From assembly GCF_001194135.2 (NCBI RefSeq), contig NC_068993.1, forward strand, positions 53,532,017 through 53,596,016: DNA of 64,000 bases, in the 5' to 3' direction. Shown one piece after another: positions 1 through 64,000 of the stretch (the stretch's first letter is position 1; each line of letters starts with the position of its first letter). This DNA is from Octopus bimaculoides. Its lineage: Eukaryota. The notes beneath the pieces were generated by a model, which saw only the letters and a list, made by a program, of their open reading frames with translations, had not been told where the DNA came from and did no database searches. The translations under genes were made by a program, and so were the position numbers.

Positions 1-81
1 ATTGCGTACAAGGTATGTATGTACGTGTGTAATCTATATACTGAAAATCTCTTTTTATAATTTGTAATATTAAATCCAATT

Positions 82-295
82 AGGGTGGTGAGTTGGCACA
101 ATTGTTAGCATCTCAGGCAAAATGCTCAACAGTATTTCATCTGTCTTTTCAAATTCCACCAAGGTCAGCTTCACCTTTCATCCTTTTGGGGGTCAATAAA
201 ATAAGTACCAGTTACGCACTGGGGTTGATGTAATTGACTTTCCCCCTTCCCCCAAAAAATTTGGCTTTTTGCCAGAATCTGAAACCAGTATTAAA
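82..295 (+). mobile_element. tRNA-headed SINE family A (degenerate)
   Basis: Head plus the family central block CCTTTCATCCTTT(C)GGGGTCGATAAA..AAGTACCAGTT, shared by >15 copies in the window; the block resembles my recollection of the MetaSINE domain (unverified). Confidence 0.75.
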
Positions 296-576
296 TCCAA
301 TTGATTGGTATCATATATGCTATTTATCTGATGGTATGATATGAATAAATAAAATTTTCTTATTCAGTTTTGTTGAGGGTCATTACATCCCTTCTAACAA
401 GATATCTGACTTACTACGACCTGTATGTTTTGTATTTAACAACTGTTTCATTAAAACTCTCTTGATATCAGCTCTTTAGTAATGCACACCTGATATTTAA
501 GGATATTTTTAAAATAGCTTATTTGATGCATTTTGTTGGAATATTTACTTATTTATTTAATTATTTCTGATTTCAG

Positions 577-673
577 GTGAAAACAACATCTCCAGAGAAG
601 TTTCGAGTACGGCCCAGCGGTGGTGTGGTCAGACCTGGCTCTCCTGTTACGGTCAATGTTCATATTCAGCCAG
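577..673 (+). CDS. MOSPD2: MOSPD2-like, internal coding exon (MSP domain); gene begins upstream of window
   Basis: tttcag|GTG...CCAG|gtttgt; translates VKTTSPEKFRVRPSGGVVRPGSPVTVNVHIQP(G), matching the MSP-domain motif recalled from MOSPD2 (VRTTAPEKYRVKP); 97 nt, phase 0 to 1. Confidence 0.92.
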
Positions 674-1215
674 GTTTGTAACATTTACATATGATCTTAA
701 TAACAGGGTTGGTCAAATGACAAGAGCCTATGCCCTTCACAGGCCCTCGGAGACTGGTGGTGGTGGTGGGGGCGGTCAGTACTGTTTAGGTTTGAACATC
801 CTTAACTCTTACTCTATCAAATGTAATGCTTATTTATTTGTGTTGTTTTGAATTAATCGTACATCATCTTGTAGCTTTGAGATTTTGATGATGTAATTGT
901 TTATTTTTAGAATGACATTGTAGCATGGGTGTGAGAAGTGNNNNNNNNNNNNNNNNNNNNNNNNNNNNNNNNNGGGGGAAACCAGTTTAAACATTAAAGT
1001 GTTAAGTGGATGTCTGCAGAAAAAATACATCAACTTGGAGGGAATTACAAAGAGTTGATACTTAGAAGAAGGTTTGGGTTGAGTTGTAAGTTGTTAATTT
1101 CTTGTAAATAAATATTCTTTTATCTTTACTAACTGAAATGTCCAGTTGTTAAGAAGCTAGTATCCAGTTGCTAAATTAGTGACCAGTTAAGAAGCAAATA
1201 TCCAGTGGTTAGTCT

Positions 1216-1360
1216 GGTGTGTTTATTAAATATAATTGACTGCCGTATATGCAATTAGTGAGGTGTGTTTAGTAATATAATTGACCGTATATGCAATTAG
1301 TGAGGTGTGTTTAGTAATATAATTGACCATATATGCAATTAGTGAGGTGTGTTTAGTAAT
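1216..1360. repeat. 42-bp minisatellite, ~3.4 copies
   Basis: TAATATAATTGACCGTATATGCAATTAGTGAGGTGTGTTTAG near-identical units. Confidence 0.95.
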
Positions 1361-2030
1361 ACCATTGGTCATCATTTTACATCCCTTTTTGATTCTTGCA
1401 TGGGTTGGATGGATCTTTCTCTTGCAGACAACAACTGATTCCTCTAATTCTTACTTTTTCTCTCAACTCATTTGTGTTCTATCATTAATAAACACTAATA
1501 CTTCACATCCAGTGGAGCATGCAGACTTCATTTCTTTCCAGCCTATGCTCAATTTTCACTCCAATGCAATAACAGACTTTGTACGCATGAATCATACTAT
1601 TTACTCTTCATTTGAGAAGAGAACCTTTTTGTTGCCAGCAGAAGCATTAGCTTTTTGAACACCTTTCATACTCTGTTTATAATGTTTTTGGGAAAACTTA
1701 CCTCCACTGCTAATTAGCAATACCTTTGTAATGGATGTTGCTACTAATCTCCAATTTATGATGAGTGATACAGTATTTACCAGTTTTCACAACCAGCTCT
1801 TTGTTATGTATCCTGGTGAGAATAGAGTCTACCTAGGTTGCATGTTTGGAGGTGAGTGATTGGTTTCCTGAAGTTGTAATTGGTTAAGTTCATATGGCAT
1901 CACAGAACTCCAAGAATCTTAATCTTGCTTCACCTCATGTACCATCTTTAGTGAAATAAATGAGTATATTTAATGTAATATAATATAGTAATTATTGGTT
2001 TGTTTCATAAAATAGTTCACTTCTTTTCAG

Positions 2031-2151
2031 GTTTTGAAAACAAAATTCAGTCTGATAAGTTCCTGGTACGAGCAATGGAAGTAACTGATGAAAGCAAAGA
2101 TGTAGCAGAGCTGTGGAAGACGGTTCAAAGAGAATCTATTATGGAACACAG
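2031..2151 (+). CDS. MOSPD2: MOSPD2-like coding exon (MSP domain C-terminal half)
   Basis: cttttcag|GT...CACAG|gtatgt; (G)FENKIQSDKFLVRAMEVTDESKDVAELWKTVQRESIMEH(R), like recalled MOSPD2 QDRFLIM...FWKEVPRNKVMEHR; 121 nt, phases compatible. Confidence 0.92.
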
Positions 2152-2454
2152 GTATGTTAAATAATTTTCCCCTGATGACAGTTGGAATTACAGCTAAGCT
2201 AGAATTCTCCAGGTAATCTATTCTAACTACAGGTTATTATTATTACTATTTAGCCCCAAATCAAGCCTAATTCAATAGACCTATGATCAAAAGTAATCCA
2301 CCCATGACCATCTCATTATTTTCTTGAGGTTTCTGTATCTAGAAGTTCGTACTGTGTTTTCTGATACTGATTGGAGCAGTCTTTGGAGCATGGTCTTAAC
2401 CAGAACCTTCCTAGCAATAAACAAGAATGCAATACTCTAACGATTAGGACAAAG

Positions 2455-2541
2455 AGATCTGGCGTAGTAGTTAAAAGCGCAGGCTACTAACCTCAAGATT
2501 CCAAGTTCGATTCCAGGCAGTAATCTGAATAATAATAATAA
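2455..2541 (+). mobile_element. Family E tRNA-like head alone, ending in (AAT)n
   Basis: TGGCGTAGTAGTTAAAAGCGCAGGCTACTAACC...AAGTTCGATTCCAGGCAGTAATCTGAATAATAATAAT aligns with 5778-5870. Confidence 0.75.
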
Positions 2542-2777
2542 AAATATTATTAATGTGCTTTCAACGTTCCACTGGCACAAGTGCCAATCAAGCGGTAGTG
2601 TGATTGGCCACGTCACATACAAATAAATGCAAAGACAGGCATACATTCATAGGGATATGCAGAAATGAACTCGTCCCCATACTCACTTGAAGACAGTGGA
2701 TTTTATTTTATGATGAGCAAAATTTTTTTATTTTATGATTAGTAAACACTCAGATGTTGTAATTCTTTATTTTGCAG

Positions 2778-2850
2778 ATTACGTTGTATTATAAATTCTG
2801 AACCGGTTTGTTCCAAACCAGCCAATGACATCGCAACTTTAACAGAAAAG
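2778..2850 (+). CDS. MOSPD2: MOSPD2-like coding exon (end of MSP domain, linker)
   Basis: tttgcag|A...GAAAAG|gtttgt; (R)LRCIINSEPVCSKPANDIATLTEK completes the EHRLRC motif; 73 nt, phase 2 to 0. Confidence 0.9.
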
Positions 2851-3684
2851 GTTTGTGCCATGACTTTCTTTTACTGTCTCTTCTTTCTGCTTCATTGACT
2901 CTGTCACCCTCCCTCTCCCTCTGATAGCTCATTTATTGCATTGACCAAGGGAGGTAACTCCAGTCTTGCCTATCTTAATATACGTCGTGTTCGTAAGTTA
3001 CCTTTGTATCGAAATCGAGCTCCATCAATTAACTTCTTTCGAACAAATGAAGCCAACGTAGAAGTGTTCAGATGTTGCTAACAAACCTTCATTTGTTTGC
3101 TTGTTTCCCTATAAACTCTGCTGAACTATCCTTGTTTTTAATTTTTACTGAATTTTTTTTCAAATTGTAAAAGTAATTTAGGCGCATTCTGTAATTTACA
3201 AAAAAAGAAAAAAAGAAAAATGGGAGACCACTCATGTTAAGATTCTCAGTGAGTTTACCCTGAGGTAACCTCTCATCTTGTGTCGTTCATTGAAGTCCTA
3301 GGTCATAATTCTAAGGAGGACACTCTAAAATACATCAGATGGCTGCACCCGTTATTAAATATTGACATACTGATGTAGTCTGCCATAATGCTTGCTAAAG
3401 CTGTATACTTAAACTCATTATGTTGATGACTGTTGATCCACTACAACAGGCATTTCAGACGGAACCTGAGGAATTATTTAATTATTTTGAGGTGTAATAG
3501 TAAATGTATATATATTCATAAAATTGTAGCAGAGTGTTGTGAAAATTAATAAATTTGAGGGAAATAAAATGTGTGAGCTCATTCAGAAACAAATCCAAGA
3601 TTTCTGTTTTGGGGTCCTGAAATGATTATTGCTATACCAGTTTTTGGGTAGTAAATGTAATCTGCTTAGATATATGTATGTGTG

Positions 3685-3743
<59 letters not shown>

Positions 3744-4366
3744 AAAAGCACCATCCGAACGTGGCCGATGCCAGTGCTGCCTTGACTGGCTTCCGTGCCA
3801 TGTTAGGCTGAGATCTAGCATTCATCACAAAATAGTTTCTTTGTTATTCCAACACTGAAATTAGTACCAACCATTTCTATTGTTTGGCGAAATTTGTTCA
3901 GGTCATTTTTAATTAATTCATATCAAATTATCTCGACTATCTGTAGCTATCAGTAAGTAAGTTATTTAGTTTTGGCTTCATTCTTGTAATGGCTAAATTA
4001 GGATTAAATGATATATACATGTTTATAGTGTGGTACACGTGTGGAAGTGACAAAAGTTGGGTATCCATATATCACCACATGTACACCCAGACTCATATAC
4101 ATGCACATCAGCACAACTTAGTTAAATAACATAGCCAGGAAATTGTTTTATAAATATGAATTTTGAGAATTTTTCTTACAAATTTTTCTTTTTATTATAA
4201 AGTTCAACTTCAATTTGAATGAAACTTAAAATTATATTTTATGCATAATGTCATACTTTCAAAATGAAGTGAATAAATAAGCATTACATTTAACAAAGCA
4301 AACTGAATGCTAAAGGCTTAAACATAATTAATCAATTATTATTGTTATTGTCTTGTCTTTGTCCAG

Positions 4367-4534
4367 GTGGAAGTGCTCCAGTCAGCTGTCAGTCGCATTG
4401 AGAGACGCCAACAGCATGTCATCTTACTCCAGCTTGTTTTCCTCCTCGTCGTCATTCTTGCCATAGTTTCAGACTACTGGCAGTCTTTGTCTGCACCTCA
4501 AGATCACAAGTCAAAGTACTGTCAAGCTCAATGA
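4367..4534 (+). CDS. MOSPD2: MOSPD2-like terminal coding exon (short helical segment + transmembrane helix + stop)
   Basis: gtccag|GTG...TGA; VEVLQSAVSRIERRQQHVILLQLVFLLVVILAIVSDYWQSLSAPQDHKSKYCQAQ*; hydrophobic stretch of ~18 aa fits a tail anchor. Confidence 0.88.
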   Translation: MEVLQSAVSRIERRQQHVILLQLVFLLVVILAIVSDYWQSLSAPQDHKSKYCQAQ

Positions 4535-5682
4535 TTCCTGTCTTACGAATCGTCCGTCATTGGCTCCCTTTAGCTGTTCACAGCGGTTGTTGATGCATTA
4601 ACAACCTCGATATTGTTAATCCTCCCTCCCCATCCTACTGCCCACCTTTTCTGTTATTGATTAGCTGAGTAACGACCTCCAGAGTAAGTCATCAATCACA
4701 CTGGTTTGCTGAGGAACAACCCATGACGATTGTGGAACAAATTTGGCAGAACCGGTAGAGCTTCAGACAAAACAGTCTTGTGGTATTTAGTTATGGGCCT
4801 TTATGTTCTGTGTTCAAATCCCTTGAAGACCAACTTTGCCTTTCGTCCTTCCAGGGTCTGATAAAATAAAGTACAACTTAAGATCTGGGTTCCGTTTAAT
4901 TAATTATTTACCCTTCCACAAAATTTCTGGCCTTTTGTCTATACTAGAAATTATCAATTAATTAATTGATTAAAATAATTATTTTGATTTCGTGTACGAT
5001 TTAGGAATGGTTTACTGTGTACTATAGCTTCATCAATACTCTGTCATTGGAAAAGATGTTCATGATAGATTAATTATACATTCTAGAAAGATCTCACATG
5101 CCTATGGTATTTCATCTTCCTCACATTTCTAATTTTGTGCGCGCTAGCATATACACACACACACACACACACACACATGCATACATACGTACATACATCG
5201 GTGCATGCATAGTTGTGTCTAAATGTGCGTCAATACATGTATAAATTCACAAGTGTATGTATATCACACACACACACACACACATAATTATATCCATATG
5301 TACACAAATTCATAGTTGTTTTACATATATATATATATAATATGTATGTATGTATATCAACACACACACATACACACTTATATGCATACACATGCATACA
5401 TACATGTATACATCAACACAAGGCTGTGATAAGAGCTGTCTGTATGGTCCACTTTCCATGGAACTTCAGAGGGAAGAGATTCAGTGTGAACTAGTTAGGA
5501 GTTGGGGGGGGGGATATTGGGTTTTCTTCCATCAATTAGCAGCAGCAGCAGTAGTAGTAGAATTTGTCATTGTTACTACTCAAAATAGTGTCTTGTGATA
5601 GAAAGCAGGTTAGTCATCAGATTTAGTGGCAGAGAATGAGGATTTTGGTCCTCAGATGAAATGTTTTGGAGTAAATTAAGGA

Positions 5683-6027
5683 ATTCAGTTCTATATTTGA
5701 GAGATGAGGAATTATGTACATTATTTACATTTGACAGATATTTGTCTTGATCCTGTTTGTTGTTAACCACGGGCATATGGTGCAGTGGTTAAGAGCGCAG
5801 ACTACTAATTCCAAGATTCCGAGTTCGATTCCAGGTAGTGACCTGAATAATAATAGTAATAGTAATAATAATAATAATAATAATGACATTGGGAAAATAC
5901 CTTAGGAGTGAGAGCCAAGGTTCAAAATTTCCCCAGAACACCTGATGAAGGCTGGAGGGTATATCAGCTGAAACATTGTGTTAACAACAAAAAAGATGAG
6001 GACAAATATCCGTCAAATGTAAATAAT
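5683..6027 (+). mobile_element. Composite non-autonomous element (family E), copy 1: inverted tail + tRNA-like head + (AAT)n + hammerhead motif + tail
   Basis: A-box TGGTGCAGTGG 5778-5788; B-box GTTCGATTCC 5823-5832; CTGATGA..GAAAC core 5942-5974; 51-bp inverted arms 5717-5767/5980-6030; 12-bp direct repeat GTAAATTAAGGA at 5671-5682 and 6028-6039. Confidence 0.85.
5937..5982 (+). ncRNA. Minimal type I hammerhead ribozyme-like motif (degenerate copy)
   Basis: AACAC-CTGATGA-A-GGCTG-(10 nt)-CAGCT-GAAAC-ATT-GTGTT; stem I AACAC/GTGTT perfect; stem II GGCTG/CAGCT; stem III G mutated to A. Confidence 0.7.
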
Positions 6028-6034
6028 GTAAATT

Positions 6035-6310
6035 AAGGAGTTTAGTCATTAATTGGTGAGAGTACTGGGAAGTGTAGTCATAAAACGAAGTAGTGCAGTT
6101 AGTAGTCTTGTCATCAGATGAAGTGATGGGAGTACCAAGGAGTTTAGCCATGAAACAAAGTAAGTATTAGGGAGTTTAGTTGTTAAATGAAGAGATGGAA
6201 GCACTTGGGGAATTTAGTTATGAGTTGAGGTGGTGGGGATTCTAGGAAGATTATTCATTGGATGAATGACTTGAGTAATAGGGAGTTTAATATGATGGAA
6301 GAAAGAGTTG
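6035..6310. repeat. Degenerate ~38-40 bp minisatellite
   Basis: Recurrent (G/A)AGTAY..GGGAGTTTAGT..T.AA units; similar sequence at ~5590-5680. Confidence 0.6.
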
Positions 6311-6524
6311 TTGAAACAAATGTGATACTCATAATTTCTTAACACTGAATCATTAAATTGAAAACAATGTCTTGACTTCATTTAAGAGGATGGAAAGTTT
6401 TGTCCTCCACCTAAGAACTGCAGATTGATTAATTCATTAACATACTGAGCTGGACACAACTGTTACAATGGGACTGGCATTTTGGTCAGCTTAGACACTT
6501 TGGTTTGAAGTATATTTCTCTTTT

Positions 6525-6900
6525 GCTTACCAACCACATGGTTCCGGGTTCAGTCCCACTGCGTGGCACCTTGGGCAAGAGTCTTCTACTATAGCCTCGG
6601 GCTGACCAGAGCCTTGTGAGTGGATTTGGTAGATGGAAACTGAAAGAAGCCCAGCATGGAAAACAGATGTTAAATGATGATGATGATGATAGATATATGT
6701 ATGTGTGTGTGTCCCAACATCGCTTGACAGCCAGTGCTGTTTACATCCCCGTAACTTAGAGGTTTGGTAAAAGAGACTGATAGAATAAGTACTAGGCTTA
6801 CAAAGAATAAGTCCTGGGGGGTCGATTTGCTCGACTAAAGGCAGTGCTCCAACATGGCCGCAGTCAAAATGACTGAAACAAGTAAAAGAATAAAAGAATA
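6525..6900 (+). mobile_element. SINE family B (5' truncated)
   Basis: CCAACCACATGGTTCCGGGTTCAGTCCCACTGCGTGGCACCTTGGGCAAG..ATGGCCGCAGTCAAAATGACTGAAACAAGTAAAAGAAT. Confidence 0.85.
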
Positions 6901-7012
6901 TATGTGTGTGTGTGTGTGTGTTATTAATATCACCTAAAGAAGGGATTTCTTTTCCACTCACCAAAGTGAATGGAGTTCTGGCCAAGTGGAATTTATGTCA
7001 TCAGACCATACC

Positions 7013-7051
<39 letters not shown>

Positions 7052-7619
7052 TTATATATATATATGTATATATATAAGTAAGTGAATACCTCTATTTGGA
7101 TCCACGGCAAGGTTGGGAGCAATTATTTGTGACAGAAATTAAGTAACCAGCTCACTGAAAGCTTCTTTCTTAAGAAATTTCTGGAATAAACCTCTTAGTT
7201 ATCAATTGAACAATTCCAAATTAAAATCTACCAAGATATGTAATGGTACACTAGTTCTCATTTTACACACACACTCACACACACATACGCATGCACACAT
7301 GTGCACAGACATAGATGCATGTTTGTGTATATGTGTAAACATCTATATATACCTCCGAAACTCTTGACCACCATTCTGCATCTTATGACAGACTGGAAGT
7401 CAACTACGTGACCAACCATGCTGATAAACTTCAAATGAAAGAGGTATCGCTCCAACAACCAGAATCATCAGAGGAATGTCTAAATACAGAGACATGAAAC
7501 TCTGCATAATGGTATGCTGTTAGTTGGAACTGTAAAAACTATAACGCTATAAAATAAATATTTAATCTTAGCTTAAAGTATTGAGTTCTTTTTTTGTTGT
7601 TTACTTTGTTCCTAGTATT

Positions 7620-7810
7620 ACCATGTACATAACTACACTTATTAACTCTGTATGTATGTATATATATATATGTGTGTGTGTGAGAAAATATATATATAGA
7701 AATATACATATATATATATATACATACATTACGTATATATAAATATATATGTATGTATATATAGACATATATATATATATATACATTTATATATATTTAT
7801 ACATACACAC

Positions 7811-7904
<94 letters not shown>

Positions 7905-7960
7905 CATGCTTGCATATATATATATATATATACATACATGCTTGCATATATATATACGCA
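7620..7960. repeat. (TA)n/(TG)n microsatellite block, representative of many in the window
   Basis: Other pure tracts: (TA) 3691-3740, (ATAC) 23713-23770, (TATC) 24938-25007 and 39777-39855, (GT) 25239-25300, (CCAT) 33966-34042, (AAT) 46487-46545, (TCTG) 52184-52250, (AC) 52948-53025, (GA) 63046-63118, (ATT) 63907-64000. Confidence 0.97.
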
Positions 7961-9591
7961 GATAGATATATTGTAAGAATGTGCCAGTGATAAAGGTAGA
8001 TCATGGAAAACTTGGGTAAAATTTAAATCAGGTTTGGAAACTTTGGGGCCCCCAGGTGAGATGGTAAAGTGTGGGAATTCAATCCGCTGTTTTGTATGGT
8101 GAACTTCTCTGACCAGGACTTTATGGTAACAGGGTCTATAAAACTAATGATACACACATACACACACACAGAGTTTCTTTCACACCTTATTAGATATATT
8201 CTCACATGTATATGCTGTAAACAATTTTTTTTTTGCAAATGCCATATAGATGAAAGACTTGCTCAAGCTTTAATAGCACAAGTGAACAGCTAAATTAACT
8301 GTTTTTTTGTTTGTTTTTTTGTATTTGTACAGCAAGACTTGCATGCATTTTGACTTTGTGTACTCAACGTCAATCTCGTCTCGGTCTAGAGTGCTTTAGA
8401 GATTCCCCCCCGCCCCCCGGTGACCGCCACCACCACCACCACGCCATGGCAACGTACTAGACTGAAATATAAGTAAGTTTTATTGAAGAACAAGACCAAT
8501 GAATAATAATAATAATAATAATAATAAAGAAAAACAAAATTAAAAAATACAAAAAATATGCCAGGAAATCAAAATGTAAAAAAAAAACACATTGAATACT
8601 TGAGATTTTAATGCCTTATAGTGCAGTGAAAATGTTGTGAGGATACATGTGTGTCTATATATATATACACATATGTATATATGTGTGTGTGTATATATGT
8701 GTGTATATATATATATATATAATATTTGTTGGTTAATGCAAGTATGTATGTGTATACTGATGTAAAATATTTAAATATTTAGTTCAGTTAGGAAACTGAC
8801 TCCTCTCCATCCACCCACCCACCCAATCAACACCCAGGTCTGGTTATCCTCCCTCCTCCCTCGTCCTCACCATAATATTACCCCCTCCCCTCTACAACAT
8901 GTTTATATAGAATGGTGTATCATGGGTGCGAAAGGTGTAGAATCTGCCCACTTTATTATGGGAAAGGTATTTTAATAGAAACACGACAAAGTAAAAGATG
9001 GCAGAGGAGAAGAAGATGTTTTATTAAAAGTGTTTTCCAAAACCGCATCAATGATATTTATATAAATANNNNNNNNNNNNNNNNNNNNNNNNNNNNNNNN
9101 NNNNNNNNNNNNNNNNNNNNNNNNNNNNNNNNNNNNNNNNNNNNNNNNNNNNNNNNNNNNNNNNNNNNNNNNNNNNNNNNNNNNNNNNNNNNNNNNNNNN
9201 NNNNNNNNNNNNNNNNNNNNNNNNNNNNNNNNNNNNNNNNNNNNNNNNNNNNNNNNNNNNNNNNNNNNNNNNNNNNNNNNNNNNNNNNNNNNNNNNNNNN
9301 NNNNNNNNNNNNNNNNNNNNNNNNNNNNNNNNNNNNNNNNNNNNNNNNNNNNNNNNNNNNNNNNNNNNNNNNNNNNNNNNNNNNNNNNNNNNNNNNNNNN
9401 NNNNNNNNNNNNNNNNNNNNNNNNNNNNNNNNNNNNNNNNNNNNNNNNNNNNNNNNNNNNNNNNNNNNNNNNNNNNNNNNNNNNNNNNNNNNNNNNNNNN
9501 NNNNNNNNNNNNNNNNNNNNNNNNNNNNNNNNNNNNNNNNNNNNNNNNNNNNNNNNNNNNNNNNNNNNNNNNNNNNNNNNNNNNNNNNNNN

Positions 9592-9900
9592 TAAAAAGTA
9601 CCATTCGAGCATGGCTGATGCCAGTGCTGCCTGACTGGCCCCCATGCCGATGACATGTAAAAAGCACCATTTGAGCGTGATGGAAGCCAGTACCACCTGA
9701 CTGGGTCCTGTGCTGGTGGCACATAAAAAGCAACCACTACACTCTCGGAGTGGTTGGTATTAGAAAGGGCATCCGACTGTAGAAACATTGTCAGATCGGA
9801 TTGGAGCCTGGTGCAGCCTTCTGGCTCGCCAGCCCTCAGTCAAACCGTCCAACCCATGCCAGCCTGAAAAGCAGACGTTAAACGACGACGACGATGATGA
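9592..9900 (+). mobile_element. SINE-like repeat with V-domain-like block and (GAY)n tail, 5' end lost in gap
   Basis: Tandem ~66-bp AAAAGCACC..GCCAGT..TGACTGG modules, GAAAGGGCATCCGACTGTAGAAAC, AACCCATGCCAGC..GACGTTAAACGACGAC; partial copies at ~3740-3810 and ~37465-37540; V-SINE resemblance from memory. Confidence 0.7.
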
Positions 9901-9905
9901 ACTTT

Positions 9906-10092
9906 GAAGATGGTGAACTGGCAGAAACGTTCCTATGCTGGACAAAATGCTTGACAGTATTACTTTTGGCTTTTTACGTCGTGTGTTCAAATTCTGCCTA
10001 GGTTGACTTCTCTTTCATTGTTTCAGGGTCGACAAAAGAAAAGTAACAATCTTGACTCAAAATTTCAGGCTTTGTGTCACTAGCGTAGAAGG
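9906..10092 (+). mobile_element. SINE family A (degenerate)
   Basis: GAACTGGCAGAAACG..CAAAATGCTT..GTTCAAATT..GGGTCGAC; boundaries approximate. Confidence 0.7.
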
Positions 10093-10269
10093 GGCAGGGA
10101 AGGGGGGAGGTTCGGTCTTCCCCAGGTGACACCACTTTTGAGTCTGCTATAAGGTAATATATATGTTTTGTGAGGGCCCAGCTGGGTGGGTAGCAAATTG
10201 AAGGGTCACCTCGGGTAGCATGCTCTCTAACTATGCTAGTGCTTTGTGTCTATATTAGAAAGGTTTATT

Positions 10270-10450
10270 AGCCTGGCAGAAGCATTACTGTGCTGGACAA
10301 AATGCTTAGCTGCTTTTCTTCTGACTCTTAATGTTCTGAGCTCAAATTTTCCCAAAGTCAGCATTAATTAAAGAGCATTACGGTCAATGTGATTGGCTTA
10401 ACCCTCCCCTCTAAAATTGCTGGCTTTGTATCAAAATTTAAAACTTTTAT
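10270..10450 (+). mobile_element. SINE family A (degenerate)
   Basis: CTGGCAGAA..CAAAATGCTTAGC..GTTCTGAGCTCAAATT..AAAATTGCTGGC; boundaries approximate. Confidence 0.6.
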
Positions 10451-10539
10451 TAGCCTTGTGTTGCATTCTTCAGTTTCGGCCCAGGTAAACTAAACAACTT
10501 CAAGGGTTAGCAACCACCGAAAGGCTGTGATCGCAGATT

Positions 10540-10855
10540 TAACTAATGACTGACAGCAACCTCTGTGAGACAGCAAAAACTAATCTTTGACAAACTGTAT
10601 TCAATGGCAGACAGAATCCATTGGGACAAACTGTAACCACAGAGATAGACTGAAACCACTGACATAGTAACCACAGGTACAGACAAACCACTGACAGACT
10701 CTAGGTCTGAAACAGACTCTAAGCTCTCTGACTGTAACCTCAGAGACAATTCTGAGACAGAATGGTAACCACTGACGAAATGCAGCCACTGAGACTGATG
10801 CTGTGCAGCCTTTGACGGACTTTACTGGCAGATAGAAAGTGAACAGTAACTATTG

Positions 10856-10924
<69 letters not shown>

Positions 10925-11160
10925 TGGCTACAACGATTGACAGACAGTAACAACTTGGGTAAGTGATGTGAAGTAGATTTTAACCAATGACTGCTCGTTA
11001 TCACTGAAAGAAATCGAGTAACCTCTTTTAGGTAGATGAAGTAACCACTGACAAATCGTGACCATAGACAAACTGTAAATACTGAGAGAGAGAGAGAGAG
11101 GATAACAGTTAAGAGACACAGACTAATCACTAAGGTTAACAGTCAACAGTTAATAACCAC
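10540..11160. repeat. Degenerate AACCAC/GACA-rich array with embedded (TA)n/(GA)n
   Basis: AACCAC(TGA/AG) at ~10638, 10654, 10669, 10686, 10768, 11043, 11155. Confidence 0.65.
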
Positions 11161-11744
11161 TTAGCTGTAATTGTTAAAAAGCTGAACTTTAACCATACCT
11201 AATTATTTCTGCTCCGTATTTGTAATCTAAATGTGCTTGAATGACATTTCATATCTTCAGAAACACACAAATAACTAACCCCGTTCCATCCTTATACAGA
11301 CTCAAACATTAACTGTAGATTAATTACTCTATAAATCACAAAACATCAGTTTTACTTCAACTCACATTTTATCAACTCAAATTTTAATTCAGTGAAATTA
11401 TTGACTAAATTTCTGACAATTCTTTTGATGTGATGAATATATAATTTATTTAGAGTTCTGATTTTGCTAAACAAGGATCTACTTAAATTGTAATCCCAAT
11501 GAGAGCTTGCTGTCACACAAACAGAGATAAGCTGTCTGTCGAGATCTACTGGTGAACGTGTGAGAACTAATTTTGCCGTAATTTATGTCTCTTGAGAAAA
11601 CATTTCACTGATCTGCAATATATAAATCCAGTAAGGATTTATGGATAATGTGTTGATAAACAGTCTTAATTCTGTTGAAATCTTTGCACTTTATTGACCA
11701 GGATCCAGTCAGACACATTGTTGTAGCCATGATAGAAATAGCTT

Positions 11745-11925
11745 TAAGGTGGCGTGCCGGCAGAAACGTTAGCATGCTGGGTGAAATGCTTAACGGTATT
11801 TTGTCTGTCTTTACATTCTGAGTTCAAATTTCACCGAGGTCGACTTTGCCTTTCATCCTTTTGAGGTTGATAAATTAAGTACTCCCCCCAAATTTCGGGC
11901 CTTGTGTCTAGAGTAGAAAAGAATA
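11745..11925 (+). mobile_element. SINE family A
   Basis: AAGGTGGCGTGCCGGCAGAAACGTTAGC..GAGTTCAAATTTCACCGAGGTCGACTTTGCCTTTCATCC..CTAGAGTAGAAAAGAAT. Confidence 0.85.
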
Positions 11926-12675
11926 TTCTTTAAAGGCGGCGAGCTGGCAGAAACATTAGCATGGCCGCAGTCCAATGAGTAAAACATGCAAAAAATAGAA
12001 AGATAGACTTTGTCAATAATAGAAATGGCGGACATATTTTTATTTAAACAATATAACATACTTATGGCTCACAATTAATTAGAAGTAAGTTTAATGAAAA
12101 GTGAGTTTAATAATCAAAATGAAATTATTGATTATTTTTTTTAAAACACGTCCAAAATTTTGTGATTGTTTTTGTCGATGTTCAGGTGATACGTAGTCTG
12201 CATTCGAACTCGTGCATAATGACTGCGAAAGGCCCCGCCAAAATATCAAGGATTAAATCCCCTTCTTATCTCAGATGTCCTAACAATGACATGTTCACAC
12301 ACGGAGCATATTATTTTCCCTATTTCTGATCTCACACATCGAATGACAGACATAGATGGAAGCAAAACCAGCCAACGCTGAAGTGTTTCGAAATACCTAA
12401 TTGCTAATGGACGGGTTTGTTCTTGACTGTCACTGCCAAAACGGGGTTAAACTGCACTACCCCGCTACACACACAACACACGCAGAAGGCTGTTGTTGCT
12501 CGAGTCTCAGTCAACCCTGATCGAGCTGACCCCATAGTCAAAGCCGTTCCAGCCGAGACTATCCTGTATTGCATTTTCAAGTCTCCAAAGCCCTTCCTTC
12601 CGTTTCTTTTTAAAAATAAAGACGACCTGGGTGTAATTTGAAGGGCACTTAGATGCTATTATGAAGGTGTTGAAA

Positions 12676-13355
12676 AAGGCGGCGAGCTGGCAGAATCGTT
12701 AGCACGCCGGGCGAAATGCTTAGCGGCATTTCGTCTGTCTACGTTCTGAGTTCAAATTCCGCCGAGGTCGACTTTGCCTTTCATCCTTTCGGGGATCGAT
12801 AAATTAAGTACCAGTTGAGTATTGAAGTCGATCTAATCGACTGGTCCCTTCCCCCAAATTTCGGGACTTGTACCTAGAGTAAAACAGATTATTAAGGTAT
12901 TGAAAAGCCAGGCAGCTGTCAGAACTGTTACTACGTTGGACCACAAGCTCAGCGGCATTTTGTCAGTCGCTATGTCCTGAGTTCAAATTTCACCGAGGTC
13001 AACTTTGCCTTTCATCCTTTCGGGGTCGATAAAATAAGTACCAGCTGAGCATTAGGGTCGATGTAATCGACTTAGCCCCTCCCTCCAAACTGCTGGCCTC
13101 GTGCCAAAATTTGAAACCAATATTAACACGCTGAGTAATGCAGCAAGCTGGCAGAATCGTTTGTATGCCGGATAAAATACTCAGCGACAATTCTTCCGTC
13201 TTTACGTTCTGAGTTCAAATTTCGCCGAGATCAATTTTGTCTTTTATCCTTTCGGGGTCGATGAAATAAGTACCAGTTGAGCACTGGGGTCATTGTAATC
13301 GACTTATCCCCTGCCCACAAAAATGCTGGCCTTGTACCAAAATTTGAAACCAATA
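12676..13355 (+). mobile_element. Three tandem head-to-tail SINE family A copies
   Basis: Units at ~12676-12890, ~12895-13125, ~13135-13355, each with B-box GAGTTCAAAT and central CATCCTTTCGGG block. Confidence 0.9.
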
Positions 13356-14374
13356 TTACTGCGTTTCGCGACATGACATTAAACGCTTTGATTTTGCTGC
13401 CAAGATGATGTCCTTGTATTTTTCTTCTTAATCACTCTGGCTCAATAGAAAGAAATCCGTTAATGCTCTGATCTTGTTCAATGTTTTATGATCTTAGGCT
13501 TCTCATCTGCTTCTGTGTTCTTAAGTAAAGATCAAAACCAAAGTACTTCTTCACACTTTTAGAATCAACCTGTAAAACACCCAAAACAGTCTGTAGATTA
13601 GTCACACTTTAGCTCCAAATCTACCTGATCGGGTAGATTTAGTGCCACGACTACCTAAATATTGGTTGTAGGAAATAATGTTAAGTATTTCATTTAATAT
13701 CGTATGCCTATAAAGTAACAACAGCGATGACGGTGGCGGCGGCGACCTGCACCACCATTACTACAAAATCAACAACTCCAGTGCCATCACACCTTCAGTA
13801 TCTCCACTAGTGCCCCTAACAACCCGATCAAAACCGTCACCAGTAATAACAAAATCGACAATAATATTTACTTGTAATCTCTGACCCCTTCTTTCTCTTT
13901 CTTTCTCCCTTCTTGACTTCCCCTCGTCTCTCTCTTCTTCGTGCCTTTTCTTTTATTTCTCCCTTTTATATCACCTTCTCTTTCAAGGTAAATAGCAACG
14001 TTATGTCTCAAAATATTCAGTTCACAGAAGAGAAGTAAGTTGTATTTTATCTGCGATATTATTATAGCGTCTTAGGTTAATGCAGTGGAGAACTTAGCAA
14101 CGGTTAGGAACTTAGTGCCGTAGAGATTACAATGATTCTAAACACTGATTCCTTTTGATAGAATAACGATGATTACATTGAGTGCAAATGTAATCTGGAA
14201 CTTTATGAAAATGGCGATGTGTTTGAACATGATGCAAAAGTCAAGTGGTGCAATGTTTATAAATAGGAGAGAACTTCTCAGAACACATTTCGGCAGGAAT
14301 TACCACCAGACCGTGGAAGACTTTCTACAATACACTCGCATTTTTCAATCAATTCTCAGCCAAGCTGAATAACT

Positions 14375-14431
14375 ATGAGGGAGATTGTTCATATGCAAGC
14401 TGGACAGTGCGGGAACCAAATTGGTGCCAAG
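14375..14431 (+). CDS. TUBB: beta-tubulin exon 1 (codons 1-19)
   Basis: [19 protein letters not shown] then AAG|gtaaat; MREI N-terminus; intron after codon 19 is a conserved beta-tubulin position. Confidence 0.98.
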
Positions 14432-14625
14432 GTAAATATTCATAGTTTCGTTTCTCTAGGTTAACGGTTTGTTACTTAGACTGGTTCTCTGAAGTCTTAT
14501 ACAACTCGGTATTATTAAATACTATTTTGTAACTCAGGTGCAAGGCCTACAGTTTTGAAAGGAGATGATTTGATCAATACTATTGATTCCTGTACTTGAC
14601 TAGTGCTTTATTTCATTGTTCTCCT

Positions 14626-14840
14626 GAGGTAGCGAGCTAACGGAATGGTTAGCACGCAGGCCAAAATGCTTAGCGGCATTTCGTCCGTCATTACGTTCTG
14701 GGTTCAAGTTCCACCGAGGTCGACTTTACGTTTCATCCTTTCGAGGGTCGATAAAATAAGTACCAGTGGAGTACTGGGGTCAATATAATCGACTACCCAT
14801 TCCCACAAAATTTCAGGTCCTGTGCCTAGAGTAGAAAAGA
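14626..14840 (+). mobile_element. SINE family A in tubulin intron 1
   Basis: GGTAGCGAGCTAACGGAAT..GGTTCAAGTTCCACCGAGGTCGAC..TGTGCCTAGAGTAGAAAAG. Confidence 0.85.
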
Positions 14841-14844
14841 TTAT

Positions 14845-15125
14845 TTCATCGATCTCAAAGGAATGACAGGCAAAATTAAACTCGGCGGGATTTAAACACA
14901 GAGTCTAAAAAAATCAGATCAAATACCGCAAGTTATTTTGTTCAGTACTCTAACGATACTGTCATACTACAGCCTTTAATTGTTTCTAACATAACCATTA
15001 GACCCTAAAATTTTGTGGGGAAGGGTTAGTCAATTAAATTGATCCTCAGAACATGCCTGGTACTTTATTTTATCGACCACAAAACAAGGAAAAAGCAAAG
15101 TCGACCTCAGCCTGCCAGCTCACTT
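14845..15125 (-). mobile_element. Two partial SINE family A copies, antisense
   Basis: Reverse-complement family blocks at ~14845-14990 and ~14995-15125 (GGTAC..TTTTATCGAC; AAAGTCGACCTC; CTGCCAGCTC). Confidence 0.65.
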
Positions 15126-15789
15126 TCTAATAACGATTAATAGTAATTCTTTTTGATAATAATGATTTATTTATTGAAAATATTAATAATTATAATAGCA
15201 AAGCTACTTATCAACCTTTCATAGAAACGTCCAGAATTCAAAGAGACAATTGTTAATATATATATATATATATATACATACATACATATATGTATATATA
15301 TATATACATATATATATTTACACAGACACACACACACACACGCACACAAAGGCAGGGAGAGAGAAAGCGAGAGAAAGAGAGAGAGAGAGAGCAATATATA
15401 TATATATATAAATTTTAAACTGCTTGGAAATCGTTCGCAATCTAAATTAAAGGGAGATAAGTCTTTAATAGTCTGGAGAAGTTATCTTTCTTGTATTGCA
15501 GGGCGGCAGCGTTAAGCAGTGTTGTGTATAAAATATAAGGTTATTACCAGTTCAAGAATGCCTGGGGCAGATTCGAACCTGTAAGAAAGTTATTCACTGC
15601 GTTTTGTCATGGAGAAAATTGGAGAGAAACTTTATCCATGACCAAACACAGTAATTTGAATTTGAATTAGTAATAAACCTTGAACGTGCAATAAACCTTG
15701 TATGTATGTATACTTTTTGTAGTGTACAAAAAACACACGCAGAGACATACAGATACAAACATGCTTGCACATGCATGCGTGCGTGCGTA

Positions 15790-15828
<39 letters not shown>

Positions 15829-15990
15829 TACAGACGTGATCCCCCACCACCTGTTATGGGAAATAGCCGACAACCATTCATTCACTGCCTTAGTAATTCA
15901 CGAGAACAGAATCCTTTTTAACCTGCGGATAGCTTTCAAGAACAATTTTTTCGCTGAACATTTTCATTTTTCGGCACACAGAAAAATATA

Positions 15991-16207
15991 CAGAGTTGCC
16001 CAAAAGTAGGTTTACAGCTATCACGGAGGCACCTTAAATTTCTTTTAAAACGTTTTATTACATTTAAATTTCTATTCTACAATTAACTAAATTAGCATAG
16101 AATAATGGTTTCGTATTTTTTTATAATTAATATCTAAACTGTTAATTAAGATCTAAACTGTTAAAGAGATAGTTGAATAACTGTAAACCTACTTTTGGTC
16201 CACCCTG
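15991..16207. mobile_element. Tc1/mariner-type MITE, 217 bp
   Basis: 27-bp TIRs CAGAGTTGCCCAAAAGTAGGTTTACAG / CTGTAAACCTACTTTTGGTCCACCCTG (3 mismatches), TA on both sides (15989-90, 16208-09), AT-rich interior. Confidence 0.88.
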
Positions 16208-16459
16208 TATATTCTACAACAGTGGTTGTTAACCTAATTGGAGGTACTGAACCCTGCAAGCTTCGTCAGTGCATTCACCGAACCTTTCGTAACTGGAAAA
16301 ATAAAATACGATTTCTTCAAAACATAGGTTTATTTTTTATTAGTGCACAAAATGAACCATGCATCAGCTGCACACAAAATCACTGTGTTCGAAGAACAAA
16401 ACCAACAAAACATGAATTTAACACAAAAACATAACTCAGTGAATGTTTATTGCAAATAA

Positions 16460-16870
16460 ACGTGACTTTTACTGTTGCTTTTCAAATACAAATTCAGAAA
16501 TGCGCGGCTTTCCTTCGGCGAGTGTCACTCTCAAATAATTTTCGCAACGAAGTCTGTTCCTTTTCTTAGTTTTCATGTCTACCATCCTTGAAAAGGATTG
16601 CTCGCAAAATACGTTGTGACAAACGGTGTGAGTTATGTCAAAAGGTTTTCTCAGGAATAAAAGGGTATGGTATGATTTGGTGACACCAAAACATTGAGAG
16701 CCTTGTTGTTCTGAAGAGTTGCTGTTGAAGTTGGCTCTGCTGAAGTTCAATGATTTCGTTGAGGTATTCATCGTGGACATCTGCTGTTGCAACACTAAAC
16801 GTGAACGGCTGTCTCGCCCATGCTGGATATGACTCTCTGGTGGGGCATCTAAATGCAAGGCAATTGCTTG
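16460..16870 (-). mobile_element. hAT (Buster/SPIN/ZBED5-like) transposase C-terminal remnant, frameshifted
   Basis: CEQSFSRMVDMKTKKRNRLRCENYLRVTLAEGKPRISE resembles the hAT dimerisation domain; WARQPF..LNEIIELQ..LSMFWC..YP in an adjacent frame. Confidence 0.75.
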
Positions 16871-17689
16871 TTTCAGCTCCTCAGGTACAGAAATGTCTTC
16901 AATTCCAGATATGTTTCGAGCTTATTGTGATCTCATCTGTGAGGCAAAGATTTCATCGCACTTACAAATGTAGTAACGAGAGGATCGATAAATAAATGTA
17001 CAAGTCTGTACATTGATTATCGTTGGAAAATGGTTTTGGTTTGGGAATAAATAAAGCCAACAAGTCCTAACATAAAGATGAGTAACATGCTCTATTACTA
17101 AGATATTAACATACGTTAACCCTAAAATCTATTATTTGGCAATGCAACATCGTATACGAAGATCACACACGCACACACAAATACACATCCACACACACAC
17201 ACACACACACAACGGACTTCTTTCAATTTCCGCATACCAAATCCACTTACAAGTCTATGGTTGACCCGAGGCTAGAAGGCACACAATGGGAAAGAACCCG
17301 GGACAATGTGGTTGAGAAGCGATCTCCGTATCACGCACACAGATAAAAATGCACGATGGCTTCCAGATGATAGGCCTCCATTAACTCAGGTCACATGGTG
17401 TTGTATTTGTCCGAAAGCGACACCAGTTCCATTCTTTTAGTCTTAGGAATTGATGTCGCTTTCAGATCAATAATATATTACATCACATAAAAGAGCTGAG
17501 TCACCAAGCAGAACAATAATTTCCCATAGTCGCAATGTAATTTAAATCGTAATTCGTTCCCAGAAGAATATTTTACCAGTAAAATTTATAATACTCGTAA
17601 ATAAGTGGCTATAAAAAACAATAGTAGAATGTAAAGAATATTTTATGTAAAGTAAAAAGAATGTAAAAATCATTTATAATAAAAAAAAT

Positions 17690-17985
17690 TATTATTATTA
17701 TAATCATTTTCTGAATCACTTTCACTCGCACTAAACTCGTGCATACCATCACCTGTAGACGCGATTGCCGATTCACAAGCACTCGTAGACGGACTTGTAG
17801 ATTTCTTTTCAGAAAACAAGTCTAGAGTTGTTTGCTTAGAAGAAGCTTTTTTTCGCTCTCAATAAATTTTTCGCGAACACGCAGAAGCATTTGTTATGGT
17901 GGTAGAGACTTTTGCATTTCATTTGTTCTGGTTCTTCAGGCTCTGCTTTCAAATCCATCGAGGTCATCTTTCCCCGCCTGGCTAT
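17690..17985 (-). mobile_element. Tigger/pogo transposase C-terminal remnant
   Basis: VSTTITNASACSRKIY*ERKKASSKQTTLDLF resembles Tigger C-terminal ..IACYREI..E(K/R)K..QT(S/T)L..F. Confidence 0.55.
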
Positions 17986-18994
17986 ATTTAGTAGCCAAGC
18001 CTCCCTTAAATAAACGCGGTACCATTCTTAAAAATACTCACAGGGTCATAGAAAATAGACGGGTTTGTCACAACTGAGACACTATTGCTGATGGGTCTTC
18101 TGTACCAGAATCGACCTGAGCTAAATAACAACGCAAAAGGATCGATAGAATAAAGCACTGACGTCAGTTACATTGGCTAACCCCCTCCCCTCAAAATTGT
18201 TGATCTTGTGCCTAAATTAGAGATCTTTATGTATTGTTTCTATTGTTTTCGGTTCATATTGCTTTGCGTAAACGTTCGACGTTTCAAATTATTTCGTGCT
18301 ATTTCCATCTGTATTATTGTATTGTGTTTGTATTTATATATACCCACTGACAAGAACAACGCTGTAGAAACGAAAATAGCAAGCATAGAATAATTCTAAT
18401 AATGTTATATTTATCTCAGTTTGTCATCGTTGATAAATATTGCTGGAATCTTTGGCATTCCTTCGCACCTTCAACAATTGATGACTTTCTTTTTGTTTGT
18501 CCTAATAGAACATAGCGGCCACACACAGACACACACATACACACAGAGACACACACATACACACAGAGACACACAAACACAGTAGCACACACAGACATAC
18601 ACACACGTATACAGAGAGAGAGAGATTGGGAGTAAATGTACCATGTACGTGTTCACGGGGTAGAACTTAACACACAAGTCTTAACAAATACCTCGTTCGT
18701 TCAAGCTTCGAGGATGACGAATTATCAATAAAGAGAGGTATTTAGCTTTCAGTGCTTTCTGAAAGTTCACTGAACCTTGTTGTCAATCAATTGACGGGAT
18801 GTTTAGGGAACTCATGGGTGGCTATCTGATTAATCTTTTACAGCTTGTTTGTAAATAAATTAACTCAATCTATGAATTAATTGCGATATATTAACTATGT
18901 ATACAGTTGGTTTGTGGCGTTGGTATTGAGGTAGGGCCGAGCCTTTTGTTGTGGACGCCCTGAGTATACAGAAAGAAAAGGGAAATAAAATGGC

Positions 18995-19372
18995 TGGCAT
19001 TCCGTCGGTTACGACGACGAGGGTTTCAGTTGATTCGACGAACGGAGGTGCCTGCTCGTGAAATTTAGTATAAGTGGCTGAGTACTCCAGAAACATGCGT
19101 GCCCTGTCTCGGATATGAAACGTTGTAACAAAATCAGTGCTGGCTTCAATTTTTATACAAAATTTGTGATACTTCTCAGGGAAATTCAGCGCGACACAGA
19201 ATGTGACAAGGCTGACCCCTTTGAAATATAGGTTCTATTCATTTTTGCCAGCTGAATGGACTAGAAAAATGTGGAAAAAAATGTCTTGTTCTAGGACAAT
19301 GCACCACTGAGATTCGACCTCATAACCTTCCGATCGTGAGCCGAATACCTTAACCACTAAGCCACGCGCCTT
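18995..19372 (-). mobile_element. Family C body with family D-like tRNA head (degenerate)
   Basis: GGCATTCCGTCGGTTACGACGACGAGGG..GTGACAAGGCTGACCCCTTTGAAAT..TTAACCACTAAGCCACGCGCC. Confidence 0.65.
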
Positions 19373-19529
19373 GAGTAAACTAAATTTTCGGCGCCATTAC
19401 ATATAGAAAATTTTGATATGGAGTGGTAACAGCGACTGCAGAAATAAACTGTTATAGTTTAATTAATTGTAACATTAAAATATTTTATTTCATTTTACTT
19501 ATTGCTATTATTATTCATTATTACGAAAG

Positions 19530-19715
19530 CAGCGTGTTGATAAAATCGTTAGCACGTCTGTGTTTACATTATGAGTTCAAATTCCGCCGATGTCGACTTT
19601 GCCTTTAATTTTTTTTTCGGAGTCGATAAAATAAGTACGAGTTACGTACAGGGGACGCTATAATCGACTAGTCCCTCCACCAAAATTTTAGGCCTTGTAC
19701 CTTTAGTAGGAAAGA
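19530..19715 (+). mobile_element. SINE family A (5' degenerate)
   Basis: AATCGTTAGCACG..GAGTTCAAATTCCGCCGATGTCGACTTTGCC..GGCCTTGTACC. Confidence 0.75.
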
Positions 19716-19834
19716 TTATTATTCCCTTGTAGACCCATTAGATAGCATTTCTTCCAGTTTTTTACGTTTTGAGTTCAAATTCCACTGAGGTTGACTTTGC
19801 TTTTCATCCGTTCGGGGGTCGTTAAATATGTATA

Positions 19835-20235
19835 TATTTGTGTGTCTGTGTTTGTCCCCCCACCATCGCTTGACAACCGAGGTTGGTGTGTTTACGTCCC
19901 CGTAACTTAGCGGCTCGGCAAAAGAGCCCAAGAAGTCCTGGGGTCGATTTGTTCGACTAAAACAAAAATATGTACGTGTGCGTATGTGTGTGTATTTGTC
20001 CCCCCACCACTGCTTAACGACGATGTTGATTTGTTTACGTCCTCGTGACATAGCAGCTCGGCAAAAGAGACCAACAGAATAAGTACCAAGCTTAAAAAAA
20101 AAAAAAAACGTTCTGTGGTTGATCGGTTCGGCTAAAATTCTTCAAGGCGGTGCTCCAGGATGGCCGCAGTCGGATGGTTGAGACAAATAGAAAATAAAAG
20201 ATAAAATAATTGATTGGGAGGATAAATGCAATGCG
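19835..20235 (+). mobile_element. SINE family B 3' half, rearranged/interrupted
   Basis: TTTGTCCCCCACCATCGCTTGACAACCGA..CCCCGTAACTTAGCGG occurs twice; GGCGGTGCTCCAGGATGGCCGCAGTC tail. Confidence 0.7.
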
Positions 20236-20479
20236 TAGATATTGACCACCGGACATAAAGACAGAGTGTATACATTTACGAGACACACTGACACAGCGTG
20301 TAGATAGATATTCACCGGATAGACGGAGACATTGTAGAGATGTTATCTAGATAAATAGAGAGAGTGTGTGTGTTATGGCTAGACCAGCATGTTGTGTATT
20401 TATTGATTAAATGGAGACACTATGTGGGTGTTAACGAGATAGATGTAGTTTGAAGATATAAACAACTATATAAAAATTC

Positions 20480-20930
20480 ATTCCACTTAATCTTGCTGCT
20501 TATCTCGTAATTGTATCTTGTTCTTGGTCTATTGAAGAAAGCATCTTTTTTCGTGTTTGTGATTTCCAGGAGGTTATTAGTTTCATCGAAAAACAGTTGT
20601 CTCTTTAGGACGCATGCTAAGTCCTCATTAGAACATTAAAATATTCTCATTGATGTTCGTGTTATCACACAACAAAATCATTAGAACATTTGTATATTTT
20701 GGATATTTCGATCGATAAACGGTTTTCAAACTCTCCGAATGTTCTCTTAGAGCCGGTTGATATCAGATTCTTTCCTATAATCATTCTTCATTCAGCACCA
20801 CTTTCCAAGTTTTGCGCATGTCACACCTACAAACTTCCGTTCGATGACATTAAAATTGCTTTTAATGCTGCAACTTATCAAGATATCGTGTTTATTGTAT
20901 CATGTGATATACCATCAGAAAGGGAAATTT
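20480..20930 (-). mobile_element. Possible highly decayed Penelope-like GIY-YIG endonuclease remnant
   Basis: Fragments in shifting frames, in expected order: ERKFVGVT, RTFGEFENRLSIEISK, PP..KRCFLQ*TK. Confidence 0.35.
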
Positions 20931-21015
20931 ACTGAGCGGTAGCATATTACATAAGTATTGATCACGCCCTTCCCACTTCCCTGCACATGCTGTTTCCAGT
21001 AGAGTATTATATGCT

Positions 21016-21160
21016 TTAAAATTTTGGCACAAGGCCGGCAATTTCTGGGGAAGGGTAAGTCGATTACATCGATCCTGTTACTCAAGTGGTACTTATTTTA
21101 TCGACCCCGAAAGAATGAAAGGCAAAGGGGACCTCGGCGGAATTTGAACTTAGAACGTAA
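21016..21160 (-). mobile_element. SINE family A, 3' two-thirds
   Basis: GGCACAAGGCC..GGTACTTATTTTATCGACCCCGAAAGAATGAAAGGCAAAG..GAATTTGAACT. Confidence 0.8.
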
Positions 21161-21299
21161 AGCAGAGTATTATATGGTCATGCATTCAGAGGGAGAGAGG
21201 AAGTAGGGATGCTAGAAAAAGAATATTAGGACGAAAAATATTAAATTCGTTGTTGAAGATGAGTAGCATCTGTGATGTGGCGGAGGAAAAAGACGGAAG

Positions 21300-22100
21300 C
21301 AAAGAGAGAATTGTGATAGTCTTACTTGTCAGTCCGGAAAAGGGTCGCTCTCAACGTCCACGTGCTCTGTCTCGGTCTGCAAGATTCACTCAACGTCCAC
21401 GTGCGCTGTCCGTCGCTGTACAGTCTAACATACCTACTCTCGTGCGCTGTACGCCACCGACTAACTGCTTGCGCCTGGCTGACTCCGCAGACCCACTGCG
21501 GCCCTTCCGGTGGGACCCAGAGGCCCCCCACTTCTGACAGGACATACCTACGCCCTCACTTCTCTACAACACAGCCTGGCTCATAACACCACAGCATCAC
21601 AAGGTTTGTGTGGGCAACATCAGAGTTAAACAAACCGCTGAGAAGAAAGAAGTTTGGAGATGTGCCAAGCAACTTTTTATGGACGAAACTCTGGTGTAAA
21701 AAGCTGCGGTGATATACGAGGAACTGAATTCGGCTGATTGTATTACAAGAAAGCATTCAATTCTGGTCTTCACTCGGGGATGCAGAAGACCCTCGTCTAT
21801 CAAAATTGTAGAGACCGAAATCAGAAACGTAGAAAACTTACATTCGTCCTGGGCTACCATCGTGAAGTGATTAATAAGATTCTGTATTTCAGGAATACAT
21901 TCCAGCGAGACAGTCGCTGTGTGATTCTGTTTGGGTGAGGAAATTTGAATGGTACACAATTGATTTACGGGAAACGTCACCCTAATACGTAACTACTTTA
22001 TGAAGGATCTGAATGTCTATACTTCGATGAAGAAGAGCCTCGATCTGGTTGCAACATTCTTAAAAGATACAAAGGCATAAAAAGTAAACGACTCTCCCCA
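21300..22100 (+). mobile_element. Probable retroelement 5' region (CpG-rich leader + decayed ORF)
   Basis: GC/CpG-rich 21330-21560 with ~22-bp direct repeat CTCAACGTCCACGTGC(T/G)CTGTC, followed by stop-interrupted coding-like sequence. Confidence 0.35.
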
Positions 22101-22449
22101 GACACAACAAAGAAAGAGATTTGCCGGAATAAATGTTCGTGCTTGCTTGTAAAATGAAGAAAAAAATACAAACTAATATGGAAACATCTCTGTGAATGGC
22201 CTGAAGTCTATTTATACGTTAGAGAAACCGGCAAATCAGCTGTATGTCTTTATGGAGTAATGTGGACAAACCCAATTAAATCTACGAGGGTAGATTAGTG
22301 TCATTCCATTGTCCTTAATAAGGATATCCTCCTAATTAATTATTTCTTAACTTGGGTTGGCATATATTTGTTACGCTTTCACCAACGTATATAAGCTTAA
22401 CTGATCTAGGGATTGAACTGCCGTCCACAAACTAACAAAATTCTATTCA

Positions 22450-22652
22450 ACTTTAAGCACAAGGCCCGAAACGTTTGGGAAGGGGGGGGGAATCGATTAG
22501 ATCGACCGCAGTACACAACTGGTACTTAATTTATCAACCCCGAAAGGATGAAAGGCAAAGTGGACCTTTGCGGAATTTGAACTCAGAATGTAAAGATAGC
22601 CGAAATACCGCTAAGCATTACGCCCTGCATGCTAACGACTCTGCCAGCTCGC
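22450..22652 (-). mobile_element. SINE family A
   Basis: GCACAAGGCCCGAAA..GGTACTTAATTTATCAACCCCGAAAGGATGAAAGG..GAATTTGAACTCAGAA..CTGCCAGCTCGC. Confidence 0.85.
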
Positions 22653-24129
22653 AGAAACTAACAAAACTATTGCACGTATCAGTTGATTAATGTATCTGTG
22701 TTCACTCTGCCTGTGTGTCATAGGACTATAGCGGAAGTTAGGAGCCTTAGACATAACATCGTGGGTGGATGACACGACACCCGTATATCGGATGTACCAA
22801 CCCCGATAAATTTGTTTCTTGACTTTCGTTAAGTAAATAAAAGGGAGTAAAAGCGCCAACACACATCAAATTACACAGTAACAAAAAATTGTGTGGCACA
22901 AGTGTCACTTTCTAAATATTTGAAATTGTTAAACTAGTGACACGAACGTTCACACGCAAGTACGCACGCACACATATTATACATACACACACACACACAA
23001 CATAGATATGTACGTACATACACACATAAATACTACGGACATACACACGTGCGTACGTGCATACATACTTACACACAAACATACATACATACACGCATCT
23101 ACGTACACGCATCTACATACACGCATACATACATACATACATACATACATACACACATACATACTTACACACACATACATATACACGTACATACATACAC
23201 ACATACATACATACATATATACATACATTCATGTATACATATATATATATACACATACATACTTANNNNNNNNNNNNNNNNNNNNNNNNNNNNNNNNNNN
23301 NNNNNNNNNNNNNNNNNNNNNNNNNNNNNNNNNNNNNNNNNNNNNNNNNNNNNNNNNNNNNNNNNNNNNNNNNNNNNNNNNNNNNNNNNNNNNNNNNNNN
23401 NNNNNNNNNNNNNNNNNNNNNNNNNNNNNNNNNNNNNNNNNNNNNNNNNNNNNNNNNNNNNNNNNNNNNNNNNNNNNNNNNNNNNNNNNNNNNNNNNNNN
23501 NNNNNNNNNNNNNNNNNNNNNNNNNNNNNNNNNNNNNNNNNNNNNNNNNNNNNNNNNNNNNNNNNNNNNNNNNNNNNNNNNNNNNNNNNNNNNNNNNNNN
23601 NNNNNNNNNNNNNNNNNNNNNNNNNNNNNNNNNNNNNNNNNNNNNNNNNNNNGCGCGCACACACACATACATACATACATACTCTCATACACACATAGAT
23701 AGATAGATAGATACATACATACATACATACATACATACATACATACATACATACATACATACATACATACACACGACTTAGAACCTTCCTAATTGTTAAG
23801 AAGCCCAGTTTGGCTTCCTCCAGGCGAAATCTTACCAAAGTCAATGAGAACAGGAAAGACGGTCAACCAGTACAACAGGCAACAACAATTTCTTCGCAAA
23901 ATATTCCAGTGTCGAAGTCGCTTCTGCAAATATCGTCGTCGTCTTTTCATGCTTCCTTGGCATGAAGACATTGGTAATATCAAGCTCTCATCTGAAACGA
24001 AACAAAACCACGGCACACCGTTTCCGTCTTTTGATTCCCCTCTTCGCCATCTTTCTTTCTATAATCTTGACCTTTTTCGTTTCCTCTTATCTAATATTAA
24101 AACCTTTGATCGATTTACCATTTCTCTTC

Positions 24130-24374
24130 ACTGACAAACATTGTTCCCGTTGCTGTTCTTTTCCGTCTCCTCCTCCTCCGTCTCCTCCACCTCCTCCTCC
24201 TCCTCCTCCTTCCCTTTGTTGGTCTCCTCCCTCTTGTTGTTGTTGTTGTTGTTGTCTCTGTTGTCCTTCATCTTGTTCTTGTTTTGTTCCTTGTTGCTGT
24301 TGCTGCTGATGTTTTTGTTATTGTTTTTGCTGTTGTTGTTGTTGTTGTTGTTTTTCTTCTTCTTCTTCTTCTTC

Positions 24375-24428
<54 letters not shown>

Positions 24429-24442
24429 TTCTTCTTCTTCTT

Positions 24443-24481
<39 letters not shown>

Positions 24482-24578
24482 AATCACCATCTTCTTCTTC
24501 TTCTTCTTCTTCTTCTCCATCATCATCATCATCATCATAATCATCATCTTCTTCTTCTTCATCTTCTTCTTCTTCTCC

Positions 24579-24610
<32 letters not shown>

Positions 24611-24760
24611 CATAATCATCTTCTTCTTCTTCTTCTTCTTCTTCTTCTTCTTCTTCTTCTTCTTCTTCTTCTTCTCCATCATCATCATCATCATCATCAT
24701 CACCATCACCTTCTTCTTCTTCTTCTTCTTCTTCCTCTTCGTTTCCCTTCTCCCGCTCCT
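24130..24760. repeat. Compound trinucleotide array (TCC)(TTG)(TTC)(ATC)
   Basis: Alternating TTC and ATC blocks in a single register. Confidence 0.97.
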
Positions 24761-24936
24761 CCTATACCTCTGTGTTTCATCTTCGCTGACCCGACATCTC
24801 GCTAACACGTTAAATGTACGTCGAAGTCCCTTCGTGCCTGACTGGCGGCAATGTTTAGGACGTGAACGTATGTCTATCTTTCTACCTGTTTCTAAATGCG
24901 TATATGTGTGAGTGTATGTGTCTGTATATATATGAG

Positions 24937-25008
<72 letters not shown>

Positions 25009-25021
25009 ATTGTGTGTGTGT

Positions 25022-25065
<44 letters not shown>

Positions 25066-25236
25066 TTTTGTATCTATAGGTGTACTTACGACTATATGTA
25101 TACATAGCTGCGTGTTTGAACCGTGAAAGGATGGGCAGGGCTAGAGTCGCAAGGAAAGAAGCAATACAAGGGAATATATAAGCGTACTTGTGTTTGAATA
25201 TTTGCATTCTCTCTCTCTCTCTCTATATATATATAC

Positions 25237-25303
<67 letters not shown>

Positions 25304-25534
25304 CATGTGTGTAAGCATATGTACATGTGCATATATTATATATGTAAACACACACACACACGCCTCACACACACAAGACAAGCTTCCTTATAGTTTTCTC
25401 GACTAAATTCCGCTCATGAAGTTTGCTTAACCCAAGAGAACACTTGTGCAAGATGAACCACAAAGTTGCGAATCGAATTTCTAAAGCACATAATTTATAA
25501 ATGTTGTTTTTCATTTTTCAAGATGCCTCACGCG

Positions 25535-25702
25535 AATGCTTTGCAATGCATCATCAGTGCTGTTTCTAGGATCTCAGGGAGTTGTCGGGTCAATTGACCC
25601 TTTCGGGGTTGGTCAAGTCCCAGCTTGCATTCCGATACCAGCAAGCCAATGGCATTTCTTCTTTATCCAAAGCCACCGAGTGGCCATTCTCTTAATCTTC
25701 GA
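25535..25702 (-). mobile_element. 3' end of HERO-like (RLE-endonuclease) non-LTR retrotransposon, cut by gap
   Basis: Minus frame ends RMATRWLWIKKKCHWLAGIGMQAGT*, like recalled HERO ..ASRWLWIKR..W..GTQAG*; 3' UTR ..GACCCG..CACTGATGATG. Confidence 0.6.
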
Positions 25703-25993
25703 NNNNNNNNNNNNNNNNNNNNNNNNNNNNNNNNNNNNNNNNNNNNNNNNNNNNNNNNNNNNNNNNNNNNNNNNNNNNNNNNNNNNNNNNNNNNNNNNNN
25801 NNNNNNNNNNNNNNNNNNNNNNNNNNNNNNNNNNNNNNNNNNNNNNNNNNNNNNNNNNNNNNNNNNNNNNNNNNNNNNNNNNNNNNNNNNNNNNNNNNNN
25901 NNNNNNNNNNNNNNNNNNNNNNNNNNNNNNNNNNNNNNNNNNNNNNNNNNNNNNNNNNNNNCCTTCTCTTTAATATTAATATAATATCCTCGT

Positions 25994-26310
25994 TAAGGCG
26001 GCGAACTGGCAGAAACGCAAGCACGCCGGGCGAAATGCTTGGCGATATTTCGCCTGTCTTTGCGTTCTGAGTTCAAATTCCGCCGAGGTCCACTTTACCT
26101 TTCATCCTTTCGGGGTCGACAAACAGTGAAATACTGAGATCGACATAATCGGCTAATCCCCTTCCCCCAAATTTCAGACCATGTGCCTATAATAGAAATT
26201 ATTATTATTTCGGGGTCGATAAATTAAGTACCAGTTGCGTACTGGGGTCGATCATATCGACTGGCCCCCTTCCTCCAAAATTTGGGGCCTTGTGCCTAGA
26301 GTAGAAAAGA
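25994..26310 (+). mobile_element. SINE family A plus duplicated 3' half
   Basis: Full copy ~25994-26200, then second GGGGTCGATAAATTAAGTACCAG..CTAGAGTAGAAAAG ~26210-26310. Confidence 0.85.
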
Positions 26311-26324
26311 ATATAATATCGCGG

Positions 26325-26600
26325 CATCGACCTGACTATCGGATGTTTCTATACGATGCACTTCGCATTGTTTTAGCTTTCGAATGAAAGCCACCCCGCT
26401 GGCTTGGCGAACCGGCCGACATTTCCCCGCCCCTGATCGGAAGGCTATTCTATCACAGAGTGACCCATTTACAGCTGAGTGGACAGGAACACCGTGAAAT
26501 GGAGTGTTTTGCTCAAAAACAGAACTCACCGTCCAGTCTGGGAATCGAACACACGATCTAGTGATCCTGAGTGCAATACGGTAACCATAAGGCCATGCGT
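26325..26600 (-). mobile_element. tRNA-headed SINE family D
   Basis: CCATTTACAGCTGAGTGGAC..GTGTTTTGCTCAA..GGGAATCGAAC..ACGATC; homologous to 30545-30784 and 53025-53245. Confidence 0.75.
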
Positions 26601-27309
26601 TTTCACATATAATATAATATAGCATTTACGTATATAATACACACACACACACACACACCATATATACTATATGGTGTGTGTGTGTACAAAGAGAAAGGGA
26701 GAGAAAGAGAAAGAGAGAGAAAGAAAGAAACAGAAGAGACGTGAGAAGTGAGATAAGGAAGACGTAAAATAGACAACAGAGCGATATTTTAGTTTCCTCC
26801 TGTTCGAAATGAAGATGAATAAGAGAGAGAGAGGGGGGGAGAGGGTCAGCGAGAGAGAGAGATAAGGAGAGAGTAGGAAAGAGAAGGAGAGAATGAGTAA
26901 GAGGGGTAGTTAGAAACAAGGAGTAAGTGAAAATACGGTGAATGAGGGTGGAAGAAGACGAAGAAGAAGAAGAAGAGAGAGAGAAATAGAGGGAGAGAGG
27001 ATAGTTTAGGGCGGTAAGAAGTGTAGATAGAAGGAGGGGGAGGGTGTAGTTGATGTTGAACATCTGGCAACACTTTAAGACAAGTCACATTCTTTAAGGA
27101 GAACAGATGAGTGTTTTAAGCCTGTTGAGTGTGAGTGAGTCTGAAATGGCAGGAAGTTGAATAAGANNNNNNNNNNATGGTGTGTGTGTGTACAAAGAGA
27201 AAGGGAGAGAAAGAGAAAGAGAGAGAAAGTGATCAGAGAATGAAAGTTGTTTTTTTTAAAATTTTTCCTTTGTATATGATGGAGACGATTTAGAGAGTAA
27301 AAGACGACC

Positions 27310-27880
27310 AATGTTAAATGTTAATGGGAACAACAAATGATGTTCGCGAATTGAAGTCAATGTTTGACACAAGCAGACGTAACAACTAATGTTGATTGAC
27401 AATGTTGCTTCGGCTATCGGTGGAGGGAACACGGTCAGGAGACGTGACCAGTATTGAAGGCAGCTTATGTTGACTGTCAATTGAGGCGACTAATATTGAC
27501 CGATCTCAGTTAGGTAAACGATGTTGACTCTCGTAGCAAGCAACCAGTTTTAGCTGTTGGCTGTCAAAGAGGCAACAATCATTGACTGTCGGTGGATGCA
27601 ACAAATATGCAGACGGTAATAAAGAGGCACGCAATGTTGACTGTCAGCAAAGGCAACTAATTGTGGCTGCCGTGTCAACGAATGTGGATTTTGACAGAGG
27701 TAACTGATATATATTAATTGGCAATGGAACAACCAATGTTGATTTTCATTAGAATCAGCCCAGCGTCGATGAAGTAATCAACGTTGATTATCAATGAAGG
27801 TAGCACTTGGAGGTTAACATGAAATTAACTAATGTTGACTCTCACCAATATTAGCTATTAATGGTAGCAACTTAAATAAG
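27310..27880. repeat. Degenerate ~27-bp minisatellite
   Basis: Recurrent (A)ATGTTGACTGTC....AGGCAAC units. Confidence 0.65.
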
Positions 27881-28723
27881 TCAACTGAATTTAACTTGTG
27901 TCTAGAGTTGTACCGTGTTGACGATTCCAAAGGAGGATGACATAGTGCTAAACACGGCTACCAACAACGGAAAACTTTAAGAACTTCATTTTATTTTATG
28001 TAATAAAAAATCAAAAAATTGAAAATGAAAAATTATAAATGCGTGTTCTTCAACTTAGAAGAGATTATCTTCTCTTAAGTGGTAAATCACCGCCAGAAGC
28101 AAATCATGAGTTCAGAATTGTTTAAGTAGTTCCCTTTCTATTACTCGGCTGGTTTTGATGTTATAATATTCTTTTCTACTTTAGGCACGAGGCCCGAAAT
28201 TTTGGTGGGGTCCTCGCATGGGGATCTATAAGAGTAATTTAAGGGCCCTTGAAAAAATGTTGCTTTAGATGTACGTGTTGGTATGTATTGCAAAAAACAG
28301 CTCGGTTTTACAGAGTTCAACCAAAACAATATAGGAATTTTGAAAGAATTTTTTTTATAAAACTAGTTTTTAAACATCTAATGGTTAAGGGATAAAATAG
28401 TAATTAAAGGGGCCCACCAAGATAAAATAGTAATTAAAGGGGCCCATAGATAAAAATGGTTGAAAAGTCCTGATCTACAGACTACAGAGAGCTATACGTG
28501 CTATACGTGCGAATGAACGAACGTATGTATGTATGTATGTATGTATGTATGCATGTATGTATGTATGCCTATATGTATGTTTATGTGTTTGTATGTGTTT
28601 GTATGTGTGTGTGGTAAAACACGTCACCCCATTATCACAAATGAAAACATTAAGCTGAAGAATGTATGTTAAGTAAACGTATTTCGTGAAGCAGTTATTT
28701 GTCACCTACAGTTCAGGTACATT

Positions 28724-29095
28724 ACTAGTAGTAGTAGTGGTGGTGGTGGTGGTGGTAGTGGTGGTGGTGGTAGTAGTGCTGGTGGTGGTGGTGGTGGTAG
28801 TGGTGGTGATGGTAGTAGTGGTGGTGGTAGTGGTGGTGGTAGTATTAGTAGTGGTGGTGGTTGTGGTAGTAGTAGTGGCGGTTGTGGTTGTGGTAGTAGT
28901 AGTGGTGGTGGTGGTGGTAGTAGTAGTAGTGGTGATGGTGGTGGTGGTGGTAGTAGTGGTGGTGGTGGTAGAAGTAGTAGTACTAGTGGTGGTGATGGTG
29001 GTGGTAGTAGTAACAATGGTGGTAATAGTGGTAGTAGTAATATCAGCGACAGTTGCAGCAGCAGCAGTAGCAGCTGTAGTGGTAGTAGTAGAAGA
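28724..29095. repeat. (GTG/GTA)n compound microsatellite
   Basis: Direct reading. Confidence 0.97.
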
Positions 29096-29329
29096 AGATA
29101 GTGTCTATGTACGGTGGTAGCTAATTCACCACACACCTTGTTACTCCATCTACCCATAGCTCGTGTTGTGTGTGTGTGTGTTTGAGTGAAGACCATTTGT
29201 GTGTACGTTTGAGGCCTTATCATGTTCTCTCCACCCAACCACAGTCCGATATAGAGACCGTGAATTTGAGCTTGGGATCATAATGGTTTGATGAGTTTAC
29301 TCTCTCATACTGGCTTGGCATGGCTTGGC

Positions 29330-29537
29330 AGAGGGATGCAGTTTTTATACTCATATCAAGGAGAGGTTGAGTCGATTACTTTGACTCCCAGTGCTCGACT
29401 GGTACTTATTTTATCGACTCCGAAAGAGATGAAAGGCAAAATCGACGTCGGCGGAATTTGAACTAGGAACGTAAAAACATGAAATACCGCCAAGTATTTC
29501 ACCCGGCGTGCTAACGATTCTGCCAGCTCGCCGCCTT
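29330..29537 (-). mobile_element. SINE family A
   Basis: GGTACTTATTTTATCGAC..GGCGGAATTTGAAC..GATTCTGCCAGCTCGCCGCCTTA. Confidence 0.85.
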
Positions 29538-29853
29538 ACCGAGACACTAAGCCTGTATTTTCTCTTATTGGCATCTCAATTTTGGGGGAATTCTTGAATC
29601 TTGCGATAATCTTCCTTCCTCGAGTAGAGCTGGTCTCAATTCCTAATTGGTAATTATCATATATCTTCTGGAGGCGGAAATAATTTTTATAAACTAGGAA
29701 TTTATGGTGAATGGTATTTGATATACGTCTATGACAAACAAAATCACTTGCTTGAGTTTCTATAATGGGCCGTATCCGTCCTAAAGTTGTTAGTCTTGAT
29801 AACACCATGAGAAAAAAAATAATAAATGGGACTTTGACGGACATTAGCGACAT
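29536..29853 (-). mobile_element. Possible LINE ORF1 remnant
   Basis: ..DFVCHRRI...GRKIIARFKN resembles the CHR..IIVRF motif of L2/CR1/Crack ORF1; weak. Confidence 0.3.
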
Positions 29854-30392
29854 AAGTTACTAAAAAGTCTCTGTCAAACTGAGGTCAAAGCATCAGGTCA
29901 CCGAGGTCATATTAAAACACTTCCTGTGTCATCAGATCACTAAGACAATAAATATCTCGTTATAGCTAACACTCGGCAACTGACGGCATACAAATAACCA
30001 CTTCACACGTATCAGTAGGTCACAGAGGTTATGTTATGTCTGTGACTGCCCCGGTAGGATTCGATGTTGCAATTTGCGTTGAAGTGAAAAAATAGACTCA
30101 ACTCAACTTGTTTCCAGCTTTATTCAGCTCGAGATGACGTAAAATTTGAAATTTCTAAGCAGAATACTGGACATGATGAATGTGCTTCGAACAAATTTGG
30201 TAGAGTAATTTACATTCCATTCGAATGATCGTTCCACGTCTCAAACGCCGATCCATTGGACTTCTCATTGAAGCCATTGAACCACTCTATGTTCATCGCT
30301 AGGTTATTTCTCCATAGGTGTCAACAGGTCACTGAGCTCATAGCAGTATTTTACGCGTGTTACTGTGTTGTTGTTGTTGTTAGTCAGTGAAA

Positions 30393-30784
30393 GTGCGTTG
30401 GCCTTGTGGTTAGGGATGTTACACTGATGATTGTAAAATCGTGGGTTCACTTCGCAGACTGGACAGTGCGTTGTGTTTTTGAACAAAACATTTCCTTTCG
30501 CGTTGCTTCACTTCACTTAGCCGAGGGTGGTCATAGAACCATTGCGCTTTGCCCTGTTTTAGCTTTTTGAATGATGCCACCCTGCTGGCGAGGTGAGCAA
30601 GCCAATATTTTGCCCCTCAGGAAGGTCAGTCCGTCGTAGGTTTATCCATTTACAGCTGAGTGGACTGGAGTAATTTGAGACGTGAAGTGTTTTGTTCAAG
30701 AATAAAACGCACAGCCGGTCCGGGAATCGAAACCACGATCTCGCGATCGAGAGTGCCACACGCCAAACCACTTGGCCACGCGCC
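30393..30784. mobile_element. Convergent pair of family D SINEs (+ 30393-30525, - 30545-30784)
   Basis: + head TGGCCTTGTGGTTAGG..GTGCGTTGTGTTTTTGAACAAAAC; - copy GTGTTTTGTTCAAG..GGGAATCGAAACCACGATC..CCACTTGGCCACGCGCC. Confidence 0.75.
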
Positions 30785-31492
30785 TTCTTGTAGTTTCTAT
30801 TATTATTGTATTTTTTTTTCTTTTGTTTCTATTTAATCCCAACTAAGTTCTGATCCAGCAGACATATGATTAAAGATGAATGAAGCCTGCTAGAAATAGC
30901 AACCAAATATCCGTGATCAAACAGTACTATGATCGAATGCGTTCCAAACATGCCCACATAGTATATATATATATATATATATATATTTTAGCTCGGGTAC
31001 TACATTATCTTTCTCAAGGCAGTAGGATGTAATATTAAGGAAAATTTTTGACTGCCACTTCTAACAGAGTAAACGACCCCGTTGAAGCTTTCTCGTTGGT
31101 GGTCTATGTTGGCGACAGATGGTAAATCCCCGTCTCCCAGAGGCTGGCAGAGTCATTACAGAAGTCTTCTTCTCCATATAGTGCATATATATATAAAACA
31201 GATCAGTCTGACATGTGGGCTCCTTTCTAAGCTGTACCCAAAGGAGGAAAGGCACTCAACACTGCAAGACAACAAACTCATTCATCAATTACAACAGTGA
31301 AGTTTCTGCTTACGGTGGCAAGTTACGTGTTTATGGCTTGGCGGATTGCGCCATTTGAGTGTTAATCGGCGATGAAAAAACGAGTCGTCGATCTCTCAGC
31401 AGGTTTCTTGATGTTTCTATCCATCCAGCCTTCAGTGCGCACTTTGGCAACAGACAACACAGTAAGAACAACAAACACAACAACAACAACAT

Positions 31493-31551
<59 letters not shown>

Positions 31552-31749
31552 ACAACAACAGCAACAACAATTGTGGAATGTTGGTTTGCTGTGAGAAGAA
31601 AAAAAAAATTATCTAAGACTTTTCAATTGAGAAAGAGAAAATACGTTGTTTTCTTAATGGTGGTGGTGGTGGTGGTGGCGGAGGGGAACTTCACCTGTTA
31701 ATGCTTACTGGATACTAAGGTTTTTGTTTCTTTTATTGTTTTACTTATT

Positions 31750-31930
31750 TCAGTCATTTGACTGTGGCCATGCTGCAGCACCGCCTTTAGTCGAAAAAAT
31801 CGACCCCAGGACTTATTCTTTGTAAGCCTAATACTTTATTTTACCGGTCTCTTTGACCGAGCCTCTAAGTTACGGGGACGTAAACACACCAGCATCGGTT
31901 GTCAAGCGATGGTGGGGGAACAAACGCAGA
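31750..31930 (-). mobile_element. SINE family B 3' half, just upstream of tubulin exon 2
   Basis: TTTCAGTCATTTGACTGTGGCCATGCTG..AAGTTACGGGGACGTAAAC..GTCAAGCGATGGTGGGG. Confidence 0.85.
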
Positions 31931-31996
31931 CGTACAAATACATACATACATACATACATACATACATACATACAGTTTTTCTATTTTCTAATGTAA

Positions 31997-32155
<159 letters not shown>

Positions 32156-32434
32156 TGACAGTCGAACTGACGAATGTGTAGCTTTTTACTTGGCCTTGGT
32201 GCCGTAACATGTTTTTTTTTTATTTAGTTTTATACAAGAATAACAGTTTGAGGTTGTTAGAAGTATTGTGGGGTGAGGGTAAGTTTTTATGACTACGTGT
32301 GAGATGAAATGTAAAGTGTTCTTGAAACTTTAAGAGTTTAGAATTGACTTTTATAAATTTAAACCAGTAGAGATTATCTCCCTTGCACAGGGAGCTGGTC
32401 TACAGTAAAGCAGACGATATCTCTTGACAGATCT

Positions 32435-32635
32435 CAGGCAGGGAGCTAACAGAGCCTTTAACACGCCAGGCAAAATGCTTTGCGGCATTTCGTCCGTCTT
32501 TACGTTCTGAGCTTAAATTCCGCCGATCGACTTTGCTTTTCACCTTTAGGGGTCAATAAAATAAGTACTAGTTGAACACTAAGGTCACCCCCTTCCTCCG
32601 AAATTGCTAGCCTTATGCCAAAATTTGAAACCGAT
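32435..32635 (+). mobile_element. SINE family A in tubulin intron 2
   Basis: CAAAATGCTTTGCGGCATTTCGTCCGTCTTTACGTTCTGAG..CCAAAATTTGAAACC. Confidence 0.75.
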
Positions 32636-33829
32636 ATCTCTAGATAGATAGTCTGGTACTTGTACTTGTTTTCAAGTAATAAATGAACTGAGGTAAAACG
32701 GAATGGAGTGATCTGACGAGAAACTCAGCGAATTGCTTGTCGTGGATTTTAGCTCCTGACTTCCGAACAACTGGTTCTATTCATAACTATTGATGACTAT
32801 TTGTGAGATAAAATGTAAAGTGTTCTTCAAACCTAGTAATTGTAAGAGCTTAGTATTGGCTTTTGTTCATTTAAACCGATAGAGATTACCTCCCCTGCAA
32901 GATAATATCATTAGCTAGGTCTCAGGAAGGGAGCTGGCAAAATTTTAAAATTATCAATTAAATCCTGTATCAGATATTTCCACTGTTATATTGCTTGCAG
33001 TTCACATGGCGTTGAAGCCATTCTGTCACAGACAATAACTTGAACTCCTATGGATAACCTTAATTCCTGCTATGTTTACTCCTATAAATTCTCAGTGAGA
33101 ATTAATCCACGAGAGTCTGGACCTTTTGCGCAATAATAACCAATCAGAAATGAGTACAAATTCCAAATCATAACAGGGACGGACAAAATTCAGAAAGATT
33201 GATCGTTGAAGTATTAATTGCTGGTGGGGACACTGTATTTCGTTTAGCCACCATAATATACACCCAACTCTATTAAAGGTTATCCTACCGTGTTAGCAGT
33301 GCGATTCAATTACTTCTAAGTTATCTCTAGAGATATTCTAAAGAATATGGAGCCAGCACTGAAAGTTACTGAATGCATAACTCCTGAAATATGCATATAC
33401 TCTTATTTTTCTCTCTTCGATCGCATTGTTTACATAGACGTATTCGTATATGACACGTCGTAACTTTCAGAGCTGGCTCTAAGTTCTATAGAATATTTGT
33501 AGAGATAATTTAAAAGTGATCGTTGAACAAGAAGAAAGAGAAGTCAATAAAAAAGAGATATAAAGTTGAAATATTTTAGAAAATGTTTACGTCTGCTAAA
33601 CCATTCCTTAAACACCATTGTTTCGATTGCTTTTGCGAAATTTTAATCCAAAATTCCAAGAACGTGCAAGTTAATTTTTAGAATATTAGATATTCTATGT
33701 TGCCAACTGTATTCCTTCACCCAATTAGAACAATATTTACGAAACCAAAATTTTTGTAATCCTGTATTAAATATTCTGTAAAATAAAGTGAAAGTTGTAT
33801 TTAAAATGTCATTTTTTGTTTGTTTTTAG

Positions 33830-33940
33830 GTGGCAAGTATGTACCACGGTCTATATTAATTGATCTTGAACCGGGTACTATGGATTCTGTAAGATCAGGA
33901 CCTTTCGGTCAAATCTTCCGCCCAGATAATTTTGTATTTG
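33830..33940 (+). CDS. TUBB: beta-tubulin exon 3 (codons 56-93)
   Basis: tttttag|GT...TTTG|gtaagt; (G)[36 protein letters not shown](G); 111 nt. Confidence 0.98.
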
Positions 33941-34102
33941 GTAAGTACGCAAAGCCACCTTCAACATCCATCTACCCATCCATCCATCCATCCATCCATC
34001 CATCCATCTACCCATCCATCCATCCATCCATTCATCCATCCATCCTCACACAAACACACACACATACACACACACACACACTTTCGTATTTAATAGTGTG
34101 TA

Positions 34103-35080
34103 NNNNNNNNNNNNNNNNNNNNNNNNNNNNNNNNNNNNNNNNNNNNNNNNNNNNNNNNNNNNNNNNNNNNNNNNNNNNNNNNNNNNNNNNNNNNNNNNNN
34201 NNNNNNNNNNNNNNNNNNNNNNNNNNNNNNNNNNNNNNNNNNNNNNNNNNNNNNNNNNNNNNNNNNNNNNNNNNNNNNNNNNNNNNNNNNNNNNNNNNNN
34301 NNNNNNNNNNNNNNNNNNNNNNNNNNNNNNNNNNNNNNNNNNNNNNNNNNNNNNNNNNNNNNNNNNNNNNNNNNNNNNNNNNNNNNNNNNNNNNNNNNNN
34401 NNNNNNNNNNNNNNNNNNNNNNNNNNNNNNNNNNNNNNNNNNNNNNNNNNNNNNNNNNNNNNNNNNNNNNNNNNNNNNNNNNNNNNNNNNNNNNNNNNNN
34501 NNNNNNNNNNNNNNNNNNNNNNNNNNNNNNNNNNNNNNNNNNNNNNNNNNNNNNNNNNNNNNNNNNNNNNNNNNNNNNNNNNNNNNNNNNNNNNNNNNNN
34601 NNNNNNNNNNNNNNNNNNNNNNNNNNNNNNNNNNNNNNNNNNNNNNNNNNNNNNNNNNNNNNNNNNNNNNNNNNNNNNNNNNNNNNNNNNNNNNNNNNNN
34701 NNNNNNNNNNNNNNNNNNNNNNNNNNNNNNNNNNNNNNNNNNNNNNNNNNNNNNNNNNNNNNNNNNNNNNNNNNNNNNNNNNNNNNNNNNNNNNNNNNNN
34801 NNNNNNNNNNNNNNNNNNNNNNNNNNNNNNNNNNNNNNNNNNNNNNNNNNNNNNNNNNNNNNNNNNNNNNNNNNNNNNNNNNNNNNNNNNNNNNNNNNNN
34901 NNNNNNNNNNNNNNNNNNNNNNNNNNNNNNNNNNNNNNNNNNNNNNNNNNNNNNNNNNNNNNNNNNNNNNNNNNNNNNNNNNNNNNNNNNNNNNNNNNNN
35001 NNNNNNNNNNNNNNNNNNNNNNNNNNNNNNNNNNNNNNNNNNNNNNNNNNNNNNNNNNNNNNNNNNNNNNNNNNNNNNNN
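34103..35080. other. Assembly gap (largest of ~15)
   Basis: Other N runs: 941-973, 9069-9591, 23267-23652, 25703-25961, 27167-27176, 38162-38278, 40114-40450, 42549-43164, 44859-45349, 45923-46261, 48251-48342, 51742-52084, 56379-56541, 57673-58128. Confidence 0.99.
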
Positions 35081-35170
35081 AAAATCCCCTAAAAAAACCA
35101 ACAATCACTTGAAAAATAATATGTACAACAGAAATCGGGCTGCGAGCAAAGAAATTAACTTACCATTTCG

Positions 35171-35212
<42 letters not shown>

Positions 35213-37643
35213 CTTTTACTAAATATCAGTCTTTTACTAGTGACGGGCGTATCTCTTTAGCCATGAGATATGTTATCATACTATCCCCGCTGTAAGTTGT
35301 TAACTACGAGCTATTTAGTTTAGATTTATCTAAAGAGGATTATGAAAAGAACCACACTATTTAATTAAAATTTGGAATAAACTCAAAAATAGAATCTGTA
35401 CGTACTTTTAGCCTACTTCCGAGTGAAAAATAGTTATGAAATCTAGTTTATTTGCTTGAGAAAAAACACCCGAACACTAAATAGACCATGTGTTAGACAT
35501 ATTTTTCAAGGATATCTATTTAAGATATTCCAGAACATTTTTTTAAAAGCTAAGTGCGCTGTTTCAGGGAGAATTCTTGTCAAATAGACCTTTTGCAACA
35601 GCTTTATCCTATTTCAAAATCAACCGATCTTCTCACCGTTTCAATGTCCACTCGATTACTATAATCTGCTTATCAGAATGATGGCCTAATGGGTTACCTC
35701 TAATCAGAACGTTGTTATCATATTTCAAAACCTTGGGTATCGGAACACCAAGTCGAATTTGATTATTTCCATTTTACCATACCCTGGCCTTTCACCTCAT
35801 CGGAATACATTAGAAGCTTTCTTAGTATGGTTCTCTTTATGTTAGTCTTAATGAGTTGTTACTTTAAACTGTCTACCCTCAAGCTCTTGTGTCCTGTGTC
35901 CTGTCTTATGCTCCTGTGCCCTGTCTGATCGACCGTCTGTATGCATGTGTACATATGCTGTGCTTTACGAACGGTCTCCGGGAATAAATTAACTCGTATA
36001 ATATATCGAGGCATTCTTTACTGTATATGTCTGTCTACTTCACTGTTCGTCTTTCTGATTCTATACTCTCAGTTTGACTGTCGGACTCTTGTCTGACTCC
36101 TCCGTCCTCTCTGTGTGTGTGTGAGTGTGTGTGTGTGTGTGTGCGTGTGTATTTGAAGTTGCTTCTTTTCTCACCCTCGCAAAGTTTTGTGTCAGAAGTC
36201 AATGCCAACAACCATAAACCATAAGTATTTGAGGGCGTGAGCAGTTTTAGCGGTTGTAGTAATGTCGTTAGCAATAGCAGAAGAAAATAAACAAAAGCAT
36301 TAAACGTGTAGAAACGGATGGTAAATGCAGCTTAGGAACGTCAGACAAATAACTAAACACCGCACTAACTGCCATAGCATATGTTACATGTACACAAAAC
36401 CTCTTTACTTGCAAAACTAATTTTACCGGAAGTATACTGCAGCCATTTTTAAACAAACACCATAGTTTCTCTTTATCATTTCTTTTTCTTTTTTTATATC
36501 TAAAAGCTAATATCAGATTTCATTGTTTTTATTTGATTTTGCTGTTGTTGACACTATAGTATTAGGGTTGTTTTAGTTAAATATCTCATTGCAGTCATAG
36601 TTATTGTTGTGTCTGGCATCACGTAAGATACTTCCTTATAATAATATACCAGTCATTTAGTGCGTCTGTGTTTATATCTTTGCTAAGCTATTAAAATAAT
36701 TTAAATTCAGTGTTTCTATCCTTCAGTTTTGATAATCTGTTCTATTTCACCCAAACAGACACACGTTTCTTCGGTTCATTTCTAAATATAATTCATCTTA
36801 ATATATGGCTTCCGGTTTAGATGAAATCCATCAAAGGGTCTAGGCGCCATAGATATAATATAAACACATCCCCAGGGGTTCAATTTTTTCTTCTAATTTT
36901 TAGTAGTTGGGATGCACAAAATCTTACGTTGTGCATTTTTCCTCTGCCCAATATATTCATACAGTGAATATGTAATAAATAAATACACGTAATAAATAAT
37001 AATATAATAAATAATAAATACAATTATTAATTATTGCTTTATTTTAGGCAACTAACCTATGGTGTGCGCATTAATATTTTGTGTGCACTGGTTGCATCCA
37101 GCCCAGAGGGAACAATACCCATCTTCTCTCCCTCTCCTCTCTTCCCCCACTCTCCCTTCCTCCCCGTCTCTCCCTCTCTCTCTTTATATATGTATGTTTT
37201 TCTTCGTTTTGTCACAATCTTTTTTTTTTTGCCGTCCCTCTGTACTTTTTCATTATACATATATGAAGGCGGTGAGCTGGCAGAAACGTTAGCACGCCGG
37301 GCGAAATGCACACACATGCAGACACACACACACGCACACGCACACACATGACGTTGATTGGCTCATAAAACACTACCAATCTGCGCATGTCACACTCTTT
37401 TCACTTTCCTCATGCATTAATGCAGATCAACACCAAATTCAATCTCCTCATTAAAACCTCATTAAAACCCGTTTGGCACCCATGAAAGCATGGGAAAGTG
37501 GACGTTAAAACGATGATGATGATGATGATGATGATGATTTTATAAATAAAAATCGGCTGTAGAATTTGAAACACTAACCACACCATATATAATTTGATAG
37601 TTCCTATACATTGATGAAAGTTGTTATCGACTCTAATTGATAA

Positions 37644-37976
<333 letters not shown>

Positions 37977-38004
37977 TAACGCATATATATATTTGGTACA
38001 TACA

Positions 38005-38036
<32 letters not shown>

Positions 38037-38814
38037 CATAAATATTTGTATGTATCTGTATAAATATACATATTATATATATATATGTATATATGTATAT
38101 GTATGTATATTATATACAGTTATTATATATATATGTATATGTATATGTATATGTGTATATGNNNNNNNNNNNNNNNNNNNNNNNNNNNNNNNNNNNNNNN
38201 NNNNNNNNNNNNNNNNNNNNNNNNNNNNNNNNNNNNNNNNNNNNNNNNNNNNNNNNNNNNNNNNNNNNNNNNNNNNNNCACACACATACATATATAATGA
38301 TTACAGAGAATGTTGGCTTTCTTTTTAGATTATAACCAAGTTCAGTCCAGCTGGTTTTTGTCTGTTTATGTTGCCAGAATATACATACATCGAATCACAG
38401 AACGCCCTCCACACACACACACGCACACATACATACATACACACACACACAAATACACCCACATACGAGTGCGCGCGCGTAATACCTGTTTACACATATT
38501 TGAGAATTAATCCAAACAGATTGAGGCTGTAAAGATGGATGGTAAATTATGAAGCATGCGGTTTTTTTAGGTACTCCTTTCGTAATTTTTGAGTTAACCG
38601 GCGCAGACAAACAAGCATAGATCCACAAATATTACGCACACACACATACACACACACACACTAATACACTACACACACAAATATACCACGCACACATACA
38701 CGCATATGTAAACATATATACATACTATAAGCACATGCACACAGACACACATATATAAACACATACATAAATACAATGAGCATATATACATATATACTAT
38801 ACAATACACACACG

Positions 38815-38885
<71 letters not shown>

Positions 38886-39414
38886 TCACATATAGATACT
38901 ATAAGCACATACACATACACACATATATATAAACATATATACATATATGTCTATAACCACATGTGCACATATATACATGTATACATGTATGTATATATGT
39001 ATATGCGCACATGTGCACATATATACAAGTATCCATGTATGTATATATGCGTTGTTATATATACGTATATATGTCTGTATGTGCGTACCTCAGGTGTGGT
39101 TCGTCCACGCTGGAAACTCACAAGACACAACAAATTCACAAATTCATCATAATTATTAAACGTACTCATTAATACAATCATAGTTCGTAATGGAAACATC
39201 ATGTATTATTATTATGACAGCCGTTCTGGGATAACTGTGCGTACGACGCACATTTTGTTGCGTCATACAATGGCACAGGGCGTATGGCGGGAAAATGTCA
39301 ACGTGACCAAACTATTGACCAATGGATGAACGTCATTTCACTGGCGCACATCTTATATTCATTTTTGTGGTGTCTTTACGCTTAAAACTTCTATCTTTTA
39401 CTCTTTTCACTCAT

Positions 39415-39585
39415 TCGACCCCGGCCATGCTGGGGCATCGACTTCGAGAGTTTCATCGAAATCCACTCACAAAGCTCTGGTCGGCGCGAGGCTATAGTAG
39501 AAGACACTTGCCCAATGTGCCACGCAGTGGGACTGAACCTGGAATCAGGTTGGTAAGCAAGCTACTTACCACATAGTAACTCCCG
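39415..39585 (-). mobile_element. SINE family B 5' half
   Basis: CTATAGTAGAAGACACTTGCCCAATGTGCCACGCAGTGGGACTGAACC. Confidence 0.8.
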
Positions 39586-39775
39586 CGTCTATACATAAAT
39601 TCTTTAAAGCATTAATTGAAGTTAATCATCCTTATAATTATTGTTTGTGCAGTGTTATAATTTAGGAGTGATTTGCTTTGAAATTTAAAACTACGCAATG
39701 AATAACAAAAGATGAAATCAGGTCGAAAGCATGTTATGTACAAGAACAGTCAAAAGATGTTCTTGTGCGCTACAG

Positions 39776-39825
<50 letters not shown>

Positions 39826-40450
39826 GTCTATCTATCTATCTATCTATCTATCTATCAGTTTGTCTGTCTACCTTTATGTCTGTGTGTCTGTCTGTATGTC
39901 TGTCTATGTATGTATGTATGTATGTATGTATGTTATCAATCAGTTTCATTTCTGTATTTCTTGTCCATAGAGAAAGAGCCGGACTCTAACATAGATTCAA
40001 GGCTCCTTCATTGGAACTTTTATCAACATCATCTAGGTATTTGTGCATATGTGTGTGTGTGCAGTATTTGGTGTTAGTGTATGCGCAGATTTGTATGTTT
40101 GTTTTATGGATGCNNNNNNNNNNNNNNNNNNNNNNNNNNNNNNNNNNNNNNNNNNNNNNNNNNNNNNNNNNNNNNNNNNNNNNNNNNNNNNNNNNNNNNN
40201 NNNNNNNNNNNNNNNNNNNNNNNNNNNNNNNNNNNNNNNNNNNNNNNNNNNNNNNNNNNNNNNNNNNNNNNNNNNNNNNNNNNNNNNNNNNNNNNNNNNN
40301 NNNNNNNNNNNNNNNNNNNNNNNNNNNNNNNNNNNNNNNNNNNNNNNNNNNNNNNNNNNNNNNNNNNNNNNNNNNNNNNNNNNNNNNNNNNNNNNNNNNN
40401 NNNNNNNNNNNNNNNNNNNNNNNNNNNNNNNNNNNNNNNNNNNNNNNNNN

Positions 40451-40495
<45 letters not shown>

Positions 40496-40523
40496 GTTTA
40501 TTAACCTTCTGATATATTCGTAA

Positions 40524-40766
<243 letters not shown>

Positions 40767-41126
40767 TGAGAGAGAAAGGATGTCCGTAATCGTTAGAACT
40801 GCAGTGCAGAACCAGTAGTGTTTCAAGTAACTCCTCGGAGTAATGCAGACTTGAAATCATATTTAAGACATTGAAATGGCACAAATACTAGTGGAAGGGA
40901 ATTACGGATTAATTCTGGTGGTAAAGTAGAACGAAAGATGGAGAGTTTAAGCGTTCGTTTTTATGGTATTTTCAACTTTCATTTCTCATTTTTTTATTTC
41001 TCATTTATTTCTCATTTTTTATTTTCATTTAAAGAATGATTTAAAGAAACAGAGATCTTATTTGAGAAAAATTGAATTTCTATGTTTAAGCGAAAAATCT
41101 GATTGTTGTTAGTAGGAAAACTGACA

Positions 41127-41174
41127 GCTATAGACATGTTTCGGCCTTAATAGATCTCATCAGTCAAGCATAGC
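41127..41174 (-). ncRNA. Hammerhead-like motif of Penelope pLTR type (unrelated to family E)
   Basis: Minus strand GCTATGCTTGA-CTGATGA-GATCT-ATTA-AGGCC-GAAAC-ATGTC-TATAGC; palindromic ACATGT and GUC triplet; stems I and II imperfect. Confidence 0.55.
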
Positions 41175-41705
41175 CTTCTCAAACTTTGCTTTTTTGAAAG
41201 AACAGCGATTTTTACATATAAAAAAAAGGGTTACGAAGAATTTTGGTCGTGCCCCAGCATGGTCACAGTCTTTAGACTGAAACACATTAAGGAATAAAAT
41301 AAGAAAAAAATACATTAGCTGGACCAATCTAGATTCTTCAGATAAATGTATTTAGTCGCAGAGAGAAAATAAATGCTATAATGGCAACAATTTAGTGATT
41401 TTCAGAGAACAGGAGGAAGTAATTTCTTACATCATTGGGGGTAAAGCTAGGAAACTCCCAATAATGTTTTCATCGACCTTGATTAGACTTGAACTGAGAA
41501 AATAGAGGGGCAGAACTAAATGGTTGCTTACACACCGCCAAATCGATTTTGGAATCTAATAATCACTTCCACACAAAGGTTTTACCAAAATTTCAGTCAC
41601 AAAGCGTTTCTGTCATGTTTCCCGTCCGTTTTCGTCAAATCACATGCTGTTAGTTAAATGATCGAATCAAAATTTATCTTGTTGTCTTGTTTATTACTAA
41701 ACGTT

Positions 41706-41741
<36 letters not shown>

Positions 41742-43204
41742 ACTGCTGTTGTTGTGGTTGTTGTTGCTGCGTAGTCCCACAAGGTATGTCTGGTAAGAGA
41801 GATATCATGCGGTAATCCAACTAACCCAAAGTATGTCTGATCGGACGTACCTTGTGGTAGTTGACTGAATGTCTTGGTTGATTGTAGGTGGTCTTGTATG
41901 GAAGAATGAATATGTACTCTCTCCACTGTCCAGTTTGTTGTTTTTACTGCCAACTCACCACTAATATAACAGATATATGGTCAAAGTTGTTAAGGAATTG
42001 ACCATCATGTCTTTGTTTGTTTGTTTTTTGCATATCTAGGACTAAATTGTCAAATGTTCCTTCTGTTTTAAGGCGGTATGGTATAGTTTGAGGGAGACTT
42101 GACTGTTTTTCTAGCAGGTCGAAATTTCAAGCCTTGTGCCTATAGTAGAAAGGATAATTAAGAATTAGCGTTCAAATATATTTTGAACGCTTCAGCGAAA
42201 TCGAAAAAGAGTATAATTTTCATGGAACAAACCTTCCTGCTTCTCACCAATGCCCACCATCAGCAAAGAGCCCACCCTAAGGATGTCAGAGATAACGGCG
42301 TATTTATGGAAGAAAGTGTATGTAAAACGAGAAACAAGACTTGTGTTATTTCAGATGGCAGCTAACTGCGAGATGCGGTCTAACACCAGCACCGTTGCTA
42401 CGGAGCGTATATGTTGGGTGAGGGAATAATTAAAGCAACAACGACTAGCCTCTCCCTTACCTGGGTACGAACGCTCTACTATACTGTTAGTGGCTCTGTT
42501 ATGTTGATATATAACTTTGTTTTGTTAAGAGTTTGTAAAAGAAAAGAANNNNNNNNNNNNNNNNNNNNNNNNNNNNNNNNNNNNNNNNNNNNNNNNNNNN
42601 NNNNNNNNNNNNNNNNNNNNNNNNNNNNNNNNNNNNNNNNNNNNNNNNNNNNNNNNNNNNNNNNNNNNNNNNNNNNNNNNNNNNNNNNNNNNNNNNNNNN
42701 NNNNNNNNNNNNNNNNNNNNNNNNNNNNNNNNNNNNNNNNNNNNNNNNNNNNNNNNNNNNNNNNNNNNNNNNNNNNNNNNNNNNNNNNNNNNNNNNNNNN
42801 NNNNNNNNNNNNNNNNNNNNNNNNNNNNNNNNNNNNNNNNNNNNNNNNNNNNNNNNNNNNNNNNNNNNNNNNNNNNNNNNNNNNNNNNNNNNNNNNNNNN
42901 NNNNNNNNNNNNNNNNNNNNNNNNNNNNNNNNNNNNNNNNNNNNNNNNNNNNNNNNNNNNNNNNNNNNNNNNNNNNNNNNNNNNNNNNNNNNNNNNNNNN
43001 NNNNNNNNNNNNNNNNNNNNNNNNNNNNNNNNNNNNNNNNNNNNNNNNNNNNNNNNNNNNNNNNNNNNNNNNNNNNNNNNNNNNNNNNNNNNNNNNNNNN
43101 NNNNNNNNNNNNNNNNNNNNNNNNNNNNNNNNNNNNNNNNNNNNNNNNNNNNNNNNNNNNNNNNTTTAGAGGACTTAGGTTCCGAAACGTTGTTAATATT
43201 TTGA

Positions 43205-43298
43205 AGGACACCGCCGAGGTCGACTTTGCCTTTCGTGCTTTCAGAATCGATAAATTAAGCACCGGTTGCATACTGGAGTTGATCTAATCGACTGCGTT

Positions 43299-43339
<41 letters not shown>

Positions 43340-43590
43340 TCGGGCCTTGTGCCTAGAGTAGAAAAGAATATTTTGAAGGGCCAGCTGGCAGAATCGTTAG
43401 CATGCCGGACAAAATGCTTAGCGGCATTTCATCCATCTTTACGCTCTGAGTTCAAATTCCGCCGCGGTTGACTCTGCCTTTCATTCTTTCAGCGTCGATA
43501 AAACAAGTACCAGTTGTGTACTAGGGCTGATGTAATCGATTTACTCCTTCCCACGAAATTGCTGATTTTGTACCAAAATTTGAAATCAAT
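43205..43590 (+). mobile_element. Two tandem SINE family A copies (first carries an (AC)n expansion)
   Basis: CGCCGAGGTCGACTTTGCC..(AC)n..GGCCTTGTGCCTAGAGTAGAAAAG, then GCTGGCAGAATCGTTAGC..CCAAAATTTGAAATC. Confidence 0.8.
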
Positions 43591-44539
43591 TTTAGTTTTA
43601 CTCTTTTTGTAATAAACCAACAAAAAAAAAAAATCGTTCATCAGCAGGACTCAGTTATCATCTGCTCCAGTTTGTGTTTGTAATTAGTTGGAAGAATTAA
43701 GGTTACCAGAGGGCAGCACAGAATACATCAGTTGTCAAGCATATAAAGATCTAATCTTCGCGTTATTAGGGGTATCACATATCTCCACTGCCATGCTGTA
43801 TTGGTAGTCATGTGTGTGTGCGCATGCGTGTATATATGTGTGTGAGAGAAGAGAGTAAGAGTAAGAGAGAAAAGGAAGTGGTAGGATAGGAATGGATAAT
43901 ACGGTTGGTCACGTGTCATTTTAAGATCCTAGAAAATGTAAACAGCATGATGGTAAGAACATTACAATGTCGCTTGGTTTACATTTCGACGCTGTTATAG
44001 TATATTGACACTAATCAACTAATCTCCTAACTTCTATATGTAGGGTGAGTGGTGGGGAGAGTGTACAAGATAGAATATCGTCTTGAGGGTGGCGGAGGGA
44101 AGGGATTGGTTTTCATTCATTTTGTTGACCGCCCCCCCCCCCACCAACCGAAGATGGTGATGTGAGAATCCGGTTGGGCAAAAAACGAGGTCAGGCTACT
44201 GTCCCTTAGTCATGGGGTCCTTTCATAAATCTCGTTTTCCCTGGGTCTGAAGAAGCATTCATTTCTCTTATTGTTTATTCAGGGTGGGAAGGGTAGCACC
44301 GGAGACTTTTATTCGTATCGGGACTCCCAGTGATTGATGGGAAGAAGGAAGAAAGAAAGGAATGAAGGAAGGAAATTGTCTTCAAACTGGAGACCTTGTC
44401 TGCATGTTTGCAGCAGAGTGAATTCCACAAAAGGCTGGCAAGAATCAAGAATTTGTTAAAGCGGGAAACCCAAGAACACAGATTAAAAAGGGCCGGAACA
44501 ACTACCGCTGTGTATTTTACCCAATTCCGTAAAATTTTG

Positions 44540-44770
44540 CCAGGAGTGGCTGTGTGGTAAGTAGCTTGCTTACCAAACACATGGTTCCGGGTTCAGTCCC
44601 ACTGCGTGGCATCTTGGGCAAGTGTCTTCTACTATAGCCTCAGGCCAACCAAAGCCTTGTGAGTGGATTTGGTAGACGGAAACTGAAAGAAGCCCGTCGT
44701 ATATATGTGTGTGCAGAAACGTTAACACGCCGGACGAAATGCTTAGCGGTATTTCGTCTGTCTTTACGTT
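44540..44770 (+). mobile_element. SINE family B 5' half followed by family A head
   Basis: CAGGAGTGGCTGTGTGG..GAAAGAAGCCCGTCG(TA/TG)n, then GCAGAAACGTTAACACGCCGGACGAAATGCTTAGCGG. Confidence 0.8.
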
Positions 44771-45571
44771 TTTTTTTTGTGAAGGATCGGCGCTTTATTG
44801 GAATGATACATTTTCTAATAGAACACGAAAAAATACTACATAAAGATAGGATAAGCACNNNNNNNNNNNNNNNNNNNNNNNNNNNNNNNNNNNNNNNNNN
44901 NNNNNNNNNNNNNNNNNNNNNNNNNNNNNNNNNNNNNNNNNNNNNNNNNNNNNNNNNNNNNNNNNNNNNNNNNNNNNNNNNNNNNNNNNNNNNNNNNNNN
45001 NNNNNNNNNNNNNNNNNNNNNNNNNNNNNNNNNNNNNNNNNNNNNNNNNNNNNNNNNNNNNNNNNNNNNNNNNNNNNNNNNNNNNNNNNNNNNNNNNNNN
45101 NNNNNNNNNNNNNNNNNNNNNNNNNNNNNNNNNNNNNNNNNNNNNNNNNNNNNNNNNNNNNNNNNNNNNNNNNNNNNNNNNNNNNNNNNNNNNNNNNNNN
45201 NNNNNNNNNNNNNNNNNNNNNNNNNNNNNNNNNNNNNNNNNNNNNNNNNNNNNNNNNNNNNNNNNNNNNNNNNNNNNNNNNNNNNNNNNNNNNNNNNNNN
45301 NNNNNNNNNNNNNNNNNNNNNNNNNNNNNNNNNNNNNNNNNNNNNNNNNTATATATATATACATATATATGTATTTATATATTAGAACTTACGATCAACA
45401 TTTGTTCTGTATTTCATAACTAGTAATTGAACTACGTATAGAAGCTGTTTGTCACTCTATTGGAAGGAGACTGCTGGATGATGATAATCTACATGGAGCT
45501 CTAAATATAGCATTGACACTCATACTTGCATTTGTACACACAAAATATACATATACATACATACACATACG

Positions 45572-45612
<41 letters not shown>

Positions 45613-46480
45613 GTATGCATGCATGTATGTGTGTGTCTATATGTACATGTGTGTATATATATATATATATATATATTTGTACATACTGACATATTTATTT
45701 ACACACACACACACACGTACACATACACACACACACACATTCAGATTAATCTTCGCTTCTTTGTTTTTGCTTCAAGAAATCCAACAATTCTTTTCAAAAT
45801 ACAACGGTCTTTGAATTCCTCGCACATTTTCCCCCTTAAGAATTAGACAGAAAGCTTCTATTTCAGAAAATTTCCTTTGATTTCCAACCAACTCCTTTGA
45901 GAACGTGTTATTCGCTAAAAAANNNNNNNNNNNNNNNNNNNNNNNNNNNNNNNNNNNNNNNNNNNNNNNNNNNNNNNNNNNNNNNNNNNNNNNNNNNNNN
46001 NNNNNNNNNNNNNNNNNNNNNNNNNNNNNNNNNNNNNNNNNNNNNNNNNNNNNNNNNNNNNNNNNNNNNNNNNNNNNNNNNNNNNNNNNNNNNNNNNNNN
46101 NNNNNNNNNNNNNNNNNNNNNNNNNNNNNNNNNNNNNNNNNNNNNNNNNNNNNNNNNNNNNNNNNNNNNNNNNNNNNNNNNNNNNNNNNNNNNNNNNNNN
46201 NNNNNNNNNNNNNNNNNNNNNNNNNNNNNNNNNNNNNNNNNNNNNNNNNNNNNNNNNNNNNATAATCGCTAAAATAAAGGTTAATACCAGCGCAATGTAT
46301 TGCTTCATTCCTCGTCTACCTGTCGACATGGTGGAAAGTGAGACCAGCTATGTCTTCGCTTACATCTCAAACCTTCTAAAAATAAATCTGTTACCTAATG
46401 TTTAGTCAACAGTACCTTGTTGACCTGAATTCTAGTGACAAAAGACCATACAATTTAAAAATATATGTGTGCATGCTTGC

Positions 46481-46546
<66 letters not shown>

Positions 46547-46708
46547 CCTTAGAGGAAATTTATAAACATTTAATGCATCGCTACGCGCGTTTCCACAAAA
46601 TCACATGACACTTAAGATCACAATCCGTAGTTCTGGGATGATTACAGTGCAGTCCATAGTATCCGAGGGTATCCGGTTGATCATCTCCATGGATTCATTT
46701 CTTCAGGT

Positions 46709-47045
46709 GATCAACGGAACAGCCTGCTCTTGAAATTAACGTGCAAATAGTTGAGCACTCCGCAGACACATGTACCCTTAACGTCGTTCTCAGGGAGATT
46801 CAGTGTGGCACAGAGTGTGTCAAGGCTGGCCCTTTGAAATACAGGTACTACAGAAACAGGAAGAAAGAGTGAGAGAAGATTGTGGTGAAAGAGTACAGCA
46901 GGGTTCGTCACCACCCCCTGCCGGAGCCTCATGGAGCTTTAGGTGCTTTGGCTCAATAAACACTCACAACGCCCGGTCTGGAATCGACACCGCAGTCCTA
47001 CGACCGCGAGTCCGCTGCTCTAACCACTGGGCCATTGCACCTCCA
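46709..47045 (-). mobile_element. tRNA-headed SINE family C
   Basis: Minus strand GGTGCAATGGCCCAGTGGTTAGAGCAGCGGACTCGCGGTCG head, body ..TTAATTTCAAGAGCAGGCTGTTCCGTTGATC; head also at ~58225-58270, body at ~18995-19240. Confidence 0.8.
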
Positions 47046-47180
47046 CACATACACATTGGGTAATACAATGTCAAGTGCATTTGTTTCTTTTTATATGTTG
47101 TATAAATATGTCATAATCTGACTCGATGCCTGCTGTTTGTTCTATTATACATACAAAAAGCATACATACATACATATAAG

Positions 47181-47215
<35 letters not shown>

Positions 47216-48216
47216 TCGTGTAATTGCGTATTTAATTGAGAAAAAACAACAAAAAATAGTATTTTAAGAATAGTCTAATAGCAAAGCTGCCATCAAAATC
47301 AACATTTAAAGTTTTGTTAACATTATATAGTAAGCAAAAAAAAGGTGGGGGGGGGCGGAAAAAAAGAAAAAAGGAAGAAAGAAAGAAAAAGAAAATCTTG
47401 CACTATATCACATAAAAAAGACAATTATTAGGTTAATTTGGTAATGTCTTTTGTGGGAAGGGTTCGTCGCTTAGGAATATCTTACTGATAACACTATAAC
47501 GATTCATATATATATGTATATATGTATATATATACAAGAGCGCTTATCTCATGCTATCGTATCTCTTTCGTACATGACTTCCCGCCAGTTTCTCTTCCTA
47601 TTTCAAAAGTAATTTGTGTTAAACAATTTAGTTTCGTTCAGCAGTCATGTTTCTTGTCAGGAGATTGTATGCATTTTATTTACTGTGTATTTCATTTGCG
47701 ACCCGACAAAAAGTTAGCTGTTATCATCCTTCATTTCACACGCAGCCCCTCACGGCATAACTAACATACGTCTTTCCTTCTTTGCTTTGCTTAATTGCAG
47801 ATTAGCACTAACTTCCTTGAATTCTACTGATTACAGTTTACTATTGCCGAAGGATGCAAACTAGTTGGGTAGATAAGTTTGTGGCTCAACCAGCCCACGT
47901 ATTCTGATTTCAAATCAGCCACATACGTTTTGTTTTCTTCGTCATTGGACAGGGAATCTAGCTTGTAGATAACGTGTTTCCTTTTTATTAGATTCAGCCA
48001 TTTGATAGCGGCCATACAAGGATTCCGATTATATTGTTCAACTACTTTGTCTAATATTTATTCCATCGTTCTCTTTAGATATGAAATACAATCTGGACAT
48101 CGGCATAAAGGGAGCTTGCTCAACCCGACACTATTATCGGTAGATATTTCTGTTTGTGAATGTACTGGTTCTCACCCTTTGATTATATAAATACACAGAA
48201 CACACACACACACACA

Positions 48217-48250
<34 letters not shown>

Positions 48251-48429
48251 NNNNNNNNNNNNNNNNNNNNNNNNNNNNNNNNNNNNNNNNNNNNNNNNNN
48301 NNNNNNNNNNNNNNNNNNNNNNNNNNNNNNNNNNNNNNNNNNACACACACACGTGCACGTATGTACCAAAGTTTTCCGTGCAATTTCCATCGATAAGGCG
48401 CACGTCAGCTCGCTGCCATATCGATAATA

Positions 48430-48590
48430 ATATTGGTTTCAAATTTTGGCTCAAGGGAGGGGGTAAATTAATTGCATCGACCCCAGTGCTCAACTGGTAC
48501 TTATTTTATCAACCCTGAAGGATAAAAGGCGAAGTCGACCTCTGTGGAATTTGAACTCAGAACGTAAAGACAGACGAAATACCGCCAAGC
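48430..48590 (-). mobile_element. SINE family A
   Basis: GGTTTCAAATTTTGG..CTGGTACTTATTTTATC..GAATTTGAACTCAGAACGTAAAGAC. Confidence 0.8.
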
Positions 48591-49924
48591 TTTAACTAAT
48601 GCTGCGACCAGCAAGAATACTGCACGAAATAATTTCCGGAATTAATAAAGGTACTTTTGAGTTATCTATTCTATTGAAAATCTGTACAGATAACCTAAAA
48701 GAGATTAAATCGCCCAGCTAACACAAAAAGTAAACATAGCATTGACTTACAAACTTTAATATACTTAGTACTTAATATACTTGCAAAACGCAATACGCTG
48801 TTGCTACGAGTAAAAGTTTGGAAAACTGGCTAAATCTAACAGAGCATTTCATTTTCATGTCTAGTTGGACACCATCTTTGTTTGAATGCTAACAGCACTT
48901 CATCCATATTGCTCTAGTTCATAATTTGAGTCCTTTCTGACGTTGATCACATATATCTGAAACTCCATGATTTATTTCATACTTCCCAGGCAACTTCTGT
49001 GCAATACCGGTTCGTACTTTCATACTTCGGTTGTGTCTGTTTATGAAACAATAACTCCAAAATGAAGACTCGGTAACATAACTGCTGCTAGTTTTCTTTC
49101 TTTTTTTTTCTGTTAATCTCCTTGGCTTGCATAATATCATCTTTATTGAGATTATATGCCCACCATACATCGTTGATTGCGTATCTTTAATTTTCAAACT
49201 TGCTCTGTTGAGAAATTTGCTTCTTTTTGACGTCCTCCTTGTTTTTCCCCCCTTCTCGTTTTCTTTAGTACCACCCATTGTTTTCTTTATTCCCAAATCA
49301 TTGTCTTCTTTTCAGTTGGTCGTGGTCTGTCACTCAGCTGCCCAGTGTTGTTCAGCATATTCCACGGCTTGTAAATCGTAACTAATTATGTATGTTTGTC
49401 TTCTCCGCTTAATTACCATTGTATAGCGTCGTAGACGGTGTATTGTCAGCTGAATAACTAAACTGACAATCAACAGATGGCGTCTACTTCGGTGGTACTT
49501 CTGTCAGGTTCTAAAGGCGCGTGAGACGTCATCATTGTCGATTCTCCATAAACCAAGCATAGCAAATGCGGTTTTGCTACCAGTGTCTGTAAACTCTTGT
49601 TAACCATCACCAATGCATTAAAAAAAATCAACTCGTTACAGTAACCATGGTACTGAGATATGTTAATTATATGTGAATTGTAGCTGTAGGCTTGTATTAC
49701 GAGAATGAAGTTCTTGTGACCTTGCTGTCAAATTCTACGCTTTAGCTAGGTCTTTTAGTGATAAGAGGCTATGCGATTTGGGGGATTTTTTTTTTCTGGA
49801 ACCGGACGGTACAATAAATGTTTAACCGGATGTCATGGTATAAGATACCCGCTCAAAGTGCCGCGCAGTAAGATCGAACTCGAAACCACATCGTTATATC
49901 AGTGTTTATTCTGGAAAATTCTTA

Positions 49925-50290
49925 GGCGTGACTGTGTGGTAAGAAATTTACTTCCCAACCACATGCTTCCAGGTTCAGTCCCACTGCGTGGCAAGTGTCT
50001 TCTACTATAGTCTCAAGCTAGCCAAAGCCTTGTTAGTGGATTTGGTAGACGGAAACAGAAAGAAGCCCGTCGAATCTATGTGTGTCTTTGTGTCTGTGTT
50101 TGTCCCACACAGTTTGACAACTGGTGTCGGTGTGCTTACGTCCCCGAAAATTAGCGGTTCAGCAAAAGAGACCACTAGAATAAGTACTAGGCTTTAAAAA
50201 AATGTACTGGGCTCGATTCATTTGACTAAAATTCTTCAAGACAGTGCCCCAGTATGGCCACAGTCTAATGAGTGAGACAAGTAAAAGATA
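49925..50290 (+). mobile_element. SINE family B, near full length
   Basis: GTGACTGTGTGGTAAG..GGTTCAGTCCCACTGCGTGG..CCCCAGTATGGCCACAGTCTAATGA. Confidence 0.8.
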
Positions 50291-50849
50291 AAACTCTCCT
50301 TCACTTCAGTCAACAAACAAGGAATTCTCTAGAAAACAAGTTGCTTTCAGGAGGTCATATTCAAAGTCTATGACATATTCTTTCAATGTTTTTACTTTTC
50401 TTTTCAAAATAATGTTTCAACTATATCGCAGTGGTACCTCAAATTTTCTCATAAAGATACCATAAATTTGCACTTATTTCAATACGAAAGACACTTAAAA
50501 CTTACAGTAAAACATCGCAAGACAACGTTGTCGTAGTTATCTGTAACTATACGAAGTTTAACCAATGGCGTTTTGTCTCATAGATCGTCTGCGTTCTCAT
50601 GCAATGGGCGTTCTCAGTCGTCCTCGAGAATTCTCGGACGTTAACATGTCACCGAGATAAGGGAAATGCAGAAGGTGAGTTAGTTGGTTTTTTTTAATTT
50701 TCGTTTTCCTCTAACCTTAAGCCCAGCCATCAACAAACACGAACCGAATATCGCCGTCTGGTTTATTTTATATGCTAATTGGATTCTGGGATATATCTGC
50801 GCAAAACAAATCCCATCGTCAACATAAGCAACCAATCAAAACGAACACA

Positions 50850-51090
50850 GCAACTACTACTACTACTACTACCGCTGTTACCGCTGCTACCGCTGTTACC
50901 GCTGCTGCCGCTGCTGCCGCTGCTGCCGCTGCTGCCGCTGCTGCCGCTGCTGCCGCTGCTGCTGCTGCAACCACCACCATGACCATCACGACAACGACGA
51001 CCATCACCACAACAACAACGACAACGACATCGACAACAATGACAACAGCAACAACAACAACAACGACACTACTACTACTACTACTATTAT
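50850..51090. repeat. Compound (ACT)(GCT/GCC)(ACC/ACA/ACG)(ACT) array
   Basis: Direct reading; includes 9-bp GCTGCTGCC units. Confidence 0.95.
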
Positions 51091-51543
51091 GTCTCACCCC
51101 CCCTCCCCCTCGCACCCGACATCTCAAGAAAAATGGAAAAATTTCCAGACAACTTAAAGTTAATGAATAAACATAAATTTGATGTTTCCTATTTGCAGAT
51201 GTTTCCGTGCAGCATTCAGTTCTGAGTTTAATGATCGCTGTTTCATATCTACTTCAACATTGGCTCAGAAAGCATCCAGTGCTTCCAACAACGACGAGTT
51301 CACGAATTGTATGCAGTTTATTTGGCAAAACGCCTTTCCGTACGAACATGTCAGACATATACAAACAACACATACCATACAATCATGCAACATTCTCGTA
51401 CATACGCTTACATACGCACGCACGCACTCTCTCTCTCACACACACATACACACATATTTATTTATTTATTTGTATACACATTTATAAAAAGGTATACACA
51501 TTTGAACACATATTTATATCTATCTATCTATCTACCTACCTAC

Positions 51544-51601
<58 letters not shown>

Positions 51602-51621
51602 CTGTATATTTGTATGTATAC

Positions 51622-51652
<31 letters not shown>

Positions 51653-52182
51653 AGAAGGGTAAATAGTACATTTACTGTTGTGCATAAATCTTGATCCAGT
51701 TGGAATAAAATAAAATAACAAAGCAGCGTTGAATATATATANNNNNNNNNNNNNNNNNNNNNNNNNNNNNNNNNNNNNNNNNNNNNNNNNNNNNNNNNNN
51801 NNNNNNNNNNNNNNNNNNNNNNNNNNNNNNNNNNNNNNNNNNNNNNNNNNNNNNNNNNNNNNNNNNNNNNNNNNNNNNNNNNNNNNNNNNNNNNNNNNNN
51901 NNNNNNNNNNNNNNNNNNNNNNNNNNNNNNNNNNNNNNNNNNNNNNNNNNNNNNNNNNNNNNNNNNNNNNNNNNNNNNNNNNNNNNNNNNNNNNNNNNNN
52001 NNNNNNNNNNNNNNNNNNNNNNNNNNNNNNNNNNNNNNNNNNNNNNNNNNNNNNNNNNNNNNNNNNNNNNNNNNNNNNNNNNNNTACGATTCGATGACGT
52101 CATTAGTCCCGGGACAATTTCCGCAGTGAAAGGTCTTCCCTCATCCAAGTGGAAAGCAGAATGTTAAATATGGCTGTATCTG

Positions 52183-52253
<71 letters not shown>

Positions 52254-52947
52254 GGATGTGTTTGTAAGCTTGGGTCTGCATATAAATTATTGCACTTTTT
52301 ACTAACCCAGAAAATAAAATAAAACACTGGCGAGAAAATTTAGCAATGAAATGCATTCTGGGAAAAAGAAATGACAGGGGAATAAAGGAGAGATAAGAAA
52401 GGTGATTCATGGTCTAAGGAATTGGTAAACAGAGGAAGAGAAACGGATGTAGACTCACACCCACGTACATCTACGAACACATATTGATACAACTGTATAT
52501 AGATTAAGATACATGCATAATACGTATATACAAACAAGCGTACGTACACATGTCCATGTTTATACACATGGATACATATATTCATAAATCAACATATATA
52601 CATACATAGGATTAAAAATGCCTAGTACATACATACATGCATACATACATACATACATACATACATACATACATACATACATACACGGAAACCGACAAAC
52701 ACTGATACAGCTTGGAACACACACATTCATCGACTATTTTGTATATATGTATGTGTGTTTGTGTGTGTGTATTTGTGTGTATGTGTGTGTGTGCTTGTTG
52801 TTTACAGGGGAGGGTGTGTGTAGTGGGAATCTTGTCGAAAAGATATGACAAGAGTGAAGCAGATAGACAGATGGCAAAGAGACGGATACATAGAAAAAGG
52901 GACAGATGTTGATGAACTTGACAGATTGATTCACAGATTGGCATGTT

Positions 52948-53024
<77 letters not shown>

Positions 53025-53028
<4 letters not shown>

Positions 53029-53245
53029 TAGGTCACGTGGTTGCACTCACGATTGTGAGATCCTGAGTTTGATTCCCGGACGGGATGAACACGTGTTCTT
53101 GAACAAAACATTTGAGCTCACGTTGCTCTGCCATCACTTTTATATCAGACATGTGGTACACCGTGCACCTTTACCATGCAATGTCAATTTGAAGAAGGGA
53201 GTGAGCTGATATACAGCAGCACAAACATTTGATCACTATTTGCAG
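53025..53245 (+). mobile_element. SINE family D
   Basis: GGTTGCACTCACGATTGTGAGATCCTGAGTTTGATTCCCGG..GTGTTCTTGAACAAAACA. Confidence 0.7.
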
Positions 53246-53337
53246 GTGGTTTTGGAACAAATTTCAGAACTCTCACCTGTGGTCTACGACATATACGTCT
53301 ACAATATATATATAGATATTCTATAATTATATATATA

Positions 53338-53497
53338 GGCGCAGGAGTGGCTGTGTGACAAGTAGCTTGCTAACCAGCCACATGGTTCCGGGTTCAGTCC
53401 TACTGCGTGGCACCTTGGGCGAATGTCTTCTACTATAGCCTCGGGTCGACCAAAGCCTTGTGAGTAGATTTGGTATATGGAAACTGAAAGAAGCCCA

Positions 53498-53549
<52 letters not shown>

Positions 53550-53750
53550 TTCTGTGTCCGTGTTTGTCCCCTACAATCGCTTGACAACCGATGCTGCTGT
53601 TTACTTCCTCGTAACTTACCGGTTCGGCAAAAGAACCGATAGAATAAGTACGAGGCTTATAAAGAATAAGTCCTGAAGTTGATTTGTTCAACTAAAGGCG
53701 GTGCACCAGCATGGCCGCAGTCAAATGATTGGAACAAGTAAAATAATAAA
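53338..53750 (+). mobile_element. tRNA-headed CORE-like SINE family B, full length, with internal (TG)n
   Basis: GGCGCAGGAGTGGCTGTGTG..GGTTCAGTCC..GTGGCACCTTGGGCGAATG (cf. CORE/MIR GTGACCTTGGGCAAG)..(TG)n..CAGCATGGCCGCAGTCAAATGA..AATAAAAGAAT. Confidence 0.85.
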
Positions 53751-53834
53751 AGAATATATACTTATATTTATAGAATTATATAATTATACAAAATATTCTA
53801 AAAATATTAAATATGTAATAATTATCCTTTCTAC

Positions 53835-54000
53835 TAACGGTGCCAGTCGATTAGATCGACACCAGTACTCAACTGGTACTTAATTTATCGACCCCGAAAG
53901 GAAGAGTCGACCTCGGCGGATTTTGAACACAGAACATAAAGACACGAAATACCGCTAAGCATTTCGCCCGGCGTGCTAACGTTTCTACCAGCTCGCCACC
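53835..54000 (-). mobile_element. SINE family A
   Basis: CTGGTACTTAATTTATCGACCCCGAAAGG..CATTTCGCCCGGCGTGCTAACG..CCAGCTCGCCACC. Confidence 0.85.
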
Positions 54001-56078
54001 TACAATGAAGCTAATATTAAAAGCTTCTTTACCTTGTCTACTTCTTTTTGGCCTAGTCCCACTTTATTTCATTCGTCTTTCTCTCCCCTTCTCTCTTATT
54101 TTATTTTATCAATTTTTCTCTTTCTCCCTCTAACTCACGCACACATTTCTTATTTTCATTCATAATAATTTTATATCTCTCTTTCATTTAGAAGGTTCTT
54201 CTCTCTCTCTACTTCCGTCTTTCAGCTGCCCTATCGCATCGATAATTTCCACCGTTCACGCTTTCTTTCTCTATCTCTTGTATCCTCCTCCATCTTTCTT
54301 CTATATCAGCCCCACTTCCTCCTCCATCTGCCATCGTTCTCATTAGTACAACAGTAGTGATGAAGCAGGACAGATTAACACTGACACATAAATATTTACA
54401 TATCATAAAATACCGATCAACTTTGCCTCAAACCTGTCAGATCTGATGAAATACAACCGCTTCCTTTTCCGGTAACTCTCCCCTCTGGGTCCGTTATCTC
54501 TCTCTTAAATGCTGCGTTCAATCACCCATCAGAAAAGATAGGGGCTTATATTGTTGGCGATAGTAATGGTGATTTTGTTGATTGTGATGTTGATAATGGT
54601 AGGAATGCTACTTGTAACAGATGATAGATATGTTGATGATAGTGGTGGTGGTGGTCCCGATGATGGTAATGGTGATGATGTTCACGGTGATGGTGGTGGT
54701 GGTACTGCTGAGAATGATAATGATAGTAATGATGATGATGGCTGTAGTGGTAGCAGTATGGTAGTGATGGTAGCGTGCGGTGTTGATGGACGCAGTGGCT
54801 GATTGGTGGGGTGGTGGTTGTTTTGATGATTGTGGAGGGTGGTAGGATCTTAAGATTCTTGCTGTGTAGTCTCCAAGCCAGCCTTATTAGAGCAAACAAC
54901 ATTTATGACAATTTCAACCCAATGTTTAGGTGCGATGTAAAATTTTATCGGATGAAAGGCAAAAGTTTTGGCATATTAACTTTTAGGCTTTAAAAACAGG
55001 ATCCTCTCCCTTCCGTGTAATACAAAAATTTCGTTTGTCTGACCTTATCAGAGTTACGTCCCTTGCTTATTTTGAGTGAGTTTTTACCTACTGATAGCAA
55101 TGTTAAACTCAGATAATTAACTGGAGCTTTACAACTCACTGTATTATATGTGTGATTATCTCGGATATGTAGAAGGCACCTATGGAGATTTTCCTTCAGC
55201 CATGTTATTGGATCGAAAAGCTTTCTGTTGTTGATATTGCTGTTGAGTAGTCCAAATGAAGTGAAGATTATGCAGGCGCATAATCTCCACTTCGCTGTGG
55301 GGGTTCGAGAGGAGGCAAGTTCCATGGCTGCCTCCTCGGACAACACACATTATAGTTACGACACTGCTGGTGGGGACAGTGAACTGAAGATTGAGCCAAA
55401 GCGTGACCAACGAATAGGTTAGCGTGACTGAGGCCCATCTTAGTTCCCATTGTAATCCCAGTGAATCTATTGATAGATAGCTTTCTCTGGAAATGGAGAA
55501 ACGGTTAAGGATGAGAGATAGAATAATAACATGCCCGGAGTAATTTTCTATGAATACTAGAAAAACGTACACAACATTAGTCATCTATTAATATTGATTT
55601 TTTTCCTCAACACATGATACAGCTTTGCTAACGCAGCGAGTATTAAATGTGCTTGCATTAATTTACGTTGAAAACAAACTTTTATTTCAATGATTAAAAC
55701 AAGTCAGGACAATGAAGATCAGCTCAGTTATTGAAAGCCAACGGTTTTTCAGAAAACAGCTGGAAACATAAGGCTACTAATGAGCGATATAAATATTTAA
55801 TATTTTTTCTGTTTAACCTATGTTAATGTTTTATAGAACTGGGTATGATCCAGTTAGAGATGGATATTCATAGAAACATCGTTTCACATCGATTCATAAA
55901 TTTTGAACCATTTTTACTATTCTTATATTTCTTCTTTTTTATGCGCAGCCCACACACATAGGCAAGCATACACATATAAACCCACGCACGCATACACAGT
56001 GATGAATGTTTATCAAAATAGGTATATGTTTATGTATACGTATGTATGTTGTGTATATGCGTGCGTGAGAGCGTGTAT

Positions 56079-56126
<48 letters not shown>

Positions 56127-56328
56127 ACATACATATGTGTGTGTATGTGTGTGTATGTGTGTGCTGCATTTGCACGTATGTACATGTTTGTGAGCGTATG
56201 CATGCTTGTCGGTGAATTTATATAAGTGTGAGAGTATATTATTTGCATGTGTCTGCATATGAGCAAACGGAGGTGTGTGAATGTATGGATATATTTATAT
56301 ATGCGTATGAATGACCTCGTAGACAATA

Positions 56329-56373
<45 letters not shown>

Positions 56374-56734
56374 TATATNNNNNNNNNNNNNNNNNNNNNN
56401 NNNNNNNNNNNNNNNNNNNNNNNNNNNNNNNNNNNNNNNNNNNNNNNNNNNNNNNNNNNNNNNNNNNNNNNNNNNNNNNNNNNNNNNNNNNNNNNNNNNN
56501 NNNNNNNNNNNNNNNNNNNNNNNNNNNNNNNNNNNNNNNNNTATAATACCACTTTCCCTTAAAGATAAAGAACTGTTTGTTTTCTATCTTAGAATATTGG
56601 AAGAGCATTGTAGGTTGCTTGAAAGATTGTCAAACAAAAGTAACAAATAATGAAGACGGTGGGTCACTAACAATACTAGAAGGGAACGCTGAGTAACGTT
56701 TATATATTTCAGGCACAAAGGTTCAGCATCAGAT

Positions 56735-56804
56735 GTTTACGTAGATTCTGCCATGTTGGATTGCCTATCCATACGGTAATCAACGTGGCAGGATCTACGT
56801 AAAC
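56735..56804 (+). ncRNA. Pre-miRNA-like hairpin (candidate)
   Basis: 30-bp stem with 3 G.U pairs and one bulged G, 9-nt loop; not recognised as a known miRNA. Confidence 0.4.
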
Positions 56805-57496
56805 TTACATTTCTTTAAGCTGTTCATTTCTGATGAGGAACAACAAAAATTGGACAGTGTGGTAAATGTATTACACAAATTAAGAAGTTAACAGATTCGG
56901 TTTTGGATTTAGAAAGGGAAATATGGAGGTGAAGAATATTTAACATTCAAGAAAAGAGGAAAATATGTAGAAGTGTTGCAAAAAGATAAAATAAAAAGTA
57001 CATGTAATTCTTCGTTTGAATGTCAAATGTTGGCTTTGGAACGAGTCTATACAAATTGTTCGTACAATGTTCATTAAGTGTGAAATAGTTCTTTTAGAAT
57101 GAGTATCATATGTGGTAGAAACAGATGTAAATGGAAAGAATAATATCGTAGATTTCTTCACAGGGAAACCTTGAACATGATAGCTGCGAACGGATGACGT
57201 TTTGTGAACTGTCGAAAGATATGTAACCGAAACCGTCCTTAGGTCTCTCGTTATAACGTGACCTTTCAAAATGAAGTTTCATGCGAGGGTTTGCTCGCAG
57301 CAGGCATAGTCAGGACGCAAATGACCTGGACGCCGAATCAAAAAGATAACGCAAAGGTCCAGGATATTTATGATCAGGATGCATTTGACAGGAGCACAAT
57401 TGTCCAGAACTCAATTGACCTTTCACCACCTGCACGCACGCATGTATGTATGTATGTATGTATGTATGTATGTATGTATGTATGTATTATGTGTGT

Positions 57497-57540
<44 letters not shown>

Positions 57541-57570
57541 CGTGCGTGTGTATGTATGTATGAATGCATG

Positions 57571-57602
<32 letters not shown>

Positions 57603-58151
57603 TTTATGTATGTATGTATGTATGCATTTATGTATGTATGTATTTATGTATGTATGTAATAGACACACAGTGNNNNNNNNNNNNNNNNNNNNNNNNNNNN
57701 NNNNNNNNNNNNNNNNNNNNNNNNNNNNNNNNNNNNNNNNNNNNNNNNNNNNNNNNNNNNNNNNNNNNNNNNNNNNNNNNNNNNNNNNNNNNNNNNNNNN
57801 NNNNNNNNNNNNNNNNNNNNNNNNNNNNNNNNNNNNNNNNNNNNNNNNNNNNNNNNNNNNNNNNNNNNNNNNNNNNNNNNNNNNNNNNNNNNNNNNNNNN
57901 NNNNNNNNNNNNNNNNNNNNNNNNNNNNNNNNNNNNNNNNNNNNNNNNNNNNNNNNNNNNNNNNNNNNNNNNNNNNNNNNNNNNNNNNNNNNNNNNNNNN
58001 NNNNNNNNNNNNNNNNNNNNNNNNNNNNNNNNNNNNNNNNNNNNNNNNNNNNNNNNNNNNNNNNNNNNNNNNNNNNNNNNNNNNNNNNNNNNNNNNNNNN
58101 NNNNNNNNNNNNNNNNNNNNNNNNNNNNCAACAACAACAACAACAACAATA

Positions 58152-58208
<57 letters not shown>

Positions 58209-58619
58209 GTGAATATATGATCCTATGACCGCGAGTCCGCTTCTCTAACCACTGGGCCATTGCGCCTCTACACACATATACACAAATACATTCAAACATA
58301 CATTGAAAAGTCAGTAGTTACTCTATCCAGATTATAAGTCCGAGTTTATACCTGCAATTATTGGGGCCTGTAATTACTGGGGTTTATACCTGTAACACAC
58401 TGCCTAAATATCAATCTTGAGAAATTAGGCTTCTCAAAACTAGAAAGGAAAAAGCTGATTCGAAGACTACAAATTCATGCCATCACTGGAAATAAAACTA
58501 TCTGTAGAAGTTAATCATTTCAGTATATATATAAGCATTCCTAGATATTTAACTATATGCATGAGAAGATATACATAAAACAAAGCATACAAATCTCCAC
58601 ACATACATATACATACATA

Positions 58620-58890
58620 ATAACTGCACTCTCGCTACACGAGAAAAAGTCATTGCCAAGAAGACTTACTGAAATGATTCATTATTGTTGCCATGTGATG
58701 GCCTTATATGACTTTTAAGACCAGTCAAGCTTTTACACCTTTTATTATATACTGCACAATTGTTCTGGCTGGCAGGAGAAACAGATGCCACCATATGCAC
58801 TCTCTTAACATGTCTTTTTAGACCTCCAACTGAGAGGCACACCCTTCCACATTTTACACATGCTTTGTTGTGAATTTTAAAAGCCACATC
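58620..58890 (-). mobile_element. LINE (RTE-like) 3' end with two C2H2-like zinc fingers
   Basis: CVKCGRVCLSVGGLKRHVKRVH and CAVYNKRCKSLTGLKSHIRPSH, stop, then CTCG-TGTAG-CGAG stem-loop and simple-repeat tail; no splice context. Confidence 0.6.
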
Positions 58891-58915
58891 ACTGTTTATT
58901 AGTTTTATATGATGC

Positions 58916-58976
<61 letters not shown>

Positions 58977-59649
58977 CCTTTCTACTAAAGGTATAAGGCC
59001 AGAAAGGTTTGGGGAAACCGATTCTTTCTCTATTGGCAAGAAATCTTGATATAAAACTGAATAATGACATACATACATACACACACATATACACATATGT
59101 AACCTCACAGGCATGCAAACATACACAGTTCGAACTTTGAATGTATTAAAAAAAAAAAAAGAGAAAATACATCACCAGGACACAAAAACGTGTTTCTGCA
59201 ATCTGGTTGGCCGTTTAAACAGTCCAATTTATTGCATCACCAGCACACACTAAATAATGGGCGAGGGCTCAAATTTAGCTTGATTTTATCGATAAATGTG
59301 CTGACAACACCCAAGTGAAAAACTGCTGAATTTACTGAAATTTCATAAATATTTGACTCACCCATATTCAGCTTTAGTTTGATAAAAAATTTTTAAAAAG
59401 CACTGGGAAAACAATATTTGGAGGTGTAATGGTTTAATTATTTGACAATACTGATTAAAGTCGAGTTAATTATCTGTGCAATGATTCACAAAATATTGTG
59501 ATTTGAGTGTCACAGATATATTTAATCTCTCTCTCTCTCTTTCTCTCTCTCGTATATACTGGAGATGTGGGTTCTAGTCTGACGGACAGTATTCGACTTT
59601 TTCTATCCAAAGGGCCAATATTTACACGCTTTTATTAATAGCCTTATTA

Positions 59650-59870
59650 AGGCGGCGAGCTGGCAGACTCGTTAGCACGCCGGACAAAATGCTTAGCAGT
59701 ATTTCATCTGTCGCTAAGTTCTGAGTTCAAATTCCGCCGAGGTCGATTTTGCCTTTCATCCCTTCGGGGTCGATAGATTAAGTACCAGTTACGCACTGGG
59801 ATCGATGTCATCGACTTAATCCCTTGTTTGTCCCCTCTATGTTTAGCCCCTTGTGGACAGTAAAGAAATA
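59650..59870 (+). mobile_element. SINE family A with alternative 3' tail
   Basis: Canonical head and central block, then TCCCTTGTTTGTCCCCTCTATGTTTAGCCCCTTGTGG tail. Confidence 0.85.
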
Positions 59871-59885
59871 AGTAATAATAATAAT

Positions 59886-60915
59886 AGAACGTCGGAGACT
59901 GTACGTTGGACATGACCCTGCAGCTTCTGTTAACGTGACCGTTGCGCAACGAATACCACTGTCCCACGAGCATTCTTCGACCCTATTGCTGTGGAATGAT
60001 TTGGTTTATATTTTAACCCAGTTTTCTCTATACTACTCCTTATAGCTTTATCTTCGAGTTCCACAGTTTGAAACGATTTCTTTCACATCTCCCGAAGTTT
60101 CTAAATTCTTATAATGCATCTTTTGTTGAATTTTAAGCATTTATTGGCTATTAATTCCTGTAAGTAAGGCATGAGGGTCTCGAAGTAGCTAAAACTATAA
60201 ATCATAACTTGTAGAATATTAAGCTAAAAATAAAACTCTCGAATGGAAAAAAGAAACTTCGAGAGATGTGGAATAAATCGTTTTTAATGGTGGATCTCGA
60301 AGATAAAGCTATAAGGAACAGCATAAAGAAAACTTGGTTAAAATAAAAACCAAATCTTTTCACATCAAAAGCGTCGAAGGCTGCTCATGGGACAGTAGTA
60401 TTGAAAGCTCCTCTGTCATATTGCCAGAAGTTGCAGGTTCGTGTGCAATGCAAAGTCTACATTTGTTTTCCTTCCGAGACTCTTCTTAACTCAATTTTTT
60501 ACGTGTTATTATTTTTAGCATCTGCTATGTAGAGCTCCACCGTTAAAAAGGATATTTATTTATATATATTTATATGTCTATTTATATGGACTAACCACAT
60601 ATTTTGAGTAAAGACGGAAACTTCTAAGACGTTCATGCCTTTTCTACAGGAATTAATAACCAATAAATGCTTATAATTCAAGAAAATATCCATCATAAGA
60701 ATTTGGAAACTTCAGAAGATATAGAAGAAATAGTTTTTAACGGCGGACCTCGAAGATTCAACTACAGTGTATAGAAAACTAGTTTAAAATGAAAACGAAA
60801 TCTTTCCTATTTAATTTATCGAAGGCTTCCCGTGGGACAGTGGTATTGCTAGCTCAACTTTCATGCTAGTAGAAGATACAATTTCGTGTCCAACGAACAG
60901 TCTCCGATTCTCTTT
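59886..60915. repeat. ~454-bp-period tandem pair plus an inverted copy (imperfect palindrome)
   Basis: A 59886-60175 is the reverse complement of C 60630-60910; B 60252-60460 is a direct copy of C. Confidence 0.8.
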
Positions 60916-61064
60916 TCTTTCATCCGAGAGTTTTTTAAAACCAAATATTCCTGTTATTAGCTATATTAAATCTCTGAGCGAGATGTAGCGACTTTCGCAT
61001 CACTTACGATGATCAAGTTGAAAATATTCCCGAGAAATGCATTAAAGCCTCAAAATCTCATTTA

Positions 61065-61365
61065 TAAGTCTCTCTCTCGGTAATAGTTGTAGTAGTAATA
61101 GTTGTTATGATGGTGTTGGTTGTAATAATAGCTGTAGTAGTAGTCTTAGTAGTTGTTGTAATAGTAAACTTAGTGGTGGTGGTGGTGCTAATAGTAGCAT
61201 CTGTAGTGGTAGCAATGGTCACGGCAATAATTGTGGTGGTGGTGGTAGTGGTAGTGATGGTAGTAACAATAGTAGTAACGGCGAAAGTGGTGAATGTAGC
61301 AGAAATAGAGTAAGTATTATTATTAATGGTGATGGTGGCGGTGGCGGTGGAGGTAGTTGTGCAAT
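61065..61365. repeat. Degenerate (GTA/GTG/AAT)n array
   Basis: Direct reading. Confidence 0.85.
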
Positions 61366-61758
61366 GATGCTGATGTCTCTAAGGTATGGGCTTGCAGTTG
61401 TTGTGGACAAACCGAGATAAAAGAGAGAGAGAGAGAGAGAGAGAGAATGGTGAGGAGAGACGAAAAGTTTACGAAGCTGATTAAGACACATACCCATCGT
61501 TTCTTTTAATGAGATGAAATACATAATGTCGTGATAAGCGTCTAAAGAAGCCAATGTTAGGAAGCACAGAACAACACTATTATTTTCACACAGATCACAA
61601 GTTGATAATATTATATACAAGTATCACACGACACTGTTCTCTTAGATGCGGGAGCGGCTATCTAACAATGAAATTATGTATGAAGATTTATGAGTTAGAA
61701 TTGTCTTGGTAGCCATGTTGGTCTATAAAAGATGACGTATTCAGGCTTACATATATGT

Positions 61759-62069
61759 ACATTATTTACCCTTGACGTATATTTGTCCTCATCTTGTTTG
61801 TTGTTAACGCAACGTTTCGGCTGATATACCTCCAGACTTCATCAGATGTCTTGGAGAAATTTCGAACCTGGGTTCTCATTCCTAAGGTATTTTTCGATGT
61901 TATTACTATTATTATTATTTAGGTCACTGCTTGGAATCGAACTCGGAATTTTGGGGTTAGCAGTCCGCGCTGTTAACCACTATGCCATATGACCGTGGGC
62001 ATATTTACGTCAAATGTAAATAGTGTAAATAATGTACATAACTCCTCATCTCTTGAATATAGAACTGTA
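61759..62069 (-). mobile_element. Family E composite element, copy 2
   Basis: Same module order on the minus strand; flanks TTACATATATGT 61747-61758 and TTACGTATATGT 62070-62081 (12-bp TSD, one transition). Confidence 0.85.
61806..61850 (-). ncRNA. Minimal type I hammerhead ribozyme-like motif (degenerate copy)
   Basis: Minus strand GACAT-CTGATGA-A-GTCTG-(9 nt)-CAGCC-GAAAC-GTT-GCGTT; core and palindromic AACGTT intact; one mismatch each in stems I and II. Confidence 0.7.
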
Positions 62070-62370
62070 TTACGTATATGTTTCAAACCATTTATAGGTA
62101 TGATTCTGCGGCCCGAATTAAATAAATGCCTTTGTTTACCGTATTTGCCTTCATCGTCCTTATCACGTTCTGAGCTGAAAACTCACGCATTTATATTTTG
62201 CCTTTCGCCGCACCGAGGTCGACGGGATAAAGTCCAGGTGCGTCGTAGGATCGATCTAGCAGGCTACGTCTCTCATCTTAGATTGTGTGGTCTTGGTTCA
62301 ATGCAAGAAATATTTTTGTGGATATGCAGAAGGAATATATAATTCTATGTTCACAGGGCACCGGGCTTAC

Positions 62371-62409
<39 letters not shown>

Positions 62410-62699
62410 GTACATATATATGTGTGTCTTTGTGTTTGTGTTTGACAGTGGTATTTTCTTGTTTACTTCCCCGTAACTTAGACGTTCTCTATACCTGCCG
62501 TCCGACACTGTTGGAAGGCAGGTTTAAAGAGGGCGCGGGCTAAAACTACGCGCCCTTCCCCTCCATTGGTCAGTTGAAGCTTAGACAGTGTCACGTGACA
62601 GTTGGCTGGTGCTGGCTGCTGGAGCCTACCGGCGAGTATTTAAAGGGAAATTTGGTAGGATGGTCAGTCGCCCGGTTACATTCGTTGACGCTGCATCGA

Positions 62700-62910
62700 A
62701 GAAGTCACAGAACAGAAGAAAGAAGAAACGCTTAGCGGCATTTCATCCGTTTTTACGTTCTGAGTACAAATTCCGCTGGGGTCGACTTCGCCTTTCATCC
62801 TTCCGGGGTTGGTAAAATAAATATCAGTTGAACACTAGGAGTCCATGTAATCGACTTACCCTACTCACCCAGATTTTCTGGCCTTGTGCCAAAATCTGAA
62901 ACCAATATTA
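62700..62910 (+). mobile_element. SINE family A
   Basis: GCTTAGCGGCATTTCATCCG..GGTCGACTTCGCCTTTCATCCTTCCGGGG..CCAAAATCTGAAACCAATATTA. Confidence 0.8.
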
Positions 62911-63043
62911 GCATTGGTGCGTCGTCGAAAACTGAGTCTTTGGAATAGCTTACGCTATATCTCAGGAGGTAACGTCAGCAAATTGTCTTCTAGTCTTAAT
63001 TGACTTTACGAGAGTCTCGTGGGATTTGAACACAACCTCACAA

Positions 63044-63122
<79 letters not shown>

Positions 63123-63435
63123 AAGAGTTAAACTGTTGGCGAGAAATAGTCGGGATTGTGTACAATAAAAGCAAATTCGACATTTCTTTGTAGCTGAACT
63201 TCCATCTCCTCGTACATTGGCAGTGTTGTTCAAATATGGTAAAGTGTTTGAGTTAGTTAATAATTAGTTGGTCACTCAGCAGATAACTGGTCAGTAATGA
63301 AGCAACTTAGTGACATTACTCTTTTTACATGAGTGCAATATTTTTAAATGACCTTATAGTTCTTATCTTGACTCACTGGGCTTTCAAAATATTTTTATTT
63401 CATGTCATATAGTCATATAATACTATCAAATCTAG

Positions 63436-63723
<288 letters not shown>

Positions 63724-63906
63724 TGATTCAACTTAGTAGGTTGACGGAAACCGAACTTGGTATTTCTCTTTAAAATGGAACCAACCTGAATAAAGAAAAG
63801 TCTTTTATAACACTGAAAAGACTTCTTCCTCAGACGTTCATACTTGTGTCTGTATACAAATATGTATACAGTCCAAATTTCAGGCATCTTGCTTCCAGTA
63901 GAAAGG

Positions 63907-64000
<94 letters not shown>

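Follow-up and report, generated by a model that had tools for sequence, protein, structure and literature searches.

Two copies of a short non-coding unit, and one further element related to its head, lie in the window, which is the whole 64-kb stretch of DNA analysed here. The unit measures 312-348 bp and occupies two unrelated loci, each with its own flanking duplication. Copy 1 (5683-6030, plus strand) has the following anatomy:

5671-5682, no strand assigned: left target-site duplication, GTAAATTAAGGA, 12/12 identical to 6028-6039
5683-5767, minus strand: inverted, 5'-truncated partial copy of the element's own 3' end, 85 nt
5683-5716, minus strand: 34-nt "tail" extension, absent from the direct copy and kept in copy 2 at a different locus
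5717-5767, minus strand: mirror of the direct tail within the inverted segment
5768-5843, plus strand: start of the direct copy, with the 3-nt leader CAC and a tRNA-like head (head 5771-5843)
5778-5788, plus strand: A box, TGGTGCAGTGG
5822-5832, plus strand: B box, AGTTCGATTCC
5846-5884, plus strand: internal (AAT)13 microsatellite (Tandem Repeats Finder, period 3, 13 copies)
5885-5936, plus strand: short body from the (AAT)n to the hammerhead motif, alignable with copy 2
5937-5982, plus strand: minimal type I hammerhead-like motif (descriptor scans; helices I and II present in the minimum free energy fold)
5937-5941 and 5978-5982, plus strand: helix I
5942-5948, plus strand: CUGAUGA, followed by an extra A at 5949
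5950-5955 and 5964-5969, plus strand: helix II
5970-5973, plus strand: GAAA, followed by C15.2 (5974), A at 16.2 (5975), U16.1 (5976) and U17 (5977)
5980-6030, plus strand: 3' tail of the direct copy, ending ...AATGTA
5994-6002, plus strand: 5' arm of a hairpin, AGATGAGGA, within the tail
6028-6039, no strand assigned: right target-site duplication, its first 3 nt (GTA) common to the tail

Copy 2 (61758-62069) lies on the minus strand between different flanks, and its direct copy is read from high to low coordinates:

62070-62080, no strand assigned: duplication on the element's 5' side, TTACGTATATG on the plus strand
62000-62069, plus strand: inverted, 5'-truncated partial copy, 70 nt
62037-62069, plus strand: 33-nt tail extension, part of the inverted segment
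61922-61999, minus strand: leader CCCAC (61995-61999) and tRNA-like head
61988-61994 and 61922-61929, minus strand: acceptor strands GGTCATA and CAGTGACC
61977-61987, minus strand: A box
61933-61943, minus strand: B box
61900-61921, minus strand: short (AAT)n-like stretch
61851-61899, minus strand: short body from the (AAT)n-like stretch to the hammerhead motif, aligning with the copy 1 body
61806-61850, minus strand: minimal hammerhead-like motif
61758-61808, minus strand: 3' tail of the direct copy, ending ...AATGTA
61747-61757, no strand assigned: duplication on the element's 3' side, TTACATATATG on the plus strand

The related element has a head only:

2457-2554, plus strand: tRNA-like head and (AAT)n, with neither hammerhead nor tail module

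The two copies are 76% identical over 352 nt (61755-62071 in copy 2), and at 24% divergence from one another they are old. The first-pass annotation had claimed that the architecture of copy 1 recurs 56 kb away, and this is borne out by copy 2, which shares the non-tRNA 5' segment and has flanking repeats of its own; these 11-bp duplications match at 10/11 positions, the sole mismatch (ACG vs ACA) being a CpG transition. The (AAT)n and hammerhead-like string that it described are present to within a few bases, and its report that the 5' segment of copy 1 is the reverse complement of the element's own tail is likewise correct, with arms at 5714-5767 and 5980-6033 that span 54 nt and are 89% complementary. 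The corresponding inverted repeats of copy 2 are 61754-61788 with 61997-62031 and 61754-61772 with 62022-62040. The 12-bp direct repeats reported around copy 1 are exact, and a 12/12 match at one fixed register has a chance of ~1e-7, but 3 nt are shared with the tail. Because each repeat opens with bases that could equally belong to the element's tail, the edges of the duplications are ambiguous by 3-4 nt, and their lengths are 9-12 bp for copy 1 and 7-11 bp for copy 2. Across 90-98 nt, the head-only relative shares 82% identity with the heads of both copies, and its existence fits a modular origin of the unit. A BLAST search within the 64-kb window recovered only copies 1 and 2 and this one head-only relative, with no further copy of the tail, and the body of neither copy matched an Rfam family. 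The window also contains beta-tubulin exons, whose best matches reach only 96% identity and are spread over many phyla, and its richness in SINEs and microsatellites may suggest a cephalopod genome.

For the head, the consensus of the internal Pol III promoter is TRGCNNAGTGG for the A box and GGTTCGANTCC for the B box, and each box of copy 1 matches it at 10/11 positions. Both boxes are kept in all three aligned heads, and the acceptor stem of copy 2 retains complementarity (GGTCA/TGACC). Formal tools give the tRNA-like head little support: ARAGORN made 0 tRNA calls with default parameters, and the Rfam tRNA model had no match over the whole window or at E<=10 on either locus. At 80% thresholds, ARAGORN placed a 74-nt cloverleaf (Ala|Ser) exactly on the head of copy 2, and on copy 2 only. 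Both direct copies start with CCACGG, 11 nt before the A box and 3-5 nt before the tRNA-like +1, and the sense strand of either copy lacks TTTT; the shared 5' start and the absence of such a run agree with Pol III transcripts, and from these motifs we infer that the element may be transcribed by Pol III. The leader of copy 1 would be CCAC if C5767 were counted, a base that also closes the inverted arm.

The hammerhead-like motif of copy 1 reads AACAC-CTGATGA-A-GGCTGG-AGGGTATA-TCAGCT-GAAA-CAT-T-GTGTT, with cleavage predicted after 5977, and that of copy 2 reads GACAU-CUGAUGA-A-GUCUGG-loop-UCAGCC-GAAA-CGU-U-GCGUU. Copy 2 has a palindromic helix III (ACGU) and the G10.1-C11.1 pair, with a single mismatch in each of helices I and II, and the defects of copy 1 are G10.1-U11.1 and a non-palindromic ACAU, both of which CpG decay could explain. 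A relaxed minimal-hammerhead descriptor, specifying both 5-bp helices with no more than one mismatch in each, matched only these two sites in the window and 0/300 Markov-simulated windows. The Rfam hammerhead models had no match at the gathering threshold over the whole window or at E<=10 at both loci, an outcome that would be expected for a minimal variant without helix III; the remaining Rfam matches in the window and at both loci were chance lncRNA, CRISPR and snoRNA hits (E >0.5). In neither copy does the hammerhead segment fold with unusual stability (z -1.3 and +0.8), and a CpG-restored version adopts helices I and II in a structure close to the minimum free energy. The complete minimal hammerhead proposed earlier from a consensus of the two copies is defensible, since three of the differences represent CpG decay in copy 1, but it takes the better base at each site and is not an observed sequence. 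All core bases (CUGAUGA and GAAA, 11/11) are intact in both copies, although by our estimate ~9% of neutral cases at 24% divergence would match this, and with only two old copies, 24% apart, neither conservation nor covariation is demonstrable.

Some details of the motif resemble those of Penelope-like elements (PLEs). In the minimal hammerheads of PLEs, helix I has 4-5 bp and helix II 6-8 bp, an additional base separates positions 9 and 10.1, positions 10.1 and 11.1 form a G-C pair, and 15.2-16.2 is palindromic (PMC4209133). An extra A lies between 9 and 10.1 in both copies; it had been described as a base that a hammerhead can tolerate, and it is in fact a listed hallmark of the PLE form (PMC4209133). 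Both inserted copies carry sequence on either side of the predicted cleavage site, implying that their templates were uncleaved RNA, and since both sides are retained, the hammerhead is most likely a carried-over part of a PLE recognition module and not a required processing step. Mutants of the anole PLE hammerhead still insert in vitro (PMC11167929).

The scars of insertion also point to PLEs. Previous work has established that PLE insertions have an inverted 5'-truncated copy at the 5' end and a tail of 30-40 bp at one end only (PMC8557442), and the published signature also includes a duplication of variable length. In vitro, a PLE protein cleaves and extends both strands, with reverse transcription beginning at two internal positions, and the stretch between these constitutes the "tail"; the first start site is in a stem-loop ~85-92 nt 3' of the hammerhead cut (PMC11167929). 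In both insertions reported here, a conserved extension of 31-34 nt (CATAAYTCCTCATCTCTYRAATATAGAACTG plus 2-3 nt) sits on the inverted copy alone. The element's tail reads GTTAACAACAAACAAGATGAGGAC...AATGTA, and the direct copies both stop at this ...AATGTA, whereas the inverted copies both run 31-34 nt beyond it with the same sequence. A 9-bp hairpin, AGAUGAGGA/UCCUCAUCU, has its 3' arm inside the extension, and the direct copy ends inside its loop; the fold is predicted in both copies (z -2.3 and -1.7). The inverted segment directly adjoins the 5' end of the direct copy at both loci and differs in length (85 vs 70 nt), and this combination of a common direct-copy start with inverted segments of unequal length would be expected if the RNA had a fixed 5' end and the second cDNA aborted at varying points. 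The element lacks a 3' poly(A) tract and a 3' LINE-type microsatellite. Neither locus contains a direct tandem or pseudo-LTR of the unit, and Tandem Repeats Finder detected no array of unit length; this counts against a PLE origin in that the tandem (pseudo-LTR) layout is the one most often seen in PLEs, although the literature describes it as frequent and not obligatory. The copy 1 extension is identical to the right flank at 16/34 positions, a level that ~1% of random 34-mers equal, and this resemblance was rejected as copy 2 shows none.

A partner with coding capacity was sought at one place in the window, an RT-looking ORF fragment (55271-55504, minus strand). This fragment and its neighbourhood (~54.3-55.6 kb, three frames) matched no Pfam family at E<=1, and no coding remnant of a reverse transcriptase (RT) or GIY-YIG endonuclease was detected in this one RT-looking minus-strand stretch. 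No autonomous PLE with the same 3' module was found in this stretch or in the protein and DNA searches described below, and the partner is deduced from the scars only. The earlier proposal that the element borrows PLE machinery instead of that of a LINE gains strength from the inverted copy and the 31-34 nt extension, but this missing autonomous partner counts against it. A six-frame translation of both copies, concatenated, had no match among 5.8 billion proteins, and an exact look-up of the ORF overlapping copy 2 returned no record. DNA pattern scans gave 0 and 1 matches in JGI metagenomes and 0 in IMG/VR; the single JGI match (L001) has the 23-nt pattern and nothing else in common with the element and was treated as chance.

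Taken together, the unit is probably a composite SINE in which a Pol III head of tRNA origin, carrying an (AAT)n remnant, has been fused to a PLE 3' module and which was inserted in trans by a PLE RT and GIY-YIG endonuclease. The PLE-derived module would comprise the minimal hammerhead, the 9-bp hairpin and the tail. Its insertion can be pictured in six steps, all of which we infer. Pol III would start 3-5 nt upstream of the tRNA-like +1 and, with no TTTT to meet, pass through the element into flanking DNA. The PLE protein would then bind the hairpin and tail, immediately 3' of the hammerhead in the RNA, and its endonuclease would cut both strands of an AT-rich target 7-12 bp apart. Each 3'-OH would serve as primer for reverse transcription from one of two internal positions in the RNA, the first after ...AAUGUA in the hairpin loop and the second 31-34 nt downstream. 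The cDNA from the first site would reach the 5' end of the RNA and give the full direct copy, and that from the second would abort after 70-85 nt and give the inverted partial copy that carries the "tail". The two cDNAs would finally be joined head to head, with gap repair producing the target-site duplication. The core of the original reading, a tRNA-headed non-autonomous retroposon inserted by Penelope-type machinery, is strengthened by these observations, and that reading as a whole is partly supported.

Other histories could be proposed for the same structure. The element might instead be a non-autonomous PLE derivative in which the tRNA-like part is a captured SINE fragment and transcription depends on an upstream or Pol II promoter. 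The degenerate tRNA-like region, for which formal tools make no call, would suit such a passenger, and the separate head and (AAT)n element at 2457-2554 would have been available for capture. PLEs are also able to retrotranspose host sequences in trans (PMC8557442). However, the A and B boxes are kept in three heads with no internal TTTT, and the direct copies share a start base, 3-5 nt ahead of the tRNA-like +1, upstream of which neither carries template sequence. A start at that distance is the one expected for a Pol III type 2 promoter, and we consider capture of a passenger head unlikely.

It is more doubtful that the hammerhead is active, as a dimer or with the aid of a protein, and that a cleaved and circularised RNA is the intermediate of transposition, as in a retrozyme. 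The intact CUGAUGA and GAAA of both copies, the palindromic ACGU in helix III of copy 2 and the formation of helices I and II by the CpG-restored sequence at close to its minimum free energy are all compatible with this, as is the proposal that animal retrozymes are PLE dependants. However, neither locus has a tandem repeat, and the copies run from tRNA leader to tail without permutation around the cleavage site, so their templates would have been linear and uncleaved. Retrozymes, moreover, bear canonical and not minimal hammerheads (PMC7229834), and the insertion of anole PLE hammerhead mutants (PMC11167929) also speaks against a circular intermediate, which we regard as improbable.

We find it improbable, too, that the unit is an ordinary LINE-mobilised tRNA SINE, with an inverted segment arising from twin priming or a second insertion nearby and a hammerhead arising by chance, even though SINEs normally depend on LINEs, the window is rich in another tRNA-derived SINE family and the Rfam models miss the hammerhead. 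In twin priming, the inverted segment derives from RNA lying upstream of the direct one, and the 3' end is neither duplicated nor extended, whereas the inverted piece here repeats the tail and adds 31-34 nt. The identical arrangement occurs at two loci, exactly abutting and within one duplication each; the 3' end has neither poly(A) nor a LINE-type microsatellite, and the motif, found in none of the 300 simulated windows, includes the PLE-specific extra base. Finally, a DNA transposon origin, for example a Mutator-like MITE with terminal inverted repeats of ~50 bp, a duplication of 9-12 bp and a SINE fragment aboard, is scarcely credible despite the 54-nt inverted repeat (89%) and the 11-12 bp flanking duplication, as the left arm is not terminal but has 31-34 nt of conserved sequence outside it while the right arm is terminal, and as the two copies differ in where that left arm ends internally, in a manner that fits 5' truncation and not a fixed terminal repeat.

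The composite SINE reading would have implications beyond this locus. SINEs are in practice defined as dependants of LINEs, and PLEs constitute a third class of retrotransposon, on which only tandem retrozymes or deleted PLE copies are known to depend. A tRNA-promoted element bearing PLE scars would widen the SINE concept to a new class of partner, and tentatively, it may be the first recognised SINE family partnered by a PLE and not a LINE, in which a Pol III transcript has acquired the minimal cis-module of a PLE (hammerhead, stem-loop and tail) and insertions record both start sites and dual-strand priming in vivo. If this is true, the element provides PLE retrotransposition with a natural "minimal template", and PLEs join LINEs in supporting Pol III-driven parasites. 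Recognition by the PLE RT could also be mapped on it as a small natural substrate of ~100 nt, made up of hammerhead, 9-bp hairpin and tail, and its insertions would independently mirror a mechanism of two start sites and both strands that has so far been seen only in vitro and for one lizard PLE. The finding bears as well on the thousands of solitary minimal hammerheads in animal genomes, which may be functional ribozymes or carried-over recognition modules; the templates here appear to have been uncleaved. Should the family already be present in Repbase or Dfam as an unclassified SINE, this would be a reclassification and not a discovery. Our search of the open-access literature found no description of a tRNA-headed SINE with a PLE tail, but the original statement that no family like this has been described was too strong, given that Sm-alpha/Sj-alpha (PMC2770079, PMC6765202) and PLE-dependent retrozymes (PMC7229834; bioRxiv 10.64898/2026.07.22.740005) are known.

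With LINE-tailed tRNA SINEs, in the sense of SINEBase, the element shares the modules of head, body and tail, the A and B boxes, a target-site duplication and a reliance on partner enzymes through a common 3' module. It differs from them in that the 3' module and scars are of PLE type, the end has no poly(A) or simple repeat, and there is an extra inverted partial copy. The schistosome elements Sm-alpha and Sj-alpha (Ferbeyre et al. 1998; Laha et al. 2000) are tRNA-derived, Pol III-type, hammerhead-bearing SINE-like elements (PMC2770079, PMC6765202), and they resemble the present unit in being short (~335 bp), tRNA-Gln-like, apparently transcribed by Pol III, non-coding, dispersed and equipped with a type I hammerhead. 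The Sm-alpha hammerhead, however, is canonical, catalytically active and detectable by Rfam-type models. Sm-alpha frequently occurs in tandem, and its cleavage leaves the promoter at the 3' end; the accounts consulted describe no inverted partial copy or tail signature for it, in a comparison that is made by description and across phyla. Animal non-LTR retrozymes (Cervera & de la Pena 2020; Li, Clavereau & Pollet 2026 preprint) have been argued to be non-autonomous PLE derivatives (PMC7229834; bioRxiv 10.64898/2026.07.22.740005), and they too are non-coding, hammerhead-bearing and ~170-400 nt long, with duplications of >4 bp and co-occurrence with PLEs. However, retrozymes are tandem repeats with canonical hammerheads, circular RNAs and no reported tRNA-like promoter, whereas the element described here occurs as single units, its hammerhead-like motif is of the minimal form and its linear 5' end is defined.

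The PLEs themselves (Craig et al. 2021; Frangieh et al. 2024; Cervera & de la Pena 2014) differ from the element in that it has no RT/GIY-YIG reading frame, pseudo-LTR or tandem, totals only ~300 nt and has a tRNA-like Pol III head as its 5' part. For the anole PLE, no homology between target and start site was reported, whereas 3-4 nt of microhomology occur here. The features in common include the inverted 5'-truncated copy abutting the 5' end, the 30-40 nt "tail" at one end only, the variable duplication in AT-rich DNA, the minimal type I hammerhead (here a hammerhead-like motif) with its extra base at 9/10.1 and a palindromic helix III (here in copy 2), and the placement of that motif tens of nucleotides upstream of the region where reverse transcription starts, here a predicted stem-loop.

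Copy 1 and copy 2, two old copies of a short tRNA-headed, hammerhead-bearing mobile element, are 76% identical over an alignment of 352 nt (in-window BLAST), and all the features listed in the first-pass annotation are present. As the copies lie in unrelated flanking sequence, the composite must have moved as one unit. From 5' to 3', it consists of an inverted partial copy, a leader, a tRNA-like region, (AAT)n, a body, a hammerhead-like motif, and a tail. The exact 12-bp repeat enclosing copy 1 has a chance expectation of about 1e-7 per register. As the initial 3-4 bases of each duplication also prolong the element's tail, the true duplication is 9-12 bp for copy 1 and 7-11 bp for copy 2. A tail-like sequence is reportedly recognized by the PLE (Penelope-like element) endonuclease. 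By eye, the flanks of copy 1 (5600-5682 and 6040-6200) resemble a degenerate ~35-bp repeat with units like GGAGTTTAGTCATNAAATGAAG..., and Tandem Repeats Finder called no array in them. The window is a draft animal genome segment (35% G+C; 15 N runs, 5,144 bases together) with a beta-tubulin gene (14375-63723, + strand) split by very long introns, one intron region of which is broken by a 978-N gap (34103-35080). The best database matches of the tubulin reach 96% identity and come from many phyla. Copy 1 lies ~8 kb upstream of exon 1, while copy 2 is antisense to the gene in the last visible intron (40.7-63.4 kb).

Features of the two copies and of the beta-tubulin gene
5683-6030, + strand: copy 1
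5671-5682 and 6028-6039: flanking repeats of copy 1, GTAAATTAAGGA, 12/12 identical
61758-62069, minus strand: copy 2, aligned with copy 1
61747-61757 and 62070-62080: flanking repeats of copy 2, TTACATATATG and TTACGTATATG, single mismatch (ACG vs ACA)
Before the tRNA-like region: leader, 3-5 nt, (C)CAC (copy 1) or CCCAC (copy 2)
5771-5843, + strand: tRNA-like region of copy 1, 73 nt
5778-5788, + strand: A box of copy 1, TGGTGCAGTGG, 10/11 vs consensus
5822-5832, + strand: B box of copy 1, AGTTCGATTCC, 10/11 vs consensus
5846-5884, + strand: (AAT)n of copy 1
Between (AAT)n and the hammerhead-like motif: body, about 50 nt
5937-5982, + strand: hammerhead-like motif of copy 1
6030, + strand: end of the copy 1 tail (...AATGTA)
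About 14375, + strand: beta-tubulin exon 1 (MREIVH...)
About 33835; 37644-37976; 40524-40766; 63436-63723, + strand: further beta-tubulin exons

The non-tRNA 5' segment described in the first-pass annotation is present, but it is not a separate module, as it matches the element's own tail plus an extension. In copy 1, positions 5767 to 5683 read on the opposite strand as GTTAACAACAAACAGGATCAAGACAAATATCTGTCAAATGTAAATAATGTA and then CATAATTCCTCATCTCTCAAATATAGAACTGAAT, which is the copy's own tail followed by 34 more bases missing from the direct copy (the full unit from head to tail), and 5714-5767 pairs with 5980-6033 as an inverted repeat (54 nt, 89%). The inverted piece is 70 nt in copy 2 compared to 85 nt in copy 1, being shorter at its inner end, and the copy 2 extension, CATAACTCCTCATCTCTTGAATATAGAACTGTA, is nearly identical to that of copy 1. 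Because the inverted piece carries the tail and extra bases in both copies, both insertions are head-to-head pairs. One member is full length and ends at a putative reverse transcription start, site 1 (...AATGTA), and the other is inverted, 5'-truncated, and ends 31-34 nt further, at site 2. The copy 1 extension is identical to its own right flank at 16 of 34 positions, a level equalled by about 1% of random 34-mers, and this likeness is taken as chance since copy 2 has no such similarity. JGI metagenome contig Ga0307391_10171038 (658-680) matches the junction pattern of tail and extension, AATGTACATAATTCCTCATCTCT, exactly over 23 nt and shows no similarity outside it, so this match is probably chance as well.

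The tRNA likeness of the head appears genuine, though weak. No tRNA was called in either copy's head by ARAGORN at default settings or by Rfam, and ARAGORN at 80% thresholds returned a 74-nt cloverleaf in copy 2, with an acceptor stem beginning exactly at the assigned +1. A third locus (2457-2554, + strand) shares this head (82% identity with those of copies 1 and 2) and (AAT)n followed by unrelated sequence, with none of the element's 3' module and no clear target-site duplication found there. This suggests that the composite arose by addition of a foreign 3' module to a simple SINE made up of head and (AAT)n, and the element at 2457-2554 is a possible source of the head. The most serious alternative is a PLE-dependent element that is not driven by Pol III, and the evidence bearing on it is indirect: the direct copy has an identical starting point in both copies, 11 nt ahead of the A box, whatever the length of the inverted piece, and TTTT runs are absent from the sense strand of each over 272-297 nt, with several on the antisense strand, as would be expected of full-length cDNAs from a Pol III transcript.

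Another tRNA-derived SINE family, with a length of about 215 bp, greatly outnumbers the element in the window (14632-14845 and some 25 further sites, such as 12682-12893, 13142-13357, 22442-22652, 43380-43560, and 59655-59816; 15-20 overlapping matches per site). It holds ...GGGTCGATAAAATAAGTACCAG..., which presumably resembles a conserved SINE core domain, and has no tail in common with the element studied here. An ORF fragment (55271-55504, minus strand; ...FTGITMGTKMGLSHANLFVGHA...) bears a superficial likeness to a reverse transcriptase motif, and Pfam at E<=1 detected no family in it or in neighboring frames. Repeated stretches (6530-6997 and 53302-53691, both minus strand, and others) translate as ...EAIVEDxCPRCHAVGLNPEPCGW... 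and ...WYLFYRPRKDERQS... in many spurious ORFs and are not genes.

Mobilization by PLE machinery, as proposed in the first-pass annotation, is supported by an insertion signature which that annotation had not recognized, namely, the inverted partial copy and one-sided extension in both insertions. PLE insertions are described as having an inverted, 5'-truncated copy at the 5' end and a 30-40 bp tail at one end only, features reported to be absent from target-primed reverse transcription by LINEs (Craig et al., PMC8557442). In vitro, both strands of the DNA are cut and extended by a PLE protein, with reverse transcription beginning at two internal RNA sites and the tail being the interval between them (Frangieh et al., PMC11167929). 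L1-style twin priming does produce inversions, but of upstream sequence, and it neither duplicates nor overshoots the 3' end. Independent nested insertions would not be expected to abut exactly within a single duplication at both loci. For a retrozyme, a tandem layout or one permuted about the cleavage site would be expected, and the repeats of a MITE would be fixed and truly terminal at both sides. In the element, the tail sequence AGAUGAGGA (5994-6002, copy 1) is complementary to UCCUCAUCU within the extension, and a 9-bp hairpin is predicted in copies 1 and 2 (z of -2.3 and -1.7), with site 1 in its loop. The first start site of the anole PLE, a lizard element used in vitro, also sits in a stem-loop, at a distance of 85-92 nt on the 3' side of the hammerhead cut (PMC11167929). 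In the present element, the corresponding distance from the predicted cut is about 53 nt for site 1 and about 87 nt for site 2.

The hammerhead-like motif reads AACAC CUGAUGA A GGCUGG AGGGUAUA UCAGCU GAAA C A U U GUGUU in copy 1 and GACAU CUGAUGA A GUCUGG AGGUAUA UCAGCC GAAA C G U U GCGUU in copy 2. Both retain all core bases, a helix I of 5 bp and a helix II of 6 bp, each with one mismatch in copy 2, and an additional A between A9 and G10.1. G10.1-C11.1 and a palindromic ACGU occur in copy 2, and G-U and ACAU in copy 1. CpG decay of copy 1 accounts for three 3'-half differences (CCG to CTG, ACG to ACA, GCG to GTG). The CpG-restored AACGC...GCGUU, an inferred form rather than an observed sequence, would be a clean minimal type I hammerhead. 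Such traits are listed by Cervera and de la Pena (PMC4209133) as emerging in the minimal hammerheads of PLEs. Both sides of one helix I pair differ (5940/5979 in copy 1, 61847/61809 in copy 2; A-U in copy 1, G-C when CpG-restored), and these changes, both CpG transitions, may reflect either genuine compensation within a subfamily that is active or decay that struck each side independently. A hammerhead descriptor matched only the two element sites in the window and 0 of 300 simulated windows. Against a functional reading, about 9% of neutral cases are estimated to retain the 11 core bases in two copies. The inserted copies hold sequence from both sides of the cleavage site, indicating uncleaved templates, which fits the continued insertion of anole PLE hammerhead mutants (PMC11167929). 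The motif is present as claimed, but with uncleaved templates, ordinary folding energy (z of -1.3 and +0.8 in copies 1 and 2), and no match to Rfam hammerhead models in the window or at either copy, the case for "ribozyme" function is weaker than originally stated.

The standing of the element depends on genome-wide copies and on a matching autonomous PLE. The claim of novelty is weaker than originally stated. No description of a tRNA-headed SINE with a PLE tail and the inverted-copy signature was found in the open-access full-text literature. Hammerhead-bearing SINE-like elements derived from tRNA have been on record since 1998, Sm-alpha being tRNA-Gln-like and of Pol III type (PMC2770079; PMC6765202). 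Algae have non-autonomous PLEs (PMC8557442), and animal retrozymes are proposed dependants of PLEs (PMC7229834; bioRxiv 10.64898/2026.07.22.740005).

Follow-up and report, generated by a model that had tools for sequence, protein, structure and literature searches.

A hairpin in intron 5 of an octopus beta-tubulin gene and its possible origin at the junction of two inverted repeat copies

Inverted repeats, template switches, and octopus miRNAs

In primates, inverted Alu pairs consist of two opposite copies of one repeat within one intron, transcribed with the host gene into a near-perfect duplex. The hairpin at positions 56735–56804 of the window (the whole stretch of 64,000 nucleotides analyzed here) appears to be built in the same way, with differences in size and spacing. 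The Alu duplexes are about 300 bp long, versus 30 bp plus 11 bp in the octopus intron, where the two copies abut with a 9-nt spacer. The hsa-mir-548 precursors, which come from Made1 MITEs (PMC1784062), are alike in having inverted, repeat-derived arms and a near-perfect stem. However, Made1 is itself palindromic and every copy folds, whereas the octopus folding unit is single copy and would derive from two partial copies of a repeat. A further difference from precursors of the Made1 type is that no target-site duplication is seen for the octopus hairpin.

Template-switch hairpins and de novo miRNAs (PMC8794818, PMC10710096) share with the octopus hairpin the near-perfect inverted repeat, the short spacer, the sharp boundaries, and the location in intron DNA. 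In contrast to them, one of the octopus arms is accompanied by a 22-nt segment that the other lacks, and both arms appear to read as native repeat sequence. The octopus-restricted miRNA families (PMC9699675) are close in taxon, in conservation among congeners, and in the intronic hairpin on the sense strand. The present candidate is not among the seeds in part of the tables of that catalog, and its structure is atypical for Microprocessor. The catalog comprises 138 families, 35 of them octopus-restricted, and the count is called an underestimate by its authors (PMC9699675).

The hairpin and its host intron

Six beta-tubulin exons are found on the + strand by tblastn with beta-tubulin (14375–14434, 32012–32125, 33829–33945, from 37656, about 40530–40757, and 63460–63702). 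A spliced mRNA contig (RNA run X14, depth 582) covers 63458–63703 and runs on into the neighboring exons. Because of these exon positions and the spliced contig, the hairpin can be assigned to intron 5, which spans 22.7 kb, and to its sense strand, as the preliminary description had it (a hairpin in tubulin intron 5); the 5′ splice site lies ~16 kb away and the 3′ splice site 6.6 kb away. With both splice sites so distant, the hairpin is not a mirtron. The encoded tubulin is 95% identical to molluscan proteins; the 90%-identity clusters matching it contain no cephalopod entry, the matches coming from other animals only. The features of the host gene and of the hairpin are the following.

40530–40757, + strand: beta-tubulin exon 5 (tblastn; 5′ boundary approximate); intron 5 begins after 40757
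56721–56733, + strand: 5′ half of the outer stem, where the inverted repeat continues beyond the hairpin (extended fold)
56730–56958, strand not assigned: stretch matched without differences by a 229-nt RNA contig (RNA run X14, depth 4.7), probably intron RNA
56735–56804, + strand: hairpin of 24 bp, bulge G56759, 6 bp, and 9-nt loop, in the sense strand of the host intron (fold)
56735–56765, + strand: left (5′) arm, single copy, with all the stem substitutions of other taxa (56755, 56756, 56761, and 56763; depth and ortholog contigs)
56766–56774, + strand: apical loop UAUCCAUAC, with variable sites 56767 and 56769 and without UGU/GUG (fold and ortholog contigs)
56775–56804, + strand: right (3′) arm, inside repeat block B from 56778 on, without substitution in three spanning ortholog contigs (depth and contigs)
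56805–56829, + strand: asymmetric 3′ internal loop, a repeat segment kept in the right copy and absent from the left (extended fold and clipped-end consensus)
56830–56841, + strand: 3′ half of the outer stem (extended fold)
63460–63702, + strand: beta-tubulin exon 6 (tblastn; spliced mRNA contig 63458–63703); intron 5 stops just upstream

The 70 bases at 56735–56804 match the letters quoted in the preliminary description. As + strand RNA, they form 24 bp, a bulged G56759, 6 bp, and a 9-nt loop (30 bp in total), with an MFE of −45.2 kcal/mol versus −13.6 ± 2.9 kcal/mol for dinucleotide shuffles (z = −10.8; 0 of 200 shuffles as stable). The non-Watson–Crick pairs on the + strand are all G.U (U56747.G56792, U56754.G56785, and G56763.U56777). 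On the − strand, the same three pairs become A.C mismatches and the fold weakens to −33.4 kcal/mol. The fold thus agrees in every element with the one first described (a 30-bp stem with three G.U pairs, a bulged G, and a 9-nt loop), and the A.C mismatches predicted there for the other strand are borne out for the reference sequence. Among 11,486 N-free sliding 90-nt folds on both strands of the 64-kb window, the hairpin tops all those that are not microsatellites; the only stronger ones are (TG)n/(TA)n microsatellite palindromes.

When the fold is extended to 56690–56850 (161 nt; −57.9 kcal/mol, z −7.1), a one-sided 3′ bulge of ~22 nt separates the 30-bp stem from an outer stem, in which 56721–56733 pairs with 56830–56841 over 11 bp. 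With 30 bp and a 9-nt loop, the hairpin lies within what MirGeneDB-type criteria ask of a miRNA hairpin (at least 16 paired bases between two ~22-nt arms and a loop of at least 8 nt), the stem being, if anything, too perfect. Four DNA runs, all independent and from the same organism, reproduce the hairpin without a difference; it is, therefore, not an artefact of the assembly. Assembly gaps are present nearby, at 56379–56541 and 57673–58128.

The depth of the RNA contig over the hairpin (4.7) is about 1% of the depth of the host exon (582) in the same run X14. This ratio fits intron RNA, and the contig indicates that the hairpin is transcribed, probably as part of it; the contig is compatible with transcription of the sense strand. 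In run X14, the remainder of 56542–57400 is without RNA contigs, except for one piece that belongs to another repeat copy. Three raw poly(A) RNA runs (X24, X28, and X29) have zero reads for the unique core of the hairpin. In the exon 6 control, the same three runs show a paralogous tubulin only, with reads that match 63619–63650 alone and carry G>C at 63633. The host tubulin is not detectably expressed in these runs and the zero count for the hairpin is, therefore, uninformative.

Repeat copies around the hairpin and the origin of the palindrome

The depth profile over 56660–56869 (contigs of four DNA runs) is single copy up to 56666 and again from 56842. Between these limits, block A (56667–56733) is present at 40–90 times the single-copy depth, the left arm and loop (about 56737–56771) at single-copy depth, and block B (56778–56836, including the right arm) at 20–35 times the single-copy depth. 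The same profile is found in four other taxa. Following this profile, unique sequence is confined to the left arm and the loop, with repeat sequence making up the right arm and the flanks on either side. The preliminary description, for which the hairpin sat in non-repetitive sequence, has to be corrected on this point. Pattern search with 3 mismatches and word-7 BLAST give no second copy of the hairpin in the window, nor of the repeat core, and the folding unit is single copy, but the flanks and the right arm are dispersed genome-wide. The description was right that no target-site duplication is obvious, since the flanks (...CAGAT / hairpin / TTACA...) show no direct repeat. The lack of a flanking direct repeat and the single-copy depth of the left arm and loop, seen in each of four runs, mean that the hairpin is not a copy of a MITE. 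Eleven metagenome contigs share a 19-mer of block A; the likeness is limited to 19–25 nt and they were rejected as copies of the repeat.

56600–56733, − strand: left copy of the dispersed repeat, in reverse orientation, with the core block A at 56667/56680–56733 and copies of lower identity back to about 56600 (depth and clipped ends)
56778–56836, + strand: block B, the forward-oriented right copy of the same family, with the right arm and 32 nt downstream (depth and clipped ends)

The relation between the two blocks appears in the clipped ends of contigs from other copies. After 56836, the copies matching block B continue with TGGG and then with the reverse complement of 56696–56721 (24–25 of 26 positions; shuffle p = 0 in 200). 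Those that match block A carry about 11 nt beyond 56733 before entering the reverse complement of 56797–56815 (17 of 19 positions; shuffle p = 0 in 200). Because the continuations mirror each other, we infer that A and B are neighboring blocks of a single family, present in the window in opposite orientations. The family was reconstructed from 30-nt clipped-end consensuses, with agreements of 0.55–0.85, and not from full copies. After 56733, the family copies carry about 22 nt that are absent from the left copy of the window and then read GTTTATGT, which is close to 56735–56742. Since the family has GTTTATGT where the arm starts with GTTTACGT, the left arm would most simply be the native continuation of the left, reverse-oriented copy after a deletion of ~22 nt. 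The locus would then correspond to an inverted pair of interspersed repeats, with both arms from one family in opposite orientation in one intron, to the extent that the family is known from its 30-nt consensus ends.

On balance, we favor the view that the hairpin is an old inverted pair of partial copies of one dispersed repeat, passively transcribed and now drifting. The left copy (about 56600–56758) would be in reverse orientation and lack about 22 nt, the right copy (about 56778–56836/41) would be in forward orientation, and the overlap of the two in repeat coordinates would produce a palindrome in the DNA. On transcription of the intron with the host pre-mRNA, the palindrome would become the 30-bp RNA stem with its weaker outer stem. 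The arrangement would predate the split of the five sampled taxa and would since have drifted by ordinary transitions, which yield G.U and A.C on the sense strand with about equal frequency. A 30-bp duplex of this kind may meet dsRNA enzymes (ADAR and Dicer). If the hairpin is only a palindrome built from repeats, it is a further example of inverted repeat pairs seeding long intronic RNA duplexes. Some observations tell against this view, among them the invariance of the basal stem (see below). The two arms are alike at 22 of 24 positions versus about 11 of 14 in the outer repeat segments, which could mean later homogenization or selection. The contig of run X14 lies over the hairpin and none lies on the neighboring intron sequence.

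As to how the pair arose, we regard it as possible, although less likely than not, that the palindrome was made in place by one template-switch or fold-back event during replication of a single repeat copy instead of by two insertions; such an origin is compatible with any function. The mechanism is documented (PMC8794818, PMC10710096), and the 22 of 24 identical positions in the arms and the sharp boundaries speak for it. The right copy reads GGAAC at 56837–56841, nearer to TGAAC, the reading of the left copy in reverse complement, than to the family consensus (TGGGCC), and inverted duplications of the same family occur at other loci. On the other hand, the right copy has the 22-nt segment that the left copy lacks, and a template switch therefore needs an added deletion. 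The palindrome is already present in all five taxa, so that the state before the event is not among them, and the spacer resembles what lies upstream of block B in forward-oriented family sequence, as would be the case for an independent copy.

Related rearrangements are seen at other loci. A junction 56728->56794 that skips the left arm and loop has about twice the single-copy depth in three taxa; another arrangement is an inverted duplication of the repeat family, whose joint is 56769->56803. The family may, therefore, have a tendency to rearrange in this way.

Substitutions in related taxa and possible functions

Orthologous contigs in four other taxa span the hairpin ungapped and continue into the unique flanks at 90–97% identity. 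The differences within the hairpin were read after filtering out repeat copies at 93% likeness.

X15, organism B, 56692–56984: 8 differences; none in the hairpin
X16, organism C, 56699–56984: 14 differences; 56761 T>C in the hairpin and 56767 A>G in its loop
X19, organism C, 56545–56838: 21 differences; 56755 G>A and 56756 T>C in the hairpin and 56767 A>G in its loop
X17, organism D, 56544–56871: 30 differences; 56756 T>C and 56763 G>A in the hairpin and 56767 A>G and 56769 C>A in its loop
X18, organism E, 56626–56790: 7 differences; 56756 T>C in the hairpin

The changes at 56755, 56756, and 56761 convert Watson–Crick pairs of the sense strand into A.C or C.A mismatches (they would be G.U on an antisense RNA), and 56763 G>A converts a sense G.U pair into A–U. 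The sense-strand folds of the orthologous hairpins are still strong (−40.0 to −45.2 kcal/mol). No compensatory change occurs in the hairpin across the five taxa, since no change is listed in the right arm. The difference tables list 3–4 of the 7–9 mismatches per contig, the remainder being near the ends of the aligned pieces; because the tables are blind there, the invariance of the right arm is probable for the positions nearest to 56790 in X18. The check on conservation and covariation proposed in the preliminary description thus has a double outcome: the hairpin is kept in four other taxa, but without covariation of its arms.

That description had also stressed that all imperfections are G.U on the sense strand. 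Three of three G.U on the sense strand in the reference have a probability of 0.125, or 0.25 for either strand, and two of the three are C-to-T changes in the left arm (one at a CpG). Clade-wide, the imperfections of the stem on the sense strand amount to three G.U versus three A.C, which is the expectation for neutral transitions in a DNA palindrome. With three sense A.C changes in the other taxa, an argument from the wobble pairs for this strand fails. Were the hairpin nothing more than a palindrome of repeats, its chief value would be as a caution that a strong and conserved hairpin with a wobble bias on one strand is insufficient for calling a miRNA, especially among close species.

The number of variable sites in the hairpin (6 of 70 nt) is like that in the flanks (at least 8.8%–12%), and we infer that the hairpin evolves neutrally. 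Their distribution is uneven. All six fall in the distal 30 nt (56755–56769; P = 0.006, in a post hoc test). In the basal 20 bp (40 nt), no variable site occurs in the five taxa versus 3.5–4.8 expected (P 0.008–0.03, also post hoc). Counted per taxon, there are 10 differences in 336 positions in the hairpin versus 69 in 1030 in the flanks, or about half as many for the length (P 0.01, in a post hoc test on taxa that share branches). In taxa only 3%–10% diverged, the invariant basal stem is a weak signal of constraint, which could come from selection on an RNA or from exchange between the arms at the DNA level. The substitutions in the flanks imply the tree ((A,B),((X16,X18),(X17,X19))). Positions 56756 and 56767 conflict with it, and recurrent change or conversion has therefore occurred at both.

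The same pattern of substitutions can be read in terms of a small RNA. The hairpin could be a young, lineage-restricted miRNA or a Dicer-dependent endo-siRNA hairpin, arising from the pair of inverted repeats, with expression from the host intron and the invariant 3′ arm as the likely guide; we consider this rather unlikely. It would have in its favor a strong sense-strand hairpin in the intron of a highly expressed gene, covered by the RNA contig at 56730–56958. In the five taxa, the basal 20 bp and the 3′ arm are invariant and the distal stem and loop are variable, as expected for a precursor. Repeat-derived and template-switch-derived miRNAs are known elsewhere (PMC1784062, PMC10710096), and the 35 octopus-restricted families are reported by their authors to be an underestimate (PMC9699675). 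Against it, the same catalog demanded presence in both octopus species (PMC9699675), and a conserved hairpin such as this one would have qualified if expressed. The arm strings are absent from part of its supplements. The 18 strings tried as seed sites (12 heptamers and 6 octamers) represent the plausible registers of 5p and 3p products on both strands, three 5p registers being tried at both lengths; none corresponds to a miRNA target site in that part. A full-text literature search with the arm sequences returned no paper. The arms, moreover, derive from a dispersed repeat, and uncompensated A.C mismatches occur in three taxa.

The architecture does not follow that usual for precursors either. 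Animal pri-miRNAs usually have an imperfect stem of ~35 bp with single-stranded basal flanks, and often UG at −14, an apical UGU/GUG, and CNNC 16–18 nt downstream. The octopus hairpin has, instead, a near-perfect stem of ~30 bp with a 9-nt loop, and below it a one-sided 22-nt bulge and an 11-bp outer stem. The UG, UGU/GUG, and CNNC motifs are absent in five registers on either strand, and across the entire 64-kb window no Rfam family attains its gathering score. The tested evidence, therefore, leans against a canonical miRNA. It is likewise unlikely that the locus is a gene for a miRNA or a short hairpin siRNA, unannotated and restricted to this octopus group, born from head-to-head repeat fragments in a tubulin intron, with the 3′ arm as guide and co-expressed with beta-tubulin. 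The cephalopod lineage has the largest miRNA expansion among invertebrates, and such a gene, if true, would be a dated case within it of the birth of a miRNA from an inverted repeat pair. Should small RNAs arise from the hairpin, the birth from repeat DNA would be a clean one, with visible parentage and with the structure in five sampled taxa.

Long intronic duplexes are also substrates of editing enzymes. Editing by ADARs is promiscuous on duplexes of this kind, and heavy in coleoids. With its near-perfect 30-bp duplex and outer stem, formed by repeats of opposite orientation within a transcribed intron, the hairpin is structurally plausible as an ADAR substrate. It is quite unlikely, in our opinion, that the locus is an intronic dsRNA serving as an ADAR substrate without a small-RNA product, as a counterpart of the primate inverted Alu pairs, in which case any effect would be on intron processing or dsRNA sensing: the sole RNA contig over the hairpin has no A-to-G change and zero differences from the DNA (contigs drop rare variants), and being a substrate implies by itself no function.

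Membership of the antisense strand in the miR-10/miR-100/mir-51 family is hardly credible and effectively refuted by score and seed, since the best permissive Rfam match (mir-51, RF04193, − strand; E 6.6e-4 in a 559-nt search) has 29.1 bits, far under the 70 bits set as gathering score, the seed region reads UUUACGU or UUACGUA and not ACCCGUA, the 5′ arm begins with GUUUACGUAG, the matched segment is a repeat with dozens of copies, and the − strand fold is the weaker one, with its three A.C mismatches. The match rests on the hairpin shape and on the CGUAGAUCC shared with sequences of the miR-100 type.

Copies of the repeat family in other arrangements

Blocks A (56667-56733) and B (56778-56836) are probably oppositely oriented parts of one dispersed repeat family, and the left arm and loop of the main hairpin (56735-56774) are single copy. 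When contigs were placed on positions 56660-56869 of the window, a junction between block A and block B on the same strand (joint 56728->56794) was found in a contig with about twice the single-copy depth, in three taxa. The gap between the two blocks is there only 9-15 nt long (CTCAACATAGATACT in organism A, the source organism). This contig appears to represent a paralogous locus that shares the layout of the main locus but lacks the left arm and the loop. In a single-copy contig of 996 nt, block B is duplicated in inverted orientation around another centre (joint 56769->56803, the two sides on opposite strands), so palindromes built from this repeat family may be recurrent.

Read as its reverse complement, the segment 56605-56620, which lies beyond block A, on its far side, agrees at 15 of 16 positions (shuffle p 0.005) with the sequence that normally stands upstream of block B in the family. 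A period of about 175 nt, internal or tandem, may exist in this repeat family. Within block A, the 25 best-conserved nt (TATATTTCAGGCACAAAGGTTCAGC, 56703-56727) occur with a 96% match in four unrelated metagenome contigs (loci L004, L005, L009, and L010), and the likeness ends with those 25 nt. As these contigs had been selected on a 19-mer, the match is probably due to chance following that selection.

Variable sites of the main hairpin and taxon labels

At sites 56756 and 56767 of the main hairpin (56735-56804, + strand), all four combinations of alleles are present across the taxa, and their pattern is at odds with the tree derived from about 20 flanking substitutions. This means recurrent mutation or conversion at these two sites, which are 11 nt apart. 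The species label of X16 (a run from another taxon) is the same as that of X19 and X25; in positions 56980-57400 of the window, about 10 substitutions are common to X16 and to the differently labelled X18 and are absent from X19 and X25. Either the label of X16 or the taxonomy is inconsistent.

The beta-tubulin gene and other features of the window

In three 2026 RNA runs, the reads on exon 6 of the beta-tubulin gene (63460-63702, + strand) match only the 32 nt at 63619-63650, with a G>C change at 63633, and then diverge; these reads derive from a paralogous beta-tubulin mRNA. The copy in the window is silent in those three samples, whereas it reaches a depth of 582 in the RNA run X14.

Among the introns of the gene, one is 17.6 kb long and another 22.7 kb. 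Besides the main hairpin, folding of the window gave two other strong non-microsatellite hairpins in tubulin intron 5, which also holds an open frame:

55251-55340, - strand, hairpin with a perfect stem of 16 bp (GAAGTGGAGATTATGC / GCATAATCTTCACTTC)
41771-41860, + strand, hairpin with a 50-nt loop closed by a stem of about 18 bp (CCACAAGGTATGTCTGGT ... ATCGGACGTACCTTGTGG)
58669-58914, - strand, open frame of 82 codons with two C2H2 zinc-finger-like motifs (C..C...H...H)

The open frame may represent a piece of a zinc-finger gene or of a gene carried by a transposon. Microsatellites of the types (TG)n, (TA)n, and (TATG)n are very dense across the window, and 15 runs of N (10-978 nt each) make up 8% of it.
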